In this document: positions 1 to 64,000 of the stretch, piece after piece
Position numbering within the stretch: the first letter of the stretch is position 1
Layout of the letters: every line of letters begins with the position of its first letter
From: an uncultured archaeon
GTDB lineage: Archaea; Micrarchaeota; Micrarchaeia; Anstonellales; Anstonellaceae
NCBI GenBank assembly: GCA_902384555.1
Contig: CABMCD010000024.1
Location: 15,615 to 79,614 of the forward strand
Direction: 5' to 3'
DNA: 64,000 bases
Notes under the pieces: model-generated
Told to the model about the DNA's origin: nothing
The model's input: the letters and a program-made list of their open reading frames with translations, nothing else
The model's database searches: none
Position numbers and translations under genes: made by a program

Positions 1-156
1 GGACTGCAGGACAAAGTGGCCGAACAGCGCGGCGGCCGGGGCGGCGGCAAAGATGAGGGCGTCTGCGCCCGGCATCCACTTGAAAATGAAGGCGCCCGCG
101 CCCAGCAGGATGCCTCCCGCCAGAACGTAGGCCGCGCGCGTGTCGAAATCAGCCAT
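1..156 (-). CDS. Membrane protein, N-terminal part only (runs off the window start)
   Basis: Manual translation from ATG at 156 gives MADFDTRAAYVLAGGILLGAGAFIFKWMPGADALIFAAAPAAALFGHFVLQS..., with two hydrophobic segments; divergent from rfc. Confidence 0.6.
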   Translation of the reverse strand, partial: MADFDTRAAYVLAGGILLGAGAFIFKWMPGADALIFAAAPAAALFGHFVLQS

Positions 157-245
157 TGGATAACCTCGAAGATGGAATTATCTCGTAAATATGGGTATGA
201 TATCCGCCGCGAAGGTATTTAATGTTTGTTTCGGGATAGGAGAGT

Positions 246-1226
246 ATGGCTTCTGACGATTCGATTGACATCACTCCATGGACCGAGAAATACCGCCCCC
301 ACAAGCTGGAGGAGATTATCGGCCAGAAGGAGATTGTCAAGTCGTTGTCGGGTTTTGTCAAGGCGGGGAACATGCCGCATTTGCTTTTAGCGGGCCCGCC
401 CGGCTGCGGCAAGACGACGGCCACGCTGGCGCTGGCGCGCGAATTGTATGGCGAGCAAGTGCATGAATGCCTGCTTGAAATGAACGCCTCGGATGAAAGA
501 GGTATTGATGTCGTGCGCGGCAAAATCAAGGATTTCGCACGCACCATTCCGCTCGCCAAGGTGCCTTTCAAGCTCATTTTCCTTGATGAAGCCGACTCCC
601 TGACTTCGGATGCCCAGTCGGCCCTTCGCCGGACGATGGAAATGTATGTGTCCGCCACCCGCTTCATTCTGGGCTGCAACTATTCCTCCAAAATCATTGA
701 GCCCATCCAGTCCCGCTGCTCGGTGTTCCGCTTCCAGCCTCTGGCCCATGAGGACATGAAGGCCATGGTGGAGCGCATCGCGCACGCCGAAAAGCTGAAA
801 ATTGATGAGAAGGGCTATGAGGCGCTCTTCTATGTGTCGGAGGGCGACATGCGCCGGCTGATTAACGCTTTACAGGGAGCGGCTTTGCACGGCTCGCACA
901 TTACGGAAGAGAGCGTGTTCAAATTCGCCTCGCGCGCTAGGCCCAAAGAGATATTGGAAATGATGGAATACGCCCTTTCCGGCAAATTCACCGACGCGCG
1001 CAAGCATCTTCATACGCTGATGATTAACTACGGCTTATCCGGAGAAGACGTGCTGGTGCAGATGTACCGCGAGATTGACAAACTGAAAATTGACGAGAAG
1101 AGCAAGGCCGATTTGATTGACCGCATTGGAGAGTATAACTTCCGCGTGGTGGAAGGGGCCAACGAGGATATCCAGCTGGAAGCGTGCTTGGCTCAATTGG
1201 CGATGATTGGAAAGGAGAAGAAGTGA
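246..1226 (+). CDS. rfcS: Replication factor C small subunit
   Basis: PWTEKYRP, Walker A GPPGCGKT, LEMNASDERG, DEAD Walker B and SRC motifs; 326 aa, no intein. Confidence 0.97.
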   Translation: MASDDSIDITPWTEKYRPHKLEEIIGQKEIVKSLSGFVKAGNMPHLLLAGPPGCGKTTATLALARELYGEQVHECLLEMNASDERGIDVVRGKIKDFARTIPLAKVPFKLIFLDEADSLTSDAQSALRRTMEMYVSATRFILGCNYSSKIIEPIQSRCSVFRFQPLAHEDMKAMVERIAHAEKLKIDEKGYEALFYVSEGDMRRLINALQGAALHGSHITEESVFKFASRARPKEILEMMEYALSGKFTDARKHLHTLMINYGLSGEDVLVQMYREIDKLKIDEKSKADLIDRIGEYNFRVVEGANEDIQLEACLAQLAMIGKEKK

Positions 1227-1230
1227 AAAG

Positions 1231-1935
1231 ATGGGAGAAGTCTGGACTTGGATGACGGGTAATCTTCAAGCGTCAGATTTGATTATACCTGCGATTATCA
1301 TTTTGACGGCGTTTGCGTATTTCTTTGGGAAGATAGTTGTCAAAAGAGGAAAACGAAAGAAAGAAGATGAAAAAGATATTCTAATTGGAGGGTTTGTTTA
1401 TTTCTTCATCGCCATAGCACTCCCCACACTTACCGTGGGATACGGATTCATATATTTTCAACCTAATGCAGACATTGGAAAAATGCTAATGGAGATATTA
1501 GTCGGCCTAACGGCATCTTTTTCAGCATTAGTCAAAATAGCCACATATCTTTCTGCCATAAGCTTATTCCCAAATATTTTTGCTTGGATTAGCTTTAATG
1601 GAGCATTGAGGGTTGCAGATTACTTCTTTCAACAAAAAGAGCTAATTGCTGCACTAACTCCCTTAATTGGTATTTTGCTTATAACAAAACTCGCGCCTTG
1701 GATGAAAAAAAATAAGAAAAGATTAGGGATAGACAAGCTTTGGGTTAGAGTTTGTTTCTCATTCAATTTGATAGCTATCGTTTCGATGGCATATATGATA
1801 GTTAATGGAAACTGGATCGAACTAGGAGTATGGATGCTGTTTGGATTATTCGCACTATGGGCAGGAGCGTACATTCTTTCAGAACAACTTGAGTTGGACG
1901 AGATATACGGAAGAGTAAGACGCAAAATATTGTGA
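1231..1935 (+). CDS. AT-rich multi-pass membrane protein, unknown function
   Basis: About 6-7 hydrophobic segments; base composition visibly more AT-rich than the flanking genes. Confidence 0.7.
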   Translation: MGEVWTWMTGNLQASDLIIPAIIILTAFAYFFGKIVVKRGKRKKEDEKDILIGGFVYFFIAIALPTLTVGYGFIYFQPNADIGKMLMEILVGLTASFSALVKIATYLSAISLFPNIFAWISFNGALRVADYFFQQKELIAALTPLIGILLITKLAPWMKKNKKRLGIDKLWVRVCFSFNLIAIVSMAYMIVNGNWIELGVWMLFGLFALWAGAYILSEQLELDEIYGRVRRKIL

Positions 1936-2047
1936 TGCGCACCAAGCAAGAAAGGGAGATAGATGAAGCCCGACCAAAAAGCTCATCCTTAAAAGAAACA
2001 AACTGCCTATTTTCATTCAGTCAATTATCTCGTGGAGAGGTGTAGTT

Positions 2048-2971
2048 ATGGCTCTCGCAGACCTGTTCATCTGGCTTTTCGCCATCGGCATTCCGGTAGT
2101 CATTATCCTCATCGTGTTCGGCATCCGAACCATCCGCCCCACGGAAAGAGGCATTGTGGAGCGCATGGGCAAATACCATGCTTTCTACGGACCGGGCATG
2201 GTCATTCTGATTCCCTTCATTGACTCTTTGGTGAAAGTCAACATCACCGAGGAGATGGTCAATGCCGAGAAGCAGGAAGTCATCACCTCCGACTCGCTCA
2301 ACGCCATGGTGGACGCCCAGATTTACTTCAAGGTGCAGCCCGACGAGGAGAGCGTGAAAAAGAGCCAGTACGCCGTCAACGACTACCACTACCAAATCGT
2401 GCAGCTGGCCCGCACCACCCTGCGCGCCATCATCGGCTCCATGACGCTCACCGAGGCCAACACCAGCCGCAACAAGCTCAACCAGCTGCTGGCACAGGAG
2501 CTGCAGGAGCAGACCAAGCTCTGGGGCATCCAAGTGGTGCGCGCCGAGCTGAAGGAAATCCAGCCGCCCGAGGACGTGCAAAAGACCATGAACCGCGTGG
2601 TGATTGCCGAGAAGGAGAAGGTGGCGGCCATGGACTTCGCCACCGCGGTCGAGACGCAGGCCGACGGCCAGCGGCGCGCCGCGATTAAGCAGGCCGAAGG
2701 CCAGAAGCAGGCCGCCGTGCTGGCGGCCGAGGGCGAGGCCACCGCGATTCTGCGCATTGCCGACGCCAAGGCCAAGGAAATCCAGGTGGTCAACGATTCG
2801 GCCGACAAGCACTTCAAGGGCAACGCCGTCACCCTGCGGCGCATCGAGATGGCCGAGCAGGTGCTGCAATCCAACAGCAAGGTCATCGTGCCGGAAGGCT
2901 CCGACCTCGTCAACATCGTAGGCGAGGCCGCCGGCCTGGTGCCCCTGCCCACCAAGGGCAAGAAGGAATAG
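2048..2971 (+). CDS. SPFH/band 7 (stomatin-like) protein
   Basis: N-terminal TM, ERGIVERMGKY, LARTTLRAIIG, AEGQKQAAVLAAEGEA coiled coil; GAGGTG SD upstream. Confidence 0.93.
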   Translation: MALADLFIWLFAIGIPVVIILIVFGIRTIRPTERGIVERMGKYHAFYGPGMVILIPFIDSLVKVNITEEMVNAEKQEVITSDSLNAMVDAQIYFKVQPDEESVKKSQYAVNDYHYQIVQLARTTLRAIIGSMTLTEANTSRNKLNQLLAQELQEQTKLWGIQVVRAELKEIQPPEDVQKTMNRVVIAEKEKVAAMDFATAVETQADGQRRAAIKQAEGQKQAAVLAAEGEATAILRIADAKAKEIQVVNDSADKHFKGNAVTLRRIEMAEQVLQSNSKVIVPEGSDLVNIVGEAAGLVPLPTKGKKE

Positions 2972-3008
2972 GGTTTTGTTTTTCTATTTTATCCTCTTTT
3001 TCTCCAGT

Positions 3009-3785
3009 ATGACTTCTTCCTATTCTGCCATCACAAAAGATTTGCAGGCGCTTCGAAACCCTGAAAAGGCCAAACTCTTGCAGCGGTTTTTCAAGACAGG
3101 GAAAGGCCAGTATGGAGAGGGCGACGTTTTCCTCGGAATCGTGGTGCCCAAACAAAGAGAAGTGGTGAAAAAGCACTGGAAGAAAGCGGGTTTGGCGGAT
3201 TTGCAGCAAATGCTCTCCTCCAAAATCCACGAATACCGCCTCGTGGCGCTGCTGATGCTGGTTGAGCAATACAAACAGGCCGAAAAAGAGAAGGACAGGG
3301 CAAGATGCAAAGCCATTTTCGATTTCTATTTGAAGCAGGCCGGGGCCGGGCGCATCAACAATTGGGATTTGGTGGATTCAAGCGCCCCCTACATTGTGGG
3401 CGGCTATCTGCACGCTTTGGGCGGGGAAGAATGGAAGAAAGTGCTGGTGCCGCTGGCCAAATCCGAAAAGCTGTGGGAGCGGCGAATTGCCGTGCTGGCC
3501 ACGCTGTATTTCACCGTCAAGGGCCAGCATTACGAGCCCGCGCGGCAGATGTGCGAAATGGTGCTGCAAGACAGCCACGATTTGATGCACAAGGCATCCG
3601 GCTGGATGCTGCGCGAGGTGGGCAAGCGCGGCGGGGAGGGCGTGCTGCGCGAATTTCTGGACCAGCACGCCAAGCGCATGCCGCGCACCATGCTGAGATA
3701 CGCCATCGAGCGCATGGATGAGAAGAGCCGGGAAAAATACATGCAAAAGGGCCCGAAAGGCGCGAAAAGAAGCGCAAGAACCTAG
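3009..3785 (+). CDS. DNA alkylation repair protein (AlkD-like HEAT-repeat family)
   Basis: RFFKTGKGQYGEGDVFLG, INNWDLVD, KASGWMLREVGK and MPRTMLRYAIER motifs. Confidence 0.9.
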   Translation: MTSSYSAITKDLQALRNPEKAKLLQRFFKTGKGQYGEGDVFLGIVVPKQREVVKKHWKKAGLADLQQMLSSKIHEYRLVALLMLVEQYKQAEKEKDRARCKAIFDFYLKQAGAGRINNWDLVDSSAPYIVGGYLHALGGEEWKKVLVPLAKSEKLWERRIAVLATLYFTVKGQHYEPARQMCEMVLQDSHDLMHKASGWMLREVGKRGGEGVLREFLDQHAKRMPRTMLRYAIERMDEKSREKYMQKGPKGAKRSART

Positions 3786-3880
3786 GCTTATTAACTTTCT
3801 TGGGCTGGCCCTGCGCAAGCGGCCAAGGCGGCCCGAAGGCGCACCGGCAGACTGAAAAAAGCGGCAAACGGAGAACCAAA

Positions 3881-4228
3881 ATGAACAGCGTACAGCCTAA
3901 ACTGGACTTGATTGTGCTCAACCCCAAGGAGGAGCAGGGCCGAAGCAAGGTGCTGGACAAGATGACCGAAAAGGTTCTCACCATTCAGGACAAGGGGGCG
4001 GGCGCGCTCATCAACCCGCTGGGAAAGGAAGTGCTGGCCGGCGGCATGGTGGAGGAAACCAAGGCCGTCATCCGGCCGGAGCCCAAAATCACGGCCCAGC
4101 TGGTGAGCGAGTCGCTGGTGCAGATGACCTATTCCAACACGGTGATGGGGCCGGCCGAGAAGGTGACGGTGCAGGCCGTCCAGCCGGCCCGGCCAAAGGC
4201 GGAGAAAACAAGAAAAGCGGACAAATAG
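3881..4228 (+). CDS. Hypothetical protein
   Basis: Host-like codon usage from ATG 3881; GGAGA upstream; no recognised motif. Confidence 0.6.
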   Translation: MNSVQPKLDLIVLNPKEEQGRSKVLDKMTEKVLTIQDKGAGALINPLGKEVLAGGMVEETKAVIRPEPKITAQLVSESLVQMTYSNTVMGPAEKVTVQAVQPARPKAEKTRKADK

Positions 4229-4267
4229 AAGAAGGCGGCCCGGCAAGAGGCAGGCAAACAATTCTTC

Positions 4268-5314
4268 TTATTGCAGGGCGAATCTCAGGAAGGCCGCCAG
4301 ACCGCCGATGCCGGCCAGCTCGCGCCCCCCTTCCGATTCGTGCGAGAAAATCATGAGCGGTATTTTCATGGCCTCGGCCTGCTCGACGATTTCCTCCACA
4401 TCATGGCGGTTTCGCAGCAGCTCGTCGAGCACCAGCACCTTGGAGGCGGCCGAAGCCTCCACCGCATTTTTCACGTTCTTGAGCCCGTAGCAGGCCTTGT
4501 CCGAGTTTTTGGCGATGAGCGTCTTGAACTCCTCCATGGTCTGCAGTTCCAGCGCCACGCGCTCGTCGGCCGCCACGCGCGAGAGCACGCCTTTCTTGAG
4601 CAGCTCGTTCACGCCGGTGCGGTCGGCGTAGGTGCAGTGCTCGACCACAAAGCGGGCCGAGAGCTTGGCGTCCCGCTCGCGGGCGAATTTGGAGAAATTG
4701 TTGGGCGCAAAGCCGGGACCGGCGAGGATGATTTTGTTGCTGCCCTCGATGCGCTGCAGGCGCGAGAGCAGCTCGCCGTAGAACTGGGAGGCGGCCTCGG
4801 CCTGCCGCTTCGCCTCGTCGCGCTTGCTCCCGCTGCGCTCCAGCTCCCATTCGTAATTGACGCCGTAGCCGCGCAGGGAGGCGAGCAGCGCCTCGCGCTC
4901 GTCAAGCACCAGCACGTGCACCAGCGGGCGCTTGGTCTCGGCCATCGCCTGCTTGAGGCGCGAGAGCTGGTGGCTTTTCCAGTCCTTGTAGATGGAGAGC
5001 GGGAAATGGGGCTCGGCGTCGATGGTGTGGTACGAGCCGGCCTGCACGAATTCGACTGGCGTGCCGCTGATGATTTTGCCCATGAGGCGCAGGCGGTTGG
5101 CGTGGCGCGCGAACTCGATTTTTTCAAGGGAGAGCAGAACGGTGATTTTCTTTTTCTCGGCCTGCGCCGTCTCAGAGGCCTTGAAGCTGCGCCAGGAAAC
5201 GGCCTCCACCTTGTCGCCCGGAGCCAGAATGCGCTCCAGATGCCACAAATCCTCCAAGTTTTCGGGCGTGACGCGAATCAGGCCCTCCTTCTTGTCCTGC
5301 TTGCCGATTTTCAT
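4268..5314 (-). CDS. pelA: mRNA surveillance protein Pelota
   Basis: PENLEDLWHL, RLRLMGKI, GSYHT, AGPGF and GIGGLAAFLRF eRF1-family motifs. Confidence 0.96.
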   Translation of the reverse strand: MKIGKQDKKEGLIRVTPENLEDLWHLERILAPGDKVEAVSWRSFKASETAQAEKKKITVLLSLEKIEFARHANRLRLMGKIISGTPVEFVQAGSYHTIDAEPHFPLSIYKDWKSHQLSRLKQAMAETKRPLVHVLVLDEREALLASLRGYGVNYEWELERSGSKRDEAKRQAEAASQFYGELLSRLQRIEGSNKIILAGPGFAPNNFSKFARERDAKLSARFVVEHCTYADRTGVNELLKKGVLSRVAADERVALELQTMEEFKTLIAKNSDKACYGLKNVKNAVEASAASKVLVLDELLRNRHDVEEIVEQAEAMKIPLMIFSHESEGGRELAGIGGLAAFLRFALQ

Positions 5315-5349
5315 AAGGATTATAAGCAGGGGGCAGGTTGATATGGTTT

Positions 5350-5547
5350 ATGGGCGGCGGCGCACTTTGGGGAATTGGATTGGCCTGCATCGCAGTGGCG
5401 GGCGCGCTCTATTTCGGAGTTTATCCGCCCCTCAACGAGATGGCGCAGGCGCAGGTGGGGCCGGCGGCCGGTTTGGTGCCGGTCGGGCTGGGAATCTTGG
5501 GCTGCGCGCTCTGCGGGCTTGGATTCATACAAAAGAGCGACGTGTGA
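5350..5547 (+). CDS. Small two-TM membrane protein
   Basis: Two Gly-rich hydrophobic helices; divergent from pelA. Confidence 0.5.
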   Translation: MGGGALWGIGLACIAVAGALYFGVYPPLNEMAQAQVGPAAGLVPVGLGILGCALCGLGFIQKSDV

Positions 5548-5589
5548 GTCCCCAAAAAGGCTTTTAAATGTGTAAAAAGAGATAATTTC

Positions 5590-6804
5590 ATGAATATTCA
5601 GCTTAAGCAGGAGAAACCCCAGCTCGATGCCAAAACAGAGGCCGTCGTCGATCGGTTTGTGGGCATACACCGCATTGGGGAGAAAATCGCCGGCATCCGT
5701 CCCGAAACGCTCAAGCCGGCCGCCGAATCCATCATCAAGGTGTGCAACACGGCGGAGCGGTTGGAGGGTGACCCCGCCAAGCTGCAGCACTGGAACTGGG
5801 CGCGGGAGCAGATGGTGAAGGCCGTCTTGGCCGTATTGGAAGAAATGGCCGCCCGGGCCGGATGCTCAAAATGCGCGGTTCGCTTTGACGAGAAAAGCGA
5901 GGCCTGCGTGCGGGTGGCGGATGCGTTCATCCGCATGGGGCACCTGACGCAGAACGTGCAGGACTTCGAAAATGCGGCCAACGTCTGGAGTTGGATTGAG
6001 AATACCCATGAGGACGAAGGCGTCCGGCAGAGCGGGCTGTCCATGCGCTCATATTGCTATGCCGCAATCGCGGAGGCGGGGGAAAGGGATTTGGCAAAGC
6101 AGGACGGGGCGGGCGCGGGCGTTCCTTCGGAAATCACCGGCTACTGGATTCAGGCGGCGATGTGCGCCTTTGAGGCCAAAAACGAGAAAGAATACCTCTA
6201 CCTCATGCGCCGGGCGCTGGAGTCCTACCTGCCCGGCGGGCAGGAAACGGGCCCGCTCACGGAGCCGGCCGGAATCAACTGGACCAAACCCTTTGAGAAG
6301 CCCCGGCTGGTTCCCGCCATGCTGGAACAGATTATGAGAGGTCTTCCAAACCGCCTCGGGGGCAAGGACGGCGCCGTCCAATGGACGGAGGAAACCGGCC
6401 GTTTGTGGAAGATGTACAGCTGGCTGGTGATGGACGTGTGCGCCCGGCGGACCGGCATCAGCAATGAAGCTTACCAATACGCCCAGCAGGAGCTGGAATG
6501 GGCGTTCCGCGAACCGGAGAGCGTGCTGCATTCCGCCAACATACCCCTGCATCTGGCCCGGCGCATGGTAAACCACGCCGAGGCCGGCATGAAGGCGGGA
6601 ACGGCCCATCCCGAGGCAATGGCCGTGATGATGGAAACGGCCAGCGTGCTGTCCGGAACCCATTGGTACGCGGTCACCGACTGCCTGATGCGGGCCCGCG
6701 AGTTTTGGGAGTTGGCGGACCATGAGGGCAAGTTCACCGACCATGCGCAGCGGCTTTGGGCCAACACCAAGAACATTATCGACAACGTGATTTACTTCGG
6801 ATGA
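5590..6804 (+). CDS. Hypothetical all-alpha (TPR/solenoid-like) protein
   Basis: 404-aa ORF with TATA-like TTTTAAA upstream; Ala/Trp-rich helical pattern. Confidence 0.7.
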   Translation: MNIQLKQEKPQLDAKTEAVVDRFVGIHRIGEKIAGIRPETLKPAAESIIKVCNTAERLEGDPAKLQHWNWAREQMVKAVLAVLEEMAARAGCSKCAVRFDEKSEACVRVADAFIRMGHLTQNVQDFENAANVWSWIENTHEDEGVRQSGLSMRSYCYAAIAEAGERDLAKQDGAGAGVPSEITGYWIQAAMCAFEAKNEKEYLYLMRRALESYLPGGQETGPLTEPAGINWTKPFEKPRLVPAMLEQIMRGLPNRLGGKDGAVQWTEETGRLWKMYSWLVMDVCARRTGISNEAYQYAQQELEWAFREPESVLHSANIPLHLARRMVNHAEAGMKAGTAHPEAMAVMMETASVLSGTHWYAVTDCLMRAREFWELADHEGKFTDHAQRLWANTKNIIDNVIYFG

Positions 6805-6874
6805 GCCGCGCCGGGGCCAAGCCTTAAATAATCCCCGAACGCCAGCTTTATCATCAATCAGAGGAGTCTAATCC

Positions 6875-8638
6875 ATGCCCCGAATTGCCATCATCGACCG
6901 CGACAAGTGCTTCAAGGAGAAATGCGGCTACGTCTGCATGAAGGTGTGCCCCGGCGTGCAGATGGGCGACGATACGGTGACGGTGGATTCGGACGGCTTT
7001 CCGGTCATTTCCGAAGTGCTGTGCACCGGCTGCGGCATCTGCCCCAAGAAGTGCCCGGCCGACTGCATCACCATCATCAACATCGCCGAGGAGATGGGCA
7101 AGCCCGTGCACCAGTTCGGCGTGAACGAGTTCCGCCTCTACGGCCTGCCCCTGCCCCAAAAAGGCGTGGTCGGCCTCATCGGCAAGAACGGCATCGGCAA
7201 ATCCACGGCCCTGAAAATATTGGCCGGAAGCATCGTGCCCAACCTCAGCAACTATGCCCAGCCGCCGGAGATGAAGGAAGTCGTCTCCTCCCTTTCCCGC
7301 GAGACGGGCGCCTACCTCTCTTCGCTCACTGAAAAGAAAATCCGCGTGTCGCTCAAGCCCCAGAACGTGGACAAGATTCCGGCCGGCGTGCGCGGCAAGG
7401 TGAAAGACCTGCTCACCCGCCTCGACGAGCGCGGGGCGCTGGAGCGGGCGGTCGAGCACTTCGAGCTGGGCAGCATGATGGACAAGGAGCTGCGCCACAT
7501 CTCGGGCGGAGAATTGCAGCGCGTGGCCATTGCGGCCGCGTGGTGCAAGGACGCCGACCTCTACTATTTCGACGAGCCGGCCTCTTATCTCGACATCGAG
7601 CAGCGCCTGCGCGTGGGGGCGGCCATCAAGGAGCTGGCGGAAGAAAAGAACGTCATCGTGGTCGAGCATGATTTGGCCCTCTTTGATTATCTTTCGGAAT
7701 ATGTGCACGTGTTCTACGGGCAGGAAAATGCGTACGGCGTGGTGTCGGGCGTGAAAAACACGCGCGCGGGCATCAACCAGTATCTGCTGGGCTTTTTGAA
7801 AGAGGAGAACACGCGATTTCGGGACCATGAAATCCGCTTCTCGCGCAACGTGTCGGCCACGGCCTCCAAGGGCAAAATCGCGCTGCAATACCCGGCCCTG
7901 TCCAAGAAGTTCGACGGCTTTTCCTTTTCGGCCGAGCCGGGACAGCTGCGGATGGGCGAAGTGGTCGGCATCATGGGCCGCAACGCCATCGGCAAGTCGC
8001 TGTTCGTGAAACTGCTGGCCGGCGTGGAAAAGAACGAGAGCGGCGAGGAGCTGGAGCAGACGATTAAGGTGTCTTACAAGCCCCAATACGTGAAAGCCCT
8101 GCCCGGCGTCACGGTGGGAGCGCTCTTTGCCCAGCACAAATTGGAGCCGGCGTTTTTCGAGGAAGCCTCGCGCAAACTGAATGTGACCAGCCTCGCCGAC
8201 AAGGAGCTGGAGCACCTCTCAGGCGGAGAATTGCAGCGGGTGGCCATTGTGCTGGCCCTCTCGCAAACGGCCGACTTGTATTTGCTGGATGAGCCTTCGG
8301 CCTTTTTGGATGTGGAGCAGCGCCTGCATCTGGCCGGGCTTTTGCAGCGCCTGATTCAGAATTCGGGCAGAATGGCCATGGTGGTGGACCACGACCTTGT
8401 GTTCTTGGACGCCATCTCCTCGCGCGTCATGGTGTTCGAGGGCGAGGGCGGGCGGAAGGGCCATGCGGGGGCCCCGGCCGACAAGCGCGCGGGCCTCAAC
8501 GCCTTCCTCAAGCAGATGGACATCACGCTGCGCCGCGACCCCGATACGGGCCGGCCGCGCATCAACAAGCCCGACTCGGCGCTTGACCGCGAGCAGAAAG
8601 AGGCGGGCGAGTACTATTACTACGACCCGAACGCGTGA
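6875..8638 (+). CDS. rli: Ribosome recycling ATPase ABCE1/RLI
   Basis: N-terminal Fe-S motifs (C..KVCP, CTGCGICPKKCP), two ABC domains with SGGELQR, C-terminal RPRINK. Confidence 0.97.
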   Translation: MPRIAIIDRDKCFKEKCGYVCMKVCPGVQMGDDTVTVDSDGFPVISEVLCTGCGICPKKCPADCITIINIAEEMGKPVHQFGVNEFRLYGLPLPQKGVVGLIGKNGIGKSTALKILAGSIVPNLSNYAQPPEMKEVVSSLSRETGAYLSSLTEKKIRVSLKPQNVDKIPAGVRGKVKDLLTRLDERGALERAVEHFELGSMMDKELRHISGGELQRVAIAAAWCKDADLYYFDEPASYLDIEQRLRVGAAIKELAEEKNVIVVEHDLALFDYLSEYVHVFYGQENAYGVVSGVKNTRAGINQYLLGFLKEENTRFRDHEIRFSRNVSATASKGKIALQYPALSKKFDGFSFSAEPGQLRMGEVVGIMGRNAIGKSLFVKLLAGVEKNESGEELEQTIKVSYKPQYVKALPGVTVGALFAQHKLEPAFFEEASRKLNVTSLADKELEHLSGGELQRVAIVLALSQTADLYLLDEPSAFLDVEQRLHLAGLLQRLIQNSGRMAMVVDHDLVFLDAISSRVMVFEGEGGRKGHAGAPADKRAGLNAFLKQMDITLRRDPDTGRPRINKPDSALDREQKEAGEYYYYDPNA

Positions 8639-8695
8639 TTAACCCCGGCCCCGGACAGAAGCGGATTTAAATGCTCCAGTCGCCCCAATAGAGAT

Positions 8696-11600
8696 ATGCT
8701 GGCGTTCCTGCTGAGAAACGGGCCGTCCCCCAACTCGACGCCAGGCTCCGGCATCCAGACCGCCCCTCCGGCGGATGAAATCCGCGTCGCGCATCAGGGC
8801 AGCGAGGTCAATATCAAATTGGAGAGCGGAGAACAGCAGGCCTTCCACCTAAGCCCCTTCTATTTCAACGTCAAAATCGAGCGGGAGGCCAAACAGGCAA
8901 ATTCCGGCCCCTATCCGACCGTCAAGCCCTCCAATTCGGTCTTTTTCGGCGCGGAGTCGCCCCCGTCCGTCAGCCAGTCCCTCTACTCGCTCACCACCTC
9001 AGGCGGCATGGGAAACGTGTCCGCCTTCCACCTCAGCGACAATCTGGACGAGTTCGTGCAGTCGCTCAACGCCGACATCGCCAAGCTGCTGCATGCCGGC
9101 GACTATGCCGGGGCGCTGGAGCTGGTCAAACAGGCCCGGTACGCCATGGCCAGCGCGCAAAACAGCGTGTCCGACAGCCTGCTGAAGATGGGGCTGGGGG
9201 ATGTGAAAGAAGAGGTCGGCGTGCGCTTTGAGAAGGCGCAAAAGCCCCTGAACGCATGGGACTCCTTCTGCTCGCTCATGGCCTCGCTCTACCAGACCGG
9301 CGGGCCGGGGCCGCTCAGCCCGCTGCAGACCTTTGAGGCGCTGGACCGGACCGACCTCGTTTACCTGATGGGGGAGGGCGCATACGGCCAAATCCGGAAT
9401 TTTCTGATCCTGTACGAACAGGCCCGCGAGCCGGTGGCCCTGCATTATTCCCAATACGCCAGCCACTCGCTCAAAGACGGATTTGCAGCGGCCGAAAAAG
9501 GGCTGGGGGAGCTGGCGGCCGACATCCAAAAATTCAGGCAGTTGTGCGCCTCTGGCGCGGAGTCGTCCGAATTCGAGAAGTTGGCCGAGCGCTGGCACCT
9601 GCCCTACTCCAGCCGCCTCGGCCTGCTATCCAATCTCATCGGCCTCTACAATCAGGCGGCCGTCAGCTACCAGAACGTGGCCGTGCTGGACATGGTGCAG
9701 AACAACCGCCTCGACGCCGTGCTGGACGCCGACCCGCAATACCGGGCCATGGGCGGGGAGGAGCAGGCGGCTTTGAGGCAGGGCTATGTGGATTTGGCGG
9801 GCCGCTATTCCGAGGCCGTCGAAACCCGGCGCGTGGGCATGGCGGCGCTCTATTCGCTTGGCTGCCAGCCGGCCCGCTGGGCCTCCTTCGTGCCGACCGT
9901 GCCCGACACCAAGCCGGACGAATTGCTGACTGCGTCGGATTTGGGTTATTTCGCCCTCTGCCAGACGCTGGGCCTGCTGCTGCCGGGCGTCGGGGACGAG
10001 CGAAAACAGCAGGGCCCGCTTTTCTACGACGCGCTCAAGGTGCGCCAGCTGGGCATGGCCATGGATTTCGACGAGACCATGGGGCAGAAGCGGGACGTGA
10101 CTTCGCGCACCCGCGACTTGGCCAAGGCGGCGGGCGAGACCATGGTGAGGGGCGAGATGTCCTACGTCGACATCCCGCACCTGATGAAGAATTTCGAGAA
10201 GGAGCTGGCCGGGCAGTACGCGTCGGTGGGCCGCGAGGTGGCGACCGGCGCGATGATAGACAAGCTCTTGCGCCCCCAGAGCAACAACGACTTGGAGGAA
10301 AGCGTCGAGGCGCTGGGGCAGATGTACGGCAAGCAGGCGCTGATGATGGCGGCCGGAGGGTTGGCGCTCTTCAAGGGCTCGCGCCCGGTTTCCCAATTTT
10401 TGATGAACGCGCTGGTGGCGTGGGACATTTATGACAAGGATTACGTGGGCGCCGGCACCGTGCTGATGGCGATGTATGGCAGCCGCAGGATTCCGCTCCT
10501 TGGGCGCACCCTGCCGTTTGGGGCCGAGATGCAGGCGCTGGCCACCGGCAAAATGACCATCGACGGCTTCAAGATGGCGGCCCAGAGCTTGGGCGAGCTG
10601 AAATACGGCGCCAGCGGCCCCGCCCTCTTCGACGCGACGGCCGGCGTGATGATGGGGCTGGTCATTCCGATTTACCATGGGCAGGTGCAGATGAAGAACA
10701 TTGAGAATTTCTACAGCCAAGTGGCGCAGTTCGTGCGCGAAACCGGCGTGGAGGGCGTGGCGCGGGCCGGGTTCGTGCCGTTCGCGATGCATGTGAGCGG
10801 AATGGCGGAGCCGGGCATCAGGCTGCCCGTCCAAACCTACACCGAGTTCGGCAAGTTCGGGGGCAAAACCAATTTCATCCGAATCGAGAGTGCGGACGAG
10901 ACTTACGACATTCAGCTCAAGCAGGACAGGGGCGGCTTCAGCTATGTCTATGACGGCTCGCCCGACCTGATGCTGGTCCGCAACAGCCAGCGCGTGCAGA
11001 TGCAGAAAGGGTTCGAATACGAATTGCAGGAAGGCGATAGGTTCTTCTTCCGCCAGCCATCCGGAAAACCGGACGTGCTGCTGCAAATCGGCAACAACCG
11101 CTACGACGCGTATGAGAGGCCGCTGAAGACCGCTACGCCGACTGGAAACAAGGCCAACAACGCCTACAAGGCCGGTGAGCAGACGGCCGGGAACACGGCA
11201 AACACCGGGGAGAAAACCGGCAAGCAAACGCAGGGCGCCAAAACCCAAGAGCCGAAAAGGGCGCAAACATCCAAGCTCGAGAGCCAAAAGCTGGCGTACG
11301 GCGTCACGCTGGAGCCGGGCTCGGACGGCCAGTATTACCTGCTCAACCGCTCGGACGGCACGGCTTACATCAAGCGCAACGGGATTTTGGAGAGCGTGCA
11401 GACTTGGCCGTTCAACAAGGCCGGCGTGCCAATGCAGGAGGGAGACGCCGTATATGTGGCCGTGGAAACGGGATACAATACGGGGCATTATCAGGAGTTT
11501 GTGATAAAGGGCGGAAAGGCCGTCGAGGGCCAGCGGCTCTCGGTGGAACAGCTCAAGTTCAGGGAAGACCAGACGCAGGAAAAGAATGGCGGGAAATTCG

Positions 11601-12070
11601 AGGACTGGACCGGCACGCAAGGAAAGCAGGCCGGAGGAAGCGAGTTCAGTTGGGACAACTTCTGGGAAACGTTCAAGAACGCCCAAAAGGATTTCACCGA
11701 CCAGTACAACCGCCAGCAGAAGGAGAAGGCCGAACAGGAGGCCCAGCGCAGAAAAGCCCAGTGGGACGCGTGGGAGCAGGCGCAGCGCAACGCCAACCGG
11801 AATCGGGGAGCGGGAGGCCAGAAGCAGCAAACCGGGAAGAGCGAGGAGCGGTTAAAGACGAAGCCCCCGGCGCCCCCTACGGCGGCCGACTACAAGACGC
11901 TGGGCGTTTCGCGAAACGCCACCTACGATGAGGTCCGAAGCGCGTACCGCAAGCTGGCCAAGAAATACCACCCGGATTACAACAAGTCACCCGGTGCAGA
12001 AAACAAATTCAAGGAGCTTAGCGACGCGTACGCGCGAATCGAGAACAAGCTCAAGCCGGCGCCCAAATGA
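8696..12070 (+). CDS. 1124-aa multidomain protein with C-terminal DnaJ (J) domain
   Basis: C-terminus [48 protein letters not shown] is a canonical J-domain with HPD; the rest is unassigned. Confidence 0.85.
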
Positions 12071-12226
12071 GGATTCGCGGCCCGGATTTCGGCCGTGCGG
12101 AGAATGGGGGCCCGGATGCGCGGCCAAAAGCGCGCTTCCGCTATTTTTTCATGTTTTTTTCACCTCGAAGCGGGATATGCCTATTTTAATCTATTCCCCG
12201 TTGGAGAGCTCCGACAGGTGGATTAA

Positions 12227-13300
12227 ATGGAAAGTCTTGTGAAATCCGTCCTGGGTGAGCAAGGGCCAGCTCAAAGCGAAAGCACAGATTTTGGCTCGGA
12301 CCAGATTAGGATTTGCGTGGTAGGTGTCGGAGGCGGTGGTAACAACACCATCAACCGGCTCATTCGCTCGGGCGTGAAGGGATGCGACCTGCTCGCGGTT
12401 AACACCGACAGGCAGCACCTGAACATGATCCACGAGAAGGCCAAGAAGGTGCTCATCGGAAAGAGCATCACCAAAGGACTTGGCGCTGGTGGCTACCCCG
12501 AGACGGGTGCGAAGTCGGCTGAGGTCGACCGCGGCCTCTTGGAGAAAGAGCTCGAAGGCGCTCACCTCGTGTTTGTGTGCGCCGGCATGGGCGGTGGTAC
12601 CGGTACCGGTGCCGCTCCGGTGATTGCTGAAATCGCCAAGGAGCAGGGCGCCATCACGGTCGCCATGGTCACGTATCCCTTCAACCTCGAGCGCGCGCGG
12701 CGCGCCAAGGCGGACGAGGGCATTGCGCGCCTGCGCAAGACCGTGGATTCCGTCATCGTGCTCGACAACAACCGTCTCGTCAAGCTCGTGCCGAACCTGC
12801 CGATGAACGAAGCATTCGCAGTGGCTGATGAAATCCTCGCAAAGGCCGTGGGCGGCCTGGTGTGGACCATTACCCAGCCCTCTCTCATCAACATTGACTT
12901 CGCCGATGTGCGGGCCATTGTGACGGGAGGAGGCGTGGGCTTCATCGCCGTGGGCGAGGGCAAGGGCACCGACAAGGTGCGCTCTGCCGCTGAAGGCGTG
13001 CTCAAGAACCGCCTGCTCGACGTGGAATTCGATGGTGCCAACGGCGCCCTCATCCACATCTCGGGCGGCGCGGACCTGACGCTGGGAGATGCCATCAAGG
13101 CCGGTGAAATCATCACCGAGAAGATGGATGCCCAGGCCAACGTCAAGTGGGGCGCGCGTCTCATCCCCGGCTACGACGGCAAGCTGGAAATCGTCGCGAT
13201 TGTCACCGGCGTGAAGGGAGCCAACGTGTTTGGCGCCTCCGCGGAAGAGCCGGTGCGCGCAACCGCGTCGAGCTACAGCGACATCGAAATCATTGGATGA
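12227..13300 (+). CDS. ftsZ: Cell division protein FtsZ (FtsZ2-type)
   Basis: GVGGGGNN, GMGGGTGTG, PFNLERAR, LDNNRL and PSLINIDFAD. Confidence 0.97.
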   Translation: MESLVKSVLGEQGPAQSESTDFGSDQIRICVVGVGGGGNNTINRLIRSGVKGCDLLAVNTDRQHLNMIHEKAKKVLIGKSITKGLGAGGYPETGAKSAEVDRGLLEKELEGAHLVFVCAGMGGGTGTGAAPVIAEIAKEQGAITVAMVTYPFNLERARRAKADEGIARLRKTVDSVIVLDNNRLVKLVPNLPMNEAFAVADEILAKAVGGLVWTITQPSLINIDFADVRAIVTGGGVGFIAVGEGKGTDKVRSAAEGVLKNRLLDVEFDGANGALIHISGGADLTLGDAIKAGEIITEKMDAQANVKWGARLIPGYDGKLEIVAIVTGVKGANVFGASAEEPVRATASSYSDIEIIG

Positions 13301-13311
13301 GCTGCTCATCC

Positions 13312-13339
13312 AATTTTTTCTTTTTTTATTTTCATTTTT
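13312..13339 (+). terminator. Oligo-T archaeal terminator after first ftsZ
   Basis: Long T tracts immediately after the stop codon. Confidence 0.5.
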
Positions 13340-13585
13340 AATTTTCGCGCTTTTCGTTAATCCAATTTTTGCGCACATCGTCGAGGGAAAATGCGCGTTT
13401 TTCATCCCTTACCACACTCGAATTTATTTTTTCGGTTTTTCCACGACGGATAATCTATCTGCTTTTTAAACATTTTATCTATCTACAATCCATCACGCAG
13501 GTGATTCGCGCACTCCCGATGATTGCGACCAGATTGGGGCGGCGCGAAAATGGGCATGACGACAAAAAGACGGGGGTTGGGCAGT

Positions 13586-14695
13586 ATGTTGGAAGGTTTT
13601 GTGGCCTCGGCCAAGGAGAATAACAGCGCGCCGGTTCAGCACAGCGACCCGGTCGGCATCGACGGACTGATGTCGAACGACAAAATCCGCATCGCCGTGG
13701 TGGGCGTAGGCGGAGGCGGCTGCAACACCGTGGACCGCATGATGAAGAGCGGCATCCAGTCGGCCCAGACCATGGCCGTCAACACCGATTCCCTGCACTT
13801 GCGCTCGATTCAGTCTCACAAGAAAGTGCTGATTGGAGGAAACGTCACCAAAGGATTGGGCGCCGGCGGCTTCCCCGAAGTGGCCGAGAAGTGCGCGCAG
13901 GCCTCCAAGCAGCAAATCCGCGACGCGCTGGGCGAGACCGAGCTGGTCTTCCTCTGCGCCGGCATGGGCGGCGGCACCGGCACCGGCGCGGCCCCCGTCG
14001 TGGCCGAGGTGGCCAAGGAAATGGGCGCCGTCGTGGTTTCCATCGTCACGATTCCGTTTGCGCTGGAGCGCGCGCGCATGAAGAAGGCCGTGTGGGGTTT
14101 GCAGAGGCTCGCCCCGCACTCCGACACCATGGCCGTGATTGACAACAACCGCCTGGTGAGCTATGTCCCCAACCTCCCCATTTCCGACGCCTTCAACCTT
14201 GCCGACGCGATTACGGGAAAGGCCGTGCGCGGCATTGCGGACACCATCATGATGCCCAGCCTGATGAACATCGACTACGCCGACGTGCGCTCGGTGATGC
14301 AGGACGGCGGCGTGGCGCTGATTTCGATGGGCGAGGCCCACGGCAACGACCGCGTGCAGAACGTGATTAAGAACACCCTCGACCACCCCCTGCTCGACGT
14401 CTCCTACGAGGGAGCCAAGGGCGCGCTCCTGCACATTGCGGGCGGCTCCAGCCTCTCTTTGGGCGACTCGATTGCGGTGGCGGAGGGCATCAGCAAGGAC
14501 TTCGCCTCAGACGCCAACGTCAAGATGGGCGCCCGCCTCGACCCCGGCATGGGCGATTTGGTGACCGTGACGGCCATCGTGACCGGCCTCAAGTCGGGCC
14601 AGCTGGAGGGCATCATCGGCCAGATGGGCGGCGCACAGAGCCACCCCGAGCCGGCCAAGCCCAGCTTCTCGATGGAAAGCGTGGTTGAACTCTAA
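13586..14695 (+). CDS. ftsZ: Second FtsZ paralog (FtsZ2-type)
   Basis: GVGGGGCN, GMGGGTGTG, PFALERAR, IDNNRL and PSLMNIDYAD; the start could alternatively be 13550. Confidence 0.95.
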   Translation: MLEGFVASAKENNSAPVQHSDPVGIDGLMSNDKIRIAVVGVGGGGCNTVDRMMKSGIQSAQTMAVNTDSLHLRSIQSHKKVLIGGNVTKGLGAGGFPEVAEKCAQASKQQIRDALGETELVFLCAGMGGGTGTGAAPVVAEVAKEMGAVVVSIVTIPFALERARMKKAVWGLQRLAPHSDTMAVIDNNRLVSYVPNLPISDAFNLADAITGKAVRGIADTIMMPSLMNIDYADVRSVMQDGGVALISMGEAHGNDRVQNVIKNTLDHPLLDVSYEGAKGALLHIAGGSSLSLGDSIAVAEGISKDFASDANVKMGARLDPGMGDLVTVTAIVTGLKSGQLEGIIGQMGGAQSHPEPAKPSFSMESVVEL

Positions 14696-14829
14696 GGAGT
14701 TTGACCTCCTCTTCTTTTCATTTTCAATTTGTTTTTCTTTTCAGAATTCTTCTATTCCTTCAAAAGACGTTTTCTTTTCTTTTTCCGAGGTTTTTCTTTT
14801 CTTTCCGCAGAAAGAAAAGAAAAAGCTCT

Positions 14830-14901
14830 TGGACGCAGGGGGAATCGAACCCCCAGTCTCTGCCTTGCGAAGGCAGCGTCTTACCGTTCGACTATGCGCC
14901 C
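14830..14901 (-). tRNA. tRNA-Ala(CGC)
   Basis: Cloverleaf GGGCGCA...TGCGTCCA with G3:U70; anticodon arm CTGCC-TTCGCAA-GGCAG; no encoded CCA. Confidence 0.95.
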
Positions 14902-14961
14902 ATGAAAGAAGTGACTGAATTAACCGATAAGGATTTATAAAAACGCGCCTAAGAACTGACG

Positions 14962-15612
14962 ATGAAAGTCGTTTCCCTCTTTTCCGGCGGTAAGGATTCG
15001 GTCTATGCCACCCACCTCTGCCTCGCGTGGGGCTGGGAGGCGGAGTGGCTCACCCTGCACCCCCTGCCCGACTCGATGATGTTCCACCACCCCAACACCA
15101 GCTGGTGCAAAATGCAGGCCGAGGCGGCCGGCATCGCATGGAACGAAGTGAGGGTGAAAAGCCACGAAACGGAATTGGAGGAGTTGGAGGCCGCCATCCG
15201 CCGCCTGCGGGTGGACGGCATTGTTTCGGGCGCGGTCGCATCCGAATTCCAGAAGCAGAGAATCGAAGTGATTGGCGAACATCTGGGCATTCCGACCTAC
15301 GCGCCCCTGTGGCACAAGGGGCCGGAGGTGCTGCGCGAAATGCTGGAGAATATGGAGGCTTATTTCGTGTCGGTGTCGGCCGAAGGCTTGGATGAGAAAT
15401 GGCTGGGCAAACGGTTCGGGCCGGCGGATGTGGACACTCTTTTGGCCATGAAGCCGCCCGTCCATCCGTTTCTCGAGGGAGGCGAGGGCGAGACCTTTGT
15501 GTGCGACGCCCCCTTCTTCAAGAAACGCATTGATGTGCAGGAGTGGGAAAAGAGCTGGGATGGCGTGTGCGGGCGGGCCGAAATAATGAAAGCCAGGCTG
15601 GTTGGGAAATAA
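14962..15612 (+). CDS. dph6: Diphthine--ammonia ligase
   Basis: LFSGGKDS PP-loop, SMMFH, GAVASEFQ and EGGEGETFV. Confidence 0.9.
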   Translation: MKVVSLFSGGKDSVYATHLCLAWGWEAEWLTLHPLPDSMMFHHPNTSWCKMQAEAAGIAWNEVRVKSHETELEELEAAIRRLRVDGIVSGAVASEFQKQRIEVIGEHLGIPTYAPLWHKGPEVLREMLENMEAYFVSVSAEGLDEKWLGKRFGPADVDTLLAMKPPVHPFLEGGEGETFVCDAPFFKKRIDVQEWEKSWDGVCGRAEIMKARLVGK

Positions 15613-15681
15613 GGGCTCGAAATAACAAAAGCCGGGGCTGGCCTCGAAATAAGAAAAACAGGACTTGCGGTCTTTTCCCCA

Positions 15682-16335
15682 TCAGCCGGACTTGGGCTCG
15701 GCCCCCAGCTGCTCCAGCGTCTGAATCATGGAGTTGAATTCAGCAGGGAAGACGTTGGAGAACTTGAACGAGCCGGAAATGCGGGTGTTCACCGGAATGG
15801 CCTGATGGATGGTCACCAGCGTCCCCTTGTCGGTCTGCGTCATGTCCACCGGAATCTGGGCGCGGATGTGCAGAGTGTCATTGATGCGAAGCGTGGTGAC
15901 CTGCCCGCTCTGCGAGATGGCGGTCACGGTGGAGGTGATGGGGATGTCGGCCGACACGGGGAGGCTGAAATTGGCCGGCAGGATGTCGGTAAGCGGGAAG
16001 CTCTTGTCCACCTGCACGTTGGTGGTGAGGGTGGGCGAGGAGGTGATGAACTCCTTCTGCTGCATCGAGCGCAGGTTGGCCGCAATCGAGCGCAGGGCGG
16101 CGCGGTCTTCAATCGAGATGGCCTGCTGCACCGGCTTGGTGAGCTCCAAATAGAGAGCCGAGGCGCCCAAAAGCAGCGCGATAACGGACAGGATGAGCGG
16201 CAGCGAGGAGGCGCCGCCCGAAGAGCCTGAATCGGCCACAAAGGAGTCGATGGAAGAGCTGGAAGCGGCACTGCCCGCATCGGGGGCCGGCGCGCGCAGG
16301 CCGGCGGGAAGGCGATTGTAGGAATCGGCTGCCAT
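15682..16335 (-). CDS. Single-TM membrane-anchored protein with beta-rich C-terminal domain
   Basis: TM LPLILSVIALLLGASALYL followed by alternating beta-strand pattern. Confidence 0.65.
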   Translation of the reverse strand: MAADSYNRLPAGLRAPAPDAGSAASSSSIDSFVADSGSSGGASSLPLILSVIALLLGASALYLELTKPVQQAISIEDRAALRSIAANLRSMQQKEFITSSPTLTTNVQVDKSFPLTDILPANFSLPVSADIPITSTVTAISQSGQVTTLRINDTLHIRAQIPVDMTQTDKGTLVTIHQAIPVNTRISGSFKFSNVFPAEFNSMIQTLEQLGAEPKSG

Positions 16336-16406
16336 GGGAATAGGATAGGGGTAAATGATTAAAAAACAGCGCAGCCATGAGAAGAGGAGAATCAGGTGAT
16401 TATGCT

Positions 16407-16688
16407 ATGCCCAAAGTGACGTTCAAAAATGACAATCTTACAGTCGAGTGCCCGGCTGGAACCAAGCTGGTGGATTTGGCCGAGCAGAAAGGCGCGGCAG
16501 TCAACTTTTCCTGCAAGGAGGGCGTGTGCCTCACCTGCCTGGTCAATGTGGTGTCCGGCTCCGAGAACCTCAACGCCCGCACCGAGAACGAGGCCAGCAC
16601 GCTCGAGGCCTTCGGCGCGCAGCCCAACCAGCGCCTCGCCTGCCAGATTGTGGTGAACGGCGACTGCGTGATTGAGACGGTCGGCTGA
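16407..16688 (+). CDS. 2Fe-2S ferredoxin
   Basis: FSCKEGVCLTC...RLACQ motif; AGGTGA SD. Confidence 0.92.
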   Translation: MPKVTFKNDNLTVECPAGTKLVDLAEQKGAAVNFSCKEGVCLTCLVNVVSGSENLNARTENEASTLEAFGAQPNQRLACQIVVNGDCVIETVG

Positions 16689-16696
16689 GATTTTTT

Positions 16697-17119
16697 TCAG
16701 GTTTTTTCGCAGTTTTTCAGCCATTCGCTGTTTCTTCCCAGTTTTTCGTTTAGCGCATCCTCGGCCGCCAGCCAGCGGAAAGCCGAGAAAGAAGAGGGGA
16801 TTTTGGGCTGCATGCGCTTGACGCTGCAGCGGAAAGCCAGCGCTGGAATGGAATGCTTTCTTTTTCTCGAGCCCGCATTGTGGGTGCCGCGCAGGGCAAT
16901 GAGGTGGATTTGGGCATCCAACGAAAGAGAAGAGCGAAGATAAGCCGACAGGCTCGACACCGGGTCCTCGCCCTCGTTGATGAGAATGGAGGGCAGCTCG
17001 AGTTGCTTCCGCCCTCGCTCATCTGTTCGCTCAAGGAAAAAATAGCGCCCGCTGTCCTCGAAGAGCGCGCAGACGAGGGCCGAGAGTTTGGGGGGCGTTT
17101 TGATGGTTCGACCAGCCAT
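16697..17119 (-). CDS. NUDIX-fold protein with degenerate Nudix box
   Basis: LVCALFEDSGRYFFLER...LELPS...GEDP...FRWL pattern; lacks the canonical REXXEE. Confidence 0.6.
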   Translation of the reverse strand: MAGRTIKTPPKLSALVCALFEDSGRYFFLERTDERGRKQLELPSILINEGEDPVSSLSAYLRSSLSLDAQIHLIALRGTHNAGSRKRKHSIPALAFRCSVKRMQPKIPSSFSAFRWLAAEDALNEKLGRNSEWLKNCEKT

Positions 17120-17176
17120 AAGACACACCGCCCGATTTGCATGCGAGCGCCAGGCCTGCCCTTCTTGGCGGCCTTT

Positions 17177-18484
17177 CTAAGTGCCCTCTTTCCACTCTTC
17201 GGCGTAGGCCACCTGCTCTTTGGTGGGCTTGTCCAGCACCACGCCGCGCGTGGCCAGAATGCGGGCCGCCGTGGCGTCATCCACTTCCTTGGGCACGTCC
17301 ATCACGCCGGGGACCAGCTTCTTGTTCTTGCTTTTGGCCACCAGCTCGCAGCATAATGCCTGGATGGCGAAAGAGCCGTCCATGATTTCCATGGGGTGGC
17401 CCTGACCGGAAGGCCGGGCCAGATTCACCAAACGGCCTTCGGAGAGAAGATAGAGCGTCTTGGGCTTGCCGTCCTTGCCCTTCATGCGATAGGCCGTGAT
17501 GTTGTCCTTGACTTCCTCCACTTTTGTGCTCATGGCCCGCAGGGCCGGCTCGTCGATTTCGACGTTGAAGTGGCCGGCATTGCACAAAATCGCGCCGTCC
17601 TTCATCAGCTCGAAATGCTCCTTGCGAATGACGCCCTTGTTGCCGGTGACGGTGAGGAAGATGTCGCCAACGGCAGCGGCTTCCTTGTGGTTCATCACGC
17701 GGTAGCCCTCATAGAGGGCACAGAGCGCACGGTTCTGGCCCGACTCATGCGGGCCCAGCGTGCCCTCCACTTCCACCACGCCAACTTGGGCGCCGAGGCC
17801 CTTGAAGCGCGAAGCGGCTCCGCGGCCGCACCAGCCGTAGCCATACACCACCGCCACCTTGCCGGCGAGAATGGTGTTGGTGGCCTTCATGATGGCCTCA
17901 ATGGCCGACTGGGCGGTGCCGAACTGGTTGTCGAGCAGGTACTTGGAGTGGGCGTTGTTCACCGCATAGACGGGCAGTTTCAGCGCGCCGTCCTTTTGCA
18001 TGGCCTTGAGGCGCACGATGCCGGTGGTGGTCTCCTCGCAGGCGCCGATGATTTCCTTCAACTGTTCGGGGCGCTGCTCGTGCAGGCGCATCACCAAGTC
18101 GCAGCCGTCGTCAATGACGATGTTGGGGTGGCCGTCGAGCACCGCATCAATGCACTCGTAATATTCGTCCGTGGTCTGGCCGGCCCACGCGAACACTTCC
18201 AATTTGCCGGGCGACTCTTCCGCAAGAGCGGCCACGGTGGCATCATCGGTGGTGTTGGGGTTGCAGGAGGCGCCATAGACGATAGCGCCGCCGTCGCGCA
18301 GCGTTCGGAGGAGAATGCCGGTTTTTTTCTCCAAGTGAAGGGCAATGCCGATTTTCAGGCCCTTGAAGGGCTGGGTTTTCTTGAACTCCTTGCGGATGTC
18401 CATCAGCACCGGCATGTGGGACTCGGCCCATGCCAGTTCCTGCCGGCCGCGGGCCGCCAGCTCGGGGTGTTTGATTTTGCTCAT
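17177..18484 (-). CDS. ahcY: Adenosylhomocysteinase
   Basis: HMPVL, IDDGCDL, EETTTG, GYGWCGRG, NAGHFNVEI and GHPMEIMDGSF. Confidence 0.96.
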   Translation of the reverse strand: MSKIKHPELAARGRQELAWAESHMPVLMDIRKEFKKTQPFKGLKIGIALHLEKKTGILLRTLRDGGAIVYGASCNPNTTDDATVAALAEESPGKLEVFAWAGQTTDEYYECIDAVLDGHPNIVIDDGCDLVMRLHEQRPEQLKEIIGACEETTTGIVRLKAMQKDGALKLPVYAVNNAHSKYLLDNQFGTAQSAIEAIMKATNTILAGKVAVVYGYGWCGRGAASRFKGLGAQVGVVEVEGTLGPHESGQNRALCALYEGYRVMNHKEAAAVGDIFLTVTGNKGVIRKEHFELMKDGAILCNAGHFNVEIDEPALRAMSTKVEEVKDNITAYRMKGKDGKPKTLYLLSEGRLVNLARPSGQGHPMEIMDGSFAIQALCCELVAKSKNKKLVPGVMDVPKEVDDATAARILATRGVVLDKPTKEQVAYAEEWKEGT

Positions 18485-18548
18485 AAGAATCAACGGTCCG
18501 ATACAGGGAAGCGCGGGTATAAAATTAGCATGGTGGCTATGAAAAATC

Positions 18549-19520
18549 ATGTCAGATTCCGCCTTATATGAGCTCTTTGCGCTCGGCACGCCCGTGATGG
18601 ACGGCTTCGCGGCCGTGGATGCGGATTTTCCCGCCCGGCACAAGCTGAGCTTGGGCTCCAGCAATTTCATGAACAAGGACCAGCTGGCCGTGCTGGAAAA
18701 GGCGCTGGGGCCCAACGTGCGCTCGTGGGAGCCGGGCGACAATGCCCGCAATGTGTGCGAATCCTATGCGAGATTGCAGCAGCTTAACCGTCTGCCGCCC
18801 GCAACCGCCTATGCCGGAACCTTGGGCTCCGACGAATGGGGCAAGCGGTTTTTGCATGCGCTTCAGGCGCACCGCATCCAGCCCAGAGTGCAGTACATGA
18901 ACGGCGATTCGGGGCGCATCCTCGCGCTCGTCACGCCGGAGGGCCAGCGCACCTTTGCCGTGGCCTTGGGCGTGAGCGAGCAGTATGCGATGCCGGCCGA
19001 GCTGCCCGGCTGCAAAACCTTTTTCCTCACCTCGATTACGCTCCTCACGCCCGCGCCGATTTCGCGCGTGTCGCGCGCCATGATAGAGCCCATGAGAAAG
19101 AAGGGGGCGCGCATCGCCATCGCGCTGGAATCCCCCGCCATGCTGGCGGGCCGTAGGGAGGACGCGCTCATGCTGGCCAAATTGGCGGACGTGCTGTTTC
19201 TCAACGAGGAGGAAATGCAGGCGGTCGGGCTGGACGAGCCCGGGCTGGCCAAACTGGCACCCTTGGTTTATCTCAAGCGCGGCGCGCGGGGCTCCACGAT
19301 TTTCAAGAACGGCTCCAAGCTGGCGGACGTGCCGGCGAAGCCGGCCTCCAAGGTGGTGGACACCACCGGGGCGGGAGACAATTACGCGGCCGGCGTGCTG
19401 TGGGCCCTGAATCACGGCAGGGACGAAAAAGAGGCGGCCGCCGTGGGCTCGCAGCTGGGAAGGGCGGCGGTGGAAAAATTCGGGGCGAGTTTGCCGCTGG
19501 AGTTCAGGCTGGAAAAATAG
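18549..19520 (+). CDS. PfkB family kinase (adenosine kinase-like)
   Basis: GTLGSDEWG, GQRTF, FLNEEE and VDTTGAGDNY motifs. Confidence 0.85.
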   Translation: MSDSALYELFALGTPVMDGFAAVDADFPARHKLSLGSSNFMNKDQLAVLEKALGPNVRSWEPGDNARNVCESYARLQQLNRLPPATAYAGTLGSDEWGKRFLHALQAHRIQPRVQYMNGDSGRILALVTPEGQRTFAVALGVSEQYAMPAELPGCKTFFLTSITLLTPAPISRVSRAMIEPMRKKGARIAIALESPAMLAGRREDALMLAKLADVLFLNEEEMQAVGLDEPGLAKLAPLVYLKRGARGSTIFKNGSKLADVPAKPASKVVDTTGAGDNYAAGVLWALNHGRDEKEAAAVGSQLGRAAVEKFGASLPLEFRLEK

Positions 19521-19521
19521 A

Positions 19522-19604
19522 CGCCGAGGATGGGATTTGAACCCATAATCCCGTGAGGGATCAGTTTTCAAGACTGACGCACTACCAGGTTATGCGACCT
19601 CGGC
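19522..19604 (-). tRNA. tRNA-Ser(TGA)
   Basis: GCCGAGG acceptor, anticodon arm TCAGT-CTTGAAA-ACTGA, long variable arm. Confidence 0.93.
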
Positions 19605-19653
19605 GAAAAGCTATGAAAAAAGAGATTTAATAATCGCCCGTTTCGGGCCTTTT

Positions 19654-19986
19654 CTAATATACCCGAATCAGCGAGCAGTCCGGCCTCAGTTCGACGAAGT
19701 GGGTGGAATTGCGCCGGTAGGCCGAGCACTGGTTTTCGGGCAGGTCGTCCACCGCCTGGCGCGGCTCATGCGCCACGTCGCACACCCATTGGGGCGCGGC
19801 GAGGATGGGGTTGAGCAGGCAGGGGCCCGGCTCGAGCGAAGTTCCGGAGTCGCGGGCCTGCCGGCAGGCTTGGATGCACGACACCACCGGGTCGGTTTCG
19901 CCGGCCGGGGGCGGGCTTGTGGCCGTGCAGCCGGAGAGGGCAAACAGGAGAACGAGCGCGGATGAGAGGGCCAGCAGGCGCAGCAT
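19654..19986 (-). CDS. Cys-rich lipoprotein
   Basis: Lipobox LSGC; GPCL..P...WVCDVAHEPR...PENQC..Y domain. Confidence 0.75.
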   Translation of the reverse strand: MLRLLALSSALVLLFALSGCTATSPPPAGETDPVVSCIQACRQARDSGTSLEPGPCLLNPILAAPQWVCDVAHEPRQAVDDLPENQCSAYRRNSTHFVELRPDCSLIRVY

Positions 19987-20011
19987 GGGCAGATGAAAAC
20001 AAGAGAGCCAA

Positions 20012-20386
20012 TTAAATCTTTTTGATTGGGCGGGCATCGAGCTGGACGGCCAGCACTTCGGAGGCCGAGGCTTCGGGCACCACCACCGGCTCGTCGGCCA
20101 GTTCCACCCAGGCGTTCACGACGGGGGCGGGCGGGCGGAGCGGCAGGGCCACGGGCGCAAAAGCCTGAAGATGCGAGGAAGCGGAAATCACGGCCGACTC
20201 GGACGGGGGCGCGAAGGCCGGCTTGTCCGCAAGGGGCGTGGAGATGTCGGCCGGGAGGGCGGCCGGCAGGACGGACGCTTCCGGCGTCGGGAATGGAACC
20301 GGCTCGGGCGCCAAGCGGTCAGAGGAGGGGGCCTCGGCGCGGCCGGAAATCTCGATGGATTTGGGATAGAAGTTCAGCAGGTGCAT
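20012..20386 (-). CDS. Pro/Ala-rich hypothetical protein
   Basis: Low-complexity ORF with a TATA-like element about 25 nt upstream. Confidence 0.45.
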   Translation of the reverse strand: MHLLNFYPKSIEISGRAEAPSSDRLAPEPVPFPTPEASVLPAALPADISTPLADKPAFAPPSESAVISASSHLQAFAPVALPLRPPAPVVNAWVELADEPVVVPEASASEVLAVQLDARPIKKI

Positions 20387-20511
20387 ACGGGCCGGATATG
20401 CGATTTTCAAGGATATAAGGGTTGGGCGGTTTTCTTGCGCAAAATGGATAAATGGAAAAGAAAATAGGCAAAAAACGTCAATATGGAGGATAAAAATAGT
20501 AAAAATAAATT

Positions 20512-20584
20512 CGCCTTGGCTGGGATTCGAACCCAGGTTACCGCCGTGACAGGGCAGAGTGCTGGACCACTACACTACCAAGGC
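20512..20584 (-). tRNA. tRNA-Asp(GTC)
   Basis: GCCTTGG acceptor, anticodon loop CTGTCAC, T-loop GTTCGAATC. Confidence 0.95.
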
Positions 20585-20648
20585 AACGATAGCGTGCAAG
20601 ATATGTGAGATTGAATTTTTAAATCCGTCAGGGGAGCCGTCTTGGGTT

Positions 20649-21449
20649 TCAGCGGCGGCGGGCGGGTTTTCGAAGCGGTTTTTTTCGGCCCCTTGGGAGG
20701 GCGGCGCGCGTTTTCGCGGGCCGGGGCCGGGAGCGGGATTTTACGGCGGAGGCCGGAATTTCCCCGCCTGATTTGGCCTTTTCCTCCAAGGCGGTGCCCA
20801 GCAAATCCAGGCTGGTGGAAACCAGGCCCGTCTTGCTCGCGCCCCCGCCGCGCGGATGGAAATCGATTTCGACCTCCTCGATGCGCGCGCCGCCCGCCTG
20901 CGCCTGGCGGATGAGCTGCACGTCCATGCCCCAGTCGTTCGCCGTGAGGTGGAGCTTGGGCAGCAGCGAGGCGCGCAGGGCCTTCATGCCGCTCTGCGGG
21001 TCGGACACCGGCAGGCCGAGCATGCCGCGGCCCAAATGCACGAAGGCGCGCGAGGCGAGGCGGCGCACGGAATGGTCGGCCCACGCCACGCGCCGGCGCG
21101 AGACGGCCAAATCCGCGCCGCGCTCGACGCGGCGCATGAGCTTGGGCAAATCGGACGGGGCGTATTGCAAATCGCCGTCCAAAAAGGCGATGAATCGCCC
21201 GAGCGCGCGGGCGAAGGCGCGGCGCAGCGCCAGCCCCTTGCCGGACGGAACGTCGAGCAGGAAGAGGCGCGGATGAATGCGGACGGCCTCGATGAAGACG
21301 TCGCGGGTGTGGTCGGTGCTGCCGCCGTCCACGACCAGCACCTCGCAGCGCTGGATTTCGGGAAGAAGATAGAGGCGCTCAAGCAGGCGGCCCAGGGTGG
21401 AGCCTTCGTTGAGCACCGGCACCACGATGGTCCATGCAACGTCGGCCAT
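20649..21449 (-). CDS. Glycosyltransferase family 2 (dolichol-phosphate glycosyltransferase-like)
   Basis: VVPVLNE, VDGGSTD, GKGLA, LDGDLQY and DPQSGMKA. Confidence 0.9.
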   Translation of the reverse strand: MADVAWTIVVPVLNEGSTLGRLLERLYLLPEIQRCEVLVVDGGSTDHTRDVFIEAVRIHPRLFLLDVPSGKGLALRRAFARALGRFIAFLDGDLQYAPSDLPKLMRRVERGADLAVSRRRVAWADHSVRRLASRAFVHLGRGMLGLPVSDPQSGMKALRASLLPKLHLTANDWGMDVQLIRQAQAGGARIEEVEIDFHPRGGGASKTGLVSTSLDLLGTALEEKAKSGGEIPASAVKSRSRPRPAKTRAALPRGRKKPLRKPARRR

Positions 21450-21477
21450 GATGAGAAACCTTTTTTGGAAAATTAAA

Positions 21478-21609
21478 TCCCGCGAGTGTGATTTGAACAC
21501 ACAACATCCTGATATCTGCCAGAACCATCTCTGCCAGACTTGGATTGCAACACAATCGTTGCGGCGCACATCTACAGCCAGGCGCTCTACCAAGTTGAGC
21601 TATCGCGGG
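21478..21609 (-). tRNA. tRNA-Tyr(GTA) with 58-nt intron at 37/38 (intron 21514-21571)
   Basis: CCCGCGA acceptor, CCTGG-CTGTAG|intron|A-TCAGG; BHB-like pairing CUGU/GCAG with AGA and AUA bulges. Confidence 0.92.
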
Positions 21610-21671
21610 AATGAATAGATAAAGGCGAGAAGGCTATTTATATATTGCGCCTGGGGCGGCGAAGAGAAAAA

Positions 21672-23276
21672 CTACAGCGGCAGCATCGGCCCCGGCTCGC
21701 GGCCGCCCTGCGCGCGCTGCAGCAGGGCCTGGCGGCCCGCGCGGGACAGGCGGTAGAACACGAATTTCTTGCCCGGCTGGGCGAGGCGCTCCACGAGGCC
21801 CAGCACGCACAGCTCGTCCAGCTGCTCCACCACCGTGGATTTGCTCTTGTTGAGGCGGTAGGCGATGTCGGTGGGGATGCGCTCGGTGTATTCCAGCTGC
21901 TCCATCAGGGCGAGGCGGCTGTCGGAGAGGTAGATGGGCGGGGCCATTTCAGACTGCGGCATCTGCCCCAGGAGCGTGGGCGGGCGGTAGTAGAACACCA
22001 TGACGCCCATGAAGAAGGCGCCCAGCGCAGCCACGATGGTCGGGGCCACCCACCAAGGCCAGGCGCTGGAGGGAGTGGCCGAAGAGTTTCGCGCGGAAGA
22101 GGAGGAAAGGACGGGCGCGCTGGAAACCGGCTTGGAGGCCGGGGCCGGGGATTTGGAGGCCGGGAGGGCGGAGCCCGCCGCGGGGGAGCCGGAAGTCCCG
22201 GAGGAGGCGCCGGAAGAAGCGCTGCGCTCGCTGCCCGAAGGCGGGGCCGGGGGAGCGGACGGCGCGGAATCCGAAGCGGGCGCGCCGGAACCGCCGGGGG
22301 AATTGTCATGAGAAGGAGCCGGATTGTAAGTGCCCGAAGCGCCGTTGGGCTGGGAAGGGGCCGAACCACCGGCGGGGGGCGAAGACGGGGCGGGCGGGCT
22401 GGAAGGCGGAGATTCGACGGAGGGGAAAGTCGGGGGTGTGGAGGGCGCGGAAGTGGGGGTGGCGGAGGCGGGCGCGCTCGAGGGCGCGGGCGGGGAGGCA
22501 GAAGAGTCGCTGGATGGAATCGATGCCGGGGCAGGCGCGGAAGAACCGCTCGTTGGAGCGGAAGGAGGGGAAATGGAGGGAACCATGACCGCGGGGGCCG
22601 GAGGCGGGGCGGGCGCGGAAGCGGGAGCCACGCTGGGGGGGAGGCCGAGGGCGGAAGAGGACGGATTGCTGCCGCCAGACGAAATAATCATGGCCGAGGC
22701 GGGAAGCGGAGAGGGAGCCGGAACCAGCGGTGCAGTGAGGTCAACGTCCGAATATTCTTGCGAACAATTCCGGCCGCGGCCCCACACCTGCGCCCAGGCG
22801 GCAGAGAGGGTGAAGCCCTCGGCCGAGCCGCGCACGCGCAGTTCGGCGCTCTGTCCATCAGAGGCACGCGTCACGGTGACGCTGGAATTGGGGCAGACTT
22901 GGTAGAGGCCCAAGGAGACATTGTTCTCGTCAAGCACCCCATAGACGCCCTTGAAGAAGCCGCCCGGGTTGGGGCCGGGACAGTCGTAGGCGCTCAGCCA
23001 CTGGGAGTAGCGGGCGGTCCAACCGCCCACTTTGAAGGGCTCGCCGTAGTTCACCAGCATCCAGCCCGGCTGGGTGCAGTAGCCGTCCGCTCCGATGGCC
23101 GGAATCGGGCCCGGAGAGGAGCCGATGCCGGGCGTGCCGGCCGCGTAGACGGGAGAAACCGAAGTGATGCCGGCCAGATTGGAAACCATCGGGCTGTCGC
23201 TGACCGAATAGGGGTCGGCATGAAGGCCGGCCATCAGCCCCAGCAGGAGGAAGGCTAGCCACAGGCGCGAATTCAT
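21672..23276 (-). CDS. Secreted-domain / Pro-Ser linker / TM / C-terminal winged-helix (ArsR-like) protein
   Basis: Signal peptide, Cys-containing domain, long P/S/A linker, TM WPWWVAPTIVAALGAFFMGVMVFYY, then PTDIAYRLNKSKSTVVEQLDELCVLGLVER...FYRLS wHTH. Confidence 0.85.
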   Translation of the reverse strand: MNSRLWLAFLLLGLMAGLHADPYSVSDSPMVSNLAGITSVSPVYAAGTPGIGSSPGPIPAIGADGYCTQPGWMLVNYGEPFKVGGWTARYSQWLSAYDCPGPNPGGFFKGVYGVLDENNVSLGLYQVCPNSSVTVTRASDGQSAELRVRGSAEGFTLSAAWAQVWGRGRNCSQEYSDVDLTAPLVPAPSPLPASAMIISSGGSNPSSSALGLPPSVAPASAPAPPPAPAVMVPSISPPSAPTSGSSAPAPASIPSSDSSASPPAPSSAPASATPTSAPSTPPTFPSVESPPSSPPAPSSPPAGGSAPSQPNGASGTYNPAPSHDNSPGGSGAPASDSAPSAPPAPPSGSERSASSGASSGTSGSPAAGSALPASKSPAPASKPVSSAPVLSSSSARNSSATPSSAWPWWVAPTIVAALGAFFMGVMVFYYRPPTLLGQMPQSEMAPPIYLSDSRLALMEQLEYTERIPTDIAYRLNKSKSTVVEQLDELCVLGLVERLAQPGKKFVFYRLSRAGRQALLQRAQGGREPGPMLPL

Positions 23277-23339
23277 GTAAAAAATTGGAAAAACATAGCT
23301 TAAAGATGGTTCGGTTTTGGTTAGGCCGCGAAAATCGGC

Positions 23340-24437
23340 CTACTTCTGGCCGCCGATGAAATCCTCAACCATCTGCCGCGCCACCGGGTCCGGATGCTGC
23401 ACGGGCGGGTGCTTCATGAAATAGGCCGAAGGCCCCTCCACAATGCCGCCATGGCCGCGGTCCAGCGCAATCTGCGCGCAGCGAATGGCGTCCACCGACA
23501 CGCCGCCCGAATTGGCCTTGTCGTCCACTTCGAGGCGGATTTCCATGTTGAAGGGCCGGTTGGACCACATGCGGCCCTCGATGCGCATGAATCCCAGCTT
23601 CTTGTTGGACAAAAACGGGATGAAATCGGAGGGTCCGATATATATTTTGTCCTCCGCGAGGGGCTTGCGCAGGTTGCTCTGCACGCTGGAGGTCTTGGAA
23701 ATCTTCTTGGAGGCGAGGCGGCCCTGCTCCTTCATGTTCAAGAAATCGGTGTTGCCGCCGACATTAATCTGGTAGGTTGTGTCGATGGCCGCGCCGCGGT
23801 CTTCGGTCAGTTTGGCCAGCGTGCGGTGCACGATGGTGGAGCCCACCTGCGCCTTGATGTCGTCGCCCACGATGGGCAGGCCGGCCTGCTTGAAGCGCTC
23901 GGCCCACAGGGGGTTGGAGGCGATGAAGACGGGCAGGCAGTTGACCATGGCGCACTGGGTGTCCAGCGCCATCTTGGCCCAGTATTCGCACGCTTTTTGG
24001 CTGCCCACCGGCAGGTAGCACAGGAGAATACGCGTGTCGGTCTCCTCGATGTGCTTCTTGATGTCGGCCGTGAGCTGGTCCAGCGGCTTGTTCTTCACCG
24101 GATGCACGCGGTCGAGCACGAAGACGCCCAGGCCGTCCAGCACCGGGGATTCCTGCACCACCACGTCGGTCTTGGGCATGTCCTTGGGGGGCACCCAGTC
24201 CACCTCGTTGGGCTTGGCGTAGGTGGCCTCGTTGAGGTTGCGGCCCACCTTGTTGTCGGCCACGTCGAAGGCCGAAACAAATTCGATGTCGGAGAGCTTG
24301 TAGCCGCCCAACGTCGGGTGCATCAGCCCGGCAGCCTCGTCGATTTTGTGGTGCTTGTAGTATTCCAGGCCCTGATAGAGGCCGGCAAAGCAGTTTCCGG
24401 CGCCAATCACGCCCACTCTGATTTTAGATTTGGCCAT
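23340..24437 (-). CDS. ino1: myo-inositol-1-phosphate synthase
   Basis: GAGNC, YLPVGS, GDDIKAQVGST, GGNTDFLNM, KKISKT and YFMKHPP. Confidence 0.95.
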   Translation of the reverse strand: MAKSKIRVGVIGAGNCFAGLYQGLEYYKHHKIDEAAGLMHPTLGGYKLSDIEFVSAFDVADNKVGRNLNEATYAKPNEVDWVPPKDMPKTDVVVQESPVLDGLGVFVLDRVHPVKNKPLDQLTADIKKHIEETDTRILLCYLPVGSQKACEYWAKMALDTQCAMVNCLPVFIASNPLWAERFKQAGLPIVGDDIKAQVGSTIVHRTLAKLTEDRGAAIDTTYQINVGGNTDFLNMKEQGRLASKKISKTSSVQSNLRKPLAEDKIYIGPSDFIPFLSNKKLGFMRIEGRMWSNRPFNMEIRLEVDDKANSGGVSVDAIRCAQIALDRGHGGIVEGPSAYFMKHPPVQHPDPVARQMVEDFIGGQK

Positions 24438-24457
24438 ATGAACACCCCGATGAATGT

Positions 24458-25624
24458 TTATATGGAAGTAAAATAGTTATATGGAATTAAAATAGTATTC
24501 CCAAAAGCCGGAGTGCGCCCGCACGGGACGGGCGCGAAGAGGGCCGCGGCGGCGGGAGGGGGAATCGGGCCACGGCCAGAACGGATGGGCCCGCCGTAGG
24601 CCGCATCGAGGGCGTCTGCCGGAAGCCGCAGCGGGAATTCGATGGAGAAAATGGTCGGATTCTGCCGGGAGAGGATGCGGATGGACGCGCCGGGCGTGCG
24701 GCCGACGATTTCCACGGTGTCCGCCAGCCCCTGTCCCGTGGAATCGATGCGGTTGTCGTTTTCCACGCCCCGCACGAAGGCCCGGGAAGCCTCCAATTCG
24801 CTCATGCCGACGCCGTCGTCCTGCACCATAAGCCGCGCGCGGCCGCCCTGCGAAACGACGGACACCACGACCTCCTTGCGCGCATACTTGAAGGCATTGG
24901 AAAGAAGGTTGCCCAGAGCGATTTCGAACAGCATCGGGTCCGCCAAGACAGGGCAGACCGGAAGGGGGGAGGGCACGTCGAGGCGGATGCGGACGCGGGA
25001 GCGGGAGGGGACGTAACGCTCGACCACCCGCTGGGCCATCTCCACCAAGTCGGCTGGAAAGAGCCGCGGCACATAGCCGTTGCCGGAAAGCTGGCGGAAG
25101 AACTGCAGACGCGCATACTGGGCGGAAACGCTCTTCTCCGTCGTGCTTATGAATTGCAAATCAGCCGCAAGGCAGTCGGGATGGGAGGCCATTGGAAAAC
25201 CGTTCGAGAGCAGGTAGTTGTGCAAAAGCGCGTAATCGGAGGAGCGGGGGGCCGAAACAGGCTCCGAGGCAATGGACTGCAAGCGCAATTGAAGGCTCTG
25301 GGTCTGGACAAGGAATTTGTGGATGGCGGCTTCCATGTCCCGGACAAGCGCGTCGGAGGGTAGAACGGAATATTGGCGGTATTTTTCGGCCAGAATAAGG
25401 TATTGTCTCTGAATAGCCTTGACCTCGTCGAATGGAAGGGCGCAGATGTTGTTGCTGAACATGCAGATGGCCCCTTTGAGGGAGTGCAGCGTGACGCCCT
25501 GAATCTTGGAGGTCGAGTAGGGCAGGACCAGGCCGGACACGCCAGACGCCGATTCCACCACAGGCAGGCTGCGCGGGGGGACACGTGCAGATGTCGGATT
25601 AAGGACACGCAGGTATAATTTCAT
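24458..25624 (-). CDS. Orphan histidine kinase-like GHKL ATPase
   Basis: N-box NLLSNAFKY, G1 DDGVG, G2 STGQGL; no clear H-box or TM. Confidence 0.75.
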   Translation of the reverse strand: MKLYLRVLNPTSARVPPRSLPVVESASGVSGLVLPYSTSKIQGVTLHSLKGAICMFSNNICALPFDEVKAIQRQYLILAEKYRQYSVLPSDALVRDMEAAIHKFLVQTQSLQLRLQSIASEPVSAPRSSDYALLHNYLLSNGFPMASHPDCLAADLQFISTTEKSVSAQYARLQFFRQLSGNGYVPRLFPADLVEMAQRVVERYVPSRSRVRIRLDVPSPLPVCPVLADPMLFEIALGNLLSNAFKYARKEVVVSVVSQGGRARLMVQDDGVGMSELEASRAFVRGVENDNRIDSTGQGLADTVEIVGRTPGASIRILSRQNPTIFSIEFPLRLPADALDAAYGGPIRSGRGPIPPPAAAALFAPVPCGRTPAFGNTILIPYNYFTSI

Positions 25625-25644
25625 GAATAATCCACGTTTTTCTT

Positions 25645-25681
25645 TTTTATATGACAAATATACGTATTTTGACATATAAAA
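25645..25681. promoter_or_regulatory. 37-bp imperfect AT-rich palindrome upstream of the kinase-like gene
   Basis: TTTTATATGACAAATATACGTATTTTGACATATAAAA is nearly self-complementary. Confidence 0.6.
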
Positions 25682-25708
25682 GAATATCCCTGCGCCAAAA
25701 GCGGCACA

Positions 25709-27451
25709 TCAAGACAGGGTTTTGCCCATATACGGCCCGTCGCGCGAATAGCCCAGCTTTTCGTAGTAGGGCCGCACGCCCACGCCGGAGATAATGACCA
25801 TGTTGTCGCGGCCGGCATCTTGCGCGATTTCCTCGGCGCGGGCGAGCAGGGATTTGCCCAATCCGGCGTGCTGCACTTTGATGCCGCCTTTCGCTTCCTT
25901 TCCGATTTCCACTTCCTGCCCATAGACGTGCAGCTCGCGGATAAGGGCGGTTGAGGGGGTGATTTCTTTTCGGTGGCTTTCGGGGGGCAGGCGAAGCCGC
26001 ACAAACCCGGCGAGAAGGTCTTGCTCCACGTCCTCGAACGAGAGAAAATATTCAAGCCCGCCAGACGCTTCGTATTTCCGCTCCACCAGCTCAAGCGAGA
26101 GGGGTTTTGCTTTTTTCTTTTTTTCTGCGGCCTCGGCTTTCGCTTTGCGCCCCGTGGTGGGCGCGCCGCTCCGTTGGTTGCGCTGGGCGGAAAACACCTC
26201 GCGGCAGCGGATGCAGCGGCAGTGGAGCCCGCGCGCGTCCAGCTCGCGCACCACCATCTGGTGCAGGTTGCCCGCCTTGACGCCGGCGGCGATGAGGTTG
26301 GCCGGAATGTCGCGCTGCATGCGCATCACGCGCACCCAGGGGGGGAAGGAGGCGGTCGCCTCCACGATGCGCTCCACCGCCTCTTCGGCCTCGATGGGCT
26401 CGAATCGTCCGGCCTTCCACTCCTTGAACAATTCAGTGCCCGGCATCACCAAACAGGGATAGAGTTTCAGCATGTCGGGGCAATAGGCGGGATTGGTGAA
26501 AAGCTCGGAGAGCATGGATACGTCTTTCTTTCGGTCCGCATACAAGCCCGGCATGAAGTGGTAGCCGACCTTGAAGGCCGCGTTTTTGAGGTCGGCCGTG
26601 GTGGCCCGCACGCGCGCAGTGTCGTGCCCTCTTTTCACCTTGAGCAGCACCTGCTCGTCCAAACTCTGCACGCCCAGCTCCACGCGCGTGGCGCCCCAGG
26701 AGAGCATTTCGTCGATTTGGGAGCGCGAGCACCAGTCGGGGCGGGTTTCCACCGTCAGGCCGATGACGCGGTGATGGGAAGACTCGTTGAGCCGCTGCGC
26801 GGCCTCGAGCGAGGAGGCCGGGGCGCTTTTTTGGCCGCCTATTCCCCCATTCATCGCATCATAGCAGTCTTTCACGAATTGGTTGCGGTAATCCTTTGGC
26901 ACGGCCAAAAACGTGCCGCCCATCAGAATCAGCTCGCACTTGTCGGCCGGCTGGCCGAGCGCCTCGTATTGGGTGAGGCGGGCAGCGATTTGCCGTCCCG
27001 CGTCGAACTCGTTTTGAATCGCGCGCCGTGTGGCGGGCTCGAAGCCCGTGTAGGCCTTGGGCGCGAACATCACGCGGCGCTGGCCGGGGGCCGGGCCGGG
27101 AAGCGCATAACCCGGGGCCGCGGCCTCCCCATCCACCTCTTTTATCGCCGTGGGGCAGTAGGTGCATTTTCCGGGGCAGGGGAAGGGCTTGGGCATCAGC
27201 GCAATGGGCGTCACGCCCGAAGCGGTGCGGGTGAGGCGCGTGCGCAAAAGGGAAACCAGCTTCTGCGTGCGCCGCGCCGCGGGCAGGGCGGAGAGCAGGG
27301 CGGAATTCTGGGGAATGCGGGGCAGACCCAACTTCACGGCCCAGTGCACCTTGAGGGACTGGATGTCGGGGGATTTGGTTTTCGATTTCTCCAGCGCGTC
27401 GGCTATCGCAAGGGCGAAAGCCTCCAACGTGGGGGGAGAAGCGGGTTTCAT
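25709..27451 (-). CDS. elp3: Elp3 tRNA uridine(34) acetyltransferase (radical SAM + GNAT)
   Basis: CPGKCTYCP, MGGTF, ETRPDW, CRCIRCRE, IRELHVYG, QHAGLG and ISGVGVRPYY. Confidence 0.96.
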   Translation of the reverse strand: MKPASPPTLEAFALAIADALEKSKTKSPDIQSLKVHWAVKLGLPRIPQNSALLSALPAARRTQKLVSLLRTRLTRTASGVTPIALMPKPFPCPGKCTYCPTAIKEVDGEAAAPGYALPGPAPGQRRVMFAPKAYTGFEPATRRAIQNEFDAGRQIAARLTQYEALGQPADKCELILMGGTFLAVPKDYRNQFVKDCYDAMNGGIGGQKSAPASSLEAAQRLNESSHHRVIGLTVETRPDWCSRSQIDEMLSWGATRVELGVQSLDEQVLLKVKRGHDTARVRATTADLKNAAFKVGYHFMPGLYADRKKDVSMLSELFTNPAYCPDMLKLYPCLVMPGTELFKEWKAGRFEPIEAEEAVERIVEATASFPPWVRVMRMQRDIPANLIAAGVKAGNLHQMVVRELDARGLHCRCIRCREVFSAQRNQRSGAPTTGRKAKAEAAEKKKKAKPLSLELVERKYEASGGLEYFLSFEDVEQDLLAGFVRLRLPPESHRKEITPSTALIRELHVYGQEVEIGKEAKGGIKVQHAGLGKSLLARAEEIAQDAGRDNMVIISGVGVRPYYEKLGYSRDGPYMGKTLS

Positions 27452-27530
27452 TGGATAAATTAGGAAAGAAAGGGAATAAGAAGAAGAGGGACGGGTTGAA
27501 GAAAGGGAATAAGAAAAAGGAAGTTCGCGC

Positions 27531-28358
27531 TCAGGGAACGATCAGGCCCAGAATGCCGGCCATGGAGTACACCGGCAGCATCACGGGCGGATAGAGCAGC
27601 ACGCCGTGCGACGTGGCGCGGTAGTCGGCCCCCAAGTTGGTGCGCACCTGCAGCGATACGGGCTGCTCGAAATGGATTTGGGGCGAGGAGAAGGACTGCA
27701 CGCTGATTGACATGGGATAATAGGCCTCGTCCGTGCCCACCACCTCGTAGTTGAAGGACTTGGACTCGCCGGGCGCGAGGTATTCGTTGGTCTGGTACGA
27801 CCAGCCCTTGACGCCCTGCGCGCTGACGCGGAAGGTGTCCGGCGCGGTGGCGAGGTTGGTGAGGGTGATGGTGAAGCGCGCCGGCTGGCCGGCCCCCACT
27901 TCCTGCGAAAGCGGGCTGACCCGGGCATCCAGCACGTGGGTGCTCACGTGCACCATCACCGTGAAGCTGACGCGGCCGCCGATGTGGTCGGCGCTGTCCT
28001 GGTCATCCACATTGACGCTGAAATTGTAGTCGCCCTCGGAGGCGAGGGGGTCCACCGTCACTTCCAGTTCAATGGGATTGCCATACTGCCCGCTGGGCCT
28101 CGAGCTCCAGCCGGCCGGCAGGTCGGAGACGCTGGCCATGTCCCAGCGGCCCAGATAGCGGCCGCTGGAAGCGTCGGTGACGATGGGGTAGATTTGGATG
28201 GAAAAGGTCTGGCCCGGCCCCACGGTGCCATAATCCAGCTGGCTGCCCTCGACCACGTGGGTTTGGGGCACCAGCAGCTGAATCGGCTGGGCGGCCGCGA
28301 AAAGGGCGGCCGGCATCAGGGCAACGAGCAGAAGGACGGAAAGGCAGGAAAGGCGCAT
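27531..28358 (-). CDS. Secreted/surface protein with Ig-like repeats
   Basis: Signal peptide, two beta-sandwich-like repeats (VGPGQTF / VGAGQPARF), hydrophobic C-terminus. Confidence 0.75.
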   Translation of the reverse strand: MRLSCLSVLLLVALMPAALFAAAQPIQLLVPQTHVVEGSQLDYGTVGPGQTFSIQIYPIVTDASSGRYLGRWDMASVSDLPAGWSSRPSGQYGNPIELEVTVDPLASEGDYNFSVNVDDQDSADHIGGRVSFTVMVHVSTHVLDARVSPLSQEVGAGQPARFTITLTNLATAPDTFRVSAQGVKGWSYQTNEYLAPGESKSFNYEVVGTDEAYYPMSISVQSFSSPQIHFEQPVSLQVRTNLGADYRATSHGVLLYPPVMLPVYSMAGILGLIVP

Positions 28359-28409
28359 AGGCCGGCACAGGCATCTAAACAATAAAAACATTGCTGGGAA
28401 GAGGACGCC

Positions 28410-29039
28410 ATGCGCCTTTTCATCGCCCTCGTGCCTCCGGCGGAAATTTTGGAGGATTTGAAGAACGTGCAGGCGGAAATGGCGGGAGGCCAAACCCGGC
28501 CTTCCGCTTCCGCCCAGGCGGGTTGGGACCGGCAGACCGGCACGCTTCTCGTGCGGCGCAGTCCGTGGAAAGCGTCCGGCCCTGAGCAGCTGCACCTCAC
28601 CCTGCAATTTTTGGGCGACGACATCAACCTGCACCGCAAGGAGGAGATAAGAAAAAAGCTGCAGGAAGTGGGGCCCCGCCACGTCCCGTTTGAAATAAAG
28701 CCGGCCGGAATGGGGGCTTTTCCGTCCCCCGCCCGCGCGTCGGTGGTATGGGCCGGCGTGCAGGGGGCCGGGTTGGAGGGTTTGGCGCAGGACCTCGCGT
28801 CCGCCCTCTCGTCATTGGGCATCCGCCGCGACAAGCCCTTCTCGCCGCACATCACGCTTCTTAGAAGCAAAATCCCCCAAAGCGCGCAGGAAATGATGAA
28901 GCCGATGGCCGGGCGGGCATGGAGCGAAAAAAACTGGGTGGCCGGGGAGTTCGTGCTGTTTGAGAGCCATGCGGCTCTGGGCGGGCGCGAGCATATCCAG
29001 GTGCAGAAATACCCATTGGGCGGGGATGGGGAAAAATAA
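28410..29039 (+). CDS. thpR: RNA 2',3'-cyclic phosphodiesterase (2H family)
   Basis: MRLFIAL, HLTLQFLG and PHITL 2H motifs. Confidence 0.92.
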   Translation: MRLFIALVPPAEILEDLKNVQAEMAGGQTRPSASAQAGWDRQTGTLLVRRSPWKASGPEQLHLTLQFLGDDINLHRKEEIRKKLQEVGPRHVPFEIKPAGMGAFPSPARASVVWAGVQGAGLEGLAQDLASALSSLGIRRDKPFSPHITLLRSKIPQSAQEMMKPMAGRAWSEKNWVAGEFVLFESHAALGGREHIQVQKYPLGGDGEK

Positions 29040-29130
29040 GCGGGCCGGACGTCTCCATGGCCACCGAGGCCCGTTCGAACCGCTCGGGCGGGAGCATATT
29101 GGTTTTAAACCACCTCTTCCTGACTGGCCC

Positions 29131-30498
29131 ATGCAAGCCGATGCGCGCTATGAGAAGGTGCTCAAAACCGTGCGCGCCCGCCTGCGCCCCCCCGCATCGG
29201 AGCTGGCCCTTCTCGCCGGCGTGCAGGAGCGCATCGTGGGGCGCCTGCGAAAGGCGGTGCCGGACGAGGTCGAAATCGGCACCATGGGCTCGGTGGCCAA
29301 GGGCACGGCGCTTCGGGGCAACCGCGAATTGGACATCTTCATTCTCATGCCCCGCCAGTGGGCCTTGGACGACATGCAGAAAAAAGGCCTGGCATGGGCG
29401 AAACAGGCCATGCGGGGCATCAAGACCGAATTGAATTATGCCCAGCACCCCTATCTCAAAGCGTATGTGGAGGGCGTCAAAATCGATTTGGTTCCCTCCT
29501 ACAAATTGCACAACATGGAGCGCTTGGGCTCGGCCGTGGACCGCTCGCAGCTGCACGCCGAGTGGGCGAACGCGCGGCTCAACGAGCGCCTGCGCGACGA
29601 CGTGAGGCTGCTCAAGCAGTTCTTCAAAGCCTTGGGCGTGTACGGGGCGCAGACGCGGGTGGAGGGCTTTTCGGGCTATTTGTGCGAGCTGCTCGTGATT
29701 CATTACGGCGGATTCGTGCCCGCCCTGCGCGCCATGGGAAGCTGGCGCATGCCGCATGCGCTGGACCCGCAGAAACACCACCAAGACGGCCATGCGCTCA
29801 AGCTCTTTCCCGGCGTTCCGCTGGTGGTGATTGACCCGGTGGACGCGCACCGCAACGTGGCAGCCGTGGTGTCGCGCACCTCGATGGCGCGCGCCATGCT
29901 GGCGGCGCGGGCCTTTTTGCAGAAACCGTCGGCTGAATTCTTTTTCCGAGAAAAAGAAGTACATTCGGCGGCGCGGCTGCGAAACATCATCCGCTCGCGC
30001 GGCACCTGCACCGTGCTGCTGTCCTTCCCAAGCCCCGACGAGGTGGAGGACGTGCTGTGGCCGCAGCTGCGCAAGACGGCGCAAAGCCTGCTGGCGCGCC
30101 TGGAGCGCGCCGAGTTCAGGCTGTTCGGCCACTATTTCTGGAGCGACGGCAAGCGCGCGCTCATCCTCTTCGAGATGATGGAGTCCGAACTGCCCGCCGT
30201 GCGCCGGGCGGGCGGGCCGCAGGTGTGGCTGGCCCGGGACGTGGAGGCGTTCATCAAGCGCCGCAAAGGGGCGGCCAATGTGCACGTGGAGCACGAGCGC
30301 CTGGTGGCCGTCGTGCGCCGGGAGCAGCGCACGCCGAAAGAGGTGCTGGAAGAGGCGCTCCAAAACCCCGCCAAACTGGGCATACCGGCCCCCTTCGCGC
30401 GCGCCATGCGCAAACGCAAGTGGGGCGCGGCGCTGGATTTGCTCAAAGACGCGGGCTTGCGCGAGGTCGCGTCGGATTATTTCAGCCGGCGTTTGTGA
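29131..30498 (+). CDS. cca: Archaeal class I CCA-adding enzyme
   Basis: GSVAKGT...LDIF, YAQHPY, DLVP, SAVDRS, GFSGYLCELL and DPVDAHRNVA. Confidence 0.96.
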   Translation: MQADARYEKVLKTVRARLRPPASELALLAGVQERIVGRLRKAVPDEVEIGTMGSVAKGTALRGNRELDIFILMPRQWALDDMQKKGLAWAKQAMRGIKTELNYAQHPYLKAYVEGVKIDLVPSYKLHNMERLGSAVDRSQLHAEWANARLNERLRDDVRLLKQFFKALGVYGAQTRVEGFSGYLCELLVIHYGGFVPALRAMGSWRMPHALDPQKHHQDGHALKLFPGVPLVVIDPVDAHRNVAAVVSRTSMARAMLAARAFLQKPSAEFFFREKEVHSAARLRNIIRSRGTCTVLLSFPSPDEVEDVLWPQLRKTAQSLLARLERAEFRLFGHYFWSDGKRALILFEMMESELPAVRRAGGPQVWLARDVEAFIKRRKGAANVHVEHERLVAVVRREQRTPKEVLEEALQNPAKLGIPAPFARAMRKRKWGAALDLLKDAGLREVASDYFSRRL

Positions 30499-30548
30499 CG
30501 AAATGTTTTTATATATCCGAAAATATCCAAGCTATGAGGCGATTCAAT

Positions 30549-31463
30549 ATGAAGATAGGTATCTGGGCGATGGGCGCGTTATTCGTCATGGTTCTTCTCG
30601 TGGGCATGGTGGCGGCGGATGATTCAGGCGTGATTTGCCCGCCCAGCAACCTCGGCTGCCCCTGTTCGGACGGAACGGCCTATTACAAGTGCTCCCAGAC
30701 GCAGCCCGGATATGCCTGCGTGGAGTCCGGCGGCAAGCACATGCTGGTGAACATGCTGGGCCCCGACGGCATCAAATCGCTCAAGAGCCAGTGCGCCTGC
30801 GCCAATTTCGCCGGATACAGCGAAGTGAACGGCCAATGCGTCAAGACCATCTGCACGGACGGCGGAAACACCCTGCAGAACGGCCAGTGCGGCTCCAGCA
30901 AGCCCAAACAGTGCCTGAACGGCAACATGATTGACAATTCCAGCGCCTGCGGCTGCGTCGCGGGCTACAACCCCAACCCCAACGGCAAGACCTGCGACCA
31001 GCGCATCGGCTGCCGCTGGAACACCTACACCTGCCCCACGGGACGGGAATGCAAATACGACTCCAAAAACAACAATGATGACGGCTCGTGCGTGAGCAAG
31101 TCCGGCTGCGTCAACAACAACCCCTCCTGCAACTGGAACGAGAACTGCGACACCTCCTCCGACGCCAACGGCGTGTGCAAGACCAAGCCCGGCTGCCAGT
31201 ACGGCAACCCCACCTGCGGCTCGGGCAAGGTGTGCAACCAGGTGACCGGCAACTGCGACTCGACCGGCTCGGCGGCCACGGTGCCGACCATCCCGGTGCA
31301 GGGCGGCAGTTCCGCGCCCTCGGCAACCACCAATTCCAGCAAGACGGCCGCGGCCGGCCCGCTGGGAAGCTTGAGCTGCTGCTGCCTGCCCGGCGCGGGC
31401 GCGGCGGCCATGGTGGGTTTGGCGAGCTACAGCCGCTTCAAGAAGAAGGATGAGGAGGAGTAA
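30549..31463 (+). CDS. Cys-rich secreted surface protein with C-terminal CCC-TM-charged tail
   Basis: Signal peptide, 26 Cys in the ectodomain, Ser/Thr linker, SCCCLPGAGAAAMVGLASYSRFKKKDEEE. Confidence 0.8.
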   Translation: MKIGIWAMGALFVMVLLVGMVAADDSGVICPPSNLGCPCSDGTAYYKCSQTQPGYACVESGGKHMLVNMLGPDGIKSLKSQCACANFAGYSEVNGQCVKTICTDGGNTLQNGQCGSSKPKQCLNGNMIDNSSACGCVAGYNPNPNGKTCDQRIGCRWNTYTCPTGRECKYDSKNNNDDGSCVSKSGCVNNNPSCNWNENCDTSSDANGVCKTKPGCQYGNPTCGSGKVCNQVTGNCDSTGSAATVPTIPVQGGSSAPSATTNSSKTAAAGPLGSLSCCCLPGAGAAAMVGLASYSRFKKKDEEE

Positions 31464-31506
31464 GCACTCCCCTCGCGCCTTTTTTTTTCGTTTTTATTTT
31501 TTCAAA

Positions 31507-34143
31507 TCAGATTATTTTTCCTCTCGCGATTTGAGCGGAGCCGCCGCCCTTGGCGCCTTTTGATTTGAGGATTTCGAGCGCATTTTCCGAAGAGCCGGCC
31601 GGAACGGCCACAACCACGAACTTTTCGCTGGTCGACAGCACCGCCACCAATCCATTCTTGGCGATTTCGCCGGCCGCCCAGTCGGCCGTCTTGGTGGACC
31701 AGGGGAGATTGGGGAGGTCCACGATGCGCTGGCCGCCCTTTTTGGCTTTCTCCGCTTCTTCGGCCACCACGGCGCGCGCGACCTGCTCGCTCATTTTCTC
31801 CAATTGCTTGCCTCTTTCTTTCCACTCTTCAAAGAAGCGCGATACGGAGACCGGCAGCTGGTTTTCGGGCACGCCGAGGCCGGAGGCCATGCCCTTGATC
31901 ATCTTCTCGCGCTCCTGCACATAGGAAACGGCCGCCAAGTAGCACTTGAACGACACGCGCTCGACGCCGTCCTGCACCGATTCGCGCTTCACCACCTTGA
32001 ACATGCCGATGTCGCCGGTGCGGTCCACGTGGGTGCCGCCGCAGGCCTGGTGGTCGAGCTCGTCGATGGAAATGATGCGCAAATTCAGGCCCGGCACCGC
32101 GCCGCCCTGATAGATGCGGAAGCCGAATTTGGCCTCGGCCTCTGCGCGGGGATAGACCTTCTTGTGCACCGGCAGATTGGCGAAAATAATCTGGTTGGCG
32201 CGCCGCTCAATCGCTTCGAGCTCCTCGTCAGTTATGCGCTTGTAGTGAGTTAAGTCAAGGTGCGCCTTGTGCTCGTCCTTATACGAGCCGCACTGCCAGA
32301 CGTGCATGCCCAAGACGTCGCGCGCGGCGGCATTCAAGACGTGCGCGCCGGTGTGATGCGCCGCGATTTGGCGGCGGCGGTCGGCATGGACCGAGCCCTC
32401 GACGGCCTGCCCGGCGGCGAATTTTTCGGGGTGGGCCACCTTGTGCAAAATGACGCCGGCCTCTTTCTTGATTTCCAGCACTTCCTGCCCGCCCAGACTG
32501 CCGGTGTCGGACACCTGCCCGCCGGACTCGGCATAGAAGCCGGTGCGGTCCAGAATCACGTAACCATGGCGCACGTCCAGCACTTTGGAGGCAAAGCTGA
32601 AGACGTTGTCATAGAAGAGCGTCTCGGTCTTGGGCAGGCCGGACACGTCGAAGACGGCTTTTTTGGGCGCCTCCTCGTCCGCGTGGCGGATGCGCGAGTA
32701 GAAGTCGTCCGGAACCGAGAGGGGGACGCCCTGCGCGGCGGCCACCTGCTCCACCATCTGCGGCGGGATGCCGTCCGACACATAAAGCGTGGTGAGTTCG
32801 GGAAGGGAGATGGGCTTGCCGGACTGGGCCGCTTTCTGAATCAGGTTGGCCACCTTGCCCTTCGCTTTCTCCTGCGTGGCGCGGTATTTCACCAGCTCCT
32901 CGGCCACCACGTCGGAGGCGGTTTGCACGCCCTCGGAGAGGTAGGGGAAGAGGGGCTTGAGGTGCTGGGCATGGCCCTCCAGAATCGAGCCCCAGTCCAG
33001 ATTCCAGTGGTACTGGTCGGCAAACCCGAACGCGCGGCGCAGAATCAGGCGCAAATTGTAGCCGCCGCCCGCGTTGGAGGGCAGCTGGCCGTCGGTAATC
33101 GTGAAGAGGTTGGTGGAAAGGTGGTCCGCAATCGCATAGAGGGCGAACTGCTCGCGCAGGGAGTGGAAAAACTTCTGGCGGTCGACACCCAGCTTGCGGG
33201 CGATTTCGGCCTCGGCGCCGGCCACGGTGCGCCCCTCTTCGGCATCCAATTGGCCCGACAGTTTGGCGTAGCCCTCGAACAATTTGGGGTCGAGGCGCAC
33301 GCCGGACTGGCTCTTGAGCTTGTCGATGACCGGGCCGAACACCAGCTCATAGGAGGTGGGCGTGCCATGGCCAATCCACGAGAGGCGGGCGAGGCCCGCG
33401 CCCATGTCAATCACTTTGGTGGCCAGCTCGCGGCTGGAGCCGTCGGGCAGCACCTCGTATTGCATAAAGACGCAGTTGCCCAATTCGAGGCCGCGGCAGA
33501 AGTATTCGATGCAGGGGCCGTAGTTGCCGCCCCCCATCCAGACGTCCTCCTTGAAGACGAATTCCTCCTCCGGCAGGCCCAAGGCCTTGAGATAGGCGAT
33601 GTCGTGCGAGAGCGCCTCGTTCTTCCAGTAGAACAGCCCCGTTTTTTGGGTGTTGAAGGCGTGCTGGCCGAACATCACGAAGTTGGTGTAGTGCCGCCCC
33701 GTCACGCCGACGTTGGTGAGGTCGCCGAAGCGGATGCACGTTTGAGGCACGATGAGCGGATTGGCCGGCGGCGGCATCTCGCCCGACACCACGTAGGGCT
33801 GAAAATCTGAGATGGAGGCGATGGTGAAATAGAGGTCGTCGCGCCAGCGCGCCACGGTGGGGTAGGCGGGCAGCGAGGTGTGCCCCTGCTTGGTGAAGTA
33901 TTTCTCAATCTCGCGCCAGGTCTCGACATAGGAGAGCTTCTTCTGGCTCGCCGGATTGCCGATGAATTCGTAGCCGATGCAGGCCGAGTCGGCGCAGTGG
34001 GTGCGCGGCTGCAGCGACCAGAAGTGGGTGCCGCAGGACTGGCACTTTTGGCGGCGGTAGCCCCTATCGCGCAGGACGGGCACGTCGTAGTGCTTCTGCC
34101 AGTCTTGGGCGAATTGGGCGCGCAGCTGCTGCTTGTCGACCAT
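31507..34143 (-). CDS. alaS: Alanine--tRNA ligase (archaeal type)
   Basis: ARWRDDLYFTIASISDFQP, GVTGRHYT, editing HHTGAH and QACGGTH, GGGS C-terminus. Confidence 0.97.
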   Translation of the reverse strand: MVDKQQLRAQFAQDWQKHYDVPVLRDRGYRRQKCQSCGTHFWSLQPRTHCADSACIGYEFIGNPASQKKLSYVETWREIEKYFTKQGHTSLPAYPTVARWRDDLYFTIASISDFQPYVVSGEMPPPANPLIVPQTCIRFGDLTNVGVTGRHYTNFVMFGQHAFNTQKTGLFYWKNEALSHDIAYLKALGLPEEEFVFKEDVWMGGGNYGPCIEYFCRGLELGNCVFMQYEVLPDGSSRELATKVIDMGAGLARLSWIGHGTPTSYELVFGPVIDKLKSQSGVRLDPKLFEGYAKLSGQLDAEEGRTVAGAEAEIARKLGVDRQKFFHSLREQFALYAIADHLSTNLFTITDGQLPSNAGGGYNLRLILRRAFGFADQYHWNLDWGSILEGHAQHLKPLFPYLSEGVQTASDVVAEELVKYRATQEKAKGKVANLIQKAAQSGKPISLPELTTLYVSDGIPPQMVEQVAAAQGVPLSVPDDFYSRIRHADEEAPKKAVFDVSGLPKTETLFYDNVFSFASKVLDVRHGYVILDRTGFYAESGGQVSDTGSLGGQEVLEIKKEAGVILHKVAHPEKFAAGQAVEGSVHADRRRQIAAHHTGAHVLNAAARDVLGMHVWQCGSYKDEHKAHLDLTHYKRITDEELEAIERRANQIIFANLPVHKKVYPRAEAEAKFGFRIYQGGAVPGLNLRIISIDELDHQACGGTHVDRTGDIGMFKVVKRESVQDGVERVSFKCYLAAVSYVQEREKMIKGMASGLGVPENQLPVSVSRFFEEWKERGKQLEKMSEQVARAVVAEEAEKAKKGGQRIVDLPNLPWSTKTADWAAGEIAKNGLVAVLSTSEKFVVVAVPAGSSENALEILKSKGAKGGGSAQIARGKII

Positions 34144-34195
34144 GGGAGAGGCATAGGTGAGGAGATTTAAAAACATGAAGCGCCATTTGAGAATA

Positions 34196-34423
34196 ATGAG
34201 CGGGCTTGCACAGTCGGGCGGAATCTTTGGAGCGAAGCTCCTGCGCGAGAATAAGGACAAACAAAAAAAGAAAACGCCCGCCGACCCTCAGACGCCCACC
34301 ACATTCTGGAGCCGCATGAAGCACCGCTTGGAACAGCACCGGCGCAAAAAAGAGCTCGAGAAGCAGAAGGAGGATGTGAAAGACAAACCGGTGGCTACCA
34401 TGAAAGAGGACGGCACGTTCTGA
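34196..34423 (+). CDS. Small basic hypothetical protein
   Basis: 75-aa Lys-rich ORF with TTTAAA about 25 nt upstream. Confidence 0.45.
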   Translation: MSGLAQSGGIFGAKLLRENKDKQKKKTPADPQTPTTFWSRMKHRLEQHRRKKELEKQKEDVKDKPVATMKEDGTF

Positions 34424-34537
34424 AGTGGCGCGCCCTTATTTTTCGCCAAAACAGGCAAATGGGCCAAGTACGCCCATGCTGGGATTCGCATTCCGTGAGT
34501 TCAACGCCCGTGGCTTGGAATTCGAACCGAAAAAAGA

Positions 34538-34610
34538 TGGATCCGGAGCGAATCGAACGCTCAGTCTCCGCTGTGTGAGAGCGGCGTGTTAACCATTCCA
34601 CCACGGATCC
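34538..34610 (-). tRNA. tRNA-Val(CAC)
   Basis: GGATCCG acceptor, CCGCT-CTCACAC-AGCGG anticodon arm. Confidence 0.93.
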
Positions 34611-34619
34611 ACTGATGCT

Positions 34620-34694
34620 TGCTCCCAACGGGATTTGAACCCGTGTTACCGGATTGAGAGTCCGACGTCCTTGACCGGGCTAGACTATGGGAGC
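34620..34694 (-). tRNA. tRNA-Glu(CTC)
   Basis: GCTCCCA acceptor, TCGGA-CTCTCAA-TCCGG anticodon arm; tandem with tRNA-Val. Confidence 0.94.
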
Positions 34695-34775
34695 CGGGCA
34701 TCTCTCTTTAGCCGTCTGAGTTTTTAAACCATTTTATGGAGTGGTTTTATTCCTTGCCGCCCCCCAGCCAAAGCC

Positions 34776-34919
34776 ATGGACCCCAATGCCCTGCTGGGCG
34801 TGCTCGGCTTTTTCTATGACCACTGGCCCACGCTGCTCGTTCTCCTGTGCGTGGCCACGATAGCGGGCTACCTCATCGGCAAAAGAAAGAACGGCACGTT
34901 TACGGGCCGATGGATTTAG
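34776..34919 (+). CDS. 47-aa single-TM microprotein (not in ORF track)
   Basis: Manual translation MDPNALLGVLGFFYDHWPTLLVLLCVATIAGYLIGKRKNGTFTGRWI shows a TM followed by KRK. Confidence 0.55.
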   Translation: MDPNALLGVLGFFYDHWPTLLVLLCVATIAGYLIGKRKNGTFTGRWI

Positions 34920-35000
34920 GCAAAAGCGGCCCGGTCTGCCGGCGGCTGGGGAAAAGACGGACAACATGCGCCCCCGCCACGGCGGGCCGATTGATATATA

Positions 35001-35022
35001 AATACACAAGCATATGTTTATT
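35001..35022. promoter_or_regulatory. Putative ArsR/SmtB operator next to the TATA box of the cbi operon
   Basis: Imperfect inverted repeat AATACACAAGCATATGTTTATT overlapping TATATAAATA. Confidence 0.45.
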
Positions 35023-35033
35023 CGTTGATATTC

Positions 35034-35342
35034 GTGCCCAAACACAGCAAAACCCCGCCGCTGGCCCCGATGTCCGACGTGTTCAAGCAGCTCTCCGACC
35101 AGTCGCGCCTCGCGGTGCTGCACGCGCTGTGGGACCACCCGCATTTCGTGAGCCAGATTTGCCAGCAGACCGGCCTCTCCCAGCCCAACGTCTCGCACCA
35201 TCTGGCGCAGCTCAAGAGTTTGGGGCTGGTGAAGGCCGAGAAGCAGGGCCAGAAGGTATTGTATTCGATTGCCGACTCGCACGTGTTCTCCATTCTCACC
35301 GAATGCCGCGAGCACGTCGAGCAGGGCGTAAGGCTGGATTAG
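35034..35342 (+). CDS. ArsR/SmtB metalloregulator
   Basis: FKQLSDQSRL, LSQPNVSHHLAQL, YSIADSHV...EHVE alpha5 site; start uncertain (35025/35034/35070). Confidence 0.9.
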   Translation: MPKHSKTPPLAPMSDVFKQLSDQSRLAVLHALWDHPHFVSQICQQTGLSQPNVSHHLAQLKSLGLVKAEKQGQKVLYSIADSHVFSILTECREHVEQGVRLD

Positions 35343-35374
35343 AAGGAAAAACAAAGACTAGAGGACTGACTGTC

Positions 35375-36070
35375 ATGCACATTATGGAAGGATTTTTGCC
35401 CCCCTTCTGGGCGGCATTCTGGTACGCGCTCTGCATCCCCTTCTGGATTTGGGGCGCGCTGCAGGTGAAGAAGATATTCAAGGAGCACCCGGAGCAGAAG
35501 CTCATTTTGGCCGTATCGGGCGCGTTCATTTTCGTGCTCTCCTCGCTCAAACTTCCCTCGGTGACCGGCTCGTCGAGCCACCCGACCGGCACCGGCCTGT
35601 CGGCCATGCTCTTCGGCTTCTCCGTCACCGCGATTCTCTCCACCATCGTGCTGGTCTTCCAGGCGCTGCTCTTGGCGCACGGCGGCATCACCACGCTGGG
35701 AGCCGACGTGTTCTCGATGGGCATCGTGGGCCCGGCCGTGGGCTATTACACCTACCGCGTCCTGCGCGGCCTTAAGGTGAGCCTGCCCATGACCGCGTTC
35801 GTGGTGGCGGTGCTGGCGGACTGGGCCACCTATCTGGTCACCTCCCTGCAACTGGCGCTGGCCTTCCCCGGAGACAATTTGATGCACGCCTATATGGTGT
35901 TCGCCGGCGTGTTCGCCATCACCCAAATCCCGATTGCAATCGGCGAGGGCATCCTGATTTGGATGTTCTTCGACTTTTTGCTCAAAAGCCGCCCCAAGCT
36001 TATTCACCAGCTCTTGGGCATGAAAACGCAAGCCGGCGCGGGGCAGAAACAGGCGGAGGCGGGCGCATGA
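35375..36070 (+). CDS. cbiM: ECF cobalt transporter substrate component CbiM
   Basis: Invariant N-terminal MHIMEGFLP; GSSSHPTG; LLAHGGITTLG. Confidence 0.95.
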   Translation: MHIMEGFLPPFWAAFWYALCIPFWIWGALQVKKIFKEHPEQKLILAVSGAFIFVLSSLKLPSVTGSSSHPTGTGLSAMLFGFSVTAILSTIVLVFQALLLAHGGITTLGADVFSMGIVGPAVGYYTYRVLRGLKVSLPMTAFVVAVLADWATYLVTSLQLALAFPGDNLMHAYMVFAGVFAITQIPIAIGEGILIWMFFDFLLKSRPKLIHQLLGMKTQAGAGQKQAEAGA

Positions 36071-36369
36071 AGGACTGGCAGAAATACCTCCTGGCGCTGG
36101 CCGTAGTGGTGGCCATCTTCGCCATTCCCTTCGTCGTGAACGGCTCGGCCAAGTTCGGCGGGGCGGATATGGCCGGCTCAGCCGCGATTGAGCAACAGCA
36201 GCCCGGCTATCAGCGCTGGGTGGTGCCGCTCTGGACGCCGCCGCCCGAAACCGAGTCCATGCTCTTTGCCCTGCAGGCCGCCATCGGCGGCAGCATCATC
36301 GGCTATTTTGTCGGCCATGAGCGGGCGAGAATGGAAATGGAGAGAAAGGGAGCAAAGAAGGCCGAGTAG
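36067..36369 (+). CDS. cbiN: Cobalt transport protein CbiN
   Basis: FGGAD...PLWTPPPETESMLFALQAAIG. Confidence 0.92.
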   Translation: MKDWQKYLLALAVVVAIFAIPFVVNGSAKFGGADMAGSAAIEQQQPGYQRWVVPLWTPPPETESMLFALQAAIGGSIIGYFVGHERARMEMERKGAKKAE

Positions 36370-36387
36370 GCGGCGAGGCGTTTGTTC

Positions 36388-37215
36388 ATGTTCGCGATTG
36401 ATGAGATGGCATACCGAAGCCCCCTGCGGGCGTGGCCCCCCTTGGGCAAGCTGCTGCTGGCCCTCGCGCTCCTGTTGGGCTCGCTCTTTTCGCCCACCCC
36501 GCTGGTGCCGCTCATCGTGCTGGCCATAGGGCTGGCGCTGCTGTGGCTTTCCTGCAAACTCAAACTGCCCGACATCATGGCCCTCGCCTGCATTGAGACG
36601 CTGCTCATGCTGTTCATTTCAGTACTCATCATCACCCTCATCATGCCCGGCGAGACGGTGTGGCAGATGAATGTGGGCGGCATCCCGCTGCTCGGCCCGG
36701 CCGCAGGTGCGCTGGCCGGCCCGGGCGGCCTGACGCTGAAAATAACGCACGAGGGGCTCAACCTCGCCATTTTGCTCATGGTGCGGGCCATGGCCGGATT
36801 CGTGGTGCTGCTCTTCTTTGCCTCCTCCACGCCCCTGCCGCATTTGTTTTTCGCCATGCGCCAAATCGGCCTGCCCAGCTATCTGGCCGAGCTGGTGGTG
36901 CTGGTCTATCGCTATTCGTTCATGCTGCTGGAACAGATGCAGCAGATGGCCACGGCGGCCGACTGCCGCCTTGGCTTTGGCGGGCTGCGCCGCAGCCTGC
37001 GCACCACGGGCACCCTGATTGCCGGCCTCTTCGGCCGCTCGATGGATTTCGCCGACCGGGCGCAGGCCGCGCTGGCCTGCCGCAATTTCCGCGGCGAGTT
37101 CATGCCCTTCCGCACGCCGGCCGGCCTCACGGCCCGCTGGGTGGCCGGCCCGCTGCTGGTGCTGGCCGTTCTGGTGCTCATCGGACAGCAGTTCCCCCAT
37201 GTGCTGGTGATTTAG
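36388..37215 (+). CDS. cbiQ: ECF transmembrane component CbiQ
   Basis: STPL..LF, LVYRY, CRLG and CRNF X-R-X motifs. Confidence 0.92.
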   Translation: MFAIDEMAYRSPLRAWPPLGKLLLALALLLGSLFSPTPLVPLIVLAIGLALLWLSCKLKLPDIMALACIETLLMLFISVLIITLIMPGETVWQMNVGGIPLLGPAAGALAGPGGLTLKITHEGLNLAILLMVRAMAGFVVLLFFASSTPLPHLFFAMRQIGLPSYLAELVVLVYRYSFMLLEQMQQMATAADCRLGFGGLRRSLRTTGTLIAGLFGRSMDFADRAQAALACRNFRGEFMPFRTPAGLTARWVAGPLLVLAVLVLIGQQFPHVLVI

Positions 37216-38418
37216 ATGCAAGAAAAAACCGACTCCATCCTCTCGACGCGCGGACTGGGCTTTTCCTATGGAAACGGCAAACCCGCGCTGTCCGATGTCA
37301 CGCTCGACATTCCCAAAGGCAAGAAGACCGTATTTCTGGGCCCCAACGGCTCGGGCAAAAGCACGCTGTTTCTGCATTTCAACGGCGTGAACAGGCCGGA
37401 CTCGGGCGAAGTGGTGTTTGAGGGAAAGGCCGTGAAATACGATGCCGCCAGCCTCGCCGCCCTGCGCTCGGCCGTGTCGGTGGTGTTCCAAAACCCCGAC
37501 GACCAGATTTTCTCGGCCACCGTGGAGGAGGACGTGGCCTTCGGCCCGCTCAACGCCGGCCTGCCCAACGAGGAGATTGAGAAGCGGGTGGAGGAAGCCC
37601 TGCGCATGGTGGGGTTGGAGGAATTCGGCGAGCGGCCCACCCAGCAGCTGTCTTTCGGGCAGAGGAAGAGGGTGTCGATTGCCGGCGCGCTGGCCATGCG
37701 CCCCTCGCTTCTGGTGATGGACGAGCCCACGGCCGGCCTCGACCCGCAGATGGTGCACGAGCTGCTGGAAATGGCGGACGAGTTCAACAGCCGCGGCACC
37801 ACGGTGGTGATTTCCACCCATGATGTTGAAACCGCCTACGAGTGGGCGGACGAGGTGCGCGGCCTGCATCAGGGCAGGCTGGTGTTTTCCGGCCAGCCCG
37901 AGGAATTCTTTGACCGCGAGGATAGGCTGCTGCACGAGATGGGCCTGACTCCGCCCACCGTGCTCTCACTCAACCGCTCGCTGCACCAGCTCAAGGGCAC
38001 CAGCCTGACGCCCTATCCGCGCACGCTCTCGGAAGCCGTGCACAAGGCGTTCCCTGAGAAAAAGCACAAGGCCGGGCGGCTGATTGTCAAATGCGTGGAC
38101 GAGCGCATGGAGGGCGGCGCCGCTTCGGGCGGGCCGGGTTTGCCCCGCACGCCGCACAACCGCTCCGGCATCTACGGCTCGCTGGCGCGCCGCTTGGCGC
38201 AGGAGGGCAAACTGGACGTGCATTACCGCTTCCATGCGCTGGAAAGCGGACTGATGGAGGCGGCCGAAGGGCAGGACTTTGTCCTCTATACCGACACGGC
38301 CCTCTGCTCGCTGGCGGAAGAGAAGGCGAAAAGGCTGGAGCGCAATGCGGGCGTCAAAGTGGCTATTGTGCATGAGCATGAGGAAGAGGGAACGGGCGGG
38401 CCGGAAAAAGAGGGGTGA
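37216..38418 (+). CDS. cbiO: ECF ATPase CbiO with C-terminal extension
   Basis: GPNGSGKST, FQNPDDQIF, LSFGQRKR and DEPTAGLD; about 120 extra C-terminal residues. Confidence 0.93.
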   Translation: MQEKTDSILSTRGLGFSYGNGKPALSDVTLDIPKGKKTVFLGPNGSGKSTLFLHFNGVNRPDSGEVVFEGKAVKYDAASLAALRSAVSVVFQNPDDQIFSATVEEDVAFGPLNAGLPNEEIEKRVEEALRMVGLEEFGERPTQQLSFGQRKRVSIAGALAMRPSLLVMDEPTAGLDPQMVHELLEMADEFNSRGTTVVISTHDVETAYEWADEVRGLHQGRLVFSGQPEEFFDREDRLLHEMGLTPPTVLSLNRSLHQLKGTSLTPYPRTLSEAVHKAFPEKKHKAGRLIVKCVDERMEGGAASGGPGLPRTPHNRSGIYGSLARRLAQEGKLDVHYRFHALESGLMEAAEGQDFVLYTDTALCSLAEEKAKRLERNAGVKVAIVHEHEEEGTGGPEKEG

Positions 38419-38422
38419 GCCC

Positions 38423-38554
38423 ATGGCCTTGGATTCGGACAAAGTCTCCTGCCCGCACTGCGGCGCGCTGGTGGAGCCCAAAGAGTCGGATACGCCGGCC
38501 GGCACGCTGCTGATTTGCCCGGAATGCTACAAGCTGATTGCAAGAAAGGATTAG
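38423..38554 (+). CDS. 43-aa zinc-ribbon microprotein
   Basis: CPHCG...CPEC; GGGGTG SD. Confidence 0.7.
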   Translation: MALDSDKVSCPHCGALVEPKESDTPAGTLLICPECYKLIARKD

Positions 38555-38571
38555 TCGACCCGCGAGGCTCG

Positions 38572-38829
38572 TTAGGGTTTGTAGAGGGTTTTGGCCCACC
38601 AGCTCTTGAAGAAGGAGAGGCTGAAAGTGGAAATCAGAAACCCGAACGTGGGCACCAGCGCATTCACGAAGGGGTTGGGCGCGTTGATAAGCACAAGAAA
38701 AATGACCAGAATGAGATAAGTGGAGACGGCCAGAATCGCGCGCCTTGTTTTGCTGGTCTCCCACGCCTTGTCCAGCTCGACGCGGCGGTTGCGAGCTTGT
38801 AAGTTTTCGATTTCGGAGGGGGAAGCCAT
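38572..38829 (-). CDS. Small two-TM membrane protein
   Basis: RNRRVELDKAWETSKTRR followed by two hydrophobic helices. Confidence 0.75.
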   Translation of the reverse strand: MASPSEIENLQARNRRVELDKAWETSKTRRAILAVSTYLILVIFLVLINAPNPFVNALVPTFGFLISTFSLSFFKSWWAKTLYKP

Positions 38830-38838
38830 GCGCATACC

Positions 38839-40137
38839 CTAAGGGGTCAGCCGGTGCCGGTCTCTTGGGAACAAGCTGGCCTCGCGGATGTTGGGCAGCC
38901 GGCAAATCTGCATCGTCAGTCGCTCAATTCCAATCGACCAGCCCGCGTGCGGCGGCGCGCCGGTCCTGAACGCATTGATGTAGAATTCGAAAGTGGCCGG
39001 GTCCAGCCCGCGCGCCTGCAACTGTTTAATCAGCAGTTCTGGCACATGGATACGCTGGGCGCCGGAGGAAATCTCCAAGCCCCGGTACATCAAGTCGAAA
39101 GCGCGGCAGGTTTCGGGCTTGTCGGAGAAGGGCATGGAATAGAAAGCACGGATAGCAGTGGGCCAGCCCGTAATGAAGTAGGCTTCCTCGCCCAAGATGG
39201 AAAGCAGTTTTGCCTCCTTCTCGCGGTCAAAGTCCTCGCCCCATTCCATTTTCACGCCAGCGGCGTTGAGCTTTTCCACAAGCGAAGTATAAGTGTGGCG
39301 CGGCACCTTGGAGGGAACCACGAGGTCTTCCACTCCAATCAGCTTCAGCTCTTCAGCGCACTCTTTCTTGACCATGGAGAGGATTTCAAGAAATGTTTTT
39401 TCCAGCACATCCATGGCGTCATTTTCGTCGCAGAAGCCCATTTCCACGTCCATTTGAAGCACTTCGTTCAAGTGCGAGAGGGTGTTGTGCTTCTCGGCGC
39501 GGAACACCGGCGTGGTCATGAAAACCTTGTCCATGCCGCCCACCACCGACAGCTGCTTGTACAGTTGCGGAGACTGGGCCAGATTGGCCTCGCGCTCGAA
39601 GTATTGGACTTTGAACAAATCCGCGCCGCCTTCCGTGGCCGCGGCCACGAGGCAGGGCGGGTGGATTTCCTCAAACTCCTGAAAAACAAGCGATTTGCGG
39701 AAATTGCGCGCCACATGGGACTTGATTTTGAAGATGGCCGCCACGTTGGGCTTGCGCATGTCCACCGAGCGGTTGTCGAGGCGCACGTCCAGCTCGGCCG
39801 GCACCTGCCCGGTGATGTCGATGGGGATTTTCACAGATGGGGTGGAGAGAACGGTTACCGAGGAGGGCAGCAGCTCGACGCCGCCCGTGGCAATTTTGGA
39901 GGCCACCACTTGGCCTTCCACCTGCACCACGGTCTCGCGCGGATGCGCCATGAGCTCGAAGAGCTTATCGTCCACGCCGCCTTTTTTTGCAAACACCTGA
40001 ATAATGCCGGTCTTGTCGCGCAGGAGCAAAAATCTCACTTTGCCCAAATCGCGCGAATCATGCACCCAGCCGGCCAGCTTCACGGTCTGGCCGATGAGGG
40101 ATTTGGCGCTGGAGATATAGTGGGAGCGAAGCATCAT
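38839..40137 (-). CDS. aspS: Aspartate--tRNA ligase (archaeal, likely non-discriminating)
   Basis: OB fold GWVH, LAQSPQLYKQ, FRAEKH, GAPPHAG.IGIERL and FPRD. Confidence 0.95.
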   Translation of the reverse strand: MMLRSHYISSAKSLIGQTVKLAGWVHDSRDLGKVRFLLLRDKTGIIQVFAKKGGVDDKLFELMAHPRETVVQVEGQVVASKIATGGVELLPSSVTVLSTPSVKIPIDITGQVPAELDVRLDNRSVDMRKPNVAAIFKIKSHVARNFRKSLVFQEFEEIHPPCLVAAATEGGADLFKVQYFEREANLAQSPQLYKQLSVVGGMDKVFMTTPVFRAEKHNTLSHLNEVLQMDVEMGFCDENDAMDVLEKTFLEILSMVKKECAEELKLIGVEDLVVPSKVPRHTYTSLVEKLNAAGVKMEWGEDFDREKEAKLLSILGEEAYFITGWPTAIRAFYSMPFSDKPETCRAFDLMYRGLEISSGAQRIHVPELLIKQLQARGLDPATFEFYINAFRTGAPPHAGWSIGIERLTMQICRLPNIREASLFPRDRHRLTP

Positions 40138-40202
40138 GGAAATCACGACAAAGATGAGGATAATGGGAAGAAACGATTTATAGCCCTATTTCCGGCCCCC
40201 TC

Positions 40203-40700
40203 TCATTCGAACACGAATTCGGCCTTCTTGCCCATCCATTTGGACACCAGCGGCTCCAAGGAGCGCACGTCCAGCTTGAGACGGCTCTCGTCTTCCTTGG
40301 CAAGGCGGATGCGGGCAATCGCAGTGCCGGCATGGAAGGCCTCGTTGATGCCGATGACCTTGACGGGGGAGAGCAAATCCTCCAATGAGCGGCGCTGGTC
40401 GCCCGATTCGGAGACAATGCGCACCCGCCGGCCCAGCGCGGCCGCCAGGGCCGACACCACCTTGCCGCCGCGGCCAATCAGCACCCCCGGCTCGCCGGGC
40501 GTGAAAATCAGCACCTGCCCGCCCGCGTCCAGCGCGTGCGAGAAGGACGCGATCGAGAGGTTGTGCTGCTCGTTGATTTTGTAGAGGATGCGCGAGATGT
40601 CGACATCGAGCTTGGACATGGCGCCCGAGCCCAGCTTGGACTGGCAGGCGGGACAGAGCTTGTCTCCAATCGCGCAGGGGCGGCAGATGGGCGTCTGCAT
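40203..40700 (-). CDS. NusA-like KH-domain protein with N-terminal Cys motif
   Basis: PICRPC...LCPAC followed by the KH motif LIGRGGKVV. Confidence 0.8.
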   Translation of the reverse strand: MQTPICRPCAIGDKLCPACQSKLGSGAMSKLDVDISRILYKINEQHNLSIASFSHALDAGGQVLIFTPGEPGVLIGRGGKVVSALAAALGRRVRIVSESGDQRRSLEDLLSPVKVIGINEAFHAGTAIARIRLAKEDESRLKLDVRSLEPLVSKWMGKKAEFVFE

Positions 40701-40704
40701 GGGC

Positions 40705-41121
40705 TTACTTCTTGAGGATGATTTCCAGCGTCGAGACTTTCGACTTGGTGCCGTCCTCGTTCTCCACCTCTTCGGTGTCGATGCGAATGGAGTCGGCACG
40801 CAGGTCGGTGATGAACTTGTGGCGCACGATTTCGGCCACATCCACGGCCTTGGAGATGATTTGGCCGCGCGCTTTGAGTTTCACCCACGGCGCGCCGGTC
40901 TGAAACTGCGTCACCACGGCCAGCACATAGCCCATGGTGGGCTTTTTGCCGACGAAAATGGTGTTTTCCTCGCGCAGGGCGGGCCGCGTGGCCGGCATGG
41001 GCGGCAGGTTGGTGGCGGAGAGGCGGGTGTCCGCCCGGATGGCGGGAGGGCGCGGCTCGGCGGGAACGGAGACGGCAGAGGTTGCGGGGGTTTGGGGGTT
41101 TTCGTTGTCCATGGGATGCAC
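40705..41121 (-). CDS. albA: DNA/RNA-binding protein Alba with N-terminal extension
   Basis: IFVGKKPTMGYVLAV...LKARG..ISKAVDVAEI...VSTLEIIL. Confidence 0.93.
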   Translation of the reverse strand: MHPMDNENPQTPATSAVSVPAEPRPPAIRADTRLSATNLPPMPATRPALREENTIFVGKKPTMGYVLAVVTQFQTGAPWVKLKARGQIISKAVDVAEIVRHKFITDLRADSIRIDTEEVENEDGTKSKVSTLEIILKK

Positions 41122-41126
41122 CTGAT

Positions 41127-42224
41127 TTAGCGGCTTGAGGAGATGCGCGACAGGCGGTACTCCTCAATCATGCGCTGCAAACGCAAAGCATTCAACTTTT
41201 TTAAATCCCCATCCGGCGCGGACGGCGAGGGGGGAGAGGGCTGGGGCAGTGTGGAGGCTGGAGAGTGGGGCGCGGGAGGCGTTTTTTTCGCAAAAACGGG
41301 AGGCGGGTGAGGGGCCGCAAGGGCGGAAGGCTTCGGTGCTGGAACGGACGGGCGGACTTGGGTTTGGGGCCGGGCCGGAAGTGTCGAGGGAGATGGCCGG
41401 AATTGTTTTTCTTTTCCCCTGCCGCGGCGTTTGTTCAGGTAATGGATGTGGTTTTGCAGCCGCTGGATTTGGGCGGCCATTTTCAGCCGCTCATGGTTCG
41501 CCATGCGCTCGCCCGCCACCCCGTTTTGCAGCAGGCGGATGCGCTGCATGAGCGTTTCGCGCTCGGCCTCCAAAAAGGAGACGCGCTTGCGCAATTCGGA
41601 GACGGTGCGCTCAAGCGAGAGGGAAGAGGAAGAAAGAGGCTCGGGACGGGAGGAAGAGGGGCGGCGGGAAGAAGAGCCGGGGGCCGATGCCACGGGCTGG
41701 ACTTGTTTTTCTTCCATCCTTTCTTTTTCAGCCTCCGGCTGGCGCAATTTGCTTATCATCTCCAGCGCCGCCGTGTGGCGGATGCCCTGCAGGAGAAGGT
41801 GGCGCAAAATGTCGGTTTCCTCATCCGAGAAACCGGCCGGGGCGCTGCCGCGCAGCATGTTCTGGTGCGCCCGCCAGCCCTGCACGGCCGCGCTGAGCGC
41901 GTCGCGCTCGTGCACGTTTTCGACGGGAAAGGAGAACTGTTCCAGCATTTGAGCGGCCACTTGGCGCTTGTCGTCCTCCCTCCACGGCCGCTCGGGCACG
42001 AACAGGGCGGCATTGAAAGCCGAGGCCAATTTCAGCACCAGTTCGGGCGCGGGCCGGACATCGGAGGCAACAAGAGAGGGCGTGCCCCAGGATTCGAGGG
42101 CAGAGAGGGCAGCCCCAAAGCCGCCCTGCTGGATGTGGGTGATGCGCACCGGATGGCCGGAGAGGTCGAGCGCGGCGAGGCCGATGGTGTGGCCGGGGTC
42201 GACGCCGATGATGAGATAGGGCAT
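41127..42224 (-). CDS. DUF460-family protein (RNase H-like N-terminus plus coiled coil)
   Basis: IIGVDPG...DLSG, HERDALSAA; coiled coil. Confidence 0.8.
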   Translation of the reverse strand: MPYLIIGVDPGHTIGLAALDLSGHPVRITHIQQGGFGAALSALESWGTPSLVASDVRPAPELVLKLASAFNAALFVPERPWREDDKRQVAAQMLEQFSFPVENVHERDALSAAVQGWRAHQNMLRGSAPAGFSDEETDILRHLLLQGIRHTAALEMISKLRQPEAEKERMEEKQVQPVASAPGSSSRRPSSSRPEPLSSSSLSLERTVSELRKRVSFLEAERETLMQRIRLLQNGVAGERMANHERLKMAAQIQRLQNHIHYLNKRRGRGKEKQFRPSPSTLPARPQTQVRPSVPAPKPSALAAPHPPPVFAKKTPPAPHSPASTLPQPSPPSPSAPDGDLKKLNALRLQRMIEEYRLSRISSSR

Positions 42225-42352
42225 TGAAAGGCATTGGGCGGAAAGAGTTTAAGAGAAAATAGGGAGAAGGGGGAAACATGTATGAGGGCAAAATGGTTAT
42301 AAATACACGAATATATACATATTAACATATAATAAGCACGCGACGTGATGGG

Positions 42353-43186
42353 ATGGTTACAGCCATAATCGGAAAGGGGCAGCCGAACAAAGGGCAGACT
42401 CGGCTGCAAGAAAACAAGGGCCGCGCCCCCATTTTTTCCAGGCGCGAGTCAGGTGTTGCGGCGTTTGGCCAAGAGCAGACTCTTCAAAAACGCGGTTTGA
42501 GGCTGGTGAATGACCCGGTTCAACGTCCAGCAGGCTACATGGAGGGAGAAAGCCGATGGTACATCGTCTCAAGAGTGAATGCGAAAGATGAGGCGCTCAA
42601 AATGGGCCGCGGCAGGCCCGAAAAAAGGCTGATAGAGCATGCGGAAAATTTCCCGAACTGCTCGGATCCCGAATTCGGAACCGTGTTTCTCAACAAGTTC
42701 GTCAAAGAGGGCGCCAGTCTCACGGATGCTGAATTGAAGGAGTGGAGCGTGGAATACGACTGGGCGAAGATAAGGCTGGATGGCGGCCGCAGGCGGTTTT
42801 CCTACACGGGCGCATCCAAAGCGCATCGCCTCAGTGACGGCCCGTTCATCTTCCGGCTCTGCAAAAACGGAACCGAGATGGCGCGAGTGGCGTTCGACGC
42901 CATCGAGGGCGGAATCCGTATCGTTCAAATCCAGGCCAAGAAAGGCGTGAGAGAAACGCTCTTGCCCATCAAGTGGGAACGGGCGCTCATCGCCTACGCC
43001 TGCCGCTGGGCGGAGGAATGGGGCTTGGAAAAGGTGGAAATCCGCTCGGCCAAAAACAACCCGTTGACGGACCCGAAACACCTTCCCTACGAGCGGGCCA
43101 GGGTGATTTATGACGTCAGCGCCAAGCGCTCGGGCTTCAGGCTGAATGAAGAGGAGAACTGGGTAAAATACCTCGGCGCCGCTTAG
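42353..43186 (+). CDS. Hypothetical protein with C-terminal GNAT/VirK-like pattern
   Basis: RVAF...IRIVQIQ...ALIAYA..WA...GLEKVEI...YD..AKRSGF. Confidence 0.6.
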   Translation: MVTAIIGKGQPNKGQTRLQENKGRAPIFSRRESGVAAFGQEQTLQKRGLRLVNDPVQRPAGYMEGESRWYIVSRVNAKDEALKMGRGRPEKRLIEHAENFPNCSDPEFGTVFLNKFVKEGASLTDAELKEWSVEYDWAKIRLDGGRRRFSYTGASKAHRLSDGPFIFRLCKNGTEMARVAFDAIEGGIRIVQIQAKKGVRETLLPIKWERALIAYACRWAEEWGLEKVEIRSAKNNPLTDPKHLPYERARVIYDVSAKRSGFRLNEEENWVKYLGAA

Positions 43187-43192
43187 CGGAAA

Positions 43193-44452
43193 CTAGACCT
43201 GCTTGATTTTGCTTATTTTCAATTTCTGCTCCAGCTCGACGAGCGTGTTCCGCTCCACGTTCTCCTTCACCATCACGTTGGCCCCAATCCACGAATGGTC
43301 GCCAATCATCTTGCCCGGCATCACGGAAGAAAGAACGCCCATCTTCACTTCGTCGCCCAAGATGGCGCCCAGCTTCTTGCGCTGCGTGTCGATGACCACG
43401 TCCTCCACCTTGGCCTTCACATGCCCGGCGTCGAAGCGGAAGTTGGCGATTTGCGTGGCCGAGCCGAAGTTGCAGCCCGAGCCGATGATGGAGTCGCCGA
43501 TGTAGGAGAGGTGTTTGGCATTGACGTGGTCGAAGATGATGGAGTTCTTCACCGTGGTGGAGTCGCCGATTGAGCAGTCCGCGCCAATCGAGGAGCAGCC
43601 GCGCACGTAGGCGTGGGGCCCAATCACGCTGTTCGCGCCCACGTAAAGCGGGCCCTCCACATAGGAGTCGATGATTTTGGCGCCGGGCTCGAGAATGACC
43701 TTGCCCTTGATGGTCGAATTTTCGATTTGGCCGATGCCCTTCTTCTCGCCCATCTGCTCGAGCAGGAATTTGTTGGCGTCAAACAGCTGCCAGGGCAGGC
43801 CCATGTCCAGCCAGTATTCGGACGTGAGCACGGCCTTGACCTTCTCGCTTTTCAGCACGTCGGTCATCTCATATTCGCCGCGCGGGGATTTCTTCACCGC
43901 CGCGAGGGCCTTGAAGATTTCCGGCTCCATCACATAGAGCGAGCAGTTGGCCAGCGCCGTCTTGGGCGGGTGCTTGGGCTTTTCCTCAAACCCGCACAGG
44001 TAGCCCTTCTCTATCTTGGCAATTCCGTATTGCCCCGGCTCGCTCACTTCGGTGAACAGAGCCGAGATTTTGCCCTCGTGCCCGGCCCCCAGCTCGCGCA
44101 AGGCAGCGGGAGTGGTAATCACGTCGCCGGCCACGGCATAGAAGGTGGAGTTTATTTTGCCCTCGCTTTCGGCAAAGGCGGCGGCCGTGCCGTATTTGGA
44201 GCCCTGCGTGATGAATTCCAGCGTGAGGCCGGGAAGCGGGTTTTGCGCGAAATAGGCGCGCACCGTCTCCTCCATGTATTTGACCACCACGACCGCCTTC
44301 TTCACGCCGACGGAGCGGAGGTTGGAGAGCACGTGCCAGAGAATCGGCCGGCCGGCCAGCTGAATCATGCACTTGGGGCGCGTGTAGGTCAGCGGGCGCA
44401 GGCGCTTGCCCTCGCCGGCCGCCAGGACGACCGCTTGTGTGATGGACATCAT
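43193..44452 (-). CDS. glmU: Bifunctional sugar-1-phosphate nucleotidylyltransferase/acetyltransferase
   Basis: LAAGEGKRLRPLT..RPK, EEKP, RGEYE, hexapeptide repeats HLSYIGDSIIG. Confidence 0.9.
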   Translation of the reverse strand: MMSITQAVVLAAGEGKRLRPLTYTRPKCMIQLAGRPILWHVLSNLRSVGVKKAVVVVKYMEETVRAYFAQNPLPGLTLEFITQGSKYGTAAAFAESEGKINSTFYAVAGDVITTPAALRELGAGHEGKISALFTEVSEPGQYGIAKIEKGYLCGFEEKPKHPPKTALANCSLYVMEPEIFKALAAVKKSPRGEYEMTDVLKSEKVKAVLTSEYWLDMGLPWQLFDANKFLLEQMGEKKGIGQIENSTIKGKVILEPGAKIIDSYVEGPLYVGANSVIGPHAYVRGCSSIGADCSIGDSTTVKNSIIFDHVNAKHLSYIGDSIIGSGCNFGSATQIANFRFDAGHVKAKVEDVVIDTQRKKLGAILGDEVKMGVLSSVMPGKMIGDHSWIGANVMVKENVERNTLVELEQKLKISKIKQV

Positions 44453-44485
44453 AACCAACCCAAAAAGGCCCTTTGGAGCCTTAAA

Positions 44486-44773
44486 TTACTTCTTCTTGCG
44501 CCCCCCGCTCAGGAAGGAAAGCGGACAGCCATGCGACAGAATCAGGCTGGCGTTGAAGAGCGCGATGAGGGTGGCGAGGCCGTTGAGGGCCAGGAACACC
44601 TCGTCGTTGATGGTGAGGGCGTGGTAGGCCAAGAAAAGCGAGCCGAAGAGGTAGAGGGCCACGAATTTGAGGTTGAGGTTGCGGCCCTTCTCGCGGCAGT
44701 TCTGGATGGTTTCCGGAATCCAGGCGAGGATGATGAGCACCATGCCGGCCAGTCCGACGTATTCAAAACACAT
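44486..44773 (-). CDS. PQ-loop/SemiSWEET-like small membrane protein
   Basis: Three TMs, with AWIPE in place of the PQ motif. Confidence 0.65.
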   Translation of the reverse strand: MCFEYVGLAGMVLIILAWIPETIQNCREKGRNLNLKFVALYLFGSLFLAYHALTINDEVFLALNGLATLIALFNASLILSHGCPLSFLSGGRKKK

Positions 44774-44844
44774 GCAACAACCACCTTGTCGGGGGGTGGT
44801 CGGGCAGGGTTTTTAAATTCTCATTCGTCAAGTGAAAAGACCAA

Positions 44845-44919
44845 GCCTTGGTAGCTCAGCCTGGTTAGAGCGGCTGACTGTTAATCAGCAGGCCATCGGT
44901 TCAAATCCGATCCAGGGCG
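44845..44919 (+). tRNA. tRNA-Asn(GTT)
   Basis: GCCTTGG acceptor, GCTGA-CTGTTAA-TCAGC anticodon arm. Confidence 0.95.
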
Positions 44920-45008
44920 AGGACTTTTTTTCTTCCGACAAAAGCGGCGAGCGGACGGCAGGGGGGCCGAAAATAGCTTGATTAAGCTTTCTGTCCAATT
45001 TGAATCCT

Positions 45009-45371
45009 ATGACCGCCCCTTCATCCGAGCTGGCCCAGATGCAGCACCACTACGAGTGGTTTTTCGAGACTTTGGCGAACCCCCTGCGCATGCGCATCCT
45101 GCTCATGCTCATGAAAAAGCCGCTCTCGGTCAACGAGATGGTGAAGGAAACCGGCGAGGAGCAGAGCAAGGTGTCGCACGCGCTTCGCATCCTCACGCTC
45201 TGCCGCCTGGTGAGAATGAGCAAGAAGGGGCGCATGCACATCTATCAGGCCGAGAACCAGCGCGTCAAGCCCCTCTTCCGCCTCGTGGACCAGTCGATTT
45301 GCTCCGCCTGCGGCGCCTGCTGCCGCCAGGACGAGCGCAAGAAGAAAATCAAAAGAGTGGTAAAGAAGTAA
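45009..45371 (+). CDS. ArsR-family regulator with C-terminal Cys cluster
   Basis: FETLANPLRMRIL...EQSKVSHALRIL; CSACGACC tail. Confidence 0.85.
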   Translation: MTAPSSELAQMQHHYEWFFETLANPLRMRILLMLMKKPLSVNEMVKETGEEQSKVSHALRILTLCRLVRMSKKGRMHIYQAENQRVKPLFRLVDQSICSACGACCRQDERKKKIKRVVKK

Positions 45372-45377
45372 TCGGAC

Positions 45378-45788
45378 TTATTTTTTGCGCCGCGAATTGG
45401 CCTTGACGTGGGCCACCAGCATGCCCACGTGCGCCTGGCGCGTGATGCGCTCGACGCGCTCCTCCAGGTCATGGACATCGTCCCACATCAGCTCCAGCGC
45501 GGCGCGGACGTTGAAGGTCATGGCGTGCGCCGAGGAGGGGGAGATGGCCGTCTCCTCCAGGCCCAAACGCAGGGGCATCATGTGCTGGGGCGGCTGCTCC
45601 ATGGAGGGCCCCTGCATGGGCTCGGAAGTGGAGATGGCCTCGGAGAGCGGGGCGGAAAGGCGCAGGGAGGCGGACCGCCGCTCCCCCTCTTCCTCCTCCA
45701 GGCGCAGGCGCACTTGCCCGTCCTTCTGGGCATTGAGCCAGGCGTCTGTTTTTTGAGCTGAATGGGGAGCCCCGATAACCGCGTTCAT
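45378..45788 (-). CDS. Hypothetical protein
   Basis: 136-aa ORF with GGAGGG SD. Confidence 0.5.
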   Translation of the reverse strand: MNAVIGAPHSAQKTDAWLNAQKDGQVRLRLEEEEGERRSASLRLSAPLSEAISTSEPMQGPSMEQPPQHMMPLRLGLEETAISPSSAHAMTFNVRAALELMWDDVHDLEERVERITRQAHVGMLVAHVKANSRRKK

Positions 45789-45974
45789 GGCCTATCCCTC
45801 CGATGGATATTGGATGATTCAACCGCTTGCAGGCCCCGCCAAGGGCATCAAACGGCGCTGGTCGCTGAAGGAGAGTAAAAAAGCAATGTTTAAAAAGGGG
45901 GTTGGCGCTCGCCGAGGAAAAAAACGTGGGAAAAAGAGGGTGGATGAAAAAGCCGCAATGGGAAAACAAAAAAA

Positions 45975-47189
45975 TCAGGACAGCTTGGCCTGGCAGGAAG
46001 CCCGGTAGCTGTCGTCGATGATTTGGCCGCAGATGGAAACGTCCTTCTGCTGAATCGCCAGCGCCGTGAGGCACTTGGGCGTCCACACGTTGGCTTCCGA
46101 CAGGGTGATGTTCAGGCAGGAAGTCGCATCGCGGATGGGGACTTGGCCGGTGAGCACGTTGTTGTAGCAGATGATGCGGTCGCTGTGCGCGAGGGTGTTG
46201 CAGGAGGACGCGTCGCCGTTCTCCAGCGCCGTGTGGATGTAGCACTTGGCGCGGTTGAGGCTGTTGATGACGGATACGCACACGCCCGGCGTGTCGGTGG
46301 CCACCGAGTAGTTGAGATAGCAGAGGTCGCGGCTGGTTTCCAAAAACGCCTGCTGGCAGCCGCCGGGGTTCTTGTTCTGGATGGCGAAGCGCGTGTAGCA
46401 CTCGTCGCGGTACGGGCTGCCCTGCTGGCCGTAGGAGCACCAGCTCGAGTCGTTGAGCGCGAGGGCCGCCAGCTCGTAGCAGTAGTCGGCGCGCGAAGTG
46501 GCGTTGCCGGAGAGGCAGGCGCTGGCGTTGTTTTGCACCACCGCCACGCAGGCCTGCGAGAGCGCCCCATCCTTGATGAGCGGGCAGGCCGTGGTGGTGC
46601 GCGACTGCAGGGCAAAATCAAAGCGGCACGAATCGTCGCTGCAAAGGGCGGGGTCGTGCTTGAGGAAGGCGCGACAGCGCGCGGCCGCAGCCGGGTTGGC
46701 CTCGACCGAGCAGGGCGCCAGCGCGGACTGGCAGACGGAGCGCTTGGCGGCGTCCGACACCTTGGCGCACAGGTCGGAGGAGTTGGCCGCATAGGCCAGC
46801 TTGAGGTAGCAGGCGTCCTGGGTGGCGGGCGAGACGAACTGCTCGCAGAATGAGGCGTCGGAGGAGTCGGTCAGAAAGCCCTTGAGGCAGTCGTCGCGCT
46901 GGCCCACCTCGTAGATGCGCTCGCAGTAGCTGAGGTTGGACTGGCGGGCCGCGAGCGAGAGGAAGCAGTAGTCGTGCGCCCCCACGCTGGACACGCCGGC
47001 GCAGGGGTCGAGGGAGGCGGGAGCGGGCGCGGACGGGGGGGCGGAGGGCGCGGGCGCGGGAGAAGCGGCCGCGGAAGGCGCGGCCGGCGGATTTCCGGCC
47101 GCGGGGCCGGACTGTGCGCAGCCGGCCATAAACATCGCGCCAATCAAGAGAAGGGGGAGCAGCATCCAAATGCGCATAGCGATCGCCAT
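45975..47189 (-). CDS. Lipoprotein with tandem Cys-pair helical repeats
   Basis: Lipobox MAGC, Pro/Ala linker, repeated C-x9-10-C units. Confidence 0.85.
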   Translation of the reverse strand: MAIAMRIWMLLPLLLIGAMFMAGCAQSGPAAGNPPAAPSAAASPAPAPSAPPSAPAPASLDPCAGVSSVGAHDYCFLSLAARQSNLSYCERIYEVGQRDDCLKGFLTDSSDASFCEQFVSPATQDACYLKLAYAANSSDLCAKVSDAAKRSVCQSALAPCSVEANPAAAARCRAFLKHDPALCSDDSCRFDFALQSRTTTACPLIKDGALSQACVAVVQNNASACLSGNATSRADYCYELAALALNDSSWCSYGQQGSPYRDECYTRFAIQNKNPGGCQQAFLETSRDLCYLNYSVATDTPGVCVSVINSLNRAKCYIHTALENGDASSCNTLAHSDRIICYNNVLTGQVPIRDATSCLNITLSEANVWTPKCLTALAIQQKDVSICGQIIDDSYRASCQAKLS

Positions 47190-47247
47190 GCATGGGGCAG
47201 GCATCGGGGATTTATAAGAGTATTCCAGCGCCGGCGCGCCGGAAAAA

Positions 47248-47333
47248 TGCAGGGGATGGGATTCGAACCCATGAAGGCGCTAGGCCACAGGGTCCTAAGC
47301 CCTGCGCATTTGACCAGGCTTTGCTACCCCTGC
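47248..47333 (-). tRNA. tRNA-Leu(TAG)
   Basis: GCAGGGG acceptor, CAGGG-CTTAGGA-CCCTG anticodon arm, variable arm. Confidence 0.95.
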
Positions 47334-47385
47334 AAAAAGAATGGGAGGGCGCAATATCTAAAAGAGGTGGGCCGGTAGCAGTCGC

Positions 47386-48405
47386 ATGGCGCCCGAGCTG
47401 CTGGCCAAACGCCGAAAGAAAAACGAGGAGACGCAAGAGCTGCAGCAGGAGCGCCGGCGCCTGGAGCAGGTGGAGCGCCTGCGCGAGATGGAACAGAGGC
47501 AGCGCAACGCCTTCAGCGGGCGGACTGCGCAACCGCAGGCGGCCGGCCCGCAAGTGAGGCAGGAAGTCCGCAAGGAAGAGCCGGTTTCGCCGCCTCCCAT
47601 TCCCCCCGTTCAGGCCCCGCTGCCCAAGGAGGCGGACGCCTCGCCAAAGCCCGCGGCCCCGCAGGCCGTGGAGCGGCGGCAGACGCGCGAGACCACCCGG
47701 ACCGAGAAGCTGGATTTGGGGCATTATGATTCGTCCGGAAAACACGAGGCGGTGGAGGGGCAGAACAAGGTCGTGGTGCAGGAGCTGGACCGCATCGAGC
47801 GCCTCGAAACCCCGCAAGACGGCGCACAGGTGGAGGCGGAAAAAGAAAGAAGGCTGGAGAAAGAGAGCGCCTTGCGCAGGATGGAGGCCAAAACGGCGCA
47901 GGTGGTGCCGGCGCAAAAACTGCAGGAGCAGGCCGGCATCGTGCAGGCCGAAAAAAAGCCGGAAATGGAGAAAGAGAGCGCCCGCATTGCGGAGGCCCGG
48001 CCGGACGCCAGAATGGCCGGACCCGCGAGCGAAACCGATGAGGAGGCGCGCCGCCAGGTCAGGCGCACGCTCGACGAGGCGTTCGAGCACAACCGCCCCG
48101 CCCTGCTGGTGAGCCTGGTGATGAAAAAGGAGGAGGAAGGGCCGCTGGATTTGATGCAGGTGGACGAGCGGCGGGCCCGGCTGCTCGTGGCCGAAGTGGA
48201 CGCGCGCATCCGCAAGGCGGGGCGCGACAAGTACAGCTTCGCGCAGCGCGTGCGAAAAGAAAAAGACGAGGGGCGCAAGCAGGTGCTGCGCGCCAAATGG
48301 AAGAAAATCTGCATCAGCCTGGCCTTTTACACCAAGGTAAAGGGCATGCTGAGCCGCATTCTGGGCGGGTTCTTTGGAAAACTGCTGGGCGGACTGATGA
48401 AATAG
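47386..48405 (+). CDS. Charged coiled-coil hypothetical protein
   Basis: E/Q/R-rich 339-aa ORF with GAGGTG SD; amphipathic C-terminal helix. Confidence 0.7.
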   Translation: MAPELLAKRRKKNEETQELQQERRRLEQVERLREMEQRQRNAFSGRTAQPQAAGPQVRQEVRKEEPVSPPPIPPVQAPLPKEADASPKPAAPQAVERRQTRETTRTEKLDLGHYDSSGKHEAVEGQNKVVVQELDRIERLETPQDGAQVEAEKERRLEKESALRRMEAKTAQVVPAQKLQEQAGIVQAEKKPEMEKESARIAEARPDARMAGPASETDEEARRQVRRTLDEAFEHNRPALLVSLVMKKEEEGPLDLMQVDERRARLLVAEVDARIRKAGRDKYSFAQRVRKEKDEGRKQVLRAKWKKICISLAFYTKVKGMLSRILGGFFGKLLGGLMK

Positions 48406-48486
48406 AAAACCGGAGAAAGGAAAAGAATGGATGGGAAATAGAAAAGAGAAAATAGACTGAAAAAGGAAAGAAACGCGCTAACGTGC

Positions 48487-48630
48487 TTACTTCTTCACGC
48501 GCTTCTTGGGCCTCAGGTACTTGTAACCGCACTTGCGGCAGTGCTCCACGCCCAGCTTGTTGCGGGACTTGCACTTGCGGCAGATGACGATTTTGGCGAT
48601 GAGCGCGTCGGCTTCGGGGAATTTGCCCAT
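48487..48630 (-). CDS. rpl40e: 50S ribosomal protein L40e
   Basis: MGKFPEA...ICRKCKSRN...CRKCGYKYLRPK. Confidence 0.95.
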   Translation of the reverse strand: MGKFPEADALIAKIVICRKCKSRNKLGVEHCRKCGYKYLRPKKRVKK

Positions 48631-48744
48631 GTGATAACCTCTAAGGATGATGTTGAGAGAGATGGAGTTATGAATATATAAAAAGCTGCGCCCCAAGCTT
48701 GACGACGAGAGGCGGAAAACGCCCCGCCGCATGACACGCCATAT

Positions 48745-48824
48745 GCCTCCGCAGCTCAGTACGCCGGGCTCTTGGGAGCCCGTCTAATCGCCAGCCCTTC
48801 GGGCTGACGATGGTAGAGCGCCTG
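48745..48824 (+). pseudogene. Interrupted 5' fragment (positions 1-30) of tRNA-Thr
   Basis: GCCTCCGCAGCTCAGT, a 51-nt insert, then GGTAGAGCGCCTG; matches the downstream tRNA-Thr except for C at position 8. Confidence 0.75.
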
Positions 48825-48852
48825 AAGAATGAAAATGAAAAAATAACCTGAT

Positions 48853-48924
48853 GCCTCCGTAGCTCAGTGGTAGAGCGCCTGTCTTGTAAACAGGAGGTCG
48901 AGAGTTCAACTCTCTCCGGAGGCT
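48853..48924 (+). tRNA. tRNA-Thr(TGT)
   Basis: GCCTCCG acceptor, CCTGT-CTTGTAA-ACAGG anticodon arm. Confidence 0.95.
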
Positions 48925-50531
48925 TAGAACGAGAAGATGTCCCAATCCAGCGACTGCTTTTTCTCCAACTGCGCGCGCAGCTGCGCCAGCACCATCTCCT
49001 TGACGCGCCGGTATTCCGCCGGCCCAACGACCACGTTTCCAATCGCGTATTTCAGGCCCTTGGCGTTGAAGCAGAACATGCAGTCGCTCAGGTTCTCGCA
49101 GTGGTGGCAGAAGAGGCAGTCCGAGCAGGAGTTGCAGCCGTCCATCTCGATGCACCGGCTCAGGCGCGAGGACTGGTAGCAGTTGACGCAGAATTGGCAG
49201 TAGAAGAGGATGTTGGAGCCAAAGCAGTGCTCCGAGCTCTGGGGCCAGAAGGTGTAGGCGCACAGCTTGGAATAGGCGCTGCACACCGTGCGGTAGCAGT
49301 TGGAGGCGTCGATGCACACCGCGCACTCGATGTCGTTGGGGTTCTGGCCGTCCGCGATGTCGGTGTTGAAGAAGGCGAGAGGAGAGAGGCGGGCCGGAAC
49401 CGAGGCCGGCGACAGGCCCTCCAAATCGCTGCGGTTCCATTTCACCTGCCGGCCGAAGGCCTGCGCCTCCTCCAAGGTCAGCAGCCTATCGTGCGGCAAA
49501 TCCGAATAATTGCCGTATTGGGCCAGAAACACGTCCTGCCCGCTGAAGGCCGAGCGGTGCCGCTCAAGGCCCCGCGTGTGCTTCAAAAGCCACGGCGCGT
49601 AGGCATCGATGGAGTGGGGAGGCTTGAAGCCGAAGAGGACCAACATCGTCTGTGAGAAGGCGGCCTCGATTTTGGACTTGTCGGGGGCTGGAGCGGGCGA
49701 GGGATGAAAATCGGAAATGACGGGCTTTGGCACGGACGGTGAGGCAGGGGCGGATTTTGGCGGGGCCGAATTTTCGCTTTTCCCGACCAGCTCGATGAGC
49801 GAGGGCAGACGCTTGTTCTTTCTCGCCTCTTCGACCAATTCTGCCGTCAGTTTGTCTTTGATTTTTTTGTATTGGTCGGGCGGCAGCTCCAGATTGCCGA
49901 TGCAGTGGCGCTTGTTGTGCAGGTTGAAGGAAAAGAGGCAGTTGGAGCAGTTCTTCAAACCGTGCGAGTAGTGGCAGTCCGAGCTGTCCTGGCTCATCCA
50001 CAGCTCGAAATCGCGCTTGAGGCGCGTGCCCTCGTGGCATTTGAGGCAGAAAGAGGATTCGGAAAAGGCGTTGCCCCCGAAACCCCCGTCGTCCAGCTCG
50101 CACTGGGTGCAGAAGGCCATGTGCTTGGAATTGCTGCAAAGGGTGGAATGAAGCGCATATGAGCAGTCGATGATGCTGGAGCTGGAGCGCACGTGCCGGC
50201 TGCTGCCCAGCACGATGGAGCCGGCATAATAGGCGCGGTCCTGCACGGCCGATATGATGGACTCGATGTCCTTGAGGGCATTGATGGAAAGAGGCTCGAA
50301 GCGCCGGTCGGCGCTTATTTCGTCAAGGCCGATGCATTTCGCTTTTGGCGGATAATCGGACATGGAATAAATGACGTCATGGCCGGAGAGGCTGGAGCGG
50401 CGCACCGTGACGGGGTCCACCAGCTCGGCCAGCCACGAATAGTAGTCGGCAATGGGGCCCAGCTCGGCGCCGAAGAGGATGCGGCAGGTGGAATCCCATG
50501 AAGGCTGCAGGCCGGACTCCAGTTCGTCCAT
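48924..50531 (-). CDS. Cys-rich beta-helix-like protein with internal duplication
   Basis: Two homologous halves, each ending in C..C.F.FN...K...IGN....P..Y. Confidence 0.8.
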   Translation of the reverse strand: MDELESGLQPSWDSTCRILFGAELGPIADYYSWLAELVDPVTVRRSSLSGHDVIYSMSDYPPKAKCIGLDEISADRRFEPLSINALKDIESIISAVQDRAYYAGSIVLGSSRHVRSSSSIIDCSYALHSTLCSNSKHMAFCTQCELDDGGFGGNAFSESSFCLKCHEGTRLKRDFELWMSQDSSDCHYSHGLKNCSNCLFSFNLHNKRHCIGNLELPPDQYKKIKDKLTAELVEEARKNKRLPSLIELVGKSENSAPPKSAPASPSVPKPVISDFHPSPAPAPDKSKIEAAFSQTMLVLFGFKPPHSIDAYAPWLLKHTRGLERHRSAFSGQDVFLAQYGNYSDLPHDRLLTLEEAQAFGRQVKWNRSDLEGLSPASVPARLSPLAFFNTDIADGQNPNDIECAVCIDASNCYRTVCSAYSKLCAYTFWPQSSEHCFGSNILFYCQFCVNCYQSSRLSRCIEMDGCNSCSDCLFCHHCENLSDCMFCFNAKGLKYAIGNVVVGPAEYRRVKEMVLAQLRAQLEKKQSLDWDIFSF

Positions 50532-50575
50532 AAAAAGGAGTTTGGAGAGAAAAAAGAAAAACAAATGCGTGGGGC

Positions 50576-51835
50576 CTACTTCTTGGCCTCCTTCTTCATC
50601 GATTTGGAGGCCAGTCCGAACAGCCGGCGCAGGATGACCAGCGCCGCAGCCGCACCAATGAGATAGAAGAGGGGCGCGTAGGCCTCCAGCTCCTCGGTCA
50701 GGGTGGCCGGGCGCACCGGCATGGCGAAGTCGGCCGTGTCGGAGAAGGACTTGCCCTGCGGGTCCTCGAAGTCCATGGCGAGGCCGGTGAGCTGCGAGCC
50801 GGAGGTGGCGTCCTTGTCCACGGTGATGGTGTAGGACAGGTTCACCGACTGGCCGGGCATCAGCGAATCCACGTAGCGCACCGTGCCGTCCGTGGAGAAG
50901 GGGAAGAGGGGGCGGATGCGCACTTTGAGCTTGCGCGCCTCCTGCGAGCCGGTGTTGGTGAGGAGGATGCCGGTGTCCTGCGCCGCGCCCGCGCGCAGCA
51001 CGGCCTGCGATGAGTAGGAAGCGGCAAAGTCGGCCTTGGGCTTCACGGGCACCATGAAGCGGAAGTCGGCCGAGCCGTTCTGGCGGTCCTCGCCGGTGTA
51101 GTCGAGGTGGATGCGGAGCGGGTAGTCGCCGGGCGCCAAATCCTTGGGCGCCTCAATCGCGAAGACGGCGGAGGCCGAGCCGCGGGCGGCGATGGAGCCC
51201 AAGGTCTGGTCCTGGCTCGACCATTTGGTTTCCACCCCGCTGCTGGAGGCTTGCGAGCGCGCGGAGGACACCAGCGTGGGGCCGGTGTTCTGGAAGGTGA
51301 CCGTCACCTGCGCCGTGTCGCCCGCATAGACGTCCACGGGGGAGGAGGAGGTGACGGCGGCCGTGAAGGCGGGCGAGCCGCCCACGCGCACGTTGACGGT
51401 GTTGGCCTCGGTGAATTTGGCGAAGCGCTTCTCGTAGACCGTGCTCACCGAAACGGGATAGGTGCCCGAGGTGGCGAGGTTGTCCACCGGGAGGAGGAAG
51501 ACGAACGTTCCGGCCGATTCGGGGTCAGAATAGCACAGGCTGTCGGCATAGAGGGTGTCCGAGCCCTGAATGGAGAGCGGGTAGGCGACCTTGAGCTGGA
51601 CCGACACGTGGTCGGCGCAGTTGTCGGATTCCATGCTCTTGAGGTGCAGGGTGAGGGCCACCACGTGGCCGGGCAGGGCGGGCACCTCGCTGAGGCTGGA
51701 ATTGATGAGCTGCAGCTTGGGATTCACGGAAGAGAAGGCCGCTCCGGAGAGGAAGAGGAGAAAGAAGAGCGACAGGGCAAACAGGGGGAAGGCCTGGTTT
51801 TTTACCGTCATGTTCGGGGTTTTCATCGACATCAC
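50576..51835 (-). CDS. S-layer-domain (COG1361-like) surface protein
   Basis: Signal peptide, Ig-like repeats (NTG...A, PG.Y), C-terminal TM and basic tail. Confidence 0.8.
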   Translation of the reverse strand: MMSMKTPNMTVKNQAFPLFALSLFFLLFLSGAAFSSVNPKLQLINSSLSEVPALPGHVVALTLHLKSMESDNCADHVSVQLKVAYPLSIQGSDTLYADSLCYSDPESAGTFVFLLPVDNLATSGTYPVSVSTVYEKRFAKFTEANTVNVRVGGSPAFTAAVTSSSPVDVYAGDTAQVTVTFQNTGPTLVSSARSQASSSGVETKWSSQDQTLGSIAARGSASAVFAIEAPKDLAPGDYPLRIHLDYTGEDRQNGSADFRFMVPVKPKADFAASYSSQAVLRAGAAQDTGILLTNTGSQEARKLKVRIRPLFPFSTDGTVRYVDSLMPGQSVNLSYTITVDKDATSGSQLTGLAMDFEDPQGKSFSDTADFAMPVRPATLTEELEAYAPLFYLIGAAAALVILRRLFGLASKSMKKEAKK

Positions 51836-51850
51836 CTATAATCATTATCA

Positions 51851-53605
51851 TCATGCGATTTCGCGCTTGAAGAGCATCAGGCTGAGCACGAACGTGAAGA
51901 GGCCGAACACCAGCAGGGCGACCAAGTCGGGCACCAGCTGGTAGAGCGAGAAGCCTTTCACCATCACGCCGCGCAGGGCGTCGGCCGCGTAGGTCACCGG
52001 CAGGAAGTTGGCCACCGACTGCAGGACGGGCGGCATGGTCTGCACCGGGAAGAAGGCGCCGGAGAGGAAGATGATGGGCATCGACACCATCATGGCCAGC
52101 GCCATGTACTGCTCCTGCGTCTTGGCCATCACCGAGAGCACCATGCCCACGCCGGTCGCGCCCATGGCGAAGAGGGCGATGATGACGACCAAATCCATGA
52201 GGTGGCCCGAAATCGTGACTCCGAAGAGCGCCATGGCCACGAGAATCACCAAGGATGAGCGCACGGTCTCCAGCAGCATGTAGAACACCTGCGTGCCGAA
52301 GATGATGGTGACGTTGGAGGTGGGGGTGAGGAAGACGCGCGTCATCGAGCCGTCTTGGCGCTCGCCGGCAATGGCGCGGCCCAAGCCCATGGTGGCGCCC
52401 TGAAAGATGGTGAGCGCCAGAATCGCGGGCAGCAAAAAGTCGATGGCGCGCCGGCCGTAGCCGTAGGGCTGCAGGATTTGCAGCAGGATGGGAGTGCCGG
52501 TGCCGGAATTGGCCTCGGAGGAGATGAGCTCCAGCTCATGGCCGGCCTGGTCCTGCAGCGAGATGGCCGTGCGGGCGGAAGAGGCGTGCGCGCGCGTCTG
52601 GGCGGCCAGCGAGCCGTATTGGGAGGACACCGTGCGCACGCCGGAGGCCAGCGCGGACTGCGACGCCTGCAGGCCCTGATAGAGGGCGATTTTCTGCAGG
52701 GTGGAGGCCTGCGAGTCGCCGGTGGCCAGCTCGATGAGCGTGGCCCCGCCCACGGCGGATGGCGTGAAGCTGTCGGCAATCTGGTTCTGGTCCACCAGCA
52801 GGCCGAGGCTGTTCTGCAGTTCCAGCGTCTGGGCCGAGAGGACGGCGGAGGAGGCCGAGGAGGTGTCGGCGGCCTGCCGGTTGGTCTCGTCCACGAGGTG
52901 CTGCTGGGCAGAGGGGTCGGCCGAGGCGATGGAGGAGAGCTTGGAGCGCGAGAGGGCGAGCGAGCCGCGGGCGGCGTCGGACTGGGCCGCCAGCTCCACG
53001 AGGCGGCCGGAGAGGATGGACTGCGAGAGCGCGGCCGAGAAGGCCTGCGCCGAGCCCTTGGCCGAGGCCGCCACCGAGGAGTCGGACTCGTCCACCATCA
53101 GGCTGATGGTGGCGGGCCGGCCTTCGGCCACGGATTGGGAAAAGCCGGGCGGGATGACGAACAAGACCTTGATTTGCTCGGCGTCCAGCATCCGCTTGCC
53201 CTCGTCCTGGCTGCCCACCTGATAGCGGATGGAGAAGGCCTCCATGGAGGAGAGCTGGGCGATGATTTCCCCCGAAAGGGTGGAGTGGTCGTAGTCGGCG
53301 ACGGCGGTGGGCAGGTGCTTGGGCAGGTTGCCGGCCGCGTAGCCGAAGATGACAATCATCAGCATGGGCATCATGAAGAGGGGCACCAGGCGCACGCGGT
53401 CGCCTTTGAGCACCATCCAGTTCTTCTTGACAATGGCCCACATTTTGGGCAGGTCCACCAGATGCTCCACCGCGCCGTTGTGCTCGGCGCGCGTGAGCTG
53501 GTATTGGGAAGCGGATGCGGCCGGGGCTCCGGGCTTGGGGGAGGGAGAGGCCTCGGGCTGGGAGTGGGCGCCGTTCTTCTTTTCGGGGTTCTGCTCTTTG
53601 GCCAT
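51851..53605 (-). CDS. ABC-2 type exporter permease with long helical extracellular insert
   Basis: TAVADYDHS, IAGERQDGSM, FLSGAFFP and LPVTYAADALR. Confidence 0.9.
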   Translation of the reverse strand: MAKEQNPEKKNGAHSQPEASPSPKPGAPAASASQYQLTRAEHNGAVEHLVDLPKMWAIVKKNWMVLKGDRVRLVPLFMMPMLMIVIFGYAAGNLPKHLPTAVADYDHSTLSGEIIAQLSSMEAFSIRYQVGSQDEGKRMLDAEQIKVLFVIPPGFSQSVAEGRPATISLMVDESDSSVAASAKGSAQAFSAALSQSILSGRLVELAAQSDAARGSLALSRSKLSSIASADPSAQQHLVDETNRQAADTSSASSAVLSAQTLELQNSLGLLVDQNQIADSFTPSAVGGATLIELATGDSQASTLQKIALYQGLQASQSALASGVRTVSSQYGSLAAQTRAHASSARTAISLQDQAGHELELISSEANSGTGTPILLQILQPYGYGRRAIDFLLPAILALTIFQGATMGLGRAIAGERQDGSMTRVFLTPTSNVTIIFGTQVFYMLLETVRSSLVILVAMALFGVTISGHLMDLVVIIALFAMGATGVGMVLSVMAKTQEQYMALAMMVSMPIIFLSGAFFPVQTMPPVLQSVANFLPVTYAADALRGVMVKGFSLYQLVPDLVALLVFGLFTFVLSLMLFKREIA

Positions 53606-53607
53606 AA

Positions 53608-54588
53608 TCAGTCCCTCAGCTCCTTCTTGGTCAGGTTGATGAAGACTTCCTCCAGGGTGGGCTCGCGCACCTTGAAGTCGCGGGTGGAGATGCGCCGGCG
53701 CGAGAGGAAGTCGGAAAGCTTGTGGATGAGGTCGGGGGGCAGGCGGCGCACCGGCAGGCTCGCCCGGCGGCCCTCCAGCGAGACGGAGATGGCGCCCACC
53801 AGCGCCTTGAGCTCGTCCAGCAGCTTCTGCTCCGGCACGCGCTCGAATTCGATTTCGATGCAGTGGGAATAGTGCTGCGAGGACTTGAGCTCGGCCGAGG
53901 TGCCCAGCGCGATGAGTTTGCCGTGGTCCATGATGCCGATGCGGTCGCACAGCTTGTCGGCCTCGTCCATGTCGTGCGTGGTGTAGATGACGGTCATGCC
54001 CGAGGCGTTGAGCGTCTGCGTCAGCTCGCGAAGCGCGATGCGGCTCTGCGGGTCGAGGCCGGTGGGGGGCTCGTCCATGAACAGGATTTCGGGAGAGTGC
54101 AGAAGGCCGGCCGCCACCGAAAGGCGCTGCTTCATGCCGCCCGAAAAGGTGCCCGAGCGCACGTCCCGTTTGTCGTAGAGGGTGACGATTTTGAGCAGCT
54201 CCTCGGAGCGCCGCTGGACCAGGGAGCGGTCCATGGAATAGAGCTCGCCGATGTACCAGAGGTTTTCCAGCGGAGTCAATTCCTCGAAAAGCGAGAACTT
54301 CTGGGGCACCACGCCGATGCGGCTGCGCACCAGCGCGTCCTCCTCGGAGAGGTCGTAGCCCGCCACCAGCGCGCTGCCCTCGGTGGGCTTGAGCAGCGTG
54401 GTGAGCATGTTGATGGTGGTGGTCTTGCCCGCGCCGTTGGGGCCCAAAAAGCCGAACAGCTCGCCCTTCTTCACCTTGAGCGAGAGGCCGTCCACGGCGA
54501 TGAAGCTGCCGAAGCGGCGGGTGAGGCCGTTGAGCTCGATGGCGTAGGGGCTGGAACGCCCGGCTGAGGGGTTGGAGGGGGAGGACAT
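53608..54588 (-). CDS. ABC exporter ATP-binding protein
   Basis: GPNGAGKTT, FSGGMKQR, PTLEEVF. Confidence 0.93.
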   Translation of the reverse strand: MSSPSNPSAGRSSPYAIELNGLTRRFGSFIAVDGLSLKVKKGELFGFLGPNGAGKTTTINMLTTLLKPTEGSALVAGYDLSEEDALVRSRIGVVPQKFSLFEELTPLENLWYIGELYSMDRSLVQRRSEELLKIVTLYDKRDVRSGTFSGGMKQRLSVAAGLLHSPEILFMDEPPTGLDPQSRIALRELTQTLNASGMTVIYTTHDMDEADKLCDRIGIMDHGKLIALGTSAELKSSQHYSHCIEIEFERVPEQKLLDELKALVGAISVSLEGRRASLPVRRLPPDLIHKLSDFLSRRRISTRDFKVREPTLEEVFINLTKKELRD

Positions 54589-54624
54589 GCGAACGCCTGC
54601 TCGACGATATTCCAAATTATGTTA

Positions 54625-54643
54625 TATTCCAATTAATGGAATA
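54625..54643. promoter_or_regulatory. Putative PadR operator
   Basis: Perfect 7-5-7 inverted repeat TATTCCA-ATTAA-TGGAATA between divergent padR and the ABC operon; extra half-site at about 54608. Confidence 0.65.
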
Positions 54644-54677
54644 AGTATATAAGCCTGCGCCCGCCCCATAGGAGGGT

Positions 54678-55043
54678 ATGCCGAACGCGCGCAAGCCGAC
54701 CCCGAAAAGCATTTGTCCGCAAGCGGACGGCCAGCCGGCGCTCGGCGCGCGCTTCCACCTGCTTTTCCTGATTTGGCGCCTCCACCAGCGGCCGACCTAC
54801 GGCTATGCGCTGATGCAGGAAATCCGACAGATGGCCGTCGGGCACAAGAAGACCTCGGCCGTCTATCTGGCGCTGGAGCGGCTTGAAGAGGCGGGTTTGG
54901 TGAAAAGCCGCCTCGACAGCAGCGGCGGGCGCATGCGCCGCCTCTATCAGACCACGCCGAAGGGCTGGGCGCTCTACGAGCGCATCCGCCGCAGGATGAT
55001 TCGCGGGACGCTGCGCGACTTCATGCGCGCGCTGGCCGGATAA
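54678..55043 (+). CDS. PadR family transcriptional regulator
   Basis: PTYGYALMQEI...VYLALERLEEAGLV...RRLYQTTPKG. Confidence 0.9.
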   Translation: MPNARKPTPKSICPQADGQPALGARFHLLFLIWRLHQRPTYGYALMQEIRQMAVGHKKTSAVYLALERLEEAGLVKSRLDSSGGRMRRLYQTTPKGWALYERIRRRMIRGTLRDFMRALAG

Positions 55044-55105
55044 AAAAAGGGATATAAACCCCCTGTGACCAAGTCCGGCCAACTCATGTTTTGAGAGGTT
55101 GTCTA

Positions 55106-55555
55106 ATGGAATTTGTCGAGGAAGTCGCGTTCGCCGCCAAACACAAGGACTGGATGGTGGTCAAGAAGCTGCTCATCGAGCAGAACACCGCGCCGGAGGA
55201 AATCGCGCTGGCGCTGGCCTCGATTGACAAGACGCTGGTGCGCAAAGCTTACGAGTACGCCGGCGTCAAGGCCGAGGTGGTGGAGGCCTACGTGGCCCGC
55301 GTGGCCAAGAAGGGGCGCACCTTCGCGAATTTGTCGGCCGTGTTCAGCACGCTCAAGCCCGGAGAGGTGAAGGCCGCGCTTCTGGAAGCGTGCCCCACGC
55401 CGGCGCACTACCCGCTGGCCGAGAGCTATTTTGTCAAGAAATTGCTCGAAGAGATTGGATTTGACCCCTGCCTCGAGCCCGAAACTTTGGCGAAAGTGTA
55501 CCCGCAGCTCAAGATTCCCAAACCCCGCGGGAACTTCGGGAAGAAAAAGAAGTAG
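55106..55555 (+). CDS. Conserved archaeal protein (DUF2666-like)
   Basis: F.AK.KDW.VVKKL.I...T.PEEIA..LASI pattern; GAGGT SD. Confidence 0.7.
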   Translation: MEFVEEVAFAAKHKDWMVVKKLLIEQNTAPEEIALALASIDKTLVRKAYEYAGVKAEVVEAYVARVAKKGRTFANLSAVFSTLKPGEVKAALLEACPTPAHYPLAESYFVKKLLEEIGFDPCLEPETLAKVYPQLKIPKPRGNFGKKKK

Positions 55556-55606
55556 AGAACCTGGCGAAATAAACATGTTTTTATTTTATCCCTTTTTCAT
55601 ACGCCC

Positions 55607-56296
55607 ATGGCCAAATCTGTTTCCAATAAAACACCCGCCCCGCACGGCTCGTCGGCCGCCGCCAACCTCGTGCGGCTGTGGCTGAAGCAAAAGCCTTTCA
55701 TGCACTGGCTGGTGCGCGAGGGCCTGGTGAATTACACCGCCTTGGCGAAAAGGCTGGCGCAGGAGGGATTTGCCGCCGGAAAAAGGCCGGTGGCGGCCCT
55801 GCGCGCGGCGCTGTTGCGCTCGCGCCGGTTGGATTTGGGCGAGTTCGACCCGTTCGGCAAAAACGAGGTGCTGGGCGAATCCACCTTCGAAGTGCGCAGC
55901 GGCATTACGGTGGTGCAGAGCGAGAAAGCCTTGCAGATGCCGGTGATTGCGGTCGCCTCCTCCAAGAACGGCGTGATTTCCATCATCGACGAGGCCAAGG
56001 AGGGGCGCGTGCCCAAGGCGGCCAAGGTGGTGGGCGAGGATTTGGTGCTGATTACCATCTACTCGGACGAGCGCATGGAAACCGAGTCCGGCGTATTGGC
56101 CACCCTGCTTTTGCATCTGGCCTTGCAGAAAGTGAACGTGATTGAAGTGATTTCGGCCGGGCCGGACACTATACTAGTGATAGAGCCCAAGGATTTGGGC
56201 AACGCGCTGGGTGTGTTGCAGGGCTTGATGAGCAAGGGCAAGAGAAGCAAGGGCGAGCAGGCGCTCTTCTCTTATGACAAGCCGGTGAAAGACTAG
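55607..56296 (+). CDS. ACT-domain regulatory protein
   Basis: GLVNYTALAK N-terminus; C-terminal GVLATLL..LA...VNVIEVIS ACT-like fold. Confidence 0.75.
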   Translation: MAKSVSNKTPAPHGSSAAANLVRLWLKQKPFMHWLVREGLVNYTALAKRLAQEGFAAGKRPVAALRAALLRSRRLDLGEFDPFGKNEVLGESTFEVRSGITVVQSEKALQMPVIAVASSKNGVISIIDEAKEGRVPKAAKVVGEDLVLITIYSDERMETESGVLATLLLHLALQKVNVIEVISAGPDTILVIEPKDLGNALGVLQGLMSKGKRSKGEQALFSYDKPVKD

Positions 56297-56470
56297 GACT
56301 TGCGCTGCATCGAGTCCCGCCTGCGGCTGAAAAGTCCGGCGCGCTTACCTCGTGCGAACCTTTATAAAATCAAAAGCCCATACCAACTCCAACATCGGCT
56401 TACCGAGGATGCTGGCTATATCGCAGACGAGGTCAAGCGCGAATGGCTTGATAAAAAACGAGGTGTCGCA

Positions 56471-57745
56471 ATGGCAAGTACGAAAGAACACATGAACCTG
56501 ATCTTCATCGGCCACGTCGACCATGGTAAATCCACCACGGTCGGCCGCGTGCTCTACGAGTCGGGCGCCATGTCCGACCAGCAGCTGCGCAAACTCAAAG
56601 AGGAGGCCGAGAAAGTCGGCAAGGCGACCTTCGAGTTCGCCTTCTCCATGGACACCCTCAAAGAGGAACGCGAGCGCGGTGTGACCATTGAGCTCTCGCA
56701 CAAGGAGTTCGAGACGCAGAAGTACTACTTCACCATCATCGACGCCCCCGGACACAAGGACTTCGTGAAGAACATGATTACGGGCGCCTCGCAGGCCGAC
56801 GCCGGCGTGCTGGTGTGCTCCGCGAAAGAAGGCATCCAGCCCCAGACCAAGGAGCACGCCTTCCTGGCGAAAGTGCTGGGCATCAACCAGCTCATCGTCG
56901 GTGTCAACAAGATGGACGCCGTCAACTGGGACCACGTCAAGTTCGACGAGACCAAGCAGGCGCTCACCACGCTCTTGAAGAACATCGGCTACAAGACCGA
57001 CACCCTGCCCTTCATCCCCTACTCGGGCTACACGGGCGACAACATCAAGAACAAGAGCACCAACATGCCCTGGGACTCGGGCCCCACCCTCTTGGAGTGC
57101 TTCGACAAGCTCGTCTGCCCCCCCAAGCCCACCGACAAGCCCCTGCGCCTCCCCATTCAGGACGCCTTCACCATCACCGGACACGGCACCGTGCCGGTCG
57201 GCCGTGTGGAAACCGGTATCCTCAAGCCCAACATGAGCATTGTGTTCATGCCCTCAGGCGCGAAGGGCGAGTGCAAGCGCATTGAAATGCACCACCAGGA
57301 GCTGACGCAGGCCGTCCCCGGCGACAACGTCGGCTTCAACGTCAAGGGCGTGGACAAGAAGGACATCAAGCGCGGCGAGGTCGTCGGCCCGGTCGACAGC
57401 CCCCCCACGGTGGCCTCCGAGTTCACGGCCCAGATCGTGGTGCTCGAGCACCCGACCGCCATCGGCAAGGGTTACACCCCCGTCTTCCACATCCACACCG
57501 CGCAGATTGCCTGCACGATTACGGAAATCATCGAGAAGAAGGACCCCAAGACGGGACAGACGCAGCAGAAGAACCCCGACTACATCAAGACCGGCGACGT
57601 CGCCATCGTGCGCATCAAGCCCGTCAAGGCCGTGGTCGTGGAGAAGTTCCAGATGTTCCCGCCCCTCGGTCGCTTCGCCATCCGCGACATGGGACAGACC
57701 GTGGCGGCCGGCGTCGTGCTGGAAGTGACCCCGAAGACCGCGTAA
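56471..57745 (+). CDS. tuf: Elongation factor 1-alpha
   Basis: [26 protein letters not shown] and GRFAIRDMG. Confidence 0.98.
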
Positions 57746-57797
57746 GGTCTTCCCCCTTTTTTATTTTCATTTAATTTTGTAAAACGTTGGTGAAAGA

Positions 57798-58103
57798 ATG
57801 AGCAAAGCTAGAATCAAACTCATCGGCAAGAACCCCAAGGAATTGGACGATGTCTGCCACCAGATAGAGGAGATTGCCAAGACCACGGGAGTGGATTTGG
57901 CGGGCCCCATCTACCTGCCCACGAAGCGCTTGAAGATTTCGACGCGCCGAACGCCCTGTGGCGACGGCTCCGACACCTACGAGCACTGGGAGATGCGCAT
58001 CCACAAGCGCATGATTGACGTGGCCGGCGACGAGAGAACGCTTCGCCAGATTATGCGCGTCAAGGTGCCCGACACCGTGCACGTGAAGATTTCGCTCGAG
58101 TAA
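57798..58103 (+). CDS. rpsJ: 30S ribosomal protein S10
   Basis: GPIYLPTK...RRTPCGDGS.TYEHWEMRIHKR. Confidence 0.97.
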   Translation: MSKARIKLIGKNPKELDDVCHQIEEIAKTTGVDLAGPIYLPTKRLKISTRRTPCGDGSDTYEHWEMRIHKRMIDVAGDERTLRQIMRVKVPDTVHVKISLE

Positions 58104-58155
58104 GTTTCCGCCTTTTTTAGTTTATAATTAAAAACCAGCCCAGCGAAAGCCCGAA

Positions 58156-59394
58156 GTGATGGCCATGTCGAGTCCCTCTTTCCTTCCCAAGCCCGTCGCG
58201 GGCTTTCTGGCGAACGATTTCACCCGCATCCTGCTGCTGCTCGTCATTTTCGCCGGCTTCTATTCCTTCGCTTTCACAGACGTGAGCGCCCCCATTCGGC
58301 CCGCCGGCCAGCCGGTGGTGGCCACCGTTGATTTCTTCTACCTCTCCACCTGCCCGCACTGCCGCCAGCAGGAGGATTTCAACAACAAATTGGCGGCCGA
58401 ATTCCCGCAGGTCAATTGGAGCTATCATGACATGAGCTCAAGCGCGGTGCAGGATTTGAGCGCGCAGATGATGATGGAGCGCAATTACACGCCCATCAAG
58501 GCCACCCCGATTACCATTATTGGGAACAAGGTGTTTGTGGGCTACGACCCCGTAAGCCAGCCCGAGCAGATGCGCCAAGCCGTAAGGGAAGTGTTGGGGA
58601 ATGAGAGCAGGGTTGCGCCCCAAACACAAAACAATTCCTCCACTCCTTTCTCGCTTCGGGCCCTCGATTTGCCTCTTGTTGGCCAATTGCACCCGGAACA
58701 GATGAGCCCGCTCATGCTCTCGCTCTCTCTGGGCGTTCTCGACGGATTCAACCCCTGCGCCGTGTGGGGCGTGATTGCGCTTATTTGCATGCTGATGCTG
58801 GCCAACGACTGGAAAAAGATGGGTCTGCTGGTCGGGGCGTTCGTTTTCTTCTGCGCCGTGGCGCATTTCGCCTTTGTGGGCGGGTTTGCCAGCCCCTTTT
58901 TCGTGCTGGGCATCATGCGCTATGTGATGACGGCGATGGGCGTGTGCGCGCTTTTCATCGGCATCTACCAAATCAGGGCCGCGTGGATGGGGAGAGAAAA
59001 GAAAACGCACAAATCGTTCAGCGCCCCGCCGGAGAAGGAAACCTTCGGCTCGCTGCTTGAAAACCCCGTCATCATCGCCCTCTTGGTGGGCTTGGCCCTC
59101 ATGGCCGTGCTCTTCAATTCCTTGGGCTCGATTTGCGCGGCCGCCGTGCCGACGGTGTATAATCAGGCCATGACAAACGCCGGAATCGCGGGCGGGGCGA
59201 AATTGGGCTATCTGGCTGTCTACAACATCATGTACATGGTGCTCGACGCCGTGATGCTGGGCTTGGCGATGGTGCTGATGTCGGGCAAACTGGGCGCCAA
59301 AGTGGCCCTGATTACCCAAATCCTGTGCGCCCTGCTGCTCACGGCGTTTGGATACATGCTGCTCTTCGCCCCGGCGCTATTGGTGGGCGGATAA
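58156..59394 (+). CDS. Thioredoxin-fold (CPHC) domain fused to CcdA/DsbD-like membrane domain
   Basis: CPHC followed by DGFNPCA and a second Cys in a TM region (ICAAAVP). Confidence 0.8.
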   Translation: MMAMSSPSFLPKPVAGFLANDFTRILLLLVIFAGFYSFAFTDVSAPIRPAGQPVVATVDFFYLSTCPHCRQQEDFNNKLAAEFPQVNWSYHDMSSSAVQDLSAQMMMERNYTPIKATPITIIGNKVFVGYDPVSQPEQMRQAVREVLGNESRVAPQTQNNSSTPFSLRALDLPLVGQLHPEQMSPLMLSLSLGVLDGFNPCAVWGVIALICMLMLANDWKKMGLLVGAFVFFCAVAHFAFVGGFASPFFVLGIMRYVMTAMGVCALFIGIYQIRAAWMGREKKTHKSFSAPPEKETFGSLLENPVIIALLVGLALMAVLFNSLGSICAAAVPTVYNQAMTNAGIAGGAKLGYLAVYNIMYMVLDAVMLGLAMVLMSGKLGAKVALITQILCALLLTAFGYMLLFAPALLVGG

Positions 59395-59871
59395 ATGGGG
59401 CGCCCCATGGAAAAAAAGACTGGACGAGTCTCCAAGGGCGAATACTTGCAGTTGGATGATTCCGAGGCAGTAAACATAAATGATTTAATCGAGATAAAAA
59501 CTACGAAAAGGAAAGACACCATAAAGGAAATGAGAATTAATCTCAAAAGATGGCTTGAAAATCCAGAAATGAGAAAAAAATTCAAAGAAAATGACGTAGA
59601 TTTGGCGATTGTAATTTACTCTAACAAGAGCAGATACACGAGACAGGATGTCGACAATATAGCGAAAATAATCCTAGATGCGCTCAGTAGAGATAGAAGT
59701 GACCAAGCGGCACCATATCTTCTTGAAAATGACGCTCAAGTTATTCGACTGCTACTCTATAAGAAAATCCAAGAGGAGGACAAATACAACAAAACAGATG
59801 AGATTAGGCTTTCGATAAGAGTTCATGCGCCGGATAAAGAAATGATTCTGGTTGGACCGCCAACCTTTTAA
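59395..59871 (+). CDS. RusA-like endodeoxyribonuclease, AT-rich
   Basis: DVDNIAKIILDAL...ND.QV RusA motif; AT-rich codon usage. Confidence 0.75.
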   Translation: MGRPMEKKTGRVSKGEYLQLDDSEAVNINDLIEIKTTKRKDTIKEMRINLKRWLENPEMRKKFKENDVDLAIVIYSNKSRYTRQDVDNIAKIILDALSRDRSDQAAPYLLENDAQVIRLLLYKKIQEEDKYNKTDEIRLSIRVHAPDKEMILVGPPTF

Positions 59872-59894
59872 TTCCCAAAAAGACCAATAGAGAA

Positions 59895-59972
59895 CGAATG
59901 ATGAGACTTACGACACGGAGTGGAGGGCTTTAACCGGCCTGACGCGATGAAGACGTGACTTGACTCTGACAA
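59895..59972 (+). ncRNA. Box C/D sRNA (elongated)
   Basis: C box ATGATGA (59898), CTGA (59939), C'-like ATGAAGA (59947), 12-nt guide, D box CTGA (59966). Confidence 0.65.
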
Positions 59973-59987
59973 CAAAATCGTGATAAC

Positions 59988-60563
59988 ATGACCGAAATCG
60001 TCCGCATTCCCCACGAGCGCATCTCCGCCCTGCGCGGCGACGGCGACGCCACCTTGCAGATGCTCGAGCGCAAGCTCAAGTGCTCCATGGACGTCAGTGA
60101 TGAGGGCGACGTCGAGCTGGAAGGCGAGCCGGTGGACGAGTTCTTCGGCAAGAGCGTCATTCGCGCCATTGGCCGGGGCTTCGAGCCCCACATCGCCCTC
60201 AAGCTGCTCAAGGACGACTACGGATTCCACCTCATTGACCTGCGCGACTATGCCTCCAAGCCCGACGCCATGACGCGCATCAAGGGGCGCGTGATTGGAG
60301 AGAAGGGCAAGGCGAGGCAGATTGTGGAACAGGAGGGCGAATGCAATCTGGCGATTTGGGGCCACACGGTGGGCGTCATCGGAAGGCTTGAGACGCTGGA
60401 CATCGCCACCACGGCCGTCTTCAAGCTCATCGAGGGCCAGCCGCACCCGGCCGTCTTCATGTACTTGGAGAAAAACCGCCGCCGGCGCGAGCAGGACGAG
60501 AAGGGCATGGGCATGTGGGTGCAGAAAAAACCCCTCAAAGAGCCCAAAAAAGCGAAAGAATGA
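59988..60563 (+). CDS. KH-domain rRNA-processing protein Dim2/Pno1
   Basis: RAIGRGF, RIKGRVIGEKGK, GHTVGVIG and LIEGQPH. Confidence 0.9.
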   Translation: MTEIVRIPHERISALRGDGDATLQMLERKLKCSMDVSDEGDVELEGEPVDEFFGKSVIRAIGRGFEPHIALKLLKDDYGFHLIDLRDYASKPDAMTRIKGRVIGEKGKARQIVEQEGECNLAIWGHTVGVIGRLETLDIATTAVFKLIEGQPHPAVFMYLEKNRRRREQDEKGMGMWVQKKPLKEPKKAKE

Positions 60564-60717
60564 GAGAAAAACGGCCTCTCGAAACCCAAACGGCCGGCGT
60601 CGGCGCCGGCCGGATTGGTTTTTTCCCCTTTTCTCCCCGAAGATTCCTCACCCTTCTTAAACTCTTTGCCCCTTTGCATTAGTGGCGACCAGAAAAATAG
60701 GTGGCAGAGGAGTTAGC

Positions 60718-62412
60718 ATGCCGACGGAAACGGACAAGATATTCTCCAATTTCAAGGAGCACTCGGTGGCCGAGTTCTTCAAAAAGAACAAGCAGATGCT
60801 GGGCTTTTCGGGCAAAACCCGAAGCTTGACCATCATCGTGCACGAATATGTGACCAATTCCATTGACGCGGCGGAAGAGGGCGGCATTCTGCCCGAAATC
60901 ACCGTCAAAGTGGATGAAATCGACAAGCTGGGCGAGCGCTACCGCGTGTCGGTGCAGGACAACGGCCCCGGCATCCCCAAAAAGCACATAGGAAAAGCGC
61001 TGGGTCAGATGCTGGCCGGCACCAAGTTCCACCGCTACGCCCAGCAGCGGGGCCAGCAGGGCATCGGCGCCACCGGCTGCACCATGTATGCGCAGGTGAC
61101 CACCGGCAAGCCCGTCAAATTCGTCTCCGAATACGATTCCAAGCGCCTGGTTGGAAACATCTCGGTGGACATCAAGACCAATTCGCCCAACATCACCGAC
61201 ATGGTGGAAGAGGAGAACCCGGAAAAAAAGCACGGCCTTTACTTGGAGGGCGAGTTCGGGGAAGTGAAATACGACCGCTCCCTGGGCAGCGTCTATGAAT
61301 ACATCAAGCGCACCGCGCTGGCCAACCCCCATGTTTCGCTCACCCTCATCGAGCCCAACGGCGACAAAGTCGCCTATCCGCGCTCGGTGGAGGAAGTGCC
61401 CAAGAAGCCCAAAGAGACGCAGCCGCACCCGCTGGGACTTGCGGTATCCGACCTCGTCGACCTCGCGCACCGCGAGGGCCCGAACACCAATATCTCGCTC
61501 TTCCTGCGCGAGCGCCTCCAGCGCGTGAGCGATGCCAAGGTGGCGGAGCTGGCCGGCCTGCTCAACGGCACGACGCCCGGCCTGCCGGCCGTCGACTTCA
61601 ACAAGCCTTCGCGCGAGATGACGTGGCCCGAAGCGGAAGGCCTGGTGCACGCGTTCGCCCTGCCATCTGTGAAATGGATTGCCCCCGAATCCAACTGCCT
61701 GCGCCCCATCGGCGCCGAGCAAATCCAGAAGGCGGTGGCCGCCATCCTGGCCCCCGATTTCGCGGCCGTCACCGAGCGGCCGCCCAAGATTTACAAGGGC
61801 GGCATTCCCTTTTTGGTGGAGGCCGCCATCGCATGGGGCGGCAACGCCGGCCATGTGGATTCCAACAACCAGCGCGGCGGGGACATCATGCGCTACGCGA
61901 ATGCCGCGCCGCTGCTCTTCGACGTATCGGGCTGCGCGATTACCAAGGCCATCAAGGACGTGGACTGGAAGCGCTACAACATCACCGATTTCGAGCAGGC
62001 GCCCATCACCGTGTTCGTGAACGTGGTGTCGGTGCACGTGCCCTACACCTCGGCCGGCAAGCAGGCCATCTCCGACGAGGACGAAGTGTATCAGGAAATC
62101 AAGTACGCGATTATGGAAGTGGCGCGCAAGGTGCAGCTGCACGTGGGCGGCATCAAGCGCGAGCACGAGCAGGCCGAGCGAAGGAAGGCCATCCTGCGCT
62201 ATGTGCAGCAGCTGTCACGCGATTTGACCGATTTGGCCGGCAAGGGCAAGCCCGACGAGCTGTCGGGCCGCCTCACCCATTTGATTGAGACCAAGTACAT
62301 GAGCCAAATCATGGAAGGCAAGAACGAGGCCGAAGAGGGCGCGGGCCCGGGCGCAAGCGGGTTTGGAAAAAAGAAAAAAGACGCGGACGAGGAAGACGAG
62401 GGAGAGGAGTAG
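60718..62412 (+). CDS. top6B: DNA topoisomerase VI subunit B
   Basis: SVAEFF, EYVTNSIDA, DNGPGI, RGQQGIG and PYTSAGKQ. Confidence 0.97.
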   Translation: MPTETDKIFSNFKEHSVAEFFKKNKQMLGFSGKTRSLTIIVHEYVTNSIDAAEEGGILPEITVKVDEIDKLGERYRVSVQDNGPGIPKKHIGKALGQMLAGTKFHRYAQQRGQQGIGATGCTMYAQVTTGKPVKFVSEYDSKRLVGNISVDIKTNSPNITDMVEEENPEKKHGLYLEGEFGEVKYDRSLGSVYEYIKRTALANPHVSLTLIEPNGDKVAYPRSVEEVPKKPKETQPHPLGLAVSDLVDLAHREGPNTNISLFLRERLQRVSDAKVAELAGLLNGTTPGLPAVDFNKPSREMTWPEAEGLVHAFALPSVKWIAPESNCLRPIGAEQIQKAVAAILAPDFAAVTERPPKIYKGGIPFLVEAAIAWGGNAGHVDSNNQRGGDIMRYANAAPLLFDVSGCAITKAIKDVDWKRYNITDFEQAPITVFVNVVSVHVPYTSAGKQAISDEDEVYQEIKYAIMEVARKVQLHVGGIKREHEQAERRKAILRYVQQLSRDLTDLAGKGKPDELSGRLTHLIETKYMSQIMEGKNEAEEGAGPGASGFGKKKKDADEEDEGEE

Positions 62413-63564
62413 GTGATGAACATGGCAGCCAAACCGACTCAAAAACCCGCCCCCGCGCACCGCAAGGCCGACTCCGGCGAGGTCACCCGAAAGCTGGAAG
62501 GGCTGGGCCTGGACATGCTCAAGGAGATTGACGAGGAGCAGACGCCCTCCTTCACCACCGCCCTGCGCTCGAAAGGCAACGTGCTCTATGACGAGGGCGT
62601 GGGCTGCCTGCGCCTGGGCGAGAAGGTGGAGCAGCGCAAGTTCGTCAACGTGGGCCAGGCGCGCAAGTTCATGCAGACCGTGGCCGTGGCGGCCAAGTGC
62701 AAGAAATTTTTGCGCGAGAATTCGCACACCTCCATCAGAGGCTTGTTCTACCAGCTCAAGTTCAGCCTTGGCGAGGATTTGGACGAGGAGCTCTTCTCCG
62801 AGCAGTCCGAGTCCAACCCCCTCATCGAGGATTTGGAAGTGGCCATTGACGTGAAGAGAGAGGACCTCAACCTCAATACCGACCGCAAGGGCGTGGTGGC
62901 CGGCCCGCTGGTGCTGCGCGACAAGTTCGGCGGGGACGAAACCCTCATCGACGCCACCAAGCAGGGGCGGTCGGGCTGGATGATTCCCTCCGACGTGGAC
63001 AACGGCATGACCATCGAGGAGCTGGATGCCGATTACGTGCTCGTGGTGGAAAAGGACGCCATGTGGCAGAGGCTGAACGAGGACAAGTTCTGGAAGAAGG
63101 AGAACTGCGTGCTCATCACCCCCAAGGGGCAGGCCTCGCGCGGCTGCCGGCGCCTCATCTCCAAACTGGCGGCCAAGAAGCTGCCGGTCTATGTCTTCAC
63201 CGACTGCGACGCGTGGGGATGGTACATCTACTGGGCCATCAAGACCGGCTCGATGAACCTCGCGTACCTCGCCACCGACATCGCCACCCCGCAGGCCAAA
63301 TTCGTCGGGGTGACCATGCAGGACATCAAGGACTACGACTTTTTGGGCAAGCTCACCATCAAGGCCAAGGAAGTGGACATCAAGCGGGCCGAGGAAATGC
63401 TGGGCTATGAATGGATTAACCGCCACCCCGAATGGGTGAACGAGCTCAAAGTGGTGCTCAAGACGCAGAAGAAAATCGAGCAGGACGCCCTGCAGGGCCC
63501 CAGCCTCTCCTTCGTGGGCGAGTATTTGCGCGAAAAAATTGGGAAAAAGAAGTTCCTGCCCTAG
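62413..63564 (+). CDS. top6A: DNA topoisomerase VI subunit A
   Basis: RGLFY catalytic Tyr, VVEKDA, KGQ, DCDAWG and KIEQDAL. Confidence 0.97.
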   Translation: MMNMAAKPTQKPAPAHRKADSGEVTRKLEGLGLDMLKEIDEEQTPSFTTALRSKGNVLYDEGVGCLRLGEKVEQRKFVNVGQARKFMQTVAVAAKCKKFLRENSHTSIRGLFYQLKFSLGEDLDEELFSEQSESNPLIEDLEVAIDVKREDLNLNTDRKGVVAGPLVLRDKFGGDETLIDATKQGRSGWMIPSDVDNGMTIEELDADYVLVVEKDAMWQRLNEDKFWKKENCVLITPKGQASRGCRRLISKLAAKKLPVYVFTDCDAWGWYIYWAIKTGSMNLAYLATDIATPQAKFVGVTMQDIKDYDFLGKLTIKAKEVDIKRAEEMLGYEWINRHPEWVNELKVVLKTQKKIEQDALQGPSLSFVGEYLREKIGKKKFLP

Positions 63565-63689
63565 GAGAAAGGAGGTAGGCGGGCCGGCCTTCTTCTTTTC
63601 TCGTCGTGCCGCCTTGCATTTGTTTTTAAAGTTTCCCAGTGAAGCATAGCCTAAGGGATAATACACGACATATCATTTGGGGTGACAAA

Positions 63690-64000
63690 ATGTTCGTGCT
63701 GCAAACCGGACCGCGATACAAGGCGCCGGAATACCTCCGCCGCCCGCAGGAGCAGGAGGAGCCGGTCCGGGCGCCCGCAAAGAAGGGCGCGGACCTGAGC
63801 CAGACCATCAAGAAGAAGGGGGCCGAGCAGCTCCTGTCCGAGACGCTGGCGCCGGGCGTGAAGAGCGTGGTGATGCCCCTCGCCACCAAGAACGACGCCT
63901 ACGACATCAAGATTTATTCGGATGACAAGAAGGGCACCTGGCTGTCCACCAACGCCAGCGCCTACTACGACGAAAGCCTGGCATATAGCGATTTCGTGGC
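63690..64000 (+). CDS. Hypothetical protein, N-terminal part (runs off the window end)
   Basis: Manual translation MFVLQTGPRYKAPEYLRRPQEQEEPVRAP... is open to the end; GGGGTG SD. Confidence 0.7.
   Translation, partial: MFVLQTGPRYKAPEYLRRPQEQEEPVRAPAKKGADLSQTIKKKGAEQLLSETLAPGVKSVVMPLATKNDAYDIKIYSDDKKGTWLSTNASAYYDESLAYSDFV

Follow-up and report, generated by a model that had tools for sequence, protein, structure and literature searches.

The gene for P0001, a protein of 1124 residues in which Pfam recognizes nothing but a C-terminal J-domain, raises the question of what such a protein does in a genome of the Micrarchaeota and on whose chaperones it might act. The stretch of 64,000 nucleotides analysed here (the window) is, according to Pfam and a gene survey, housekeeping in its entirety; secretion genes were not found near P0001, nor arrays of orphan C-terminal cassettes anywhere in the window. 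The Micrarchaeota belong to the DPANN archaea, in agreement with the symbiotic lineage assumed in a preliminary description of the locus.

ORF listing and translation yield an unbroken reading frame (Table 1), with a GC content of 0.622 compared to 0.617 for the genome and a GC3 of 0.838 compared to 0.77–0.87 for the neighbouring genes. A TATA-like box follows the ABCE1 stop codon (8636–8638), as read from the archaeal TATA consensus and spacing; the ATG lies ca. 27 nt downstream of the box centre, and the transcript would be leaderless. Two T-runs start 74 nt past the stop codon, and an AT-rich box (12182–12190) precedes ftsZ1, which is co-oriented with P0001 and separated from it by 156 nt. 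This interval contains one overlapping out-of-frame ORF and no immunity-like gene. As far as the sequence can be read, the gene is real and native, given its intact frame, a GC3 like that of its neighbours, and a TATA-like box and oligo-T terminator that belong to it alone.

Table 1. Features of the P0001 locus (positions in the window; aa, residues of P0001)
Feature	Position	Strand	Basis
TATA-like box ATTTAAAT, putative promoter	8665..8672	+	sequence reading
Whole gene P0001	8696..12070	+	ORF, translation, base composition
Small N-terminal beta-sheet, four strands, aa 28-61	8777..8878	+	AF2 model
Helical bundle of conserved body, aa 110-390	9023..9865	+	modelled confidently
Further helical body part, aa 391-545	9866..10330	+	low-confidence AF2; alignable with P0002-P0005
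Gly/Ala-rich hydrophobic helical segment, aa 546-662	10331..10681	+	phmmer, alignment, AF2
Beta-module 1, aa 706-800	10811..11095	+	sequence; AF2 strands
Linker 1, aa 801-862, T/A/K/N-rich, low complexity	11096..11281	+	composition
Beta-module 2, aa 863-955, about seven strands	11282..11560	+	
Linker 2, aa 956-1063, Q/K/E-rich, one long helix at about aa 986-1038	11561..11884	+	composition, AF2
C-terminal J-domain, aa 1064-1124	11885..12067	+	PF00226, alignment, Foldseek
Putative archaeal oligo-T terminator, two T-runs (6 + 7 T)	12144..12160	+	sequence reading

The intact HPD J-domain noticed beforehand at the C-terminal end is confirmed by a PF00226 match to aa 1066–1116 (nt 11891–12043; E 4.2e-17, 62.4 bits against a cut-off of 27.8). 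Its HPD (aa 1092–1094; nt 11969–11977) aligns with that of 14 other J-domains in an alignment which also included one J-like domain, and Foldseek with the C-terminal model returned J-domains in all best rows (4j7z_E: E 0.06, probability 0.99) and nothing besides J-domains, at E 0.06 or weaker. The His-Pro-Asp motif between helices II and III is needed for the stimulation of Hsp70, J-domain and DnaK forming a textbook pair. P0001 stops just past helix III of the J-domain; helix IV is therefore absent. Since the J-domain is the sole Pfam match, P0001 contains neither a DnaJ zinc finger, whose absence had already been stated along with that of a Sec signal (none was found), nor a C-terminal DnaJ domain. 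Assignment to the class A/B DnaJ proteins (canonical Hsp40), which are marked by a Gly/Phe region, a CxxCxGxG zinc finger and C-terminal substrate-binding domains, was rejected on the C-terminal position of the J-domain and its being the only Pfam match. The earlier statement that dnaK and grpE are missing holds for the window, but a grpE-dnaK-dnaJ cluster sits on another contig of the genome and encodes a canonical DnaJ of 377 aa. The J-domain of P0001 shares 50–56% identity over 64 columns with those of canonical Micrarchaeota DnaJ proteins (52% with its own DnaJ) and just 33–34% with the ends of P0002 and G021_929, two proteins introduced below. In P0002, the closest relative, HQG is found in place of HPD and the DnaJ match reaches a sub-cut-off 17.3 bits, so that Hsp70 activation is not conserved even within this sub-lineage.

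The part in front of the J-domain was characterized by a phmmer search against 1.84 billion representative proteins. At a threshold of E<=1e-30 four proteins were found, P0002 (905 aa), P0003 (1985 aa), P0004 (1310 aa) and P0005 (902 aa), which match only about aa 1–700 of P0001, with 51–53% identity over ca. 700 aa for P0002 and 24–31% for the other three. In the alignment of the five proteins the common stretch comprises the N-terminal ca. 660–700 aa; conservation ends slightly past an invariant P-x-Y-H-G motif, and the C-termini differ thereafter. P0002 continues with a single beta-module and a degenerate J-like end and P0005 with a match to PIN_12 that stays below threshold (22.5 bits against 32), while P0003 and P0004 carry other long multi-domain ends. 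Relatives with a common N-terminal region of ca. 700 aa and swapped C-termini, for which the preliminary description had proposed to search, thus exist, and they support a modular design of effector-like or polymorphic type. The named sources of the family are so far Micrarchaeota only.

An AF2 model of the body, built from the five-sequence alignment, shows the N-terminal beta-sheet at pLDDT values of 83, 80 and 85 in the ten-residue blocks of aa 31–60 (54 for aa 21–30). Between aa 391 and 545 the blocks fall below 60 save for aa 411–430 (80–83) and aa 441–450 (75). With this model, Foldseek gave no match at E<=0.001, and VIA returned only helix bundles of a generic kind, which scored under the helical background; the Protein Atlas offered no usable match for the body or the beta-modules, and PDB sequence searches with the body profile, the beta-modules and P0003–P0005 produced chance-level rows only. 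Word-indexed protein searches recovered the query alone or, for the body profile, the query and P0002; they missed P0005, known from the exhaustive search, and their blanks therefore mean little. No related locus was found in genome contigs, and one in metagenome contigs (L036, 25% identity, 1950 bp) is too short for context.

The Gly/Ala-rich segment (13.7% Gly, 14.5% Ala) is closed by P-x-Y-H-G at aa 658–662 (nt 10667–10681), the final conserved block before the variable part, and the invariant columns in P0001–P0005 include P658, Y660, H661 and G662. In an 11-protein set, phmmer with aa 541–665 recovered P0002 at 8.4e-60 and P0003–P0005 at 3e-20 to 1e-18. The segment is helical in the AF2 model at a pLDDT of 36–56. 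The hydrophobic stretch and the two strings noted for the beta-modules are present in the translation as originally quoted; the suggested membrane-inserting function of the stretch is not borne out. The Kyte-Doolittle mean over 19 residues peaks at 1.49 (aa 641), below the usual transmembrane level, and the longest stretch free of charged, polar or Pro residues spans 14 aa; as judged from these values, a clear transmembrane segment in P0001 is not supported.

The two beta-modules had been described as FHA-like, an interpretation we could not sustain. Isolated, they match neither FHA nor any other Pfam family even at E<=10, a six-frame scan with PF00498 gave no match in this genome or in G021, and the same model detected a genuine FHA domain in one of 41 related genomes. 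Alignment of the module profile with a genuine FHA domain of the same order by hhalign resulted in a probability of 2%, with only 19 columns around ..EGD.. aligned. The FHA fold appears as a weak hint (Rv1747 FHA-2, PDB 6cah) on a poor, low-confidence model, and the strands of beta-module 1 in the single-sequence AF2 model are unreliable (pLDDT 28–42). Phosphothreonine is bound in FHA domains by residues of the Gly-Arg, Ser-x-x-His and Asn-Gly loops. Inspection, with no reliable FHA alignment to guide it, revealed S-D-G-T...R-N-G and neither G-R nor S-x-x-H in beta-module 2, and G-R at the start of the modules of G021_929. FHA membership of the modules is unproven. Linker 1 has pLDDT values below 50; linker 2 contains 14.8% Q, 11.1% K and 10.2% E, and its helix (residues 297–349 of the model) is predicted with pLDDT 58–85.

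The distribution is very patchy. A profile of the body of P0001 (body A) detected, among 176 genomes of the order, solely P0001's own, and no P0001-type protein in the 41 other genomes of the family searched; the N-terminal 985 aa are present in one of seven genomes of the genus, and the beta-modules alone matched, among the 176 genomes, solely the genome of the query. A query with a second body family (body B) found five of the 176. The chromosomal slot is variable as well: in four of five same-genus genomes the ABCE1-ftsZ1 interval holds a different ORF of at least 1124 aa, including one of 1634 aa in G003 (+), 1614 aa in G001 (−) and 1680 aa in G005 (−), and in G004 the slot is occupied by an ABC-transporter pair.

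Two uncharacterised cassettes and the J-domain reappear on other giant-protein bodies in related Micrarchaeota. Cassette sharing was derived by comparing 13 proteins with one another by BLASTP; as the database is small, the following BLASTP E-values are generous: cassette 1 is common to G001_1614, G010_1362 and P0004 (1e-20 to 7e-34), and cassette 2 to G005_1680, G010_1362 and P0003 (1e-12 to 4e-21). The latter is also part of a 2478-aa giant encoded in P0001's own genome (HMM E 1.4e-24); anywhere in this genome, the HMMs for cassette 1 and for body B gave no match. Pfam detected nothing on either cassette at E<=10, and PDB searches with their profiles yielded chance-level rows only; an invariant G-H-G ... 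S-C in cassette 2 is the basis of its putative label as clan CD protease-like, and the label kinase-like for cassette 1 is equally putative. G003_1634 and G009_1410 contain GNAT domains, G001 and G005 an HATPase_c domain; the identities of most payload domains are putative. The bodies themselves may be distantly related: hhalign of the body A segment against its equivalent in body B gave a probability of 60% and an E-value of 8.5e-5, a weak link, and the Gly-rich segments of a third body type (the C27 giant of G000 together with the proteins of G001, G003 and G005) showed no significant alignment, with E 0.33 for A and 0.19 for B. G021_929, a 929-aa protein encoded in a different genus of the family, repeats the order of P0001 with a helical body, a Gly-rich hydrophobic segment, two beta-modules, a Q/R-rich linker and an HPD J-domain (PF00226, E 4e-14). 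No relation was found between body A and the single G021_929 sequence by hhalign, and the correspondence of the beta-modules stems from a MAFFT alignment and inspection, with no significant score.

Among known systems, the class C (type III) J-domain proteins such as E. coli DjlA, with its C-terminal J-domain, share with P0001 that an HPD J-domain behind a long non-chaperone region is the sole chaperone-related domain; the region ahead of it presumably confers specificity. Unlike DjlA, P0001 has no N-terminal membrane span, its hydropathy maximum lying far inside the chain, and the DjlA model NF006948, whose cut-off is 162 bits, assigns it 29.9. The TopJ models also remain far under their cut-offs, this NCBIfam likeness being weak, partial and restricted to the J-domain. 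Moreover, in contrast to class C proteins, the body of P0001 is common to proteins devoid of any J-domain. Polymorphic toxins and effectors, of the Rhs, CdiA and LXG types, resemble the family in the conserved N-terminus, the sharp boundary at P-x-Y-H-G, the differing C-termini and the reused cassettes, but P0001 has no known trafficking domain or adjacent immunity gene and its payload is a co-chaperone domain.

A precedent for a delivered protein which uses its J-domain to redirect the Hsp70 of a partner cell is the Pseudomonas syringae type III effector HopI1, whose J-domain is likewise C-terminal (PMC4617103). P0001 differs in being archaeal, 2.6 times longer and devoid of a type III system; the likeness is limited to the J-domain, and delivery of P0001 is putative. 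The SPEARE proteins of Nanohaloarchaeota are giants of 3,000–8,500 aa that lie for the most part outside the cytoplasm; they possess a clear transmembrane anchor, domains for adhesion and a part resembling a restriction enzyme, and were proposed to act at host contact (PMC6642349). The P0001 family is similar as a set of large multi-domain proteins of DPANN symbionts combining enzyme domains; none of the anchor, adhesion or restriction-enzyme parts was found in P0001.

Based on these data we propose that P0001 very probably belongs to an undescribed, rare modular family with a conserved N-terminal body and an interchangeable C-terminal payload. The body would consist of the small beta-sheet, the helical bundle and the Gly/Ala-rich hydrophobic helices closing with P-x-Y-H-G, and the payload of P0001 of two small beta-modules, a pair of linkers that are disordered or coiled, and a presumably competent J-domain. 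P0001 might then act as a targeting adaptor whose body, perhaps together with the beta-modules, anchors at a site or client, where the tethered J-domain would recruit Hsp70 (DnaK) and trigger its ATPase. For a DPANN episymbiont the likeliest site of action would be inside the partner cell or where the two cells touch; delivery to the host and co-option of its Hsp70 are putative. The gene, its J-domain, the common body, the exchanged C-termini, the reuse of cassettes and the variability of the slot are observed. The body as a targeting or delivery module, the activity of the J-domain, the identity of the Hsp70 addressed and an action on another cell are predictions of this tentative scenario. 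To the reading as a whole, a modular family with a co-chaperone payload in this member and an effector-like role, we assign a probability of roughly 0.45. Of the host-directed effector suggested earlier, the modular design with swapped payloads has stood up; Pfam, NCBIfam and PADLOC revealed no signal peptide and no recognizable secretion or trafficking domain in P0001, although export by an archaeal route not yet described is conceivable, and neither a secretion apparatus nor an immunity gene was found to accompany it.

A conflict or host-interaction role is preferred over housekeeping because the payloads are swapped, the distribution is very patchy and the slot varies within one genus. A class C J-domain protein acting in cis within the archaeon, with a body anchored to one of the cell's own structures or to a membrane patch and a J-domain bringing its own DnaK there, as in DjlA, auxilin and TopJ-type adaptors, while other members put other enzymes at the same site, appears possible but rather doubtful. 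It would be served by the genome's own grpE-dnaK-dnaJ, and it conforms to the closeness of the J-domain to that of the canonical DnaJ, to the housekeeping neighbourhood with no secretion signal or immunity gene found, and to the partial likeness to TopJ and DjlA. Varied C-terminal-J proteins of Micrarchaeota relatives also fit, namely ca. 310-aa proteins of helical repeats and a J-domain (G002, G005, G006) and 143-aa Cys-rich ones (G008, G018), which look like ordinary in-cell adaptors. However, such rarity within order and genus is odd for a housekeeping adaptor, and the shuffling of payloads, among them a PIN-like end and enzyme cassettes, between bodies, the differing slot contents in species of one genus and the loss of HPD in P0002 speak against it.

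A polymorphic toxin of the classical kind, with which archaea would compete on contact and which would pair a C-terminal toxin with a cognate immunity protein, is improbable: a J-domain is not a toxin, and immunity-like ORF, trafficking domain and orphan cassettes are all missing from the places searched, despite the conserved N-terminal region, the variable C-termini with common cassettes, the sub-threshold PIN match of P0005 and the archaeal polymorphic toxin loci that have been published (PMC6393860). Decay to a fusion ORF of no present function might be suspected from the nearly orphan status of P0001, its long low-complexity C-terminal linkers and the weak AF2 models there, yet it is highly improbable in view of a 3.4-kb frame maintained in a 1.3-Mb genome with the GC3 given above, a body recognizable in four further proteins and an intact HPD. 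Still less credible is a chaperone adaptor devoted to the pair of downstream ftsZ genes, which had been offered as an alternative on the same-strand position closely upstream of ftsZ1: the T-runs and the AT-rich box point to separate transcription units, FtsZ1 is 85–96% identical in 25 of 26 family genomes searched while the P0001-type protein is confined as described, and unrelated genes precede ftsZ1 in G001, G003, G004 and G005. The effector-like reading can also be widened to a superfamily of signal-less polymorphic effectors specific to the Micrarchaeota, whose helical body with its Gly-rich core would cross or insert at the host junction and whose payloads would comprise J-domain, putative clan-CD-like protease, kinase-like, HATPase, GNAT and PIN-like domains, P0001 being the first archaeal effector to hijack a partner's Hsp70 via a J-domain; this extension we consider unlikely.

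A literature search retrieved no paper joining Micrarchaeota with a J domain, and the combinations of polymorphic toxin with J domain and of DPANN with effector and Hsp70 retrieved only papers unrelated by title; in a paper on a Micrarchaeon co-culture (PMC8975820) the words chaperone, DnaK, Hsp70 and secret are all absent. Host manipulation by DPANN archaea is largely obscure at the molecular level, and a family of one body with shuffled payloads provides concrete, testable candidates for interaction proteins, the P-x-Y-H-G boundary motif being usable for finding further members. If the J-domain payload holds true, chaperone recruitment would belong to the toolkit of an archaeal symbiont, as it does to that of a bacterial plant pathogen. 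If P0001 instead acts in its own cell, it would represent a new class C J-protein architecture and indicate that reduced genomes diversify their DnaK adaptors.

An exhaustive phmmer search with P0001, the large protein encoded between ABCE1 and ftsZ1, over 1.84 billion representative proteins returned four proteins at E<=1e-30 (P0002-P0005, see the table), which share its N-terminal body, referred to as body A; the remaining listed matches cover the J-domain only. The body-A alignment is conserved from about residue 100 to an invariant P658-x-Y660-H661-G662 motif, followed by a short weak stretch and then by divergence. Past this boundary P0002, which stems from a Micrarchaeota MAG, carries a single beta-module joined by a short linker to a J-like end, in which HQG replaces HPD (DnaJ 17.3 bits, below the cut-off), P0005 a sub-threshold PIN_12 match (22.5 bits versus 32), and the long ends of P0003 and P0004 gave no Pfam match. 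Relatives with a common N-terminal part of ca. 700 residues and swapped C-termini, for which the preliminary description had recommended a search, thus exist. An AF2 model of the body based on the five-sequence alignment (mean pLDDT 60.7) predicts a small four-stranded sheet (residues 28-61; block pLDDT 80-85 for 31-60) and a confident helical bundle (residues 110-390; block pLDDT 72-92 for 111-380), beyond which the chain is helical at low confidence, with pLDDT values of 36-56 in the Gly-rich segment.

Following weak J-domain matches in relatives led to G021_929, a protein from another genus (g3) of the same family, whose parts are arranged as in P0001: helical N-terminus, Gly-rich hydrophobic segment, two beta-modules, Q/R-rich linker and HPD J-domain (PF00226, E 4e-14). 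Its gene lies directly 3' of a metK-like gene, so named by reading of the translation. As a single sequence its body showed no detectable relationship to body A. This second type, body B, occurs in five of 176 genomes of the order, namely G021, G042, G010 (1362 aa), G175 (811 aa) and G009 (1410 aa, with GNAT). When a body-B profile was compared with body A, the aligned part fell exactly on the Gly-rich segments (111 columns; hhalign probability 60%, E 8.5e-5), and BLASTP matched the G175 protein to P0003 (6.6e-4, 13-protein database); kinship of the two bodies is suggested by these alignments, not firmly, as composition may contribute. For the Gly-rich segments of a third body type, that of the second giant of G000 (see below) and of the G001, G003 and G005 proteins, comparisons with bodies A and B were not significant (E 0.33 and 0.19, respectively), although by BLASTP the N-terminus of the G001 protein matches the body-B member of G042 (2.5e-10).

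All-against-all BLASTP of the 13 proteins further revealed two uncharacterised payload cassettes, cassette 1 being common to G001_1614, G010_1362 and P0004 (1e-20 to 7e-34) and cassette 2 to G005_1680, G010_1362 and P0003 (1e-12 to 4e-21). Cassette 2 contains invariant G-H-G and S-C motifs and found nothing in Pfam and PDB sequence searches. It recurs in a second giant of the P0001-bearing genome G000 (residues 1372-1579, HMM E 1.4e-24), between a Gly-rich hydrophobic segment (ca. residues 640-800) and a HATPase-like part (residues 1863-2007). HATPase_c is present in the G001 and G005 proteins, GNAT in G003_1634 and G009_1410, and a J-domain payload in P0001, P0002 and G021_929. P0001-P0005 have a common body with differing ends, and cassettes are reused on different bodies; we consider it very probable that these proteins form a modular family.

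Positions of the features discussed; transcription signals are by sequence reading
Feature	Position (strand)	Remarks
pelota	window 4268-5314 (-)	
Orphan helical ORF	window 5590-6804 (+)	404 aa, between pelota and ABCE1
ATTTAAAT box	window 8665-8672	centre ~27 nt 5' of P0001 ATG
P0001 gene	window 8696..12070 (+)	single uninterrupted ORF, 1124 aa
Two T-runs	window 12144-12160	3' of P0001 stop codon
AT-rich box of ftsZ1	window 12182-12190	ftsZ1 ATG at 12227
Tandem ftsZ pair	window 12227-13300 and 13523-14695 (+)	
HATPase_c protein	window 24461-25675 (-)	405 aa, E 3.4e-9
P0002	P0001 residues 1-701	905 aa, E 2.4e-221, 51% identity
P0003	P0001 residues 100-686	1985 aa, E 1e-40, 30% identity
P0004	P0001 residues 103-392	1310 aa, E 8e-40, 31% identity; better of two stretches (BLASTP 103-695)
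P0005	P0001 residues 89-697	902 aa, E 3e-31, 28% identity
G021_929	L039:1725-4514 (+)	929 aa
Second giant of G000	contig C27, L059:1273-8709 (+)	2478 aa
Methyltransferase-like genes adjoining ABCE1	L026:3600-4949 (-), L027:5423-6688 (-)	G003 and G004, 421-449 aa
Repeat-rich ORF of G011	L032:3506-11002 (+)	at least 2498 aa
Small J-protein loci of Micrarchaeota relatives	L042, L043, L044, L045 (genus g1); L047, L048 (genus g3); L041, L046	

The body-A profile matched one of 176 genomes of the order, G000 itself (1.30 Mb, 42 contigs, 92% complete), where no body-A paralogue was found; the N-terminal 985 residues of P0001 were detected in one of seven genomes of the genus. The composition of the P0001 gene (GC 0.622, GC3 0.838) corresponds to that of the genome (GC 0.617) and of the neighbours (GC3 0.77-0.87), which indicates a native coding gene. 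Judged by archaeal promoter and terminator rules, the candidate signals around it probably delimit a separate, leaderless transcription unit. The gene is surrounded by housekeeping genes in the order pelota, orphan ORF, ABCE1/RLI, P0001, two ftsZ and a diphthamide-synthase-family gene, the closest named relatives of the window ABCE1 being 'Candidatus Micrarchaeota archaeon' (73% identity), Anstonellaceae and Micrarchaeia. The ABCE1-ftsZ1 interval was read in five same-genus genomes (G002 and G006 left out) and contains P0001 in G000, a methyltransferase (-) and a 1634-aa ORF (+) in G003, a 1614-aa ORF (-) in G001, a 1680-aa ORF (-) in G005, and a methyltransferase and an ABC-transporter pair in G004. 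This variation marks the slot as a hotspot for species-specific giant genes. Six loci of other genera had no ABCE1-like ORF among the listed ORFs of at least 250 aa upstream of ftsZ1 and are therefore not informative on the slot. Since pelota and ABCE1 are directly adjacent and divergent in G001, G003, G004 and G005, the orphan ORF, which matched nothing in Pfam, NCBIfam and PADLOC, represents a second species-specific insertion beside P0001. The methyltransferase-like proteins of G003 and G004 (Methyltransf_23, E 6e-7) are 56% identical to each other and absent from the window slot. An ORF two genes from ftsZ1 in G011, of another genus, extends past the end of the locus read; it is full of N, S and T repeats, its N-terminus is hydrophobic, and it resembles a beta-helix-type surface protein. 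Elsewhere in the window, the HATPase_c protein is encoded amid housekeeping genes, and no partner regulator was noticed.

The C-terminal J-domain with intact HPD attributed to P0001 was borne out (PF00226, E 4.2e-17, 62.4 bits versus a cut-off of 27.8, residues 1066-1116; HPD at 1092-1094); the protein ends directly after helix III, and Pfam detected no other domain in it. The claim of FHA-like beta-modules found no support in any of the sequence tests. The modules searched alone gave no Pfam match to FHA at E<=10, and a six-frame scan with PF00498 matched neither G000 nor G021 and only one of 41 related genomes, against whose genuine FHA domain a five-module profile reached an hhalign probability of 2%, with only 19 columns around ..EGD.. 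aligned. The modules of G021_929 look more FHA-like, each starting with G-R and ending with ..GD.., and likewise gave no PF00498 match. In a model of the C-terminal 435 residues of P0001 folded without alignment (mean pLDDT 47.7), module 1 reached 28-42 and module 2 56-68; the latter is probably an approximately 7-stranded beta-sandwich, for which an FHA identity is possible. The Gly/Ala-rich stretch, linked in the preliminary description to membrane insertion, is real (residues 546-662), but consists of short hydrophobic helices interrupted by charges; its Kyte-Doolittle 19-residue mean peaks at 1.49 (residue 641), indicating no classical membrane span, and its longest part without charged, polar or Pro residues comprises 14 residues.

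By itself, the P0001 J-domain is ordinary. It shares 50-56% identity with canonical DnaJ J-domains of Micrarchaeota over 64 aligned columns (52% with DnaJ of its own genome), 33% with the P0002 end and 34% with the G021_929 J-domain. DnaJ and P0001 are the only J-domain matches in G000. The window indeed lacks dnaK, as stated in the preliminary description, but this does not mean an organism without Hsp70, as grpE-dnaK-dnaJ reside on contig C1. Other J-proteins of the relatives include helical-repeat proteins of ~310 aa (G002, G005, G006) and Cys-rich proteins of 143-144 aa (G008, G018), both with a C-terminal J-domain, and proteins in which repeats follow a J-domain at the N-terminus (G010, G011). 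P0006, a metagenomic protein of 679 aa with six tandem HPD-containing J-domains, is unrelated to the body family.

The family would follow the logic of polymorphic effectors, a targeting or delivering body with a payload at the C-terminus, and the overall explanation that includes an effector-like role of P0001 is tentatively preferred at a probability of roughly 0.45. Passages on HopI1 describe a delivered J-domain protein able to redirect its partner's Hsp70 (PMC4617103), and passages on SPEARE proteins the use of giant multi-domain proteins by DPANN symbionts at the host contact (PMC6642349). Actual delivery of P0001 into a host and hijacking of the host Hsp70 appears unlikely. An action on another cell is opposed by the lack of any detected secretion signal or immunity gene for P0001, the DnaK system of G000 itself, the closeness of the J-domain to the lineage's own DnaJ, the varied small C-terminal-J proteins of the relatives and the fact that P0002, the nearest relative, has lost HPD. 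These points favour a cis-acting adaptor within its own cell, a doubtful yet serious alternative. A function as chaperone adaptor for the ftsZ pair, also offered originally, is close to refuted. The ftsZ1 gene is found with 85-96% identity in 25 of 26 family genomes searched, the second copy is 50-55% identical and usually located just downstream, and G000 contains four FtsZ-like matches in total.

Judged on titles and abstract openings, a full-text literature search gave no paper linking Micrarchaeota with J-domains, and none fitting by title on polymorphic toxins with J-domains or DPANN effectors with Hsp70. As far as these searches reach, neither the P0001 architecture nor the body family has been described before; two known kinds come together here, the class C J-protein and the effector-like design of polymorphic type. 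In the effector-like reading, body A would target or deliver the protein and the C-terminus would constitute the payload, which in P0001 may recruit Hsp70 by its competent-looking J-domain.
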